This document shows, piece after piece, positions 1 to 64,000 of a stretch of 64,000 bases of DNA. The notes below the pieces were generated by a model. That model did no database searches. It was not told the DNA's origin and saw only the letters and a list, made by a program, of their open reading frames with translations. The DNA lies in the NCBI RefSeq assembly GCF_004010195.1, contig NC_057717.1, positions 26,214,509 through 26,278,508 on the forward strand. Direction: 5' to 3'. A program made the position numbers and the translations under genes. The DNA is from Chiloscyllium plagiosum. Taxonomy: Eukaryota. How positions within the stretch are numbered: position 1 is the first letter of the stretch; each line of letters starts with the position of its first letter.

Positions 1-546
1 TTAGCAGTTTTGAGGCACACCTTTGTAACTTGCTCTGTGTCTATCCATTGAACGCCTGCGTTAATCACTCTCTGCTGCTCATGTGCTGAGGAACATGTTA
101 GTGATTCAGACCAGGCTTCTCACTTACGTTTGACTGACATTTGACTTAAATCTAGTTTTCGTACGTTCATGGAAATGCTGGGGATGGTTTCCTGGAGGCT
201 GTGTTTTAAGCTGCTATGGAAATTTATGAAGACCAGAGGCTTTGGTGATCCAACTCTGGATGAAACATGATGATTGTAGCTTTAGCATCTGGATCTGCAA
301 CTTGATCAACAAATGGAGCAAAGGCTGCAGAGAGGGGAATCTCTGTAAAATGGGATGAGGGAATTACAATCAGATCTGGTTTTAAAGAATGTTGGAGCAG
401 GATTGAATGGCTCGCTCACGCAATTTATTCAGATATTTCTGTTAGTAATAAGCCAATTTCCCTTTTCTCCCAGTGTGACAGACTGGTGGGTAGTGAGTCA
501 CCTCCTCCTGTTCCTGGGGAACAGAAATCTGGGGCCTCACTAGCCT

Positions 547-720
547 CCAGATTTTCCTGTATCCCAGTCTCGAAGAATTGAGTGACTGCCTCCTGTTCCT
601 GTGTGCCAGTCTCGAGCAGTTGAAAGACTGCCTCCTGTCTCTGTGTCCCAGTCTCGAACAGTTGAAAGACTGCATCCTGTCCCTGTGTCCCAGTCTCGAG
701 ACTTGAGTAACTACCTCCTG
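547..720. repeat. 42-bp tandem repeat, about 4 copies (cctcctgtccctgtgtcccagtctcgagcagttgaaagactg)
   Basis: Units start at 589, 631 and 673, and the repeat explains the RLGHRDRRQSFNCS periodicity in ORF 442-825. Confidence 0.85.
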
Positions 721-1257
721 TTTCTCCCGGTTCCTGAGCAGCAGTTTCAATGCTCTGAATGATGTCACAAGGTTAAGAAAGGAGTTGATAACAGGGAATT
801 TTAAACTTGGAGCAACATTACACAAAGGTATCTAGAAACATCTCCACCAATCATTTTATGCAGCTCGTCTGTTATTTTATTCCTGCCTCCTTTTATAAAC
901 AGGGTGAAATGTGTACAATAGTGCAGTGTTCCGACAATACTCCCATATATAGGGAAGACAGATTAAAAAGATTGAAAGATGTATGGTCTATCCCTCAGCA
1001 ACCCTCATCCATTACTTCCAAACCGAGTAAATGTTCCCTTTCATTGTGTTATGTAAAATGATGTAGGGAACTGGTTAACTGAACCTGTTTGATTGGTGAC
1101 TGTGACTAATGTCAGCCTCCATGGATTCTAATTATGCCAGTGGAGGGTTTCTATCTTTTAATGATGAAAGTGCTCCATTGAATATGTTTTCCCATTGTAT
1201 GGGCGGGAGCATCACCGATAGCACTAACAGGGATCGGCTGCTCCAGAGAGATGTAGA

Positions 1258-1503
1258 GATCAGAAATTGAGAATATTAGACTGGAAAGTTCCAACAGTTA
1301 ATCAGAACGTTATATGAGAATGTTACAACAATGGATCAGAATCTGAGAACTTATACGGGAATGTTACAACAATGGATCAGAATCTGAGAACATTCGACTG
1401 GAAAGTTCCAACAGCGGATCAGAATCTGAAAACAATAGACTGGACAGTTCCAACAATGGATCAGAATCTGAGAACAATAGACTAGAATGTTCCAACAATG
1501 GAC
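1258..1503 (+). repeat. 42-bp tandem repeat, about 6 copies, reading MDQNLRTIDW(K/T)VPT; probable N-terminal ectodomain repeat of the adjacent GPCR exon
   Basis: gatcagaatctga starts recur at 1334, 1375, 1417 and 1459. Confidence 0.8.
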
Positions 1504-1625
1504 AGGAGATTATATTTGGATTCTTTCTACATATTATTGGTGGCCGTTAACATCGTGGATCAAATACGCACTTTACATTATACAATGTTTTTATTATCTT
1601 ATCCTGGCTATTGTTGGTGTCCCTG
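1487..1625 (+). CDS. First coding exon of a GPR139-like class A GPCR (N-terminus plus start of TM1); possibly a pseudogene
   Basis: Translates ...IKYALYIIQCFYYLILAIVGVP and ends at a phase-1 donor G|gtaagt (1625/1626). This matches the YYxxLAIVGVP exon-1 end that I recall for the expanded shark GPR139-like family. Exon 2 was not found in the window. Confidence 0.55.
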
Positions 1626-4600
1626 GTAAGTTTCACTGTCGATATATTATTTGCATTAACCATGTGCGACTGTATTACTTTATTTTCATTTACTCTACTC
1701 TGTAAGTATTCACGATCCAAACCAAAACAAACAACAGTGAACTTGTTCATTCTTTCTCTCCTTCGTTAGTTCTGGCACTGGGCCTTGTTGGTTGACCTAC
1801 TCACTTTCAGGTATGAACCAGGATACATTGCATCACCGCCCTTGCTATTTAAATATTGAAAGCTTGGAGGTCGCTGTCTTCTGTTCTGGATGCAAACTCC
1901 ATTTCCTTCCACTGACTCCATCTCATCCCTGGCCAATAACTGAGGCTGAAACAGACGAGTCACAACTACGGTGATCCCTTTGGCCACAAGCTGATTACTG
2001 ACACCATACCCTGACCATTCCTAATTTCAACCATTGACAACTGCAGAATATACTTCACTGGTTCATCCCATCTGCTGTTTGAACCTTCAGCTATGAAACG
2101 CAGTCTTAATAAAGCCAAAAATCTACTGCTGCTTAACCAAATCTGAGTCGGTATTCCATGGCTTGTATCTGAACGCAGACCAAAATCCCATCATTCCTGT
2201 ACGGATTGCTTTATATTGTTGTTGGGTCTGGCAATGCCTTTACATTAATATTCACAAGCACGTCGTCACCTCTGTCTATGACACGGTCCTCAGTCTCCCT
2301 CTGTTAATGACACAAAGCCCTGTCAGTTGTTCACATTTAAACTGATTTCCTCTATGTCTATTCTCTCTCAAATAATAATTTTCATATCTACTACCAACAC
2401 ACACATACACACATACACGCACACACACACACACACTTGCCTTATATTTCGGCAGTGGAGATACAGAGCCATACATTTGTGGGAGCCCATTTACTGTCAC
2501 TCACTGCATGGATTACAAATCTTCCCGTGCAAGACATTTCTGTAGTGCAAGTACAGTAGCAATATACTGGCAAGGGTTTGCAATGGTCCCCATGCTGGGC
2601 AGGTAGGACAGTTGATAGAGTAGTCCACTAGCATGGTGTGCATACCTCTCCATTCTGGCTGGTCCCTTGTCCCAGTTTATGGTGTCTGGGATGATTCTGT
2701 GAGGCAGATTCACAATTTGATGTAACTAACCATTTCAACTGATCTGGCAGTAAATTTATTGAATGCTCTCATTCTTGTGATTGGACCCACCATTGTCTCA
2801 CTTCTCCAGTTACTCCCACTCCCCTGTCTCCTTATCCTTATTTTCACATGTTATCAGTTGATTAATTATTTGTTTTTCTGTACCTTTCCCTGGTGTTGTT
2901 TTTTTGGCTCCCGAGTGTATCGGGTGCTGGCATTGTGTAGCTCAGAAACAATGCAATGGTATGTGGCAGGCTGTTACTCCAAGTTGGAAAGGGGTTCCCA
3001 GCAGCTTTGAGACATGTCTTTAAAACTTGGCCTGTGCCTGACCATTAAAAGCCTGTGTTTGTCTCTCTCAGATGATTATGCGGTTCATAACATGAGGAAA
3101 CCCCTCGAGGATTATTGTCAAGGAACAGATCTCTAACTTGGAGCTGAGGAGCTTCTGACTGAATCCTGATATTTTAAAGTTAGTGGAGTTGCTCGGGATG
3201 ATTTGCTGGGGGTTGTGCTGTGAGCTGCCTCAGACATTCAGGGAGACCTGAGGATTTGTTAACCCAACTCTGCATGGAGCATGGGGACTGTAGTTACAGC
3301 ATCTGGGTCTGCAACATGACCAACAAATGGAGGAGAGACTGCAGAGAGGGGAAGCTCTGAAACCACAGAGTGTGTGTGCAGAAAGGGATCCGCTAAATCT
3401 GCCTGTGTTTTAATGAGGAGACACACATCCTTTCCCTCTCTCCTTTAAATACACCCATGCAAATTCACCCTCTCCTCCCGCACACAAACATTCTCCCCCT
3501 CACTCAAAAGCACACACACACTCTCCCCTCTCTCACACGTACGCACACACTCTCTCTCCCTCCCAGAGACAGATATATCCCCCCTCACTCTCTCACAAAC
3601 ACACACTCTCTCTTCCTCCCACAGACACTCCACCTTGTTTTCAAACACACACACGCACGTGCGCACAAACACACAGACACATAGACACGCACACACACAC
3701 ACATCTAATTTGTAAGATGAATTTTCATTTGCTAGTTTTTATTTCCAGCTGCATTATATTTTCTCAAAAAATATACAATTTGTAGTCAGTCAGTCAATGT
3801 GATATTTTATGAACTCCTACTTTGGAAATAAACCCAAACTGATTCCAGGTGAAGACATATCCGGACTCCAAACAAGATCGCATGCCTAAAATACGTTGTT
3901 TGACTGGAGGGGTCACCTCCTTTACATCGATAATACCTGAAGATATCTCCAGGCAGGACTTGAAAGGAACTCTTGGATTTGCATATTCATCAATCAAAAC
4001 CTGCATCTCCATTCTAACCGATTAATGATTTAGCAGCCATCTTAGATGTGTTCAATTCCTGTGCATGTGTTGTACAATCTGTTCATCTTTTCCTTACAAA
4101 TTTTGTACCTAAGGTCTTCTCTCTCTAACACCTGACGAAGGAGGAGGACAATGAAAGCTTGTGTTTTCAAATAAACCCGTCAGACTATAACCTGTTGCCA
4201 TGCGATTATTGACCTTACTCAACATAGTCCATATCATGGTTTTTTTTTGATTAGCCAAATTTGTCTCCAAGCAAATAAATTGTCCTAACCCCGTGTGCTC
4301 TTGTCTTGCATATTAATCTTTTGTCAAGCATGTTATGCATTGCCTTCTTGAAGTCCAGATATAATAGATCTTTCAGATCTCCATTATTCAACTTGTTTGT
4401 CACATTTTTTAATAAAAAAAAAGGAAAATCATTCAAACATTATTTATCCTCAATAAAATCATATCGACTTTGATGGATTGTGGTTTGACTTTCAAAGTCT
4501 CCTGTTGTTAATTCCTTAATAACAGATTCGAACAATTTGCCTTCAATCCCAATCCTTTGCTCATACCTTTCCATTCCCGAGTGAAGTTGGTTATTCGAAG

Positions 4601-5742
4601 TTCTTCCTTTTCCATAACCTCGACAGTCCGTTTCAATTCCTGTGAAATAGGCACGAGGCTGTAAAAGATCGGCTCCAGTTGCTGTGTAAGAGGCATGGGT
4701 GGCTGATTGGACTCATTCTGTTCCTGCTTTACACACACGATGGGCTGAATGTCCTCCTGATGTTCCTCCACTCTAGATTCGATTGCATATCCCGCACCTG
4801 TTCCTGACCAAGCCGCTCAAGATCTCAATGTCCTCCTCCTGTTGCTCAATGACAAGTTTGGGGACTTATGGAATCTCCCTGCTGTTATGTCACATTTCGA
4901 GTGTTGAAATGTGCAGGAAGTTGCGTTGCCCACAGTGGGTAGCTCAGTGGTTAGCACTGCTGCCTCCCAGAACCAGAGATCTGGGTTCAATTTCAGCCTC
5001 GGGTCACTGTTTGAGTGGAGTTTGCACATTCTCCCGGTGCCTGCAAATAATAGCACAGGCTACATAAATCTTTAAACCGTATATTGTAATGAATTAGTAC
5101 AGTAAATGTCACACTTTAACACTACAGTCACTGACTACAGCCCTGTATCTTTCACCAAGATCTTCACCAGAAATCGCGCGAGCTGACTGACCACGTGATG
5201 TCGATGCAGAACTCCAGTTCTCTCCAAGATATTCCCCTCCCGGTTTGAAATTAAGTTCCTTCTAAACGTAGATTTCAAATCCCACATTCAAGGCTAGCAG
5301 AGCGGATAACATTCCTTCTTTTGCTGAACACACTGAGGGTGCATTTGGCAGACAGAGGGATCCTGAGGATGAGATTTTCTGTTCAGCTGGTGCCAGAGAC
5401 GGACTCCCATAACAGTGAACGGGAGCTCGCTTTATAAAGAAAGGGGCACAATTCACTAATTTTGTTGCAGCGAAATTGCGTTTAATAAACATACCTTTAT
5501 TGGATAACTGCCTGTATATTAAATAGAGGATCAAAATTGATGGACTAAAGCGAATTCAGTAGTTCCTTTTTTTATGTTCCGATGATTAAACACTCTAAAG
5601 GATATGAACACTGTGTGGGGAAAACTGAATTGAGGAGATTTTCACCATGACCTAGAATGGAGGATGCTCAGTGTGTTGAATGACCTACTCCTTTCCCGAT
5701 GTTTCTGTGCAGTCTGTGGGAAAGCTCTGTAAATCCTGCTAC

Positions 5743-5980
5743 CTGCTCTTAGATGTTAGGAAGGAGATCTCTGCAATGTCAACACAGTAGTATTTCCCGT
5801 TCCAATACTGAGGCTGGTGCCGGGTGATCTGTACGGTTTTATCCTTTAAAACCCCAGAACAGTTTGATACAATAGAGTGTCTTGCTTGGCTGTTTCTGAG
5901 ACGATTGAAGAGTTTATCACATGTCTGTGTGTCTGGAGTCACGTTTAGGCCTGACGAGGAAAGCACTGGAGATTCACTTC
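5743..5980 (-). other. Candidate orphan exon, product unidentified
   Basis: Pyrimidine-rich acceptor ttccttcctcggtgcactttcag followed by an open frame SESPVL...CDKLFNRL...NCSGVLKDKTVQIT...WNGKYYCVDIAEISF, in non-repeat sequence. Confidence 0.3.
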
Positions 5981-6319
5981 CTGAAAGTGCACCGAGGAAG
6001 GAAATTGGTGTTTCCAATCGACATTGGCTTCAAGTTCACTATAAATGACTCCAGGTTTTACATCTCGATATTTTATTTATTTTTTAAAAGATATTTTTAT
6101 GAGAAATTTAACATTTTTACAAGTTTACAAAAATAAACAAAACTCTCAGATATAAACATTCTTATACAATTAACTCAAATATACAATAGCCAAAATTTAA
6201 CAAGAGAGAAAAGAAAAAAAAACCGAAAAAGAGAAAAAAACAAAACTCAACTGTCTACTAATCTAACCTACAACTAACCAGAGTGTATATTTAAGTCTCT
6301 TACATGCTCGGAATGTCCT

Positions 6320-7260
6320 TCCAGAGCATTAGCCTGGTCTGGATTAATAATCCAGTCACATTTCCTCAACAGCACCATCTCCACACGGGGACCTATCTGA
6401 AATCACACTGAGCAGGTTATTTCTGTGCCGCTTGACAGCTCTGTCATAAAGAACTCCCACCAATGCGACTATCGCGATGGGACTCAGGGCGTGGTAAATA
6501 GTCAGACTGTTGTTATTCCCTGTTATGGGATTGGACATAGCTGAGTAAATTTCCACATTGCCAGGGAGATGTCAGAGTTGGAGCTGGAATGAAAGAGCTT
6601 CCCCAGGGACACGGCCTGTGGTGCAGCACAAGTCGTCAGTCCTATTGCAGGAATGGGGTCAGGGCCCATTGCCTTTGATTTATCTACTGTGTTCAGCTGT
6701 TTCTTCATGTCACATACAGCAATCAGATCGATTAAAGACTGGCATCTGTGATTCTGCGGGCAGCATGGCGAGGATGAGGTGGATCATCAACTCAACACTT
6801 CTGGCTGAGGACGGTGCAGATAATACAACCATGTCTTTTACACTGATGTACAGGGCTGTCCCGTGATTTAGGATGGTGATGTTTATGGAGTCCTCTCCTC
6901 AGTGAGTTGTTTAATAGTCCATCGACATTTATGTCCGGATGTGGCATCACTGCAGAACTTCGATCTGATTTGTTAGACTTGGGATCATTTCGTCCTCTGT
7001 ATCAGATGTTAGTCCTGCTGTTGCGAATGTAACCAGTCAAGTGCGGTAGCTTTAATGGATTGTCATCAGGTTTAGGTACACATGGTTCCGACTCTATCAT
7101 GTTCACCAGCACTCGTCGCTGAACCATAGATCAGCTTGATATTAATGGTAGGCTGAGGGATTATCCTGGGGAAAATGTTACAGTTTGTAGTTTAATACCA
7201 TTGTGCTGCGGCTGTGATACTACCGCACCACATGAATGCCCACTTTGAGCTCCAATATGC
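6320..7260 (-). mobile_element. Degraded non-LTR retrotransposon (LINE RT fragment)
   Basis: ORF 6523-6708 reads KAMGPDPIPA...LGKLF...WK, the typical LINE pre-RT region. Confidence 0.7.
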
Positions 7261-8199
7261 TCAATTCAATTCGACTGACTGTCTTCCAGTTCACACCAAG
7301 ACCCATTCACCTATCAGCCCTGTACTCAGTGTCTTAACCTGGTATCTGATGTGGTAACACTTCTATTTTCCTTTTCTCATTCTGCTGCAGGTCTCTCTCT
7401 GGTGTCACGCCTCCAACTTGTTACTTTACTCAAACACCTTAACATATGCATCTGAATCTTTTCCATTCCCCCAATGCCATCTTCCCTGTTTGATGTGAAT
7501 GTGTTTCCCTCTGTTTCTCTCCCTGTCCATGATTAAGAGCTTTGCAGTGTCAGTGATGCCAGCATTATGCAGTTTCAGATCAAGGAATTTGTGCACCTTA
7601 CATTATCGCTCACTTCCCAGTGCCTGGCGTTCCGTGTTAGGCAAGATGTTTGAGCAGCTTTAACACACGTCTATGGAGCTTGTTCAAAAACAGAAATTGC
7701 TGACGAAACTCAGCAAGTTTAGCAGCATCTCGTGGAGTGAAAGCAGAGTTAATCTTTCAGGGCCCGTGACGCTTCTACAAAGCTCTCATTTTCTCTAGCA
7801 ATTTTTTTCATTTTTATTTCCAGCATCCATAGTTATTTGTTTAATTTAAAACTTGTTCTGAGCCTATTCATTTCTAGAGAAACTCAACAGGTCTGGCATC
7901 ATCTGCAGAGACAGAGAAACACAGTTAGCATTTCAAGTCCAGTAAGACACTTCTTCAGAACTGCAAACGATTGGAAAATGTGCTTTATAATTCCTTGACA
8001 GATGTGGGGAATGGGTTGACGGGTGAAAGAGGATGTGGCAAAAGATAAACATGCTTTTAGTAGTGGTGAACGAGAAAAATATGTGTAAAAAGTAGCCTAA
8101 CAATTAAAATGTGAATGGGGAAAAGGGATTCTCTCTATTGAGTGAACGATAAAGAAGATACAACCACACAAGGTCATCGGGAGGCCAAGAGGGAGAATG

Positions 8200-9010
8200 T
8201 ACGGAAACTGGAGAACAGTTATAATGGGGTCAGACTGTGAAGTTATGAAATTGTACATTAACTCCTACAGGATATAACGTACGAAAGTGTAAAGTGAGTT
8301 GTTACTCGAGCTTGGGTTGTGCTTCCTTGGAACGTTGCAGCAGCCCAGGGCCGAAATGTTAGCATGAGAGCAAGGTAGGTTATTGTAATGGGACGCAATG
8401 AGAAGGTCAGGGTTATTTCTACAGAGTGGGAGTGTTCCACAAAGCAATCTCTGTTTGGTCTCGCCAATATAGAGAGATTGCATTGTGAGCAGCAATGATA
8501 GGAGACCAGATTGAAAGTTTACAAGTGAAATGCTGCTTCACCTGGAAGGTATGTTTGGTGCCTTGGACAGTGAAGAGGGAAGAGGTGAAATAACAAGTAT
8601 TGCAGCTTCTGCAATTGCATGGGATGGTGCCATGGCGGAATGGGGAAGTGTTCGGGGTGATGGAGAGTGTCACAGAGGGAATGGTCCCTGTGAGACACTG
8701 ACAGTGGACGGGAGGGGAAGCTGTATTTGATGGTGCTGTCCTGCTGGAGATTGTGGATATGGCGTAAGAAGATTATGTGAATGTGGATTCTAGTGCAGGA
8801 GGAAGTGTGGACAAGGAGGAATCTATCATTGTTCTGGGGTGAAGGGGACAGATTGAGGGCAACACCGTGGGAGATGGGACAGTGCCAGCTGAAGGCCCTG
8901 ACCACCAGACTTAGGGGATTTCTGGTTTGAAGGAAAATGAGGTCACGTCAGACGCAGCTCACAGGAATGTGGCATCATCAAACAGAAATAACAAAGATGG
9001 AGAAACTTGG
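8200..9010 (-). mobile_element. Penelope-like element fragment (GIY-YIG region)
   Basis: Peptides PCNCRSCNTC, LYIGETKQRL and RHIHNLQQDSTIK are homologous to the copy at 29640-30610. Confidence 0.8.
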
Positions 9011-9634
9011 AGAATGGAGTCAGCCTTCGCTGATCATGTGTTCAGCCACAGGCAGAAGTTCCCCCTGAATGATTGAAAAGAACCAGGCATCTAAATTGAG
9101 GATTTCAGCCTCACATCTGGTCTGAAGCGGAATGTAAAAACAGACCCAAAGCAAGGCCAGTGAGTATACATGAGCAGACATTCAAGCAGATATCCCAAAC
9201 CGCCCAGTAATTATTTTTTCTGTTCAAAAGAAGAACTCTATAAGCAGGTGAACCACCCATGGTTGACAAAAGCTCACAAGGATACTATTGATGAGCATTA
9301 GTGGAGGGCCAGATTTATAATATTTATTTCAGAGAACATAAGCTGATGTGAGGCATGAATTTCAGCTGTGCTTCCTGATTTCCACGCTAAAAAACACTGC
9401 CACTGCTGCTTCATCCTCTTCCCTGCCCGTCTCCCCTTCCTGATTCCAGTTTCTCCCTCTCAAATTACAGGGTACGTTCTCTCACATCATGGTTCCTACC
9501 CACTTCACCTGAAACTCATTGATTAGGTCTACCTACTCTGGTGTAGCAGCAAGCTGCGTTTTGTGCTGCCACTATGCTCTGGTTTCAGTGTGGCTTGGTC
9601 TCTCCATTCATGCTGTTTTACACTTCCCACTCAC

Positions 9635-9910
9635 ATCTCATTCTGGAAAGTTTCCTTCTTGGTGTAAACCTTATTGAAAACACGTCACCGCCTTTGCACC
9701 AAATTCACATTGTGATCCAAATTTCAAAAGGTATACTCAGCCTTCATCTCACTCTGCTAGAGGTAGACGCTGACCGTGTGGTACAAGAATTCCCCTTCTT
9801 ATATGGTTCAGGCCAAAGATGCGCTTTCACTGTAGAGATCATCACCCCATTTGGACAAAGCATTTCAGGTGTCTAACCTCTTATTGGTACTCGTAAGAGT
9901 TTCATACTGC
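9635..9910 (-). pseudogene. Candidate decayed coding exon (276 bp, phase 2-2), product unidentified
   Basis: AG acceptor after a pyrimidine tract, AT|gtgagt donor, length divisible by 3, and a same-frame antisense ORF at 9574-9876. Six in-frame stops, four of them TGA. Confidence 0.4.
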
Positions 9911-10564
9911 CTTCGTATTGTAACATGGAGAAAAACAAATCACAGTATGAAACTTGGGATGAGTGTTATTTACCTGTCATTTGAATATTGTTTCAAATTT
10001 GCAGCGCTTATCTTTAAATGCTTGTTCGTAAAGTTAGTGTCAGATATTTCAATGATGTAAACAAAATGTAATAGGAGGGAAGCTCTTGAACCGTCTCTAA
10101 CAAAAGGAACAATGATTTTTCAAACAGATAAGAATAAGAGTAGACAGGCCAGCAGTATTTCATTGCTGGTTTTAAAAGAAATGGTCACAGTCTTGGGGTC
10201 ATGGCGTCCTCTCTATCAGATGTTAGTTCTGCTGTTTATCAATATAAGCAGCAAGTGCGGTAGCTTGAATGGGTTGTCATCAGGTTGAGGTACACACGGT
10301 TCTGACCGTGGCATGTTCACCCACACTCATCACTGAACCGGGGATCAGCTTTATTTTAATGGTAGACTGAGAGATTATATTGTGATTGAATATAATTCTA
10401 CTGCTGCTGCTACTACAGCTGCTATGATGTGCAGCATCACATGACTGCCCAGTTTGAGCTGCGATATCTGCAACACAATTCTGTTGCCTGTCCTCAATTC
10501 GCACGGGGACCCGGTCACCCTTCTACCCTGTACACAGTGCCCTATCCCGTTTTCGGATGTGGGA

Positions 10565-10950
10565 ACGCTTCCTTTTTTTGCAAGGTTTGTGAAGGTTTGT
10601 AGCTCAGGTTGAGGTTTAGGATGTAGGTTTGCTTGCTGAGCTGTAGGTTTGATATCCAGAGGTTTCATTACCTGGCACGGTAACATCATCAGTGTTGACG
10701 CCCAAGTGAAGCGAAGCTGTTGTCTCCTGCTTTCTATTTATATCTTTCTCCTGGATAGGGTTCCTGGGGTTTGTGGTGATGTCATTTCCTGTTCGTTTCT
10801 GAGGGGTTGATAGATGGCATCTAGATCGATGTGTTTGTTTATGGTGTTGTGGTTGGAGTGCCAGGCCTCTAGGAATTCTCTGGCATGTCTTTGCTTAGCC
10901 TGTAACAGGATAGATGTGTTGTCCCAGTCGAAATGGTGGGTTTTTCATCC
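10565..10950 (-). mobile_element. Penelope-type terminal fragment with a hammerhead-like motif at about 10656-10695
   Basis: Absent from the paralogous segment near 7.3 kb. The minus strand reads CTGATGA-t-GTTACC-gtgcca-GGTAAT-GAAAC. Confidence 0.6.
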
Positions 10951-11917
10951 TTTTTTAAAATTCTCATTCTTTTAGGGTCGCTCGATGATACCATGCCTCC
11001 AATTTGCGACATTCCTCAAAACCATTTAACGTTTTCATGTGAATCTTTTTCCCTCCAGTAATGCCAGCTTCTGTTTAAAGCGAATGGGTTTCCCTCTGTT
11101 TCACTCCCTGACCATGATTAAGAGCTCTGTCGTGTCGGTGATGACAGCCTTATATAGTTTCAGAGCAAATGAATTTGTATACCTTGTGTTATAATTCACT
11201 TCCTGGTGTTTGACTCTCCATGTTGGACAGGGCGTGTGAGCAGATTTGACACATATGTTTGAACCTTGTTCAAAAACAAAAATTGCTGAAGACACTGACA
11301 AGTCTGACAGCATCTGTGGAGTGAAAGCAGGGGTAATCTTTCAGGTTCGGTGACTGTCCCTCAAAGCACCCAGTAAGTCCAACAATTTTTGTTTTTGTTT
11401 CAGATTTCTTGTATCCAATGATCTTTGTTATATTGAAAATGTGTTCTGTAACTTTTCATTTTTGAAGGAACTCAGTGGGTCTGGCAACACCTGCAGAGAC
11501 AGAGAAACAATGTTAATGTTTCAAGTCCAGTGTAAATCTTCTTCAGACGTGTAAAGGATTGGAAAGTGAGTGTTTTAGTATCTTGGCAGAGGTGGGAAAG
11601 AGTGTTTGGAGGCCCAGTGTGAAAGGCCCAGCTTTAAATTGTGGTGAAAGACACACAGATATATAATTGGTGCAAATTAATATGCAAATATTAGTATTGA
11701 TTTTCTCTGTTGAATGCAATATAAAACAGACACGATCTTAGGGAGCCCAGGAGGGAGAGTGTACAGAAAATGGAGAACAGCCACAATGGGTTCAGGCTGT
11801 GAATTTATGGAATTGAATATTAACTCCTCCAGACTGTAACGTACCAAAGTGTAAAGTGCGATGTTAACTGAGCTTGGGTCGTGCTTCATTGGAACATTGC
11901 CGCAGCCTGCATTTTCT

Positions 11918-12207
11918 TTGAATCCCTACGGTGTGGAAATAGGCCCTTCGGCCCAACGGGTCTATACTGACCTTCCAAAGAGTATGAGAACCAATCCCAT
12001 TCTCTACCCTAATACTATACACAGACCCTTGACTATTGCACCTAACCTCAACATCACTGAACACCATCGGCAATTCAGCACGGCCAGTTCACCTAACCTG
12101 CACAACTTTGAACTGTGGCAGGAAACTGGAGCACCCAGAGAAAGTCGAACCCAGGTCCCTGATGCTGTGAGGCAGCAGTGCAAACCACTGAGCCACAGTG
12201 CCATCCC
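11918..12207 (-). mobile_element. tRNA-derived shark SINE (internally deleted)
   Basis: Reverse complement of the SINE at 21403; it interrupts a Penelope fragment. Confidence 0.8.
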
Positions 12208-12390
12208 GGACCGAAATATTTTAAGGCCACAAGATTATACGAACAGAAATGAAGCCAGTCGGACCATCAAGAATGCTCCACTATTCGATCACGACTGATA
12301 GATTTTCAATCACATTTCCCTGCTTCCTCTCAGTAACCTTTGATTCCCTTGTCAATCAAGAACTTATCTGTCTCTGTTTTAAATATACTA

Positions 12391-15300
12391 AATAGAACAT
12401 TGAACATAGAAAAGTACTGCTCAGAACAGGCCCTTTGGCCCACGATGTTGTCCCGAGATTTAATCCTAACGTAAAATCTAATAACTAAACTTACACAACC
12501 CTCAACTCACTACTATCCATGTGCATGTCCAGCAATCGCTTAAATGTCTCCAATGATTCTGCTTCCACCACCAGAGCTGGCAGCGCATTCCATGCATTCA
12601 CAACTCTCTGCGTAAAGAACCTACCTCTGACGTCTCCCTTATACCTTCCTCCTATATCTTCAAACTATGACTTCTCATACTAGTCAATCCTGCCCTGGGG
12701 AAACGTGTCCGGCTATTGACTCTATCTGTTCCTCTCATTATTTTGTACACCTCGATCTGGTCTCCTCTCTCCTCCTTGTCTCCAGAGAGAAAGGTCCAAG
12801 CTTGTTCAACCTTTCTTTGTAAAGCAAGCCCTCCAGTCCAGGCAGCATCCTGGTAAAACTTCTTTGCATCCGCTCCAAAGCCTCTGTATCTTTCCTGTAG
12901 TAGGGCGACCACAAATGCACGCAATATTCCTAGTGTGGTCTCACAGGGAATTGCAGAGCTGCAGCAAAACTTCGCAGCTCTTAAACTCGTTAAACCTGTT
13001 AATGAAAGCCAAAACACCATATGCTTCCCTGACACACTATCTACTTGGGTGGCAACTTTGAGGGATCTACACACTTGCCCACCCAGATCCCTCTGTTCCT
13101 CCACTCTGCCAAGAATCCTGTATTTAATGCTATATTCAGGATTCGAATTTGACCATCCAAAATGCATCACTTCGCATTTATCCAGGTTGAACTCCATCTG
13201 CCATTTCTCAGCCCAACTCTGCATCTTGTCTATGTCGCGCTGCAGCTTACAGTAGCCCTTTATACTACCGACGACACCTCCAAACTTTGTGTCATCACCA
13301 AATTTACTAATCCACCCCACAACCTCCTCATCCAAGTCATTTATAAAATCTACAAAGAGCAGAGGCCCAAGAAAACAGCCCTGTGGTATCCCACTCAACA
13401 TTGTCCTCCAAGCAGAATACTTTCCATCTACAACCACTGTCTGCCTTCTGCCAGCCAGCCAATTCTGAATCTAGATAGCCAAATCTCCCTCTATCCCATA
13501 CTTTCTGACTTTACGAATGAGCCTTCCATGGGGAGCCCTATCAAATGCCTTGCTGAATTCCACTTGCACCACATCCACTGCTTGACCGTCGTCGACCTGT
13601 CTTGACACCTCCTCAAAAAGATCAATAAGATTTGTGAGGCATGACCTGCCCCTCACAAAGCCATGCTGACTGCTTTTAATCACATAATGCTTTGCCAAAT
13701 AGTCATAACTCCTATCTCTCAGAATTTTTTCCAAACTTTGCTGACCGCAGACTTAAGACAGACTGGTCTGTAATTGCCAGGGATTTCCCTATTACCCTTC
13801 TTGAAATAAGGAACAACATTCGCCTCCTTCCAATCCTCCGTTACGACTCCCGTGGAGAGTGAGGAGGCTACATTCCTCGCCAGCGGCTTAGCAACATCCA
13901 TTCTCGCTTCCCGGAGCAGTCGACGATAAATCAGCTCTGGCACTGAGGACTTTTCCAAAAATTGCTAGCACATCAACTTCATCAATCTTGATCTGGTCAA
14001 GACTGATCTGGGCCAGTTCCTCTAAGTTTTCATTTACAACAAGTTCCCTTCCCTTGGTGAAAGTCGAAGAAAAAAATCTATTTAGGGCTTCCCCTATCTG
14101 CTCAGACTCCACGCATAAGTCCCCTCCGCTATCCCTGATCGGCCCTACCTTCTCCCTGATTATTCACTTATTCCTCATGTATGAGAAAAATGCCTTTGAA
14201 TTTCCAAACTTTGCTGACCACAGACCTAAGACTGACATTTGCCTCCTTCCAATCCTCCGGTACGACTCCTTCTTGCCAAGCCTTTTTCGTGCCCCATCAT
14301 GGCTCGCCTCAATCCATTTCTGAGCTCCTTTCTAACAAGTCTGTAATCCTCTAAAGTTGTGCTAGATCCTTGCTTCCTCCACCTTACGTAAGCTGCCTGC
14401 TTCCTTTTGTCGAGAAGTTCCTCTTTTCTCGTCATCCAAGGTTCCTTAATCTTACACCTTCTTACCTATCTCAGAGGAACAAATTTGTGTATCACTCACA
14501 ACAACTGCTCCTTAAACAGTCTCCACATGTCTGCTGTGCCCTTTCTGTGGAACAATTGCTCCCAGTCTGTACTTCCCAACTCCTGTCTAATAGCATCATA
14601 ATTTCCTTTTCCCCAATGAAATATCTTCCCTTGGAAACTGCTCCTTTCACTCTCCCACACTATGCTACATGTGAGGCAGTTGTGATCACTGTCACCAAAG
14701 TGCTCTCCCACCGTTATTTTGGCACCTGCCCTGGCTCGTTGCCGAGCACCAAATCCAATATGGCCTCTCCCCTCGTCGGTATATCTACATTCCGAGCAAG
14801 GAAACCCTCTTGAACACACCTGACAAAAATAGCTTCATCCACTCCATCTGCACTTAGGAGGTTCCAGTCGATATTGGGAAAGTGGAAATCACCCATAACA
14901 ATTACCCTACTTCTGCATTTTTCCAGAACCTGCCCGCCTATGAATTCTTCAATCTCTCTACTGCTATTAGGTGGTCTGTAGAAAACCCCCAAATGCAGTG
15001 ACTGTTCCCTTGCTGTTCCTAACTTCCACCCATACTGACTCAGTAGACAAGCCTTACTCAACAACCTTCTTATCTGTAGCTGTGACGCACTCTCTGATTA
15101 GCAATGCTACACTCCCTCCTCATTTTCCACCCACCCTGTTCTTTTTTAGACTACTTACAGTGTGGAAACAGGCCCTTCGGCCCAACAAGTCCACACCATC
15201 CCTCCATAGACCAACCCACCCAGAACCATTCCCTACATTTACCCCTTCATCTAACACTACGGGCAATTTAACATGGCCAATTCACCATAACTGTACATCT

Positions 15301-16005
15301 TTGGATTATGGGAGGAAACCGGAGCACCAGGAGGAAACCCACAGGGAAAATGTGCAAACTCCACACAGACAGTTCCCTGAGGTGGGAATTGAACCCGGGT
15401 CTCTGGCGCTGTGAGGCAACAGTTCTAACCACCGTGCTGCCCTGACACATTTTTAAACGTTCTAAACCCTGGAGCAAGCAACCATCCCTGCCCCTGTGAA
15501 ACCTACGTCTCCGTTATGGCCACGACTTCGTAGCCCCACGTTATGTTCCATGCTCTAAGTTCGTCACTCTTATTTAGGATATTCCTTGCATTAAAGCAGA
15601 CGCACTTTAACTGATCCCTTTGTATCATCGCGTGAGAAACCTTCCTGATAGATTCAATATACCCTGTCACTGTCCCGTCTGCAACTGCCAGAATCACACG
15701 AGCAAACCTCCCAAACAGGACATTTTGGTGCAACCCGTCCTTCATGTACAGGTCCCACCTTATCCAGAAGGTATCCCGATGGTCCACGTATCGGAAGTCC
15801 TCCCTCCTGCACCAGCCTCGCAGCCACGTGTAAAGCTTCATTCGCTAACTGTTCCTCATCTCACTAGCTCGTGGCACTGGTAGCAAACCTGAGATCACTA
15901 CTCTACTCGTCCTGCTCTTCAGCTTCCAAACTAACTTTCCGTGGTCACTTTTCAGATCCTCAGTCCCTTTCCTGGCTATATCTTTGGTACCAAATGATTT
16001 GGTTT
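12391..16005 (-). mobile_element. CR1 LINE, frameshifted: partial ORF1 (SGNH-esterase-like) and ORF2 (endonuclease plus RT)
   Basis: Motifs VVISGLLPVPRAS, VVAITET, MGDFHFPNIDW, QHGFVRGRSCLTNL, FSKAFD, GIPQG..LGPLLF and KFGDDTK. Confidence 0.93.
15148..15443 (-). mobile_element. tRNA-derived SINE nested in the CR1 endonuclease region
   Basis: Reverse complement of the SINE at 21403. Confidence 0.88.
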
Positions 16006-17039
16006 CCACAGCCTTCTGTAGTAAGGAAGTCCACAAATACACCAGTCTCTGGCTAAAGACGTTTCATGTTATCATCCGTTCTAAAATGTCTTCTCTTTGC
16101 TCTAAGCCTATATCCTCCTGCCAGTGCAAACGTCCTCCCAATTTTGTCTGCATCCAGGTCATTCAGTATTCTGTAAGTTTCAATTGGATTCCCCCCCCCC
16201 CCCCCCCCACCCCCATCTTTCTAATCTCCATCGATTAAAAACCCAGAGTTCTCCAACGTTCCTCATGTGTTAAGCTTTTCATTTCTGGTGAGCCTTCTTT
16301 TGACACACACCAAGGCTAATACATTCTTCCTGAGGGATGAGGCATAAAATACTGCAAATGTCGTCTGACCAGAGCCTTAGAAAGCCTCAGAATCCCCACC
16401 ATTATATCCTACTCCTCTCAAGATTAATCGCAACATTGTACCTACCTCCTTAACTCCTGACTCAAACTGCAAGTTATCTAAGGCGAATCCTGCGCTTGGA
16501 ATCCCAAGTCCTTTTGTTACTCAGATTTCTGCTTTTTTCCCATTTAGTAAATAGTCCATTCCTATATTCTTCACACCAAAGTACATGACCTCACATTCTC
16601 CCAAATTGTATTCCATCTGCTACTCCTTTTCCCATTCTCCTAAACTGTCGAAATCTTTCTGCAGGCTCCCTGCCTCCTTAATGATATATGCCCCTCCACC
16701 TATCTTTGCATCATCTGCAAACGTCGCCAGAATGCCTTCCGCCCCGCCACTCAGATCAATAACCTATAAAGTGAAATGTTGTGGTCCCAACATTGACTCT
16801 TGTGGAACAGTGCTAGTCACCGGCTGCCGTCCTGAGAGGGACAATTTTATCCTCACTCTGCATCCTGCCAGAGAGCCAACCTTTTATCCATGCAAGTACC
16901 TGGTCTCTGACACCATGGGTCCTTATCTTACTCTGCAGCCTCCTTTGCAGTACCAGATGAAAGGCCTTTTGGAAGTTCAGATAGATAACTCTCTCTGGTC
17001 CAACTCGTCGTTACCTCCTCAAAGAATTCTCATTATCTT

Positions 17040-17690
17040 GAGAGCAATGTAGGTTATTGTAATCGGGAGCAATCAGAAAGCCAGGGTCATTCCTCCAGAC
17101 AGAGTGGCGATGTTCCTCAAAGCAGTTTCTGTTTGGCTCACTAATGTAAAGGAGACTGCATTGTGAGCAGCAATGACAGGAAACTGGATTGAAAGCGTAC
17201 AAGTTAAATGTTGCTTCACCTGGAAGGTGTGTTTAGGGCTTTAGTCAGTGAGGGAAGAGATGAATGGGCAAATGTTGAAGCTTCTGCATTTACATGGGGA
17301 GATGCCATGGGGGGTGTGGGAAAGTGTTCGGGTGATGGAGGGTGTCACAGAGAGAACGGTCCCTGTGAAATACGGACAGTGGACGGGAGGGGAAGATGTG
17401 TTTGATGGTGCTGTCCTGCTGGAGGTGGTGGAAGTGGCGGAGGATGATTCTGTGAATGTGGATTCTAGTGCAGTGGGAAGGGAGGGCAAGCGGAGGTTGT
17501 TCTGGGAAGGAAGGGACGCAGTGAGGGCAGAAGTGAGGGAGATGGGACAGACACAGCTGAAGGCTCAGTCCATCAGAGTGAGTGGATTTCTCGTTTGAGA
17601 GAAAAGGATGGCATGTAGGAAGCTTCCTAAAGGAATGTGGCATCATCGAACAGAAATGACAGAGCCAGAAAAAAACTGAGAGATTGGAGT
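17040..17690 (-). mobile_element. Penelope-like fragment, duplicate of 8360-9010
   Basis: Peptides ILRHFHHLQQDSTIKHIFPS and PCKCRSFNIC; colinear with the 8.4-9.0 kb segment. Confidence 0.8.
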
Positions 17691-18764
17691 CAATCTCAGC
17701 TGATCATGTGCTCAGCCACATACGTAGGTTCCCCCTGAATGATTGAAAATAGCCAAGCATTTCAAATGCAGATTTATGTCATATATCTGGTCAAATACGG
17801 AGTGTGAAAATAGACACAGGTGAAGGTCAGCAGATGTGTGGGTGGGGGAGGGGGTGGGAACATTTAAGCAGGTACTGCTTAATAACGCTCAGTAATGATT
17901 GGCCCTGGTCAAAGGGAAGGTGATTTGAAGGTATGAAGATGAACCACCCATGATGCGCAAAGGTTGTGAAGGATATTCATCAATCACAAACGACAGAATT
18001 CAGATTGGTGAGCTGTAGCGTCGGCCACATTTGGAAAGTTTACTTTTGGAACCAGAAGCAGATTGTATAAAACAAAATACAAAGAAAAACATTTCTAAAC
18101 TGACAAGAAATATGAAAAGAAACTAACTGCAAGAGTTTTCCCACATCAAATAAAAACGTTCATACTGTGTGTGTGACCCTTGGAAGAAAGGCAGGAGAGA
18201 ATATATGGGACACCTGGAGGATGTGACTGGGGAACTGGTTTCAGGGAACAAGCAGAGAATTTAAAACAGCATTTTACATCGTTTCTCACAGGGGATGGCA
18301 CAAAGAGTTTCAATATTATAAACAGAATTGTAGTCAGATGATAGTTTTGCACCGTCTCTAACAAAACGAACAAGGCTTTTCTCAAACAGAAAAGACCTAG
18401 GGTAAACAGCTCATCAGCAATTCATAGCTTGCTTTAATAAAAGTGGTTACAGAGTGACTGGTGGCACTGTGTGAAATATTGGTAAATATTGCAGATACCA
18501 CAATCAGATCAGCCATGATCTTACTGTCTGGCCGAGCAATGACAAAGTGTCTAATGACCCACTCCTGCTCCTCAGTTTTCTGTTCCTATGTTCCATTCAG
18601 TCCTTAAAACCACTTGGAAAGGAGCAGATAGAGACCACTTGCTCCAAATACCTGGTTCGCAGTAATACAGTTTGGTAAAGATGACTCAGGGATTTTTTAC
18701 TCTCGCACTTTGCTGTCAGGAGGGACAAAGTAAGAGAGAGGGCAGCAATAGACTGTGGCTTACG

Positions 18765-20670
18765 ACCATAAGATCATCGGATATAGGAACAGAAATTAGG
18801 ACATTCAGCCCATCGAGTCTGATCCGCTATCCAATTATGGCTGACAAATTTCTCAAAACCATTCTCCTGCATTCTCCCTGTAACCCTTGATCCCTTTGAT
18901 ACTCAAGAAGCCAACTATCTCTATCTGAAATGTACACAATGACCTGACCTCCACTGCCTTCTGTGTAAATGAATTCCATAGATTCTCCACTCTCTGGCTG
19001 AAGACGTTTCTCCTTACCTCCGTTCTTAAAGGATTTCCCTTTACTCTAAGGTTGTTTCCTTGAGTCCTAGAGTCTCCTACCAATGGAAGTCTTCTCGCCA
19101 TCCGTACTGTCCAGGCCATTTAGTATTCTGTATGTTTCAATTAGATTCCCCCACATCCCTTTGAACTCCATCAAGAACAGACCCAAAGTCCTCAAACGTT
19201 CTCATATGTTAAGCTTTTCCTTCCTGGGACCATTCCCGTGTACCTCCTGTGAACCCATTCCAAGGTCAGCACATCCTTCCTGAGATATGGGGCTCAAACA
19301 GCGCACGATACTCCAAATATTGTCTGACAAGAGCCATATAGAGCCTCAGAAGTACGTCCCTGCTTTTATATTCAAATCCTTTCCAAATAAATTCCAACAG
19401 TGCATTTGTCTTCCTAACTACTGACTCAACCTGCAAGTTTACATTGAGAGAATCCTGGAGTCGAACTCCCAAGTCCCTTTGCACTTCAGACATCTGAATT
19501 TTCTCGGTCGTCCATGTTTTTATTCTTCCTAACAAAGTGCATGTTCCCACAATTTCCCATTTTGTACTCCATCTGCCATTTCTTTGCCCATTATCCTTAC
19601 CTATCCAAATCCTTCGTGAGCGTCCCTGCCTCTTCGACGTTACCTGTCCCTATACCTATTTTTGTTCCATCTTCAAACATAGATAGAATGCCTTCAGATC
19701 CTTCATCTGGATCGCTAATGTATAAAGTGAAAAGTTGTGGTCCCAACTCTGAGCCTTATGGAACACCACTTGTCACTGACTGTCAACCGGAGAGGGACAC
19801 CTTTATCGACACTCTTTGCTTCCTGCCAGACAGCCAAACTTCTATCCATGTTAGCACTTTCCCTCTAACACCATGGGCCCTTGCCTTACTCGGTAGCCTC
19901 CTGTCGGCACATTGTCAAAGATCTTCTGGAAGTCCAGGTGGATGACATCCATTGGCTCTCCTTGGTCTAAGCTGCTCGTTATGTCCTCAAGATTTTCTAG
20001 CAGATTTTCCAGGCATAACCTCCCCTTGATGAAACCATGCTAACTTTTGAATTTACCATCCACATCCAAGTATTCAGAAATCTCATCCTTCACAATGGAT
20101 TCCAGGATCTTACCCACAGCCAAGTTTAGATTAATGAGTCTGTAATTTTCCGTTTTTTGCTTTACTTTTTTTTTAAACAGGGTATCACGTTAGCGATTTT
20201 CCAGTCCTCTGGGAATCTCCCTGATTCGAGAGATTTCTGAAAGATCACCACCAATGCCTCCCCTGTCTCATCAGCTATCTGCCTTAGTCATCTGGAATGG
20301 AGTCCATCTGGTCCAGGTGATTTACTTACCTTCAGGCCATTCAGTTTTCCCAGCACCTTTTCCTTGTTGATGACTACCTTACTCGGGTCTGTCCACTAAG
20401 TATTTTCAATGTTTGGGATATTACTCGTGTTTTCAACCGTGAAGTCTGACACCAAGTAATTTTTCAACTCCTCAGCCATTTCCTTGTTCCACATTACTAT
20501 CTCTCCTGTGTCAATATCTAGCGATCAGATGCTCAGTTTTGCCTCTCGTTTGCCTTTTATGTGTCCAAAGAAGCTCTTAGAGTCTTTCTTTACATGACTA
20601 GCTTACTTACCCTCATATTTAACCTTCTCACTCCTTATTTCTTTTTTTTTGCTCTCTGTTGGTCTTTGCA
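18765..20670 (-). mobile_element. 5'-truncated CR1 LINE (RT plus 3' end)
   Basis: Peptides QRDLGV, LLRLYMALVRQYLEY and RRNVFSQRVENLWNS. Confidence 0.88.
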
Positions 20671-20672
20671 AG

Positions 20673-21230
20673 TGTTACGACATGGTGGTGACCGCCTCTG
20701 TTAATTAAACCAAACACCCAGGAAAGCTCAAGTCACCTCATAATCTATTAGAATATGAGTGACAGAGAACTCCCAAATTCCACTACTTAAAGAAAATAAC
20801 GCCAATTTATTTTTAACTATAAAAGTGAACATTACGCCACAACTATTTACAACTTTAAGCAACCCACCTCCACAACTGCCCCAAAACTCTAACAATATGT
20901 TGTTTCAATAAGACACTTATGAAGATTATATCAACTTAATTTAACTGCCGTCCTCTGTGATATTACTCTTCTGGCTGCTGAATTCCTTGGGTAGTCGTAA
21001 TTCTGTTTACTGTGAATATGTTTCATATGAAAAAATATCTATAATAGTGAGTATTTCCTAATTTCTTGCGGAGCGACATGGTTGATCCCCAGGCCTCTTC
21101 CATCTCGATGGCATCTGCTCCCTCCCTAATTTTCAAAATGTTCGCATTTTTATATCCCCAGCATCAAATTGTCTCACTGGTTCAATGTTAGCAAAACAAT
21201 AAATTCAATCTCGATTTGCTTTCTGTGACA
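20673..21230. mobile_element. Possible solo LTR
   Basis: Starts TGTTAC and ends GTGACA (TG...CA with short inverted termini) and cuts off the CR1. No target-site duplication is visible. Confidence 0.3.
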
Positions 21231-21402
21231 GAGAGAGTGAAGGAAATAGAGTGTTGCATGCAATAGTGAGAGTGGTGGAGCAAGAGCCTTGTTCGGGGGT
21301 AGGTGCTGTAACATATATACAGAGAGTATAATTGTCCTGGCCGAGCGGGGAAGGTTATTGATGCTTGTCCTGTATTGATGGGCATTTCTTCAGATCATCT
21401 AG

Positions 21403-21743
21403 TGGGCGGCACGGTGGCACAGTGGTTAGCACTGCTGCCTCACAGCGCCTGAGACCCGGGTTCAATTCCCGCCTCAGGCGACTGACTGTGAGGAGTTTGC
21501 ACGTTCTCCCCGTGTCTGCGTGGGTTTCCTCCGGGTGCTCCGGTTTCCTCCCACAGTCCAAAGATGTGCAGGGTCAGGTGAATTGGCCATGCTAAATTGC
21601 CCGTAGTGTTAGGTAAGGGGTAAATGTAGGGGTATGGGCGGGTTTCGCTTCGGCGGGTCGGTGTGGACTTGTTGGGCCGAAGGGCCTGTTTCCACACTGT
21701 AATGTAATCTAATCTAATGTAATCTAATGTAATCTAATCTAAT
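21403..21743 (+). mobile_element. Full-length tRNA-derived shark SINE (HE1/V-SINE-like) with (TCTAA)n tail
   Basis: Pol III A box TGGCACAGTGG and B box GGTTCAATTCC, conserved core GTGGGTTTCCTCCGGGTGCTCCGGTTTCCTCCCAC, and a CR1-like 3' end. Confidence 0.92.
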
Positions 21744-23296
21744 CTCAGCATCGGGATGGGCCTCCCCAGTGTCCTGTCCACGTCTATCACTAATAACACC
21801 ACAGAGCACATCCCACAGCTTCTTCAGAATCAGTTTGTATGGATCTTGCAAACAACAAGGAGGAACACACATTGGTGCCTTACATATCTAAACCAAAACT
21901 GTTGTGCAATTTTGTGCATTTGATTCTCTGTAAATTAGATATGCAAATATCGTGGCTGCTGCAGTAATACTGGATGATCTAAAATTGCATCTAAACTGCG
22001 TTAACTAAATGATTGCTAATGCTGCGAAAATACATTTTATAAGTGTATATGAGGTCGGCTGAAGAATATGTTGTGAACCAAAGTAGAGAGCAGGTTATTT
22101 TGGGCGTAGTGTTGTGTGGTCAGAAGGACTAATTACTTACCGTGCTCTGAGGCAGCTTTTGGGCAATCGTGAAATTAATATGTTGCATTTTACACGGCGC
22201 CTGCAAGCAATATAGAATGTTTGAACATTACACTCAAATATCATGGAAACCTGAAGGCTAGAGGGTCAAGTGAATTCGAAAAATACAATGACATTTAATG
22301 TGAGACAAACATGGGCTGTTAGTGATAGAAATACTGTAAAGTCTGAAAAAATACGTACATATCATTAACTTAAAAACAGCAACGAAAGGGAAGGTGACTC
22401 ATTAATAGTTTGCGTAAGAAATTAATGATTGCATTAAATCTAAAGAAGCAGCTTCAGAAAAATTCCAGATATTGCGCAAACCTGAACATTCTGAGAGATT
22501 TACTTTTCTGAAAATAAGGATGAAGGAAGTGTTAAGGAAATCAAAAAGAACATGAATACAAACAAACAGGAATCACAAAGACTGCTCAAATCCATATACC
22601 AAAGAAAACAAAAGTAAGGCCAAATGTGGACATTTGTAAGGTATAGAAGAATTTATTGTGAGGAACAAGGAAATGGCAGAGAAACTAACCGGCTACTTTG
22701 CATCTGTCTTCATGGAGACAGCGCCAGGAAATCTCTGTGCAAAGCAAGTGATCACATGGGACTTGTGAAACTAAAGACATAAAGTCAATTCATATCAGCA
22801 ACAAGGTAGTACTTGAAAATGGAGCTATAAAGTCCATTCATATCAGCAACAAGGTAGTACTTGAAAATTGAGATATATTGATCATTGCTAAGTCTGATAG
22901 GCCAGATATACTTCATATCAAAATGTCAGAAATAAAACAGCATATTAATTGAACTGTCGGTGACTGTGTTTTATTTTCTTGCAGATCCTGCAATGGCCAT
23001 AGCCATTGTAGATAACTGAAAGGTAGTAAACATGATCCATCTATGTACACGTGGAAGAAGAGATAATGTGGAGGACTGCAGACCAATTGATTTGACATAT
23101 GTAGGGAAAGAGTTGGAATCCATTATATAAGATGTGATATTGGGTACTTAGAAATGAACAGCAAAATTGCAGAGAATCACAATGCATTTCTGACAGAGAC
23201 ATCATGCCTGACAAACTTCAGAATTATTTGAAGTTCTTTCTTGCAGCATAGACCACAGACACCCGTGGAAGTAGTGTATTTGGATTTTCAGAAGTC

Positions 23297-25302
23297 TCGG
23301 CGGGCGGGAAAAATTCCTGGCTGTAACAGCTGCTCCTTTTTTGAGCTATTTTAGCTGTTTGAGGTGATTTCCTCGAATTCCAGAAGCAGCAATTACTGTT
23401 TTGTATGCTGTTGCATTGTTTTGGAACTTTGGGAAAAAAACAGTCAAAGCAACAGCAGTTTTAAGAGGGAAAAGAACAAAGGAAGCACATGGTGAGGGGA
23501 AGAAACTGACAGGACAGCGTAAATGCACAGTTACTGCCTTTGCTGTTTGAATTCATGTATCGCTAGATATCGGAGTGCCTCTCGGAAAATTAACAAACAG
23601 TGAAATTTACAACTGGTTTGAGGAACTGTTTAGGCAACGTTTCCAGACAGATAGTGAATTGTTTTAACTGTGTCCTACAGAAAACCTGCAGAAGTGAGTA
23701 GAGTGGGTTCTTCCTTAATTATATGTTTTTGAGATATGTCTCTTGATTAATCTTAAAATATAAGCCATAAATATTAATTTAACCTTGGACAGTATTTTGT
23801 AGTGGAATAAGACAGTTTTCTTTTTCTGGGTCTGTAGATTGTGAAGGAGCACAAATGGTCTTAGTAGAATCATATACGCTTTTAGTCAGATGTGGGAGTT
23901 TAAGGAGGATTTAAGGGTTACTGCAGAATATATCTGCAATAAATGCTTCTGGTTGCGAATCCTATCAGATCGAATGGACCGGGTGGAGAGACAGTTTAAG
24001 ACAATGAAGAATTGGTGACAGCAACAGTATGTGATGGATGGCAGTTATAGGAAGGGGGGAAAGTCTCAGATACAGTTACATAGATGGGTTAACTCCAAGA
24101 AAGGCAAGATAATGAAGTAGCTAGTGCAAGAGTCTTCTGGGGCTGTCCCCATTTCAAACAACTATGCTGTTTTGAAAAATGTAGCGGGTGATGGATTCAC
24201 AGGGGAACATAGCACGAGCAGGCAAGTTTCTGGTATGGAGACTGGCTGTAATGCAACAAGGGATACGTCGGATTCCACGAGGTCAATTGTGTTAGGGGAC
24301 TCGGGAGACAGACAACGGTTCTGTGGCCAGCAGAGAAAAAAGCAGAATGGTGTGCTGCTTCCCTGGTGCCAGAATCAAGGATGTCTCAGAAAGGGTGCAG
24401 AGTGTTCTCACGGGGGAGAGGGGTCAGCAAGAGATCATTGTCCAAACTGGAACCAACGACATAGGAAGGGAAAAAAATTGACATTATGGACGGAGATTGC
24501 AGGATGTTAGGCAGATATTTAAAAAGGAGGTTCTTGAGAGTAGTAATATCTGGATTACTCCTTGCGCTACGAGCTAGTGAAGGCAGGAATAGAGGGATAG
24601 AGTAGATGAATGCATGGCTGTGGAGCTGGTGTATGGGAGAAGGATTCACATTTTTGGATCACTGGAATCTCTTTTGGGGTAGAAGGAACCCGTGCCAGAA
24701 GGAAGGATTGTACCTGAATTGGAAGGGGGCGAATATACTGGCAGGGAGATTTGCTACAGCTGCTCGGAAGGATTTAAACTAGTAAAGGGGTGGGGGGCGC
24801 TGGGGGCTGGGCGATAGTGAGGAAATAGATCAATCTGAGATTGGTACAATTGAGAATAGAAACGAGTCAAGCAGTCAGGGCAGGCAAGGACAAGGTAGGA
24901 CTAATAAAGTAAATTGCATTTATTTCAATGTACAGGGCCCTAACAGGGAAGGCAGATGAACTCAGGGCATGGCTAGGAACATGGGACTGGGATATCATAG
25001 CAATTACAGAAACATGGCTCAGGGATGGGCAGGACTGGCAGCTAAATATTCCAGGATCCAAATGCGACAGAAAAGATAGAAAGAGAGGCAGGACAGGAGG
25101 GGGAGACGCGTTTTTGATTAGGGATAGCATTACAGCTGTACTAAGGGAGGATATTCCTGGAAATACATCCAGGGAAGTTATTTGGCAGAACTGAGAAATA
25201 AGAACGGGATGATCAACTTATTGGGATTGTATTAGAGACTCCCTAATAGTCAGAGGGAAATTGAGAAACAAACTTGTAAGGAGATCTCAGCTATCTGTAA
25301 GA
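23297..25302 (+). mobile_element. 5' half of a CR1 LINE (5' UTR, ORF1, start of ORF2 endonuclease), truncated at the minisatellite
   Basis: ORF1 peptides VPISNNYAVL and SIVLGDS; ORF2 peptide KADELRAWLGTWDWDIIAITETWL. Confidence 0.88.
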
Positions 25303-28300
25303 CCTCTGTATTGACCCTCTGACAGTGCGACACTTCCTCAGTACTGACTCTCTGACATTGCAGTGCTTCCTCCGTCCTGACCCTCTGATAGTGCATCCTT
25401 CCCTCAAACTGACCTTCTGACAGTGCAGCACTCCTCAGAGGTGGCCCTCTGTTAATACAGGAGTCCCTCACTACTGACTGTCCGACAGTGCGGTGATCCC
25501 TCAGTACTGATCCTCTGGCAATGTAGTCGTCCCTCACTACTGACTCTCTGATAGTGCAGCACAACCTGGGTACTGACCCTCTCACAGTGCAGCGCTCCCT
25601 CTGTACTGACGGTCTGACAGTGCAGCACTCCCTCAGTACTGACCATCTGACAGTGCAGCGCTCCCTCAGTACTGACCCTCTGATAGTGCAGCACACCCTG
25701 GGTACTGACCCTCTCACAGCGCAGCGCTCCCTCTGTCCTGACCCTCTGACGGTGCAGCACTCACTCAGCACTGACCCTCTGACAGTGCGGTGAACCTTCA
25801 GTACTCACCCTCTGGAAGTGCAGCACTCTCTTTGTACTGACCATTTGACAGTGCAGCACTCCCTCAGTACTGACCCACTCACAGTGTAGCACTCTCTCGG
25901 TCTTGACTCTCTGACAGTGCAGCACCCCCTCAGTAGTGACCCTCTGATAGTGCAGCACTCTCTTTGTACTGACCCTTTGAAATAGCACTCCCTCAGAACT
26001 GACACTCTCACTGTGTAGTGCTCCCTCCGATCTGAACATTTGAGAGTTCGTGCTCCCTCGGTGCTGACCCTCTGACAGTGCGCACTCCCTCAGTGCTGAC
26101 CCTCTGACAGTGCAACGCTCCCTCCGTGCTGACCCTCTGACAGTGCAGCACTCCCTCAGTACTGACACTCTGACAGTGCAGCACTCCCTTAGTACTGATC
26201 CTTTGACTGTGTAGTGCTCCTCAGAGATGGCCCTCTGGTAATGCAGCAGCCCTCTCGACTGATTGTCCAACAGTGCGGTGATCCCTCAGTACTGACCCTC
26301 TGGCAATGCAGCGGTCCCTCAGTACTGACCTTCTGACAGGGCAGCAATCCCTCAGTATTGACCCTCTGACAGTGCAGCACTCCCTTGGCCCTGCACCCTT
26401 GACAGTGCAGCGACCACTCTGTACTGACCCCCCAATAGTGCGGCACTTCCTCAGCACTGATCCTTTCACACTGCAACATTCCCTCAGAAGTGAGCCTCTA
26501 ACGCCACAGCATTCCCTCAGTACTGACCCTCTGACACTGCATTGCTCTCGCTGTTCTGAGATTTCTACAGTGCAGCACTCCCTCAGTTCTGACCCTGTGA
26601 CAGTGCAGCACTCCCTCAGTACTGACCCTCTGATATTGCAGCACTCCCTCAGTACTGACCCTCTGACAGTGCAGCGCCCCCACAATACAGACCCTCTGAC
26701 AGTTTTGAATTCCCTGAGGACTGAACATCTGAAAGTGCGACACTCCCTCAGTACTGACCTCTGACAGTACTGATGCTCCAACAGTGCAGCTTTCCTTCAG
26801 CACTGACCAATCCAACAGGGCAGCGCTCCCTCAGTACTGACCCTCCGACAGTATGGCACTTCCCTGACCCTCTGACAGGGCTGCATTCCCTCGTGAGTGC
26901 CCCACCGACAACGCAGCACTCCCTTAGTACTGACCGTCTGATACTGCAGCATTCCCCCAGTACTGACCCTCCGACAGAGCAGAACTCCCTCGGTGCTGAT
27001 CATCTGACAGTGTGGCACTGTCTCGATTCTGCACCTCTGATAGTGCAGTAATGCCTCAGTATTGACCCTCTGACAGGGTAGTGTTCTCTCAGTACTGACC
27101 CTCTGATAGTGCAGTGCTCTCTCAATACAGATCCTTTGACAGTGTCGCGTTCCCTCTGGACTGAACATCTGACAGTGCACTGCCCTCTCAGTGATGACCC
27201 TTTGAGAGTGTAGCACTACTCAGTACTGGCCCTCTGGCAATGCAGCAGGCCCTTAATACGGACCCTCTGACCTACAGCGCGGTCTTCCCTCAGGACTGAC
27301 TGTGACACACAGCGCGGTGCTCCCTCAGTACTGGCTGTCAGACACACAGCGCGGAACTCCCACAGTACTAACCCTCTCACAGTGCGGCACTCTGACAGCA
27401 TGCTGATCCCTTAGTACTGACCCTCAGAGAATGAGCACTTCCTCACTACTGACACTCTCACAGCACAGAACTCCCGTAGTACTGACCCTCAGAGAGTGCA
27501 ACTCTCCCTCAGTACTGACCCTCTGACAGTGCAGCACTCCCTCAGTACTGACCCTCTGACAGTGCAGCATCCCTCTGTACTGACCCTCTGACAGTGCAGC
27601 ACTCCCTCAGTACTGACCCTCTGATAGTGCAGCACTCCATCGGTACTGGACTTCAGACAGTGCGACACTCCCTCAGTACTGTTCCTACGACACTGCAGCA
27701 CTCCCTCCATTCTGACTCACTCACAGTGCAGCACTCCCTCAGTCCTGACCGTCTGACAGTGAAGCACTCCCTCAGTACTGACCCTCTCACAGTGCAGCAC
27801 TCCCTCCGTACTGACCGTCTCACAGTGCAGCACTCTCTCGGTACTGACCCTCTGACAGTGCAACACTCCCTCAGTACTGGCCGTCTGACAGTGCGACACA
27901 CCCACAGTACTGTTCCTATGACACTGCTGCACTCCCTCAGTACGGGCTCTTCTGACAATGCAGCACTCCCACAGTACTGAACCTCTGACACTGTGGCATT
28001 GCATGTATACTGACCCTCCCACAGTGTGGCGCAGCTTCATACTGAATTTCAGACAGTTTGGCGCATCCTCTGATCGTTCAGTACTCCCTCAGAACTGACG
28101 CTCTAACAGTGCAGATGCCCTTTGGCCCTGCGCCCCTGACGGTGCTGCAATCCCTCAGTACTGACCATCTAACAATGCTGCGATCACTCAGTACTGACCT
28201 CTGACTGTGCAGCACTCCCTCAGCACTGCTCCTTTGTCACTGCAGCACTCCGTCAGAAATGACACTCTAACACAACAGCATTACCTCAGTACTGACCCTC

Positions 28301-29639
28301 TGATTCTGCAGCACTCTCTTTGTACTGACATTGCTGCAGTGCAGCATTTCCTCAGTACTGACACTCATACAGTGTGGCATTCCCTCAGTATTGACCCTCC
28401 GACAATGTGGCACTCCCTCAATACAGATGCTCGAACAGTGTAGCACTCCCTCGGTACTAGCCCTCCCACAGAGCAGAACTCCCTCAGTACTGACACTCTG
28501 ACAGTGCGGCACTGCCTCATTCCTGCACTTCTGATTGTCCTGCAATGCCTCAGTACTGACCCTTTGGCAGTGCAGCACTCTCTCAGAACTGACCCTCTGA
28601 AACAACACTTCCTCAGAACTGACACACTGACCGAGTAGCTCTCCCTCAGTAATGACCCTTTGACAGTACATCACTCTCTCAGTACTGACCCTCTGGCAAT
28701 GCAGCAGTCCATAGCGTGATGCTCCCTCAGTACTAACCCCCTCACAGCGTGGTGATCCCTCAGTACTAACCCCCTCACAGTGTGGTGCTCCTTCAGTTCT
28801 TACCCTTTCACAGTGCAGCGCTCCCTCAGTAGTAACCCTCTCACAGTGCGGCACTCTGACAGTATGGACATCCATTAGCACTGAACCTCAGAGAGTGCGC
28901 ACTTCATCATTACTGACCCTCTCACTGCACAACAATCCCTCCACCCTGACTGTCTGACAATGCTGCACTCCCTCCACACTGATCCTCTGATAGTAATGCA
29001 CTCTCTCAGTACTGACCCTCTCACAGTGTGGAAGTGGCCCTATACTGACCCTCCGACAGTGTGGCAATCCCTCGGTACTGACCTTCCAAAATGCAGCGCA
29101 CCCTCAGTACTGGCCCTCTGACAGTGTGGCTCAATCTCAGGACAAAACCTCTGACAGTACAGCACTCCGTCGGAACTGACATTCTGGCAGTACAGCGCTC
29201 CCTCAGGTGTAACTCATTGACAGTGTAGTACTCCTTCAGTACTGACCCATTGACAGTGTAGCACTCCCTCAATACTGACACTCTGCCTCGGTCCTGCACC
29301 TCTGATAGTCCAGCAGTGCCTCAGTACTGACCATATGACAGTGTCGCACTCTCTCTGTACTGCCCCTCTGACAGTGAAGCACTCCCTCAGTACTGACCAT
29401 CTGACAGTGCAGCACTCCCTCAGTACTGACCCTCTGGCAATGAGGCATCCCCCAGTACTGATCCTCTGATGGTGCAGTGCTCTCTTAGTGCAGATCCACT
29501 GATAGTGTGGCTTGCCCTCTAGACTGAACCTCTGACAGTGCGGTGATCCCTCAGTACTGACCCTCTGGCAATGTAGCAGTCCCTCAGTACTGACCCTCTG
29601 ACAGTGCAGCACTCCCTTGGTGCTGACCCTCTGACAGTG
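25303..29639. repeat. 33-bp minisatellite array, about 4.3 kb and 130 diverged units (cagtactgaccctctgacagtgcagcactccct)
   Basis: Directly visible. The 11-codon period produces the RGSVLRECCTV and TVQHSLSTDPL ORFs. Confidence 0.96.
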
Positions 29640-30610
29640 TGGTTCTCCAATCGCCACCAAGACAGAACCTCACTGGTCCTCACCAACCTCCATATACATC
29701 GCAGCATCCGTCATCATTTCCGCCACCTCCAAACAGACCCCACCACCAAGGATATATTTCCCTCCACACCCCTATCAGCGTTCTGGAAAGACCACTCACT
29801 CCGCGACTCCCTCGCCAGGTTCCCAAACCGCATCAACGCAACCTCCACTCCCGGCACCGTCTCCTGCAACCGCAAGACATGCAAAACTTGCGGCCACACT
29901 TCCCCCATCACTTCCCACCAAGGCCCCAAAGGATCCTTGCATATACACCACAAATTCACCTGCACCTCCACACACACCATTTACTGCCTCCGCTGCTCCC
30001 GATGTGGCCTCCTCTACATTGGGGAGACAGGCCGCCTACTTGCGGAACGTTTTAGAGAACACCTCTGGGACACCCGGACCAACCAACCTAACCACCCCGT
30101 GGCTGAACTCTTTAACTTCCCCTCCCACTCCACCAAGGACATGCAGGTCCTTGGCCTCCTCCATCGCCCGACCATGGCAACACGACGGCTGGAGGAAGTG
30201 CGCCTCATCTTCCATCTAGGAACCCTCCAACCACAAGAGATGAATGCAGATTTCTCCAGCTTCCTCATTTCCCATCCCCCCACCTTATCTCAGTCCCAAC
30301 CCTGGACCTCAGCACCACCTTGTTGACCTGCAATCTTCTTCCTGACCTCTCCGCCCCACCTCCTCTCCGGCCTATCACCCGCACCTTAACTTCCTTCCAC
30401 CTATCTCATTTCCAACGCCCCTCCCCCAAATCCCTCCTCCTTACCTTTTATCTTAGCCTGCTTGGCACACTTTCCTCATTCCTGAAGAAGGGCTCATGCC
30501 CGAAACGTCAATTCTCCTGATCGTTTGATGCTGCCTGACCTGCTGCGCTTTTCCAGCAACGCATTTTTCAGCTCTGCTCTCCAGCGTCTGCAGTCCTCAC
30601 TTTCTCCTCC
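29640..30610 (+). mobile_element. Penelope-like retroelement 3' part: GIY-YIG endonuclease plus terminal repeat
   Basis: ORF 29604-30326 contains CNRKTCKTC and IYCLRCSRCGLLYIGETGRLLAERFREH; terminal repeat at about 30475-30610. Confidence 0.92.
30477..30513 (+). ncRNA. Minimal type I hammerhead ribozyme motif in the Penelope terminal repeat
   Basis: CTGAAGA-a-GGGC-tcat-GCCC-GAAACGTC: catalytic core, stem II, palindromic ACGT stem III and a GUC cleavage triplet. Confidence 0.7.
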
Positions 30611-31459
30611 ATGATAGAGATCGAGCCAACAATGTTGGCATCACGAACCTGTTAGCTGAAGCAACTGCCCCCCGCCCTCCCCCTTTATCGGGGAGGAATT
30701 CAATCCCTTTAATAGAGCAAGCTTGAGACTTTAACACTAAAAACAATCTGTACGGACGCGCTGGAGACCTGAAACATCAATACATATATTCCTGAAGGAG
30801 CTAAGCATCTCTGAAGGGAGAGGGAGAAAGAGAGAGAGAGGGAGTTCACCTTTCAATCCAATGATTTCTGCGGGAAAGTTCTTTCAGAACAGACCGTTTT
30901 GAGGAAGGGTCACTTGAAATGCGAATTGTCCCTCTCTCTCTTCACCGTTGCTGCCTGATCTGCTGAATTACCCCAGCCATCTGTTTGCTTGAGAATTTGA
31001 TCTGACCTGATTCAAGCGTCACTGAGTAATTCAGTCTGTGTTCAATGCCCTGAGGCTGCTTCTGCTGAAAGTTAACAAACAGGTTTAAGGCTTTGTAAGG
31101 TATTGTATTCGGAGGGCGGACTACATGGGAGAACAGATACAGAACACAGGCACTTCACAAGGATCCATCTCAATTTAACTTTGTGATGTCAATTCAGAAG
31201 GAACAGCAGCTCAGACCTAACATTCCAGTTAATCAGCCAATTGGAGTATATATGTCATGACAAAGACTTGCACAACCGAACTTTAGTGACTATGTTTGTA
31301 TGAAAAGTTTTTTTTTGTGACTAAAGTCTCTTTTTGAAATTGATATAAATATTTTTTCAAGGGGGATCAAGCATCTTGAGCTTATGGAGGCATTGCCCTT
31401 TTCCCTAATCTTTCTTAAATAAACCTTAGACAACTTAGATACTCCCCGAGATGTTGGGA

Positions 31460-31730
31460 TTGTCACGGGGGCTCAGTGTTGCCTCACCCCACCTGGGTTC
31501 GATTCCAGCCTCGGGCGACTATCTGTGTGGAGTTGACACATTTTCCACGTGTCAGCCTCCGGGTGCTCCAGTTTCCTCCCACTGTCCAAAGATGTACAGG
31601 CTAGGTGGATTGACCAGAGGAAATGAAGGGATCCAGGGATGGGGGGAGGGGAGGGGGGTGGGGGGATGTGCTGCTCCGCCGAGGGTCAATGTGAACCTGA
31701 TAGGCCGAATGGCCTGCTTCCACATTCTAT
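31460..31730 (+). mobile_element. Diverged tRNA-derived SINE
   Basis: GGTTCGATTCC B box plus the same core as the SINE at 21403. Confidence 0.8.
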
Positions 31731-31909
31731 GATCAATCCAGAGACCCAAATAATGTTCTGGGCCCTGTGTTCCAATATTGGGGGTGGTTGTGGGTCATCA
31801 CAGGGAGAACAGGTTTGGGGATGAACACGGTCCAAGGGGGTAACAGGTTTGCTTTCTGAGGTGTTGAGGGCATGAATGTTTTGTCGCGGTTCTTTGGGGA
31901 TAAACATAC

Positions 31910-32036
31910 TGAGGAGGTGCTTTCTGAGGTACTGAAGGAGCACTATCTGGCGGTACAGGGTGCAGAAGGTGGAATGGTACAGATACACTTCCCTAATCAT
32001 TTCCTCAGGGTCCCCAAGGTACGCTGGTTTGGTAAT
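31910..32036 (-). other. Candidate orphan coding exon (127 bp), product unidentified
   Basis: ttccatctcag acceptor and A|gtatgt donor. The frame ITKPAYLGDPEEMIREVYLYHSTFCTLYRQIVLLQYLRKHLL is open, as is the same-frame antisense ORF 31872-32072. Confidence 0.4.
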
Positions 32037-32829
32037 CTGAGATGGAAGTCACTCCCCATTTTAGAAGATTAGATCAACACTCAGTGGAAAATAACACAAA
32101 CACATGTCTTAAACATGGATTGGAGGAAAACTGTTATGAATCTATCATCACTTGTTGCTTGGGCACGGTTTAGAAAAGCAGGCACCCAACAGACCAATGC
32201 TGTCGATGGAAGGGGTGCTGCACAGGAAGATCCAAGAAGTCATTTGCAGTTGATGTCTGTCTCCCTGCAGAGTTCATCATCCGAGATCAGGGTTCAGTCC
32301 TGGGAGAAATCATCTCTCCATCAAAACCTCAAACATGCCTGTGTGTGTGTGTGTTCGTGTGTGTGTGTAAGGCTTATATTGTGTATCCAAGACAATAAAC
32401 TCCTGCTGTTGTTTCAGGTTGATTGCTCCTTGATTTTCAAAAAACTGGCAAAGACACAAATGTGAATGTTTTCAAAAGCTGAAAAACTCACTTAACTGGG
32501 GTAATGTGAATGCTGGAAAGCTCCCAAAAGAGGTTGGGATGGAAGGAACAAGCAAGATTAGATTGAGAAGAGATAGTGCCATTCAGGTGCAGAGGTATTG
32601 TTGGAATGTCTATTCAGGATTAACTAAGTCATTTCAGGAAAGGAGGAAACAATTCCAGGTAGATCAAAAACACCTTGGAGATAGTTTCTCAACCAACCTG
32701 CTCAGTGATGATATGATATTCCTCTGGACCAGGTGGGACTTGAACCTGGATCTCCTAGCTCAGAGGTAAAGACGCTACCACTGTTCCTTTCTACCTTCCC
32801 CAAGCTGTACAAGAGACCTAACACTTGGC

Positions 32830-34535
32830 TGCAGACATCAGTTAAAAACAACCAATGTGACAAGGTCTTCAAGAAGGAAGGAGGGAGAAACCAGGAATGT
32901 ACAGGCCAATCAATCTGACAGTGGGGAAACTGTTGGAATGAATACTTAGGATCAGAATGAATCTGCACTTGGAGCAGGCAGGGGTTAATCAAGAACAGTA
33001 GATTTGGTTTTATTAAAGGAAGGTCATATCTGACCAACCTAATTGAATTTGTCAAAGAGGTGGCCAGATGTGTAGGTGACAGCAATGCATTTGGTGTAGG
33101 CTACTTGGAATTCAGTGGGGCTTTTGATAAAGTCCTGCATGGGACACTGATGGCAAAGACAAGAGCCCATGGCATCGAAGGAAATTTGGCAAATTGGATC
33201 CACAATGGGCTGAGTGGCAGGAAGCAGAGGGTGATGGTTGAGATTGCTTCTTTAACTGGAAGCTTGTGGCCAGTAGGATCTTGCAGAGGCCAGTATTGGG
33301 TCCTCGCAGTTTCTAGGTTTATAGAAATAACTTTCACTTGAAAGTTGGAGGATTGATCAGTGAGTTCACAGATGATATGAAAACTAGTGTGATGGCAAAC
33401 AGTGAGGAAGATAGAATTAGACCATAGGAGGACAAACATATTAAGGGAATACATGATGAACTATAGGGCCCTGTGAAGCACTGAAGATCAGAGGGACCTT
33501 GTTGTGCCTGTCCACCAGTCACTTAAACACTGGGACAGGTGATAAACTCGCCTTTCCTTGTTAAGCACAGAGTTTGAGCTGGCAAGTTCAGTCGGAACTG
33601 TCGAAAAGATTGGCTAGAGGACAGCTAGCTTGTTTTCTGCATTTCTGGAATCCACATTTAAGGAGGGATATGCTAGCACTCGAGACAGGAAGGATGTTGT
33701 CTGAGCTGGGGAGTTTCAGTTATGAAGAGAGACTGGAAAGATTGGGTCATTTTCCTTAGACCAGAGAGATTGAGAGGGGAGTCGCAGGTAGATAGGATAG
33801 TGAAGAAGACATTTTGTATGCTTTCCCTTATTGGTCAGAGCATTGCGTAAAGGAGTTTGTAAGTCATGTTGTGGCTGTACAGGACATTGGTTAGGCCACC
33901 TTTGGAGTGTTGTGTGCAATTCTGTTCTGATTCCTGTAGAAAGGATGTTGTGAAATTTGTAAGGGTTCAAAAAAGATTTACAAGGATGTTGCCAGGGTTG
34001 GAGGGTTTGAACTACAGGGAAGGCTGAATAGGCTGGAGCTGTTTTCCCTGGAGTGTTGGAGGCTGAGGAGTGACCTTCCAGACGTTTATAAAATCATGAA
34101 GGTATGGATAGAGTAAATAGACAAGGACTTTTCCCTGGGGTGTGGTAGTCCAGAACAAGAGGGCATAGGTTTAGGGTGAGAGGGGAAAGATTTACAAGGT
34201 CCTAAGGGCCAATGTTTTCATGCAACAGGCGGTGCATGTATGCAAGAGGAAGTGCAGGCCAGTACGCGGCTAGTAACATATAAAAGGTATCGGGAGGGGT
34301 ATTAGAAAACTCCACCACCACCTGATGAAGGAGCAGCGTTGCGAAAGTAAGTGGTTCCAAATAAACCTGTTGGACTATAACCTGGTGTTGTGTGATTTTT
34401 AACTTGAATTGGAAGGGATTAGAGGGCCAAGTGTTGGTAAATGGGACTAGGTTAATTTCGGATATCTGGTCGGCATGGACGAGTTGGGCTGAAGGACCTG
34501 TTTCTGTGTTGTACATCTGTTTGACTCTATGACAT
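32830..34535 (+). mobile_element. Mosaic of old and younger CR1 RT and 3' fragments, with a short Penelope-type insert at about 34300-34405
   Basis: Peptide YLEFSGAFDKVLHG; CR1 3' tail ending gactctatga. Confidence 0.8.
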
Positions 34536-36914
34536 TATTGAGATATATAAAATAATGAGACGTGTTGATTGGGTACACATAAGGAAATATTCCCCTTGAT
34601 GGAGGAACCAGTTAAGATAAATGCTGTAAAGACTGGAAGGCAGTGCAGATATTTAAGGTAAGGGGGAGGAGACTTAAGGGGAATGTCAGTGATAAAGTCA
34701 TACAGCATGGAAACAGACCTTTTGGTTCCCACCAAGTCAATACTAATCATAATCCCAAACAAAACTAGTCTCACCGCCTGCTCCTGGCCCATATCCCTCC
34801 AATTCTTTCCTGTTTGTCCAAATACCTTTTAAACATTGGAACTGTACCCCCATCCATTAATTCCTCTGGAAGTTCATTCACACACGAACCACTCTCTGTG
34901 CAAAAAAAGGTGACCCTCATTTCCCTTTTAAATCTTTCTCCTCTCACTTTAAAAATACGTCCCCTAGTCCTGAAATCTAGGGGTGGGGGGGGATAAGCTC
35001 CCTAGTCCAAGGGGAAAATTTCCTCACTATCTACCTTATGAACGCCTCTCATTATTTTATACATCTCAACCATGTCATCGAGTAATAGAGACTTACAACA
35101 CAGAAACAGATCCTTCGACCCAACTCGTCTATGCTGACCGGATATCCTAACTTACCCTAGTCCCATTTACCAGTACTTGGTCCATATCTCTCTAATCCCT
35201 TCCTCTTCATATACAAGCCCTGAAGTCTATCACCCGAGGGGAAAGACATCTGACATTCACCTTATATATGCCCCTTATTATATTGTAAACCTCTGTAAGG
35301 TCGATTCTCAAACTTCAAGCTCTTTTCTATATAACTCAAACTCTCCAGTCCTGGAAACATCTTGTAAATATTTTCTGAACAGTTTAACAATACCCCTCCT
35401 ATAACAGGGAGACCAGAATTGGATACAATATTCTAGAAGAGGCCTGTACAACCTCAACATGATGTCCTAACTCCTATACTCATGGTCTGTGTTATGAAGG
35501 AAAAATACTTTCACCCAGCGTGTGGTGAGAAACTGAATTCACTGCCGGAAGGGTATTGCAGACAGAATCTCTCAAATCCTTGAAGAAGTATTCAGAAGTG
35601 CACTTGCAATGCCAAGACATACAAGGTGATGGGTCTTAAAAGAGAACCTTTGCTGGTGTTTTTGAATCTGTAGTCTGTACTGTTTGCCCGAAACATCAAT
35701 TTTCGTGCTCCTCGGATGCTGCCTGTGTTGCTGGGCTTTTCCAGCACCACTCTAATCTAGACTCTGGTTTCCAGCAACTGCAGTCCTTGTTTTTACCTTA
35801 TACAAGGTGATGGGCTGAGGGCTGAGAAATGACGTTACCATCGTTTGATGGTGGTTTTTGACTGGCATAGAATCAATTGGCTGAAGGGACTTGTCCTGCA
35901 CTGTAGACCGCTGCGATTCGAAAAAAAAGGACAATGAAGAGACTTTCATTGAGGTGTTGGCACTAACAATTGTCAATGTGGAAGTGCTACAAGATTGAGC
36001 TTTATTCTGACACACTGTCATACCTGGATTTGAACTCTGTTCTCACTCTCTGCAGATGCTTCTGGACCTGCTACATTTCTTCAGCACTCAGCGTTTATTT
36101 GTGGTTACAGAGAGGATCTGAGGCTGCAGAGGTGAAATCTGATGGTTTGTTAGATATGGGAAGGCAAAGCAGACACTTCCTGATTGAAAATGAAAACTCA
36201 AATATAGAATTGTGAGGCTGTTAATGTATATTTTGTTGCACAAATCCAGACGACACAAGTTTCTGTACACGAGCAGATACTTTATTATCCGAGTGCGGAG
36301 AGAGATTCTTGATGTCGCTGAAAGTAGCCGTGTGTCTACTTGTGGTGACACTTCTCCATGAATCTCTGCTCTACACACAAAGGCAGTACTTTTTATGGGA
36401 ATAATACAAAAGGTCTCTCAGCCACATGGTTGATTGTCGTTACATTGTTTAAGATGGGAAATTATCATTTTACAAGACCCGATGTCCTGCGATAATGAGT
36501 GAATGGATCACAGCGACTGATTATCGTATTCTTCATGATCATATGTCAATGGGAAGAGATTAAAACTGATGGGTTTTGCCTGTTTTCAACGGGGAATTCA
36601 CATCCCTATGCTAATACAGAGAGGAAGCATGATAATGGGAGCAGGATGCAGTTTAACAGAGTTGCGGCCAAGGCTATCAGTCTTGGCTGGGGAGGACAAA
36701 TACCTTTGCCTGAGGCGGCAGAGGAATCCAAATGTGTGGCTGCAATGCATTCCTACTGAGATGTTCTGTCTATTCTGTAATTGATACTGTAGTGAGTCTG
36801 TTTCACAGTGGAATGTTTAACCCTTGAGCGCCCAGTATGCCTTGAAAGAGAATTAAAACATGGAACTGATCCCTTTCTGGCTTTATAACGTCCTCACTAC
36901 AGTCAGTGACAGCA

Positions 36915-37300
36915 AACTCCCCTGTCAGATATAATACAGCCCTTCACTCACTGACACCAATCACCCCCTGTCAAATATAAACCACCCCACAGGCACAAAT
37001 CTCCCCATGTCTGATTTCGCCTTGCCCCACCGACAGTGACAACATTTTCCCCCAGTTTGATATAAACCAACCGCACAGTACCTGACACCAATCTCCCCTG
37101 TCTGATTTTAACCAGTCCCACAGTCACTGACACCAATCTCCCCCTGTCTGATATAAACCAGACCGACAGGCCCTGACACCAATCTCCCCTGTCTGATATA
37201 AACCAACCCCACAGTCCCCGACACCAATATCCCCCTGTCTGATATAAACCAGACCCACAGTCCACGACACAAATCTCCCCCTGTCTGATATAAACCAGAC
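36915..37300. repeat. About 45-bp tandem repeat running into the assembly gap
   Basis: Recurring ctgacaccaatctcccctgtctgatataaaccagacccacagt. Confidence 0.9.
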
Positions 37301-37800
37301 NNNNNNNNNNNNNNNNNNNNNNNNNNNNNNNNNNNNNNNNNNNNNNNNNNNNNNNNNNNNNNNNNNNNNNNNNNNNNNNNNNNNNNNNNNNNNNNNNNNN
37401 NNNNNNNNNNNNNNNNNNNNNNNNNNNNNNNNNNNNNNNNNNNNNNNNNNNNNNNNNNNNNNNNNNNNNNNNNNNNNNNNNNNNNNNNNNNNNNNNNNNN
37501 NNNNNNNNNNNNNNNNNNNNNNNNNNNNNNNNNNNNNNNNNNNNNNNNNNNNNNNNNNNNNNNNNNNNNNNNNNNNNNNNNNNNNNNNNNNNNNNNNNNN
37601 NNNNNNNNNNNNNNNNNNNNNNNNNNNNNNNNNNNNNNNNNNNNNNNNNNNNNNNNNNNNNNNNNNNNNNNNNNNNNNNNNNNNNNNNNNNNNNNNNNNN
37701 NNNNNNNNNNNNNNNNNNNNNNNNNNNNNNNNNNNNNNNNNNNNNNNNNNNNNNNNNNNNNNNNNNNNNNNNNNNNNNNNNNNNNNNNNNNNNNNNNNNN
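37301..37800. other. Assembly gap (500 N); smaller gaps at 51545-51634 and 61725-61783
   Basis: N runs in the sequence. Confidence 1.
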
Positions 37801-38228
37801 TCAAATTTAAAAATCCAGAACCAATATCATAATTTCACTAAATATTAAAATGCAACATTTTTAACTTGGGATTTATCCACTTCCGTTTTCTAAAGGAGCA
37901 GAATGGTACACATTATGTTCAGTAAAAAAAGTAAAGTTTAATGTGAAAGTTGCCTCCATGTTTCCAGTCTACAACGAGGACATTCTGGCCATTTGTCACT
38001 GCTGATGGTAATGTCACAACCCTGGCCTCTTCCCACCTTATCTGACTTAATCAGAATACAATATCCTTTGGTCCATCTTTTTCTTAATCAGCTACCTAGC
38101 TATCCTATCTTCAGATGCATCATTAATGCCCCCAATGGTGTTTGTTCATTACCAATCAAAGCCTGACATTGATGTAACTGGATCTGGATTACACATGGGA
38201 TGATTTGTGTTTTAATCTCACCGCTCAC

Positions 38229-38733
38229 CTTTCTCCTTGTGGATGGAGGAGAAAGTGAGGTCTGCAGACGCTGGAGATCAAAGTTGAAACTTTATTTCTG
38301 GAACAGCACAGCAGGTCAGGCAGCATCCAGGGAACAGGAGATTCGACGTTTCGGGCACAGGCCCTTCTTCCTGAAGAAGGGCCTCTGCCCGAAACGTCGA
38401 ATCTCCTGTTCCCTGGATGCTGCCTGACCTCCTTGTGGATGGAGTCTCTCAGCGGAGTCGGTAGATTCTGATGGTACACCACACATTCATAAGTATCGCC
38501 ACTCAGCTAGGCTTCAGTAAAAATGTCTAATTTGCTGATCATGCTGTCGGGATTCTGTCCAGGCTGGTCAGCAATCTCTGATTTCAGAGGCTTCTTTTCT
38601 TGCATCCAGGTAACGTTAATTCCAGAAGGAAGATTGGACACAACGCAGGTTAATGTCACCGTCGCCTCCAGTAAGACTTGTTCTACTGGCGGTGGGAGGA
38701 TTTTAATGGTGTTAGGGTGGCACTCGGTATCTT
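38229..38733 (-). pseudogene. IGHM: IgM Cmu3 exon with a premature stop and a transposon insertion
   Basis: [34 protein letters not shown]...EA*LSGDTYECVVYHQNLPTPLRDSIHKE. TAG at 38507-38509, donor G|gtgagc. The exon is 309 bp once the insert and one TSD are removed. Confidence 0.93.
38249..38428. mobile_element. Penelope terminal-repeat hairpin insertion with a 16-bp target-site duplication
   Basis: ctccttgtggatggag at 38233-38248 and 38429-38444; 57-bp inverted arms 38314-38370 and 38373-38429; hammerhead motif at 38371-38398. Confidence 0.9.
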
Positions 38734-40700
38734 CTATGAAACAAAAATCAAAGTCAATGAAAAATGCCTCTTTATGATACAAACATCCAATCTTCAGATT
38801 ACTCCCTCACAGGGTGAAGTCACCACCTTCAAAATGGCAACTCCAACTATTGCTGAAACGATGCTTATTATTGTTGATGTATTTTGATTCGTGAAAGCAT
38901 TTGTGATTACCTATAACATACCCTGTGTAATTATTCCTAAAGAACACTGGCTTTGTAACAAGTGAAACCTGTGAAAAAAGTAAAATCATCGAAGATACCA
39001 TCATGTAACCCATGGAATTACCTTTCTTCCAGAGGTTGTCTCTCACTTAACACCATTTATTGATACTTGTGACAAGAGTAATCTGAATATAATGAGTCAA
39101 TTTCCACGATCATAACCCTTGGTGCAAATGCTGCTGGTCATGCTGCTTGCCAAATCACATCCCAAATTTTGGACAAATTATAATAAATAATAATTATTCT
39201 CTTTGCAGAGTTCTAAAGTTTTACAGGAGCGGTGGACCACCATAGAAATTCTGTTCATTATATTTAAAGTGATCGAAAATACTTTGCGTCATTGATGTGA
39301 TGTCATCCCCTAATTTATGTTATTGTTCCTCGTGGGCTGAGTTTAGAATGGATCTGAAAACAAGACACTGAGTACAGCATTGGATATCGAGAAGGACACC
39401 CATCTCCTTAAGACTTTCCTTCCATTCAGTTAGTTCATGACTGGTCTGTACTTTCACTTTATTTACCAAGCAACATTTTTAAATTTCTTCATAGAACAGG
39501 AGAGAAAACCACAAGCAAAAGCGTCTTAAATTAATCTACAAATGCGATTGAAATGTGCACTAGTTTTATAGACATCCACTACTCACTGTGTAAACATTGT
39601 CACCCCAAACCAGGCTAAATCAGCCTGTCTCGAGTTCCTAGTTCATTCACCTCTATTGTAGCATTCTTACCAGAATTTATTCTCCTGCCTCATCCACTAA
39701 TTACAGAGAGCATCTTAAAGAAGCTCAGTGAGATCACATTTATCCCAGTTAATCAAATGTGATACCCACTTGTTCTGTGGTCTGATCCCATAAATGAAGT
39801 TAAAGAGCTCAGTACAAGATAAAAATCGATGTCGTACAATGTCCAAGGCCAAAAGATTATTCCTGAGCAGGAAATGAAGCACTGAACGCATTTTGATTTA
39901 TTTTCAAGTGAGGGTCACTGCATATTTTAAACACGTCATTTTGAGACCACAACATCATAAGATAGAGGATCAGAATAAGGCTGTTCGGCCAATCCTGAGT
40001 TTAGATCAGAATGGTGCTGAAAAAGCACAGCAGGTCAGGCAGCATCCGACGAGCAGGAAAATCGACGTTTCGGGCTAAAGCGATTCTACTGTCTTCTCCC
40101 CGTATTAAACAAGAGCCGATCTATCTCTGGCTTGAATACACGCAATGGCCTGGCCTCCACAGCCCTCTGCAGCAACAAGTTCCACAGACTCGTCACCCTC
40201 TGGCTGAAGAAATTCCTCACCATCTCAGTTCTAAGCGGTGCCCCTTTGACCCTAAGACTTTGCCCTTGGGTCCTAGTCTCACCTACCAGTCAAAACATCT
40301 ATTCCACGTTCACTCTACCTCAGTCTCTCAGTATTTTCTATGTTTCAATCAGATATCTCTCCAATACCCCCCCTCCACTCCCAAACTTATCCTTGAAGCG
40401 GCTACCAGGCAAGGATTCAGCACTCTGAATGCCGCTCCCAGCATGATGAGGCAGCAAACTATTTAACAAAGCTCACTGTCCATATATCTATCTTCAACAG
40501 AGGGGAAACATGCTTTTCTGTTTTGCCAAAATCTTGAATTATGAGTATTGCTAATGTATCACTCAAACTGAAATGAGATACGTGGCATGTTGGGAAATGA
40601 GAAGCTGTACCGTGCTGTTTACTAAGCCTGATAAATTAGTGTGTTTGATTCACATCAGAATTCAGAATGACTTGTAGCTCTCTCAGTATGTGTCTCTTAC

Positions 40701-41008
40701 TCTGGAGTGCGGTGATGTTTTTACTTTGAGTGTTCTCTCCATGAGTGACCTGGCAGATATAGACTGCGCTGTTGAACCATTCACCATAAGGGGCCATCAG
40801 CCGACTCGTCACCGAGAAGTTCGGTGACTCACACCGGGAGATGTGAAGAAGCCAGAATCCAAGGGTCGGCCATTTTTCAACCAACTCACGGAGATTGACT
40901 TCGGATGGAAATCGATGATTGAACAGACGACAGTTGCAAACTTGCTGCTTGCGATTTCTTCACTGGAGCTCACAGTTAGGAGAAGAGTTGCTTGGAGAAT
41001 ATTTGGAC
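40701..41008 (-). pseudogene. IGHM: IgM Cmu2 exon, frameshifted
   Basis: [40 protein letters not shown]...GFFTSP, then a frameshift, then [41 protein letters not shown]. 308 bp, donor A|gtaaga. Confidence 0.93.
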
Positions 41009-41199
41009 CTTTAGGAAACACATCGTATAAATTATCTGATGAATTTCATAACAAATACAATCAGTTCTCATATATCAAGGTTTCTTGTGGCTAATGGATA
41101 CAAGAATCATACTTATGCAGAGTTCTGGAGAAGCTGGGATCTACGCAGAAAGATCAGCAGGACAATGTGAAAGGCTAAAATTATAGGACACAACAAGGG

Positions 41200-44100
41200 A
41201 GTCAAGGAGGCAAAGAAAATATAGACCGGTAACATCAGAAGGGAGATAGCAACGTTGGATGGTATTCGTTTTAATGACAGAGTCTGATGAACAAGGCAGA
41301 TGAATTACCGGCATAAATAAGGAAATGATGCCGTTGCTATCACGGAGACATTTTGAGATTGGGGCAGGAGTGGCTATTCAATATTCCAGGATTTAGTGCC
41401 TTCAGGGGAGACAGGGAACGATGGAAAAGGATGGGGGCGGGGGTGTGTGGTACAGAATGTTGCTTCTGTCGCAATTCTGACAAGGGTAATTTAGGCTGTA
41501 AAGAGAAATGAAATCACGGTTACCTCCTCGAACAAAGGCAAATGGACAGTACTTCAAAACCAAAATACAGCAAACATAACTACTGGGAGAGCACGATAGA
41601 CCTTACTGTAGGTCCAAAAGACCAAGTGCAAATATACAGGCAAATTTCAGAGAATCGTAAATTAAATAGGGGAATGAGAACAGAGGTTTTTAACTTCCTC
41701 AGCGTCGGCTTGGATATTCATTTTGACAAAAGTTTAGAGGGAGCAGAATTCTGAAAATGTCCCCAGGAGAATATTTTTAAAAAGTATGTTAAATACAGAG
41801 AGGGGTGAACCTGGACTTAACTTTAGGGAATGAAGTCGACACAGTGGGTAAAACATCAATGGACAGTGCAGACAGTGATCATAGATCTGTTGGATTCCAG
41901 ATTGTTCTGGAAAGTGATTGAAATTGGCCCAAAGTTCTGAAGGGAGAATGTTAAGAAGATCAGGTAATGATTTGACCAGAGTGGACCGGAAATCTAAATC
42001 AGAGCAGTGTGACACATTTAAGAAAGAAATAAGAAAAGCACAAGGAGGTCATTTCCCAGGAAGCGACTGCGTGGGATCAAGAATGTAGCGGGCTCTGGAC
42101 CAAAGGAATGGAGGGTGAGATAAAGAGAAACAAGGGAGACTTCCGGTCTATACTGAAATCTCAAAACAAGAGAAACTATTCTGGAGTACAGAACGTGCAA
42201 GGGGGAGTTTGAAAGAAAGAGGTATTAGGAGAGCAAAAGGGACCATGAGAAAATAATAGCAGTCAAAATAAAAGAAAATACTTTTAAAAGTTACAGGCTC
42301 ATTCATAATAAAAGACTAATTGGGGAAACAGTAATGCCCATTAAGTGTTATTACTGGAGTGGAGCCAGAGGATGAGGTTGCAGTCGAAACGAATGTGTTG
42401 TGTCAGTGTTGACTAGTAAGAGGGACAATGTGGGGACAGAAATCATAGAGGAGTGTTGTGATGTACTTTCAGAAATTAGGGCACATGATGTGATGTTCTG
42501 TGTTGTCTTGCTGAATGACAATTATTTCCAGGGCAGATGAAATGTATACCAAGCTGTTGAGTGATGCAAAGGATGAAATAATTGGGACGCTGACAATAAT
42601 TTAGTGTTACTGTCTGGCCACAGCAGTTGTGCCAAGTGAGTGTAGATCAGCCAACGTTGCACTATTATGCAGGCCGAAAGAAGGGATAAACAATGAAAAC
42701 ACAGATTTGTCAAGCTAGTCTCAGTGGTAAGGAAACTGTTGGAACTATTGAGAAACAGAATTAGTCTTCATTTGGAAGATCAATCAACAATTTTCAGCAC
42801 AGTTTTATTGAGAAGAAGGCATGTATAACAATTTGATGGTAGTTTTCAGAGAGATAACTCGATGTCCAGATGATAGCAATAATCAGAGCCAATGGGATAC
42901 AAGTTAATTTGACAGATTGGATCTAGAAGTGGCTGAGTGGTGGGAGCAGGAGATAATGGTCATTAGGTGTCTGCGTGAATGGAAATCTATTTCTCGTGGT
43001 GTTGTGCAGGGATTAGTGTTGATTTCCTTGCTGTTTCTCTTATATACCAATGATTGAGACTCAAATGTAGGAGGGTTAACCAGTAAATTCACAGATGAAA
43101 GGAAACTCGTCATGTTGGTAAGTCATGATCATAATGGCTTTAGATTGCAGGAGGATATACAAGGATTGGTTACATGTGAAGAAAAGTTGCAAATGGAAAT
43201 CATTCTGGATAAATGTAAGGTGATTATATTCGGCAGAAGAAACTGTGAGGTATTATATTTTGAATGGTGGAAACCTGGAAAGGACTGAGGATCTTTGGTG
43301 TAGGTACCCACCGATCCCCTATAGTACTGTGTCGTCAGGATAAAGAGGCTAAGAAGGTGGGGAAAGTATTTGCTTTTATTATCCGAGACATTGACAATGA
43401 AGAGTAGGGAGATGATACTGGAACTTAATAAAACTCAGGTTAGGTCATACCATACTGAAGCGTTGTGTGCACGTTATTGAAGGACCTACAGTGTTATACA
43501 TTGGGTGTTGTTTGCTATCCTGGTGATTTGTGCTGTTTCAGTCACAATGTTTATAAGAAAATCTAAGGTAGTGATCATGTGCAGTGCTGGGTCCTCTACG
43601 TTTTGTCATTTACATAAATGATTTGGATGCGAGCATAAGAAAGTTAGCAAGTTTGCAGATGACACCAAAATTGGAGGTGAAGTGGAGAGCGAAGAGGGTT
43701 ACCTCAGATTACAACAGGATCTTGACGAGATGGGCCAATGGGCTGAGAAATGGCAGATGGAGTTGAATTCAGATAAATGCGAGGTGATGCATTTTGGGAA
43801 AGCAAATCTTAGGAGGACTTATACACTTAATGGTAAGGTCCTAGGGAGTATTCCTGAACAAAGAGACCTTGGAGTGCAGTTTCATAGCTCCTTGAAAGTT
43901 GAGTTGCAGATAGGTAGGATAGTGAAGAAGGCATTTCGTACGCTTTCCTTTTTTGGTCAGAGTATTGAGTACAGGAGTTGGGAGGTCATGTTGCGGCTGT
44001 ACAGGACATTGTTGAGGCCACTGTTGGAATATTGCGTGCAATTCTGGTCTCCTTCCTATCGGAAAGATGTGGTGAAACTTGAAAGGGCTCAGAAAGATTT

Positions 44101-45060
44101 TCGAGGATGTTGCCAGATTTGGAGGATTTGAGCTATAGGGAGAGGCTGAACAGGCTGGGGCTGTTTTCCCTGGAGCGTCGGAGGCTGAGGGGTAACCTTA
44201 TAGAGGGTTGCAAAATTATGAGGGGCATGGATAGGGTAAATAGACAAAGTCTTTTCCCTGGAGTCGGAGAGTCCAGAACTAGACAGCATAGTGATAGGGT
44301 GAGAGGGGAAAGAGATAAGAGACCTAGCGGGCAACTTTTTCACAGGGTGGTACGTGTATGGAATGAGTTACCAGAGGAAGTGGTGGAGGCTGGTACAATT
44401 GCAACGTTTAAGAGGCATTTGGATGGGTATATGAATAGGAAGAGTTTGGAGTGATATGGGCCGGGTGCTCGTAGGTGGGACTAGATTGGATTGGGATAAC
44501 TGGTCGGCATGGACGGGTAGGACCGAAGGGTCTGTTTCCATGCTGTACATCTCTATGACTCTATGAATGTGATTACACTCAAGACAGCATTGATGAGATT
44601 TGTCAGGTTTTTTCCTGGGTTGGAGTGTTTTAGTTATGAAACTAGATTAGATAGACGGGGGTCTTCCTTGGAGCAGAAGAGAATTAGGGAGATGATTATC
44701 ATGATGTCTGGAATTATTTTAGGCATAGGCAGGGTAAACTGGACAAAACCTTTCCCTTTGATGGAGAGATCAATGTCTCAGGAGCACAGTGTAAAGGTAA
44801 GGCCAGGAGGTTTAGAGCGGATCTGGGAGGAAAACAAAATCAAACAGAGGGTGGTGTGAGTCTGGAGCTCCGTGCCTATAATTCATGTAGAGACTGAGCC
44901 CCTCATAATAAGTATGAAGAATTTAGATGCATCCTTGCAAAGGCAAGTCACACAAGGCAATGGATCAAGTGCTGGCACATGATATTGGAATAGTTAGGTG
45001 GCTGTTATTGATATCTGTGGACTGGATGGACCAAAGGACCTTTTTCCTCTGCTGAATAAG
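41200..45060 (+). mobile_element. Old, degraded near-full-length CR1 ORF2 in the Cmu1-Cmu2 intron, split by a younger CR1
   Basis: Remnant endonuclease and RT motifs are colinear, with a 3' tail near 45050. Confidence 0.7.
43583..44563 (+). mobile_element. Younger 5'-truncated CR1 LINE
   Basis: Peptides LGPLRFVIYINDLD, WAEKWQME and LLRPLLEYCVQFWSP; tail ctctatgactctatga. Confidence 0.92.
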
Positions 45061-45145
45061 GTGATTCTGTGAAAACTGTTCTAAATAATAACTTATTCAT
45101 GTTAATCACAGATGATCTGTTTATCTCAGTTCCCACAACACTTAC

Positions 45146-45451
45146 CCAGTCATGGCATTTCTTTGCTCTTGTGTGACTTGCTGTGTTGAACCTCACAGTA
45201 GATTTTGCTGGGGCAATCTACTGCTGACTCGGGCAGGGTTAACTGGCTGCTCAGGGTGTAGGTTCCCTTCTTGTTTCTCACTGATGGCTAAGTCATCAAT
45301 CCAGTCGTGATCAGCTCCCCACCTTTCTTCTAGGTTACCTTGGTGACATCAGGGGAATAGTCCATCGCTAAACAACCAAAGATTACAGAACCGGTGTTGT
45401 GCTCCTGACAGGAGGAGACCAGGCCATAAAGCGTGGGGGGAGACGGTGTCT
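45146..45451 (-). pseudogene. IGHM: IgM Cmu1 exon with three in-frame stops
   Basis: [87 protein letters not shown]...EMP*L. 306 bp with ag and gtaagt ends; stops at 45330-45332, 45288-45290 and 45150-45152. Confidence 0.94.
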
Positions 45452-45799
45452 CTACAATAGAATGACCATTTCAGCATGTTAGTTTCTGTTAATTTGACCT
45501 TATCAGTTACTCCAATGTGTCCTCAGCTGTAAACGTTTGCCAGTATGCTCCCGCTGAAGTATACAGCATAACTGGAGTTTGTTTTTGTTTCCTACCAGTT
45601 GCTGATCATGATCATTGGTTCTCTCTTTATAAACATGCCCTCGACCTTGACCATTATCATATAATTTCGGAAGAATAACATCCTGATCCCACCCCAGTAA
45701 CTGTTTGAAGATCTCACCAACTGACACTTTCACTCGATTGCAAGTGAAGAGCAGAGAAGTTTCACAAAATACAAACCAAGAAAATGCAAATTCATTGAA

Positions 45800-46115
45800 A
45801 TTCTACAGTGTGCAAACAGGCCATTTGGCCCAACAAGTCCACACTCACCCTCTGAAAAGTAACGCATCCAGACCCATTCCCCTTCCCTCTTACTCTACAT
45901 TTAACCCTGACTAATGCACCCAAGCTCCCAATCCCTGAACACAACATTTGCAATTCCCCCAGCTTGTACATCTTTGGACTGTGGAAGGAAACGCACACAG
46001 ACATGGGGAGAAAGTGCCAACTCCACACATACCATCACCCTAGGCTGGAATGGAACCCGAGTCCCTAGCACTGTGAGGCAGCAGCACTAACCACGGAACC
46101 AGCGTGCTGCCCCAC
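45800..46115 (-). mobile_element. tRNA-derived SINE
   Basis: Reverse complement of the SINE at 21403. Confidence 0.85.
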
Positions 46116-46954
46116 GAGGTACCGTACTGCTGGAAATACCCAACAGCTGGCAGTACTCCCCGAGAGAAAGCAGAGAGAATCATAGAACATGGAACATAGA
46201 ACATTACTGCGCAGTACAGGCCTTTCGGCTCTCGATGTTGTGCTGCCCTGTCATACTAATCTGAAGCCCATCCCACCTACACTATTCCATGTACGTCCAT
46301 ATGCCTGTCCAATGACGACTTAAATGTACTTAAACTTGGCGAATCTACTACCGTTGCTGGCAAAGCATTCCATACCCTTACTACTCAATGAGTAAAGAAA
46401 CTACCTCTGACATCTGTCTTATACCTATCTCCCCTCAACTTTAAGTTGTGTCCCCTCGTGTTTGCCGTCCCCGTACTTGGAAATCAGGTCCAGTGCGCTT
46501 TCCTCAGTTATCAATGCAAGGCAGAATGTTCTCTCTGGGAGGAAGGTCACTGCAGCAGCAGCACAGGCAGGAGCTGAGCACTGGGACTGGGAGGATGGCT
46601 GTCACGGCTGAACTCATGCCAATTATCTGGAAGTTGAAACTTCTAATTTACAATTATCTGAATTCTGGAGGCCTCTGAATTCTGGAGGACTATTAAGGTT
46701 CAGAGACTTTGGAGTGTTACAGCTGAGTATTTACGTACATATGATTTGAGAAATGAACAAGCAATCTTTAACTTTAATAACTATCAAACTGACACGCAGT
46801 TCACCACCAAACCTCATCTCTCAGACTAACCACTGCGCTTACTCTGTCGAGACCTAAATTTCCACTCACATTGACAAACCCTTCCCTTCTATACACCCAT
46901 TCAAACCCGGAACACACAACCCCTATCATATGAAACACATCCAAGGCAATCCAT

Positions 46955-47615
46955 ATTGGTAGTGTAGCTGAGCAGAGAGATCTCGGTGTCCATGTACATA
47001 GATCCCTAAATTTTGCCAGCCAGTTTTATAGGGTTGTTAAGAAGGCATACTTTGTGTTGGCTTTCATTGATAGAGGGACTGAGTTTCAGAACCACGAGGT
47101 TAGGCTGCAGCTGTACAAAACTCTGATGTGGCCGCACTTGGAGTATTGTGCACTGTTCTGGTGACCACATTACAGGAAGAATGTGGAAGCTTTGGAAGAG
47201 TTCAGAGGAGGTTTACCAGGATGTTGCTTGGTATGGCGGGAAGGTTTTATGAGGAAAGGATGAGGGTCTTTAGGCTGTTTTTGGTTGAGAGAAGAAGGTT
47301 GAGAGGTGACTTAATTGAGACATAAACAGAGGGTGGAGAGTGGATGTTTTTTCCTTGGATCGTGATGGCTAGCAGAAGGACATAGATGACAGATGTCAGA
47401 GGTTGTTTCTTTACTCAGAGAGTAGTAGGGCCATGGAACACACTGCCTGCAACAATAGTACACTCGCCAACTTTAAGGGCATTTAAAATGTCATTGGATA
47501 AACATATGGATGAAAATGGAATAGTGTAGGATAGATAGGCTTCAGATTGGTTCCACAGGTCGGCGCAACATCGAGGGCTGAAGGGCCTGTACTGCACTGT
47601 AATGTCCTTTGTTCT
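46955..47615 (+). mobile_element. CR1 3' fragment
   Basis: Peptide RVQRRFTRMLLG and a CR1 tail. Confidence 0.85.
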
Positions 47616-48254
47616 ATATTCCAGATGGACATATGATCTCAATGCCTTTCACTCAGTTCCACTCTTGCCACCCTGTACCTGGTCCACGGCGAATCTGGCC
47701 CTGACTGGACCTGGCACCATCATTTTCACAACTTGTGACAAAAGCCCACTACCCAAGACATGACCTCAGCCCTTGGCCACTGACCTCTCATCTTACCCAA
47801 GTCAACCTGTGCACATTGCATCCCAGCTCCTTTCGCATCTGTGCTTTACCACCTGCCATTTTGCCAGACTCCGAGCTTTGCATTTTGACAACTCGTCCCC
47901 CTGTCACTTCATTACAGTGACCTTCCACCCGCGAAACATCCTGGCAATCTGCCCACCTCTACACTAACCAGCCTGGCATCCTGCCCACCTCTCCATAAAC
48001 CAGCCTGGCAAAGACAGACCTCCTGCATTTCAGCTCAAACTACCCCTCACCTACCAAGCATAATTCAACCAAATTATCATGTGACCATTACCATTTACCT
48101 TAATGCCACCTTGCTAGACAGAGTGCATGCCAGCTTACCCAGCAGCCAGCCAACACCTCACAGCCTACCAGCCCAAACTCTCCCACATGCCCAATCTAGC
48201 CCCTCACTTGCTCACCACCTTCTAACTTTGAGCCTACTCCACCATAAAGTCAGT

Positions 48255-48845
48255 GAGTCAAAAAGTCGTACAGCACAGAAACAGTTCCTTTGGTCCAGCT
48301 CATCCATGCTGACCAGATTTCCCAAATTAAACTAATTCCACTTGCCTGCCTTTGGCCCATATCCATCCAGACCTATCCAGTTCCTGTAGCTGTTCAAATG
48401 CCTTCTAAATGCTCGACCTATCTCTGCATTAACCACTTCCTCTGGCAGTTCATTCCAATGTTTTGGACAGTTAAAACATGAAGCCTTAACTTCTGCACTC
48501 TGACCAATGAAGGTACATGTGCTAAACACCTTCAACACACTAGCTACTTGAGACAACGCTTTCAAGAATCTATGAGTCTGAACCCTCAGGGCCCTGTGTT
48601 CAACATCACTACCCAGTGCCCTACCATTAACTCTGTAAGTTGTGACCTGATCTGTCTTCTCAAAAAGCAATATGTCGTACTCATTTAAATTAAACTTCAT
48701 CTGCCACTCCTCAGCCCATTGGCCCAGTTGATCAATCTCCCATTGTACGTTTAGATGACTTTCACTGCCAATTATACCACCAATGCTGGCTTTACATGCA
48801 AACTTACAAACCATGCCCCATTCAATATTTTCATGGCTTTCAACC
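48255..48845 (-). mobile_element. CR1 3' fragment with an internal deletion
   Basis: ORF 48332-48847 contains QWAEEWQMKFN and WNELPEEVV. Confidence 0.85.
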
Positions 48846-50824
48846 AATATTGTAGCCTGTTTGCCTTTCTCCCATATATCTGTAGCATTCTTTTAAGGAT
48901 TGAAGGAATCTATCTCCTTCTTGAAATCATTTAAGGTTTTGTCCTCAATCAATTTCTGTGGGGGAGAATTCCAAAGGTTCACCATTCTTTTGTTGAACAG
49001 TAAACTATCAGGTTCAATGTTATCGGTGTGTTAGGAAGATCGATGAGCAGCAAGATTAATGATGATCCCATGAATGGAATAGCATTCTCGAGGGCCGAGT
49101 TGCCTTCTTCAGCTTCCATTTTACATGCTGACATGTCTGTTCGGCAGCATGTCCCAAAACTGTGATCTTTGTGGAAAAAGGCGCACATGCATGTAAATGC
49201 TTCACCTGAAAGCTTTTCTCCAAAGCAGACTTCAACTTGACTCTCAACTATTTCTCTGCCCGTTTCCTCTTCCTCGATCACAGCCAGGGGACTCACTTCC
49301 TAACAGCGCTATGAATGTACTAATACCACGTAAACTTCAGCATTTCAAATAGACTGATGATAACTGGTTTCTCAAGGCGATATAAAAAGTCGGACACTTC
49401 CACACCTGTCTAGAGATTCAAACAACCACTGGAAGAATTGAAAATTATTTGAGGCACTTGTGTGTCTACGCAAGATGACATGGTTTCCTTCTGTGTAATT
49501 TGACTGTGTTTTCACTGAGTGAGCAGAGCTATTTCTTAATCATATAATGGAAGTAAAGCTTCCCTCATTTTTAGCAAGGCAATCACACAGTATATTTCTT
49601 TATTCCAGGGAAGTATCGTGTTAAATTAATGGAATATGATGATTGGGATGTTTCAATTGGAAATTGTCAGAGATTTAAAAGCTTACTTTCATGAGCAATT
49701 AATTCCAGCCTCATTGTGTCACAGTACTCACTGGAATGTGTTTCAGAAATGGTGTCTCCCTTTGTTATGGGCAGTCAAATCAGTAAATCTGAGATCATTT
49801 TTGCTTGTTAATCAAAGGTGTTAAAGAGTTTTAGCCAAAGGGAGGCCTGTGGATTTAGCTCACAGATGCACCATGATCTAAGTAAGTGGTGGAACAGCTC
49901 AAGGGGCTGAGTGCCCTCCTATTGCTCCTACCTTCCTATCATTGTGTCATTCAATAAGCGAGCACTGGCCGTGAATATTTTTCATTAAAACATTTCTACA
50001 AATTAATTGTTTCACACTTTCTTTAAAAAAAAACTTCTGTTGATTATTTGGAACGGGATCATTGATATTCTCTATCTGAGTGATCAAAATAACTTCCACC
50101 CAATTACAGCAGCCACTGCACTCAGGAGGGTGTTGTTACTTCATAATAGTTTTTTTGTGAAACAACAGCTCGAGATCAGGGCGCTCAAATTCAATGATTC
50201 TCTGATATTTAATATCTCCGAACGTTCGTAATTTGTTCAAATGCATCTTCTCTCTGAAGAACGTGTTTCATCGAAAAGAACTTTTTTCAATTAAACGACA
50301 AACATTGAATGTTTTAAAAACCAAAATAAAGACAGAATTATCTGAAGAAACTCAACAGGTCTGGCAGCTCCTGTGGAGAGAAAGCAAGGTTTACTTTTCG
50401 TATCCAGAGACCCCCTCTTTAGTAAATTGTTTTTATGTTTTTGGCACAAGAGCTCACACCTGCTGAGTTAGACACTGATTATGTTTGCTTGACTCCTGTT
50501 GGAAAAGGATTCTTAGCAGAGGTACTGGATGTTCTGAGATAGCAATTGAAGACCAACTGAAGAGCTAGCACCATTTGCTGCAAGTGTTGGATTCAGCGGA
50601 ACTCCCACCGTATTGAACAATCAAATTCAGCTACATCAGTGGTTTAATACAAAGCAAAAACAGCCTAGGCATAATCTCAACAAACCAAAAGAGAAAATGC
50701 TGGAAAATCTCAGCAGATCTGGCAGCATATGTAAGGAGAGAAAAGAGCTAACGTTTCGAGTCTAACTGGATGGGTGAAGCAGAGGCAAAGGGGGAATAGG
50801 AGAGAAAAAAGATGATGAGAGAGT

Positions 50825-52287
50825 GGGGAGCAAGAGAAAGAGAGAGAGCCACAGAAAATGGGGGAGATACTAAATGAATATTTTGCATCAGTATTTACTG
50901 TGGAAAAGGATATGGAAGATTTAAACTGTAGGTAAATAGATGGTGACATCTTGCAAAATGTCCAGATTACAGAGGAGGAAATGCTGGATGTCTTGAAACG
51001 GTAAAAGGTGGATAAATCCCTAGGACCTGATCAGGTGCACCCGAAAACTCTGTGGGAAACTAGAGATGTGATTGCTGGGCCTCTTGCTGAGATGTTTGTA
51101 TCATCAATTGTCACTGGTGAGGTGCTGGAAGATTGGAGGTTGGCAAACGTGGTGCTACAGTTTAAGAAGGGTGGTCAGGACAAGCCAGGGATTCCCTCCA
51201 ACAATTTGCCCACCACCGAAGTCAGGATCACATAGACCAGTGAGCCTGACCTCGGTGGTGGGCAAGTTGTTGGAGGGAATCCTGAGGGACAGGATGTATA
51301 CGTATTTGGAAAGGCGAGGACTGATTCGGGATAGTCAACATGGCTTTGTGCATGGGAAATCATGTCTCACAAACTTGATTGAGTTTTTTGAAGAAGTAAC
51401 AAAGAAGATTGATGAGGGCAGAGCAGTAGATGTGATCTATATGGACTTCAGTAAGGCATTCGACAAGGTTCCCCATGGGAGACTGATTAGCAAGGTTAGA
51501 TCTCATGGAATACAGGGAGAACTAGACATTTGGATACAGAACTGNNNNNNNNNNNNNNNNNNNNNNNNNNNNNNNNNNNNNNNNNNNNNNNNNNNNNNNN
51601 NNNNNNNNNNNNNNNNNNNNNNNNNNNNNNNNNNGATAGTGAAGAAGGCGTTTGGTATGCTTTCCTTTCTTGGTCTGAGTATTGAGTACAGGAGTTGGGA
51701 GGTCATTTTCCGGCTGTACAAGGCATTGGTGAGGCCACTGTTGGAATATTGTGTGCAATTCTGGTCTCCTTCCTATCGGAAGGATGTTGTGAAACTTGAA
51801 AGGGTTCAGAAAAGATTTACAAGGATGTTGCCAGGTTTGGAGGATCTGAGCTACAGGGAGAGGCTGAACAGGTTAGGACTGTTTTCCCTGGAGGGTCGGA
51901 GGCTGGGAGGTGACCTTACAGAGGTTTACAAAATTATGGGGGGCATGGATAGGATAAATAGGCAAAGTCTTTTCCCTGAGGTTGTGGAGTCCAGTCCTGG
52001 AGGGCATAGGTTAAGGGTGAGAGGGGAAAGCTATAAAAGAGACCTAAGGGGCAATCTTTTCACGCAGCGGGTGATACGTAAATGGAATGAGCTGCCAGAG
52101 GATGTGGTGGAGGTTGGTACAATTGCAACATTTAAGAGGCATTTGGATGGATATACAAATAGGAAGGGTTTGGAAGGATATGGGCCGGGTGCTGCCAGGT
52201 GGAACTACATTGGGTTGGGATATCTGGTCGGCATGGACAGGTAGGACCGAAGGGTCTGTTTCCATGCTGTACCTCTCTATGACTCTA
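50825..52287 (+). mobile_element. CR1 LINE ORF2 (RT), 5'-truncated, spanning a small gap
   Basis: Peptides RPVSLTSVVGKLLEGIL, QHGFVHGKSCLTNL, YMDFSKAFDKVPHG and LEYCVQFWSP. Confidence 0.93.
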
Positions 52288-52329
52288 AAGAAGAGGTACA
52301 GAACAATGCAAAAAAAATTTAAAAATAAA

Positions 52330-54560
52330 AAATGATAAATAAAATAAATGAAATAAAATTACGGAGCAGAATGAACACAGAGGGATCGAGATGGGATAAT
52401 CATCTGAAGTTGTTGAATTCAATGTTGAGACCAGCAGGCAGTAACGTGCCTAGTCGGAAGATGAGATGCAGTTCCTCCAGTTTGCGTTGAGCTTCACTGG
52501 AACATTGCAGCAGGCCAAGAACAGACATCTGGGCGTTGGGGCAGGTATGTGTGTTGAAGTGGGAAGCTACGGGAAGGTCCGGGATCTGATCGCATACAGA
52601 TCGAAGGTCCTCAGCAAAGTGATCACCAGTCGGTGTTCTGTCTCACTGATATAGAGGAGACCACATTGGAGCAATGAATGCAATAGACCAAATTTAAGAG
52701 GTACAAATGAAACGCTGCTTAATCTGAAATGAGTGTTTGGGGCCTTGGATGGTGAGCATGGAGGTAAAGGGGCAGGTGTTGCACCTTCTGCGATTGCGTG
52801 CAAAGGTGCCGTTTGTGAAGGGAGAGGTGTTAGGTCTGATGGAGGAGTGGACTAGGTTGTCTGGGAGGGAACAATCCCGGCGGAATGCAGACAGGGGGAG
52901 CGAAGGGAAGATGTGTTTAGTGGTGGCATCGTGTTGGAGTTGGCGAAAATGGCGAAGGATTATTCTTTGCATGTGAAGGCTGGTGGGGTGAAAGGTGAGA
53001 ACAAGAGGGACCCTAACCTTGGTCTGGGAGGGGAGGGAGGGGGTGAGGGTCCTGGCGTTGGAGATGGACCGCACGCTGTTGAGATCCCTGTCAACAACTG
53101 TTGGTGGGAAGCCACGGTTGGAGAAGAAGGACCACTTATTACGAGCACCACTTTAGAAAGTGGCCTCATCAGAACAAATGCGGCGGAGGCCAAGGAGCTG
53201 AGAGAAAGGGATAGAGTCCTTAAAGGACGTAGGGTGAGAAGAACTGTAGTCCAGATAGCTGTGGGAGTCAGTGGGCTTGTAATGAATATTAGTGGATAGA
53301 CTATTGCCAGAAATGGAGACAGAAAGGTCAAGGAAAGGAAGGCAAGTGTCGGAGATGGACCAGGTGAAGTTGATGGAGGGATGGAAACTGAAAAAGAAGT
53401 CTATGAACTTTTCCATGTCAGGACGAGTGCATGAAGCTGCACCGAAATAGTCATCGAAAGAACCGATCACGCAGTTGTGGGAGGGGACCCGGGTAGGCTG
53501 GGAACAAGAAATGGCAGGCATAGCTAGGACCCATGCGGGTATCCATTGCTACACCTTTGGTTTGGGGAAAATGGGATGAGTTGAAGGAGAAGTTGTTGAG
53601 AGAGAGAACAAGTTCAGCCAGGCAGAGGAGATTGGTGGTGGATGGAAATGGTTAGGGCCTCTTTTCGAGAAAGAAGCGAAGAGCTTTCAAGTCATCTTTG
53701 GTGTGGGATGGAGCCGTAAAGAGATTGCACATCCATGGTGACTAGAAGGTGGTTAGGACCTTCGAATTGAAAGTTGTCAATGTGTCGCAGGGCATCAGAG
53801 AAATCCCAGATGTAAGTGGGGAGGGAGTGAACCAGAGGAGTAAGGATGGAGTCAAAGTAGGAGGAAATAGGTTCAGTGGGTCAGGAGCATGCTGATACAA
53901 TGGGCCTGCCGGGACAGTCCTTCTTGTGGATTTTGGGGAGTAGGTAGAAACGGGCTGTCCAGGGTTGAGAGACTCTGAGGTTGGAAGCTGTGGGGGGAGG
54001 CATCCGGAGGAAATGAGGTCAGTCACGGTGTTGGAGACAATGGTTTGAGGCTCAGTGGTGTGGTCATGCTCCCGGGGGAGGTAGGAGGAGGAATCTGAGG
54101 GTTGGCGCTCAGTCTCTGTGAGGTAGAGATCAGTACACCAGACGACAACAGCACCCCCTTTGTCAGCAGGTTTGATGACAAGGTTTGGGTTGGATCTAAC
54201 GGAGCGAAGGGCAAAATGTTCGGATGGAGAGAGGTTGGAATGGGTAAGGGGGCAGAGAAATTACGGCGGCCAATGGCCCGTTGACAATTGTCAATGAAAA
54301 GATCAAGGGCAGGAAATTGTCCTTTCGGGGGTGTCGAATTAGAGGTGGAATGTTGGAGGGATATGAAATGATCTGTGGAGCGGGGGGAGTACTTTTGCCC
54401 AAAGAAGTGAGCACAAAGGCGAAGGAAGAAGAGCTCAGCATCATGTCGAGATTTGGCAAAGGTTCAGTTAGACTCAAAATGTCAGCTCTTTTCTCTCCTT
54501 ACAGATCTGCGAGACCTGCTGAGGTATTCTCTTTTGGTTTCAGATTCCAGCAACCGCAGT
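52330..54560 (-). mobile_element. Penelope-like retroelement (RT plus GIY-YIG), frameshifted
   Basis: Peptides FHPSINFTWSISDTCLPFLDL, YKPTDSHSYLDY, RICSD, VPLVLTFHP and CGLLYISET. Confidence 0.92.
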
Positions 54561-55439
54561 AATTTGCTTTTATCCATAATCTCAACAAATATGCTTGGAA
54601 AACAATTCATTATGGATTAGTTATAAATGATATTCTTAGAACCGTTGCCAGTGACATTAAAGGTTGAGATAGGTTTTCAACTAATAAGATGCAAAATAAT
54701 TTCTGATTATATATTATGCCACTAAACATATCGCAGATAACTGAGGCACAAAGAAAATATGCAGCACATTTCCCTCTGCCTCACTCAAATATTCCTTGTT
54801 GCCAACAACCAATGAAAACTCTTCGCAATCTGCCTTTTTTTCCTGAAGTGTTGGTTCTGATTGAAACAATTTAGTCAGGGCTCCTAATCAAATGTTAAAT
54901 TTCTGGCAGCAAAAAAAGTGGTTTTGAAGCGCAACATAAAATGGAACTGTCTGAGATTCAGGTATCCGAACTGGCCAATTTACAAATGGTCAGGACTAGT
55001 TGACAAGTTAGTCGGAGATAGCACTGAAACAAACTGTATAACAGTCTTGATCCTAGCAGATACATCTGCTCAATTCCTCACGTCAAATATATTTGTTACA
55101 ATTTTATATTCATCAGAGAAACTAACCAGAGGATTAATGTGGGCGTAAATTTAATTCACTCAAGTTACTTGTGAAACTAGTGAAATTGATCTGTTCTTCA
55201 TCGAATCGAGCAGAATTTCCAAATGTCTTTGCCAATGATATTATCCAGCCAGAAAACTTGAGTGTAGTGTACAGCGGAATTAAAAGGTGTTTCTTGATCA
55301 ATTATAACACAGTCATGGCATTTTTTCTCAAGAGTAAGAACTATTAGAACACTATACGTTTGAAATTCTATTTATATTTCTCGATGACGTATAAACTGTT
55401 TAAAGACAGACCTTGTGATTGAACCAGATAGCTGGGTTT

Positions 55440-55710
55440 AGATTAGATTACATCACTTAAACTGTGGAAACAGGCCCTTCAGTCCAACAAGTCCACACCG
55501 ACCCTCCAAAGAGCAACCCACCCAGACCCATTCCCCTACAGCTGACAGTATGGGCAATTTAGCACATTTTTGGACTGTGGGAGGAAACCCACGCTGACAA
55601 CGGGAGAATGTGCAAACTCCACACAGACAGTCGCCTGAGGCGGGAATTGAACGTGGGTCTCTGGCACTGTGAAGCAGCAGTGCTAACCACTGTCCAACCG
55701 TGCTGCCCAC
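55440..55710 (-). mobile_element. tRNA-derived SINE
   Basis: Reverse complement of the SINE at 21403. Confidence 0.85.
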
Positions 55711-56159
55711 GGTTCTGAATTTTGATTCTAACGAGTGGATTAGGTTAATCCTTAATTATTACTTCAAGTTAAAATTGGACCCGAAGGTATCTGTTTTCCC
55801 TTCATTTCCAAAACCTTTGCAATTTGTATTTCACATAATATTCGGCTTTATGAAATTTCAACTCGCATGCTGATTGCATTGAATAAGGAAACTGGAGTGG
55901 TTCACTGTCGCCAACCATGTAAATAGTACAAAAACAATGTAGGAACCAGAAAAGATTTCCCAAATATAACAAAAATTAATGTTACCCAAGCATATTCCCT
56001 CCTCAAAAGAGAAAAGATCACCAAATGACAACACTGAGGAACACCAATGTGTTTGCAGCAGAACTAGCTCTGCAAACATTTTCAACAGAACCAAGATCAT
56101 AATGTAACCTCACAAAAAAAAACTCAAATTGAAATCTAACAAAATTGGTCAGTGTTAAT

Positions 56160-56408
56160 CCGGGGTAAATGTTGGGGAACGTGTCTGGGTGTGTTGTTCT
56201 TCGGAGGTTAGGTGAATTGACCATGCTAAATTGCCCATAGTGTTATGTGTATTAATCAGTGATAAATGTAGGGGAATGGGTCTGGGTGTGTTGTTCTTCA
56301 GCGGGTTAGTGTGGACTTGTTGAGCCGAAGGGCCTGTTTCCATACTATAGGTAATCAAATCAAATTAAATCTAATCTAATCTAATCTAATCTAATCTAAT
56401 CTAATCTA
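56160..56408 (+). mobile_element. SINE 3' portion with (TCTAA)n tail
   Basis: gtgaattgaccatgctaaattgccc...gggcctgtttcca followed by the pentamer tail. Confidence 0.8.
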
Positions 56409-57049
56409 TCAAACTAATGATTAAAGTGAATAAATAACAAGTCATAACAGAAGCCTTGTTTGTGAGGGGAATTACTTAACAACACTTAAAGCTTTAAAGT
56501 TTCGGGCAACAGTTCAATTTACCTCCACCCAGTACACCTTTTCTAATCATGTCAATCTTGTGCAGTGCACAGTAGAGCAGTTGAAGGCATATAATGATTA
56601 ATCACTTTAAGGTCAAAACAAAATCAGTTCAATGGATAAATATTGCCACATTATAATTTTACGTTATTGTAAGTTTAGTTTCAATTACAAATCTGATCAA
56701 TTCTGCAGTTTTAGATTTTAGTCCCAAATTTTATTTTGAATGAGGCTACTCAAAACACACTTTTACTTAGTTTACAATTAGAACTGAAATGCACTAAAAA
56801 GGATTTTTTTTTCATTTCTCACACTTCCGTGTTTCTGCCGAAAGTTGGTTTTCAGACAGTTACAAACGGATATCATGTTTTCAATCAAGCAGAAAAATAT
56901 TGCCATACAAGTTTAACAAATGCAGAAATGATTCAGGAAAAACAAATAACTTCACAAATATTGGTAATTAAAAGTAATCCACAGAGACCATCTCCTCGCC
57001 AGAAAGAAAACACCAATTACAGAAAACATGAAAACGCAGATCAATTCCA

Positions 57050-57335
57050 CAATCTGAATAGAATCCAAGCAACTCAGTATAACAGAATCAAGGAAAATAA
57101 AATCAGAATCCAATCCACTCAAAGCAACAGATTAAAATGAAAGATAATCAGAATCCAAACAATTCGATTCAACAGAATCAAATAAAATAATTTCAAAAGC
57201 CAATCAGCGCAATTCAACAAAACCAACTAAAATCAAAGTCAGAAACAATCAACTCAGTTCAACCGCATCTTGTAAAACAAAGTCAGAATTCATTCAATTG
57301 AACAGAATCAAATAAAACAATCAACAGAATGAAAT
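57050..57335. repeat. Degenerate A-rich tandem repeat (about 45 bp) at the start of the J-C intron
   Basis: Recurring aatcagaatccaa...caacagaatcaaataaaa. Confidence 0.7.
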
Positions 57336-57860
57336 ATAACACCGCAAGAAAATTTTATAACAGTTTTTAACCTGCTTGTCATCAATAAAATTAACAAAAT
57401 AAATGACTAAATACAATCATGGTAAGAACATTATGTATACAGGAATATACTCAAGAAATCAATAATGAGATTTTAACATATTTTAATCATGTTTGCTAAT
57501 ATTTTGAATATCTTTAAATTCTTAGCATTTGTTGTCAATAATAAGACTCACACTCGGGGTTTCACTGACATTAAACATTATTTATACCTGCCTGATTAAG
57601 AGACTTTAAGTATTCCAAGTAACCCAGCCACACAGAATGCCCATCTGATCAAAAAATGAGATACACTGAGCATCTGACTCCATCAACACCATTTTAACTA
57701 TTTGCTGAGCCTTAATTAAAGCCTATAAGCAGCTTGAACAAAAATCAATCCGAACCTAACCAAACTCAGCTCAGAATCTGAGTTTAATTTAATTCAGGAA
57801 TTATTCCGATGGATAGAACGTTAACAGAAAAAAGTTACTCAGAAAGTTCAAGGGTCTTAC

Positions 57861-57923
57861 CTGAAGGCACTGTCACCATGGTCCCTTGGCCACAGTAATC
57901 AAGATAGTCTCTGGACTGGTTCA
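57861..57923 (-). pseudogene. IGHJ: JH segment with WGxG mutated to CGQG
   Basis: NQSRDYLDYCGQGTMVTVPS, donor G|gtaaga. Confidence 0.92.
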
Positions 57924-57961
57924 CACAATAACTAGCTCTGCATAAAACAAACACAAAACTA
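57924..57961 (+). other. Degenerate JH recombination signal (22-bp spacer)
   Basis: Heptamer CACAATA (57924-57930), 22 bp, nonamer ACAAAACTA (57953-57961). Confidence 0.6.
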
Positions 57962-58260
57962 ACATTATTTTACATATTCGGAACCACAAGCAAAATAACG
58001 TCACGATAAATTTTCATCACATTATAATTGCGCCAGTGGATACTGATCATTCTTGATAAGTTTTTATATAATTTTATACTTCACAGAGTATCTCATGAGC
58101 TGATTCTCAAAATGAATAACTGGTGTATCAATAATTGTCATCACTTTTACAAATTAGCAGTGATATTTGTATAAAACCCCACAGAATTAATACTGCACTG
58201 CAAATTAATATGATTTGAGGAAGTAATCGCTGACTAGTTTCAAACAAATAGGACTGAATG

Positions 58261-58288
58261 GGTTTTTGTATTGAATAGAATTGCAGTG
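58261..58288 (-). other. 12-spacer RSS 3' of the joined VD segment
   Basis: Heptamer CACTGCA (58288-58282), spacer ATTCTATTCAAT (12 bp), perfect nonamer ACAAAAACC (58269-58261). Confidence 0.85.
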
Positions 58289-58601
58289 CCACTCCACTGT
58301 ATTGCACAGTAATAGATGGTGGTGTCTTCGATCTTCAGGCTCCCCATGTCCAAAGCGAAAATGTTTTTTTATGTGTCTTTGGACGCAGTAAATCGACCCT
58401 TAATTGCCTGTGCATAGTTATTGCCGGATGAACTATAGTAGTAAACCAGCCACTCCACACCCTGTCCGGGTACCTGTCGGACCCAGTGCATGTAGCTGCT
58501 GCTCAGATCGAACCCACTGGTTTTACAGGTCAGTTTCAGGCTGCCTGCGGGACGGCCAGTTTTTGCCTCTGGCTGAGTCAAAACAACCTCCGACTGGACA
58601 C
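58289..58601 (-). pseudogene. IGHV: IgM-type VH exon, germline-joined to D sequence, with one premature stop
   Basis: [52 protein letters not shown]...[35 protein letters not shown]; TAA at 58369-58371. Confidence 0.95.
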
Positions 58602-58728
58602 CTTTAAAAAGAAAACAAATAAACCATGAGCATTAATGCTGATGAAATGATGGCTGAGTCTTTTACATTCCTCGGTAGACTAACATTGAGACAGTAACAA
58701 AGAGAGACTTGAACAAAAAAACACTCAC

Positions 58729-58777
58729 ATGATAAGAAAGTCAGTAACAAACTGAGAAAAAGTGTCGACACAATCAT
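58729..58777 (-). pseudogene. IGHV: VH leader exon
   Basis: MIVSTLFLSLLLTFLS(C), 49 bp, donor T|gtgagt, 127-bp intron to the V exon. Confidence 0.93.
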
Positions 58778-58861
58778 TCTGATAACTTATGGGAAACGGT
58801 TCTGTCAAGATCTTTCTAAACAAAGCCGCCAAAAGTGTTGAATTATGGTCTAGTGCCCAGG

Positions 58862-58984
58862 ATTTATATGGCCATCGGAAGAGGCAGACTTACAGATTCC
58901 GCATGTTGGTGTTCTGCTGGAGGCTGAGACTGCATCCTGGTATCAGCTTGCATAGCCCGAACACATCGGCTCACGTATTTACAT
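58862..58984 (-). promoter_or_regulatory. Putative VH promoter: TATA box plus octamer-like element
   Basis: TATAAAT at 58868-58862, 85 bp before the ATG; ATGTAAAT (7/8 octamer) at 58984-58977. Confidence 0.5.
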
Positions 58985-59116
58985 GAGGTTACGGTTAAAC
59001 ATGGACATACACGCATCTTGGGATATTTGTTTTGCTGAATAGCTTCTTTGGAAGTAAATTTGAGTAGCTTCAGGTCTGTTTCAGATGATAGTTGCAAGTA
59101 TTTTGTTTTAAAAACA

Positions 59117-59533
59117 TTCAATTGGAAGTTAGCACCCTTCATTTCAACATTCATTCCCAAGCAGATAAAACTAAAATCAAAGTTCAAACATATTACGAGC
59201 TAATAAAACAATTGAGCTTTTTTTTTCCTGGACACTGCAAGTCTCTGTCGCACGACAAAATAACATGTAATTCATACGAAACATTTCAAAATTCAGTTTA
59301 GGCAACTGAAAACAGAGTGTGTCCAAAGTGATTATATTTAGAATATTCAATTAGAAATTAACTCCCTTTAATCCTGCATTCAACTACAAGCAGATAAAGC
59401 TAAAAAGAACTTCAATAATATTATTAGCCAACAAAATTAGTGACTTTATTTTTAGTGACACTCAAAGTTTCTCTCACATTACAAAATAACATACCATTTC
59501 TAATCTGCGTCTCGAAATTCAGTTTAGGCAACC
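59117..59533. repeat. Diverged tandem duplication (about 228-bp period) upstream of the VH promoter
   Basis: Shared blocks caagcagataaa, acaaaataacat and aaattcagtttaggcaac each occur twice. Confidence 0.8.
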
Positions 59534-61047
59534 TAATATGGAGCATGTCTGAAGTGATTATGTTCAGAATGTGAGTGGATGTCACTAAACAGTTTGGACC
59601 CGGAAATTAGAAGCACCTTCTTACATTGCAGAATATCTCTCCTTGCATTATTTTTTTCAAATTGCTCCGACCCTAAAATGCATAGTAAAGGAAAGCTGTG
59701 AACCTTTGAAACAAAATGTGAGTTGGCAGAGATACATGACACCTGCATCTCTGCAAACTTTTGAAAGAGCATCTGATGAACTAGAACAAGACAGTCCATA
59801 AGTTTTGTTTTTCATCCTCAACATCTAAACCATTGCAGGTAATTGTCTGGGCACATCAGGCATGGTTGGTTAAATTAGAGCGTATTACAATAATCAATAC
59901 CACGGATGTAGGTCATAAACAGTACATTTCTCTGCTCACTGATAGCTCTGACAGGGGCAGTTAACTCATAAAAATCAGCAAAAATTCACGGTTACACTAC
60001 ACCAGTGTTAACCATGTATAAAGGGCCCTCTCAGTTTTAATGAGATACATGAATCAGAGAATGGTACAACAAGTGACGTGAGTTTGAACCAATTCAAGTT
60101 TATTAATTTACTTTGAGATAATAACAAATGTTACTGCAATGTGGGATTTCGGATCCATTAACATCATATTCAGGAGCTTTAAAGATACTCAGTAAACAGG
60201 CTGAACTAACCAGAACGTCACTGCATTCAATGTCCTGTTTTCTGATAGTCATACAGTGAATGCTGTATTCAGTGACTTTCCTTTTTAAAGAAGAAATATC
60301 AAGTGAAATGTGTCCAATGTGAGTAAATGGGAAAATGTAGTTTGTTTGGTAGGACTTTACTTTAGTTGATTCATTTTCCCTTTAATCGGCCAGATACAAT
60401 AGTTGGCAGCAATTAAGCTGACTGCAGAAAAGGTCCTTGAGTTCCCAGTTTCATTTACTGGATCAGGTGGAGTTTCTGTAGTGGATCAAAAATATTTTGT
60501 CTCACTGTTGACCAGTTGGTGGAAAGCCAACTGCTAACCATAACCACCGCCTCCGCACAAACAAATCTACTCAGCAACAATGCTGGAGGAAAGTTTATTT
60601 TTCAGTTGTGTAACTTGGAGAACTAGTCCCTCTTCTCATTGAAGGAAATATTCGCAGAGTCTCAGACACAACCTAAACATCAACAGTTCTTTCAAGCATC
60701 ACTACAGCACTGTTTAATATTGAGAAAAATTGATAAATAGTCAGAGAGTCATGTAGTGATACAGCATGGTTACAGACCCTTCGGTCCAACCAGTCCATGC
60801 CAGTCATAATCCCAAACTAAACTAATCCCACCTGTGTGTATTTAGCCCATATCCTTCCAAACATTTGATATCCATTTACTTATCCAAATGTCTTCTAAAG
60901 GTTGTAAGTATCCACCACCAGATCAACCCATACACAAACCATTCTCTGTGTAAAAAGTTGTCTCTGATATGTTTTTTAAAGTTTTTCTCCTCTCATTGTA
61001 AAAACATGTTCCCTATTGTTGAAATTCCCCACCATAGGGAAAATACG

Positions 61048-63280
61048 TCAATATCTTAGTCAAAAAATTAAAAACAGTCCCAGCTCCAAATATTTACAAA
61101 ATATGGATCTTCCTTGAGTCCACAAATAATTGTCCCCTTTGATCAATGATTTCTAAAATTTACTCGTGTATCTGTTGTGAAGGACGTTTCAAATAAACTC
61201 CGAAGTGCAAATGATTCACATCAATCGGATTAAAGTAACATTTCGTGTGTTACCCCACAGAAAAACAACAAGCAAGTTTGTTGACACGGTTTGCTCTGAG
61301 GAAGTCTATGATGGATTCTTTTATCAAATAAAATCATTTCCAATGTTGTGAGGGCGCGTCTATCTTCTGTGCAATGGTCTGAATTTTAGGTTGTGTCTGA
61401 CTGCAGATGAAACTGGCTGATCTGGGTAAAGGTACAGTTTGTGCCTTTCACATTGTTAATGTATATTGCTGACTTTAGTTGAATAAAGGAATGTTGTCCC
61501 AGACATCATCTGAACCCATTAATTAGACCATTAATTTCCACATCATAGCCGGAGGGTCAGGTGGAGTTTATTGATATGTGATATTTTTGAAAAGAAAGCT
61601 TCGTGCATTTCCAGTATGAATCATGTCAATTAGAGGAGAAAGTGAAGTCTGCAGATGCTAGAGATAGAGCTGAAAATGTGTTGCTGGAAAAGCGCAGCAG
61701 GTCAGGCAGCATCCAGGGAACAGGNNNNNNNNNNNNNNNNNNNNNNNNNNNNNNNNNNNNNNNNNNNNNNNNNNNNNNNNNNNCCGCACTCTTACCCTCC
61801 AGTGAAAAAAGTTCCAGTCTATCTCGATTTCCAACGCTGACTCTGTTCCCTCATATTCTGCTGTTAAAGATCCTCCTGCCACCCCAGGTCCACAGAGAGC
61901 GTCCCTTGTTACTAGTTCAAAGAAATGAAAGCAAGTTGTCCCACCATATTGTTCAATTTTATTTGGCTTCAAATACCATAAAAAAATAAACGTTCATGTA
62001 ATTGCTGATTTATGGGAGAAGGCCGTGTACACAGTATCTGCTGAAATACCTGCAGTACAATCCTGAATCTGGTTCGCAGGTTCACCTGTTGCTCACAAAC
62101 GCAACTCGACATCAGGGAATAGTGAACATCGCCCATCCCCACCCCTCCACCCTTCCCCTCTGTACTTTGCACTTTGTGAAATCTATGTTGTCAATAATCA
62201 GTTAAAAGGATTTTTTTAATACGTTCTTAATTCATGTTGCTCATCTTGGCTGAATAAAGGTATGTTGCTGTCAGCATTTCTGGGGAACGTGTCTGAATTT
62301 TTTTCATGTCAGTTTACGTCAAAAATTGATTATTAAGTCAAAAATTGTCAAAATGTCCTGAGAAACAATGTTTAGAAATGGGCCTATTAGCTCCTCAGGG
62401 TTGCACCACCTGTTTGAATATTGAATATTGATACAGTTCTGCCTCTACTTTTTGCCCATAAGCCAGGGTTTACAGCATTGGAGATCATAGCTATGTTGAT
62501 AATGGATTTGACCCTACACAATGTTCCCGAATGTTTACTTCAAGTGCTATCACCTGCAGGGTTATGGACAGCATGCTATAACGTGGGTGTTGGCTGGAAG
62601 GCTCTGTTTTCACGTGATACAGGTGCGATGGGCGAAGTGATCTCTCTCTGTCGTGAAAACTTTCTACTACTCTAAATTCATCTTTCCTACTTTGTCTCGT
62701 TCAGAGGCTCTAATTCACATGATTCATACCGGAAATATTCCAAGCTTTCGTTTCAATGAGATCAATACACTCCACCTGACTGTCCAAAGTGACGTGGAAA
62801 TTAATGGTCTAATTAATGGTGCCAGACGATACGTGGGACAACATCACTTTATTCAACTAAATATACATTAACAATGTGAGAGGCACAAACCGTACTTTTA
62901 CCCAGATCAGACAGTTTCACCTGCAGTCAGACACAAAATTCAGACCATTGCACAGAAGATAGACGAGCCCTCACAACATTGGAAATAATTTTGTTTGATA
63001 AAACAGTCCATCATAGACTTGCTTAGAGCAACTCGTGACAACAAACTTGCTTATTGTTTTTTTTTTGTGTGGGGTATCACATGCAATGTTACTGTATTCC
63101 GATTGATGTGAACCATTTGCACTTCAAGTTATTTGAAAACGTCCTTCACAACAGATATGGGAGCAAATTTTAGAAATCATTGATCAAAGGGATTTTTTTC
63201 TGGATTCAAGGAAAATCCATAGTGATATTTTGTAAATGTTTGGAGCTGTGATTGCTTTAAATTTTTAACTAAGATATTGG
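61048..63280. repeat. Long imperfect inverted repeat, arms about 61048-61633 and 62709-63280
   Basis: Colinear reverse-complement blocks, for example tctatcttctgtgcaatggtctgaatttt against aaaattcagaccattgcacagaagataga. Confidence 0.9.
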
Positions 63281-63814
63281 CATACAGTGGAAAACTTCAT
63301 AATTTGCTGTAACATGAAACTCGCAACCACTGTGAACCAGGAAGGCGATGGTTCAGAATTTAACAAGGACCCAGCAAGGTTCGTGGAATGGACCGACGAG
63401 TGATACATGAAATTTAACAAAGGCATTTCTGAAATGATTAATAGAGCTCGGAAGAATGTAGAGACACAAATTCAGATCTCTGTTTGCATTTCAATATACT
63501 ATAAATTACTTTTCTATTATATTCTAAAATACTTGTGCCTTTGTTCATATTTAATACACTTTATCTTGTTCCGGGGCTAAAATAGTTTCTTTCTTTATTT
63601 CACTCAGTACTGTATGCTGTATCTTTGTCTCAGTATTGACCAAACTCGGTTTGGTGCCAGCTTATATCACTTCAGCTGCATTTTCAGGAAGTGAATCTCT
63701 CCACATGTTATGTCAAAATAATCTGTTCATGCTTAGATCAAAATAAATCCTGTTAATATCATCCCAAATTCAGGCTCAGTTATTTTGTATTTATTCATTG
63801 AAATTGAACAGGAA

Positions 63815-64000
63815 TATGACTGGCTTGATCTTGGTGGAGTGGGAGAGGGAGTTAAAGGGTTCAGCCACGGGGCCATGGAGTTGTTTGGCACGAGTGTCCC
63901 AGAGATGTTCTCTGAAATGATCCGCAAGTTAGTGTCCTGTCTCCCTGATGTAGAGGAAACCACATCAGGTGTACCAGACACAGTGGATGACATTTGTGCA
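63815..64000 (-). mobile_element. Penelope-like GIY-YIG fragment running off the window end
   Basis: Reverse-complement similarity to 29980-30150. Confidence 0.75.

What the first reader, a model, noticed from the sequence alone, without database searches (positions are those of the whole stretch)
58261..58314. VH is already joined to D in the germline (VD(D)-J configuration)
Seen: YYCA (TAT TAC TGT GCA) runs straight into ATACAGTGGAGTGG and then CACTGCA-12-ACAAAAACC. There is no 23-spacer V RSS, the usual terminal Arg codon is missing, and only about 365 bp with no recognisable D separates this point from J. Established: shark IgM clusters are V(23)-(12)D1(22/23)-(12)D2(12)-(22/23)J, and germline-joined genes attributed to RAG activity in germ cells are known in cartilaginous fish. 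Inference: this is an inherited VDD join that needs only one 12/22 step to reach J.
Basis: partly seen in the sequence, partly recalled or inferred. Interest (0 to 1): 0.85.

Follow-up and report, generated by a model that had tools for sequence, protein, structure and literature searches.

The report
Half-joined shark antibody pseudogene
This is a shark IgM heavy-chain gene cluster whose V segment was fused to its D segment(s) in the inherited genome, a peculiarity long known in sharks, and the cluster has since decayed into a dead gene.

Summary
On the minus strand an IgM-type VH ends TAT TAC TGT GCA (58314-58303). It runs into 14 D-like bases and then CACTGCA-12-ACAAAAACC (58288-58261). There is no 23-spacer V signal, and one ~350-bp spacer leads to a JH (57908-57861).

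Exact contigs from three samples in two studies carry this junction. A related species has a contig with the same layout, so the structure is germline. A close bamboo-shark V model reads through a normal CACAGTG-23-nonamer flank that is unlike ours. Three other shark V models read V, then 5-9 variable codons, then the same 12-spacer flank as ours. The VD(D)-J reading is therefore supported.

The claim that one 12/22 step remains is not supported:
- Paralogues show that our J has lost 14 bases, including its signal heptamer.
- J has Cys in place of Trp.
- V has an in-frame TAA, seen in the window only.
- Cmu1 has two stops, Cmu2 a frameshift and Cmu3 a stop.

This is a decayed member of a kind known since the 1980s. 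Whether D1, D2 or both contributed could not be tested. The scan's own unchecked notes list other partly joined IgM clusters elsewhere in this genome.

The parts
58729..58777 (-). Leader exon (MIVSTLFLSLLLTFLS plus the first base of the Cys codon), followed by a gtgagt donor
   Evidence: 17 of 17 residues identical to the leader of C. punctatum model P0024.
58303..58601 (-). VH exon (IgM type), from after the acceptor AG to the GCA after Cys; in-frame TAA at 58371-58369 in FR3
   Evidence: Pfam V-set E 1.8e-7. 86% identical to P0024. TAA located. All paralogue contigs read TCA there (table 3, place 58370).
58289..58302 (-). Junction, ATACAGTGGAGTGG: D-derived bases; the first 1-3 may be a V end or a mutated AGA
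   Evidence: Length and content differ from the junctions of P0025, P0026 and P0003, which share the same downstream signal.
58261..58288 (-). 12-spacer recombination signal: heptamer CACTGCA (58288-58282), spacer (58281-58270), nonamer ACAAAAACC (58269-58261)
   Evidence: It is the only 9/9 nonamer signal in the window.
57910..58260 (-). D-J-type intersegment spacer. Its 3' end holds the remnant of the J signal: nonamer-like AGTTATTGT at 57933-57925, then only 15 nt of spacer
   Evidence: paralogue contigs align over 57921-58228 and 58064-58274. Exact contigs cover 57922-58331/58346 in X1, X6 and X3.
57909..57910 (-). Site of a 14-nt loss that removed the J-signal heptamer; the boundary is ambiguous by 2 nt because of a GA microhomology
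   Evidence: table 7: the loose end behind 57909 in X1 (35 letters) and X3 (13 letters) begins ACAGTG...; its letters 15-30 match 57910-57925 at 15 of 16 (aligned by eye). The exact X1 contig 57627-57950 carries the deleted state.
57861..57908 (-). JH coding segment YLDYCGQGTMVTVPS, with TGT (57894-57892) where Trp is expected; gtaaga donor follows
45105..45449 (-). Cmu1-like exon with in-frame TAG at 45332 (Trp position) and at 45290 (Tyr position)
   Evidence: tblastn with Mustelus asterias P0031: 65.5% identity, E 2e-40. Stops located.
40639..40988 (-). Cmu2-like exon; its N-terminal and C-terminal halves are in different frames (frameshift)
38228..38806 (-). Cmu3-like exon with in-frame TAG at 38509-38507
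   Evidence: Pfam C1-set E 5.3e-6. Stop located.

Best explanation
This is an IgM heavy-chain mini-cluster (leader-V...J...Cmu) of a shark in which the V segment was joined to D segment(s) in the germ line. RAG-type recombination removed the V 23-signal, the V-D spacer and the inner D signals. It left a coding joint (V trimmed to TGT GCA A, then about 13 D bases). The 3' 12-spacer signal of the last D, the D-J spacer and J were left untouched. That is the 'VD-J / VDD-J' configuration known from cartilaginous fish. The join may have been made in this cluster or in the cluster it was copied from. The cluster later became a pseudogene: the J signal lost its heptamer, so the last step can no longer be made by normal RAG cutting, and V, J and Cmu1-3 carry disabling changes. 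Shown: the anatomy, its presence in several samples, the unlike flank of paralogous and related unjoined V genes, and the lesions. Inferred: RAG as the agent, and the D origin of the 14 bases.
For: 1. Anatomy: the V end is followed by 14 nt, then CACTGCA-12-ACAAAAACC, then 352 nt, then JH. Neither a V 23-signal nor an RSS-flanked D lies between.
2. Spacing: nurse shark segments lie about 400 bp apart, and somatic VDD-J products are about 0.8 kb from leader intron to J (PMC2435157 passages). Our V-to-J gap equals one such interval.
3. Germline status: exact contigs cover 57922-58331 (X1, 0 differences; X6, 1) and 57922-58346 (X3, 2). That is three samples from two studies. X1 also has 57627-57950 with 0 differences, which overlaps the first contig and runs through J.
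4. Paralogous V contigs align only as far as 58306. They then run on unlike for 192 nt (X1 record 5, X6 record 18) or 89 nt (X9 record 27).
5. Organism B has an 865-nt contig that aligns to 57921-58228, then has 69 other letters, then aligns to 58303-58610. That is the same V-short junction-spacer layout (record 26).
6. Related gene models: six named elasmobranch V models run 5 or more residues past the Cys. One of the six, C. punctatum P0024, is our nearest V (86%, identical leader). It back-translates to CACAGTG-23-nonamer, unlike our flank. Three of the six (C. punctatum P0025 and P0026, S. torazame P0003) read V, then 5-9 different codons, then a flank that back-translates to CAC(T/A)GCA-12-ACAAAAA. 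P0025 aligns with ours down to 58249 and, after a frame change, to 58230. The other two of the six (P0027, P0031) are full VDJ.
7. The class is established: reviews PMC5192425 and PMC4279169 and paper PMC2193156 (passages read).
Against: - No unjoined D1 or D2 of this species could be read. The D origin of the 14 bases, and 'VDD' versus 'VD2', are therefore inferred.
- The heptamer matches the consensus at only 4 of 7 positions, although it keeps CAC.
- The junction contains ACAGTG, which could be taken for a remnant of the V heptamer.
- The cross-species flank comparisons are back-translations of gene-model read-throughs, not DNA.
- The tissues and individuals behind the runs are coded, and X1 may be the assembly's own sample.
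- Strictly, only the X3 contig has 31 or more letters on the V side of the V/D border; X1 and X6 have 29.
- 709 laid records were not shown.
- The TAA in V is carried by none of the contigs that cover place 58370 (table 3 counts 6, 6, 8 and 6 in X1, X6, X3 and X9).
Confidence: 0.8

Rival explanations
1. The flank is the V gene's own, degenerate signal (TACAGTG as a mutated heptamer, a 25-nt spacer, then the nonamer). An ordinary, non-RAG deletion removed the D segments.
For: ACAGTG sits 3 nt after GCA. The cluster is a decaying pseudogene that has suffered at least one other small deletion.
Against: The spacer would be 25 nt, not 22-24 (one search found no such hit). The nearest V model, P0024, has a back-translated 23-spacer flank with no likeness to ours. 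Paralogue V contigs diverge completely right after the Cys codon. The same CACTGCA-12-nonamer flank follows different junctions in P0025 and P0026, and CACAGCA in P0003. Paralogue contigs that hold J and the spacer also hold the nonamer region 58247-58274 (X3 record 10; loose end at 58247).
Confidence: 0.06
2. V was joined directly to D2 in a single V(23)/D2-5'(12) event that looped out D1. The gene would then be VD2-J rather than VD1D2-J.
For: The junction is only 14 nt. The 12/23 rule allows V to join the 5' signal of D2 (recalled RSS layout of shark clusters: V-23, 12-D1-22/23, 12-D2-12, 22/23-J). Its 3' part GGAGTGG recurs next to another V in organism B (loose end before 58302).
Against: The 5' part, ATACAGTGG, resembles the GCAGTGGG-type motif back-translated from the AVG(S/N) junctions of P0025 and P0031. 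That could be a second D. Nothing decisive is available.
Confidence: 0.3
3. The join is somatic (a lymphocyte rearrangement intermediate) or an assembly artefact.
For: VDD-J is a common somatic intermediate in nurse shark thymus (PMC2435157 passages). The tissues of the runs are unknown.
Against: The identical junction and spacer occur in contigs of three samples from two studies. The same layout occurs in a second species (record 26). A signal-less J and broken C exons argue against a locus that rearranges in lymphocytes.
Confidence: 0.02

Closest known systems
Partly germline-joined IgM clusters (VD-J, VD-DJ) of horn shark, skates and chimaeras
   Same: V is fused to D in inherited DNA, the remaining signal and J are still apart, and the cluster has its own Cmu exons (reviews PMC5192425 and PMC4279169; PMC2193156; passages read).
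   Different: This copy is from another shark; its nearest V models are from Chiloscyllium punctatum. It is multiply disabled and its J signal has lost the heptamer. The primary horn-shark papers were not available here; I recall them only.
Somatic VDD-J ('2R') intermediates of nurse shark IgM loci
   Same: Same product layout and size: V-D-D joined and the D2-J spacer of about 400 bp kept (PMC2435157 passages).
   Different: Those arise in single thymocytes or B cells. Ours is inherited and found in several samples.
Nurse shark IgM1gj and other fully joined VDJ genes
   Same: A germline product of joining within a cluster. Whale-shark P0027 and Mustelus P0031 gene models also read as full VDJ.
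   Different: Those are complete, in-frame VDJ, and IgM1gj is expressed in neonates (PMC4279169 passage). Ours stops at VD(D) and is not translatable.
Chicken VH pseudogenes (germline-fused VD)
   Same: Fused V-D without J joining, in non-functional genes (PMC2193156 passage).
   Different: The chicken copies lack signals and serve as gene-conversion donors in a translocon locus. Ours keeps a 12-signal, a J and C exons of its own. No donor role was tested.

Membership tests
Germline partly joined (VD-J/VDD-J) IgM cluster of cartilaginous fish | The V coding end is fused to D-like bases, with no V 23-spacer signal | tested here: met
   Contrast with the back-translated 23-signal of P0024.
Germline partly joined (VD-J/VDD-J) IgM cluster of cartilaginous fish | The 3' signal of the last D (12 spacer) is retained, followed by one D-J spacer and a separate J | tested here: met
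   the spacer is 352 nt, against about 400 bp per interval in nurse shark (PMC2435157). That the 12 spacer marks D2 is recalled, not taken from a call.
Germline partly joined (VD-J/VDD-J) IgM cluster of cartilaginous fish | The same junction is present in inherited DNA of different animals | tested here: met
   exact or near-exact contigs in X1, X6 and X3 (3 samples, 2 studies). The tissue and identity of the animals are not known to me.
Germline partly joined (VD-J/VDD-J) IgM cluster of cartilaginous fish | The junction bases match germline D1 and/or D2 of unjoined clusters of the species | not testable with these tools
No eukaryote genome collection is on hand.
Germline partly joined (VD-J/VDD-J) IgM cluster of cartilaginous fish | The cluster has its own Cmu exons downstream on the same strand | tested here: met
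   Cmu1 at 45449-45105, Cmu2 near 40988, Cmu3 at 38806-38228. Cmu4 was not found; an N run lies at 37301-37800 and was left alone.
Recombination-competent or expressible Ig gene | Open V, J and C frames, and a J signal with a CAC/GTG heptamer at the coding border | tested here: not met
   TAA in V, TGT for Trp in J, two TAG in Cmu1, a frameshift in Cmu2, a TAG in Cmu3. The J heptamer is lost. The need for CAC is from PMC2193808 passages.
Canonical unrearranged V-D1-D2-J cluster | A V 23-signal and two RSS-flanked D segments between V and J | tested here: not met

The most novel reading that the evidence does not exclude
VD-J clusters that end in the off-consensus CAC(T/A)GCA 12-signal may form an old, recurrent class shared by bamboo-shark-like and cat sharks. 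The weak heptamer of the last D would slow the D-to-J step. That would make VDD-J both the commonest somatic intermediate and the form most often frozen when RAG acts in germ cells. The 14-nt loss that straddles the J heptamer/coding border, with a 2-nt microhomology, could then be the scar of a failed last step: a germline cut resealed as an 'open-and-shut' joint.
Probability: 0.15. Interest if true: 0.5.

Novelty: new member of a known kind. Interest (0 to 1): 0.3.

Why it matters
Germline-joined antibody genes are the standing evidence that the RAG recombinase has acted in shark germ cells. Each one is a dated fossil of such an event. This copy adds a clean example in which the retained signal, spacer and J can be read base by base, and a counterpart in a second species may allow dating. 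Because it is dead, it says nothing about a special function of pre-joined antibodies. For annotation, it should be labelled a VD(D)-J IgM pseudogene, not a functional V or a rearranging cluster.

Tried and rejected
Steps that led nowhere:
All cross-species flank comparisons therefore rest on back-translation of protein read-throughs.
- A third protein search, aimed at the tail of P0025, returned 2 of 2 candidates and nothing new.
- Lee et al. 2008 (PMC2590587), which describes the nurse shark pseudogene groups, is not held.
- The figures and supplements of PMC2435157 that show germline D1/D2 and junctions are not readable here. They may bear on the D assignment.
- The search of earlier findings by sequence was blank, as was the seven-word search.

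Readings considered and rejected:
- The V's own signal with a 25-nt spacer (see rivals).
- A monophyletic family of joined genes. The V tree has 18 rows, with 12 of 15 inner branches open. It puts our V with the unjoined P0024 and the frameshifted P0002 (support 87/83, below the star threshold), not with P0025, P0026 or P0003. The tree is too unresolved to prove independent joins.

Not done:
- Expression was not tested. Reads were laid on DNA contigs, and no listed holder is RNA.
The V exon piece was searched alone.

Full report
**What is there.** The gene lies on the minus strand.
- A leader exon (58777-58729) encodes MIVSTLFLSLLLTFLS.
- After an intron, the V exon (58601-58303) encodes an IgM-type VH (Pfam V-set).
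- The V exon ends TAT TAC TGT GCA at 58314-58303.
- ATACAGTGGAGTGG follows (58302-58289), then CACTGCA (58288-58282), a 12-nt spacer and ACAAAAACC (58269-58261).
- After 352 more bases comes a JH coding segment (57908-57861, YLDYCGQGTMVTVPS) with a gtaaga donor.
- It is the only V in the window: 1 WVRQ hit, with the YYC and GQGT hits on the same strand.

**Is it more than chance?**
- A scan for CAC-heptamers with nonamers at 11-13 or 22-24 nt gave 25 weak hits in 64 kb. Only this one has a perfect nonamer.
- The pattern search gave 2 matches at up to 1 mismatch against 0.55 expected. This site is the only exact one.
- The motif alone is weak evidence. Its place, 14 nt after a V end and one spacer before a J, is what counts.

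**Germline or somatic.** I laid Logan contigs of three organism-A runs (3 samples, 2 studies) and one organism-B run on 57401-59200.
- Exact contigs cover 57922-58331 in X1 (0 differences) and X6 (1 difference), and 57922-58346 in X3 (2 differences).
- They run from the J-signal remnant through the spacer, the 12-signal and the junction into V.
- By the tool's 31-letter rule all three bridge the D/signal border. Only X3 bridges the V/D border; X1 and X6 have 29 V letters.
- In X1 a second exact contig (57627-57950) overlaps the first and carries J.
- X1 may be the assembly's own sample, so X3 (another study) is the independent support.
- A somatic clone cannot explain an identical junction in several data sets.

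**Is the flank the V's own signal?**
- Paralogous V contigs align to our V only down to 58306, the Cys codon. They then run on unlike for 192 nt (X1 record 5, X6 record 18) or 89 nt (X9 record 27).
- Contigs that carry J-side sequence also align to the spacer and the nonamer region (X3 record 10: 57476-57911 and 58064-58274; loose end at 58247).
- 709 records were not listed, so these are examples, not a census.

**Related species.** Protein searches found elasmobranch V gene models whose prediction runs on past the V end. Six named models run 5 or more residues past the Cys.
- P0024 (C. punctatum) is our nearest V (86%, leader 17 of 17 identical). It reads CAR-DHSERSQVWTHSKT, which back-translates to CACAGTG, a 23-nt spacer and a (T/A)(C/G)NAAAACN nonamer-like triplet run (consensus ACAAAAACC). 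That is a normal V signal, unlike ours.
- P0025 and P0026 (C. punctatum) and P0003 (S. torazame) read V, then 5-9 different codons, then a stretch that back-translates to CAC(T/A)GCA-12-ACAAAAA.
- P0025 aligns with our translation through the junction to 58249 and, in another frame, to 58230.
- P0027 (whale shark) and P0031 (Mustelus asterias) read as complete VDJ.

Variable junctions before a constant 12-signal are what repeated V-D joining predicts. This is inference from back-translation; I could not read the DNA.

Organism B also has an 865-nt contig that aligns to 57921-58228, then has 69 other letters, then aligns to 58303-58610. That is the same layout at about 85% likeness (record 26).

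**History.** In a V tree of 18 rows our V sits with the unjoined P0024 and the frameshifted P0002 (support 87/83), not with the three joined models. However, 12 of 15 inner branches are unresolved. Independent joins are likely but not shown.

**Which D?** The spacing fits one interval of about 400 bp (PMC2435157 passages). By my recollection of shark cluster layout, a 12-spacer 3' signal marks D2. The 3' part GGAGTGG recurs after another V in organism B (loose end before 58302). The 5' part resembles a motif back-translated from the P0025 and P0031 junctions. Without germline D segments, VD1D2 versus VD2 stays open.

**State of the cluster.**
- Paralogue contigs that align to J up to 57909 continue ACAGTGTTACATTCTCTGGACTGGGTCACA (X1, 35 letters; X3, first 13 letters).
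- With the base at 57909 this spells the heptamer CACAGTG on the plus strand, directly at the J coding border. Letters 15-30 match our 57910-57925 at 15 of 16 (by eye).
- Our copy has therefore lost 14 nt: the heptamer and 8 nt of spacer. The boundary is ambiguous by a GA microhomology.
- A heptamer beginning CAC is needed for recombination (PMC2193808 passages). The D-side signal keeps CAC but matches only 4 of 7.
- J has TGT where Trp is expected.
- V has TAA at 58371-58369, where every laid contig covering place 58370 reads TCA (table 3 counts 6, 6, 8 and 6 contigs in the four runs). None of those contigs carries the window's letter, so the stop is unconfirmed outside the assembly.
- Cmu1 (45449-45105) has TAG at 45332 and 45290.
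- Cmu2 changes frame, and Cmu3 has TAG at 38509.
- J to Cmu1 is 12.4 kb, against 6.3-6.8 kb in nurse shark. Reverse-transcriptase fragments lie in the C-region introns.

**Comparison with what is known.** Reviews and a primary paper state that cartilaginous-fish IgM clusters may be partly (VD-J, VD-DJ) or fully joined in the germline, attributed to RAG in germ cells. They also state that joined horn-shark H genes were not seen expressed (PMC5192425, PMC4279169, PMC2193156; passages only). My searches for 'VDD-J' with 'germline' and for bamboo-shark IgM joining found no paper on this locus. The species is coded, so I cannot say whether it is in print.

The scan's own unchecked notes list other partly joined IgM clusters in this genome, and a second note on this same junction.

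**Verdict.** This is a real, inherited VD(D)-J join of a known kind, in a dead cluster.

Noticed in passing
window 57909-57910 (J signal border): The 14-nt loss removes the J heptamer and straddles, within a 2-nt GA microhomology, the exact border where RAG cuts. It could be an ordinary small deletion or the scar of a resealed germline cut.
   Followed up: partly
window 57909 to 58236 (joints): One contig in each of the four runs, including organism B, links J directly to about 58236, skipping some 326 nt of the spacer. Some paralogous clusters therefore seem to have a much shorter D-J interval, or ours has an old insertion.
   Followed up: no
window 58339 to 58510 and 58228 to 58345 (joints): Paralogue contigs show a 170-nt internal V skip (X6, X3). 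Another links the spacer straight to FR3 (X6). There may be further broken or joined V copies in organism A.
   Followed up: no
window 57892-57894, 45330-45332, 38507-38509: Three expected Trp codons of the cluster are hit: TGT in J, TAG in Cmu1 and TAG in Cmu3. That Trp is expected in Cmu3 is my inference from the usual C-domain pattern.
   Followed up: partly
window 25303-29639: A 4.3-kb minisatellite with a 33-bp unit (about 65-79% matches). It gives long spurious open frames on both strands.
   Followed up: partly
window 12655-13470, 43622-44128, 29577-30323: Retroelement fragments: Pfam RVT_1 at the first two, and a weak GIY-YIG hit (below cut-off) at the third. One RVT_1 fragment lies between Cmu1 and Cmu2.
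   Followed up: partly
proteins P0025, P0026 (C. punctatum), P0003 (S. torazame), P0027 (R. typus), P0031 (M. asterias): Public gene models labelled hypothetical or V region appear to be read-throughs of VD-J clusters (first three) or germline VDJ genes (last two). P0002 (C. punctatum) has a frameshifted FR3 and groups with our V, so it may be the counterpart of this pseudogene.
   Followed up: partly
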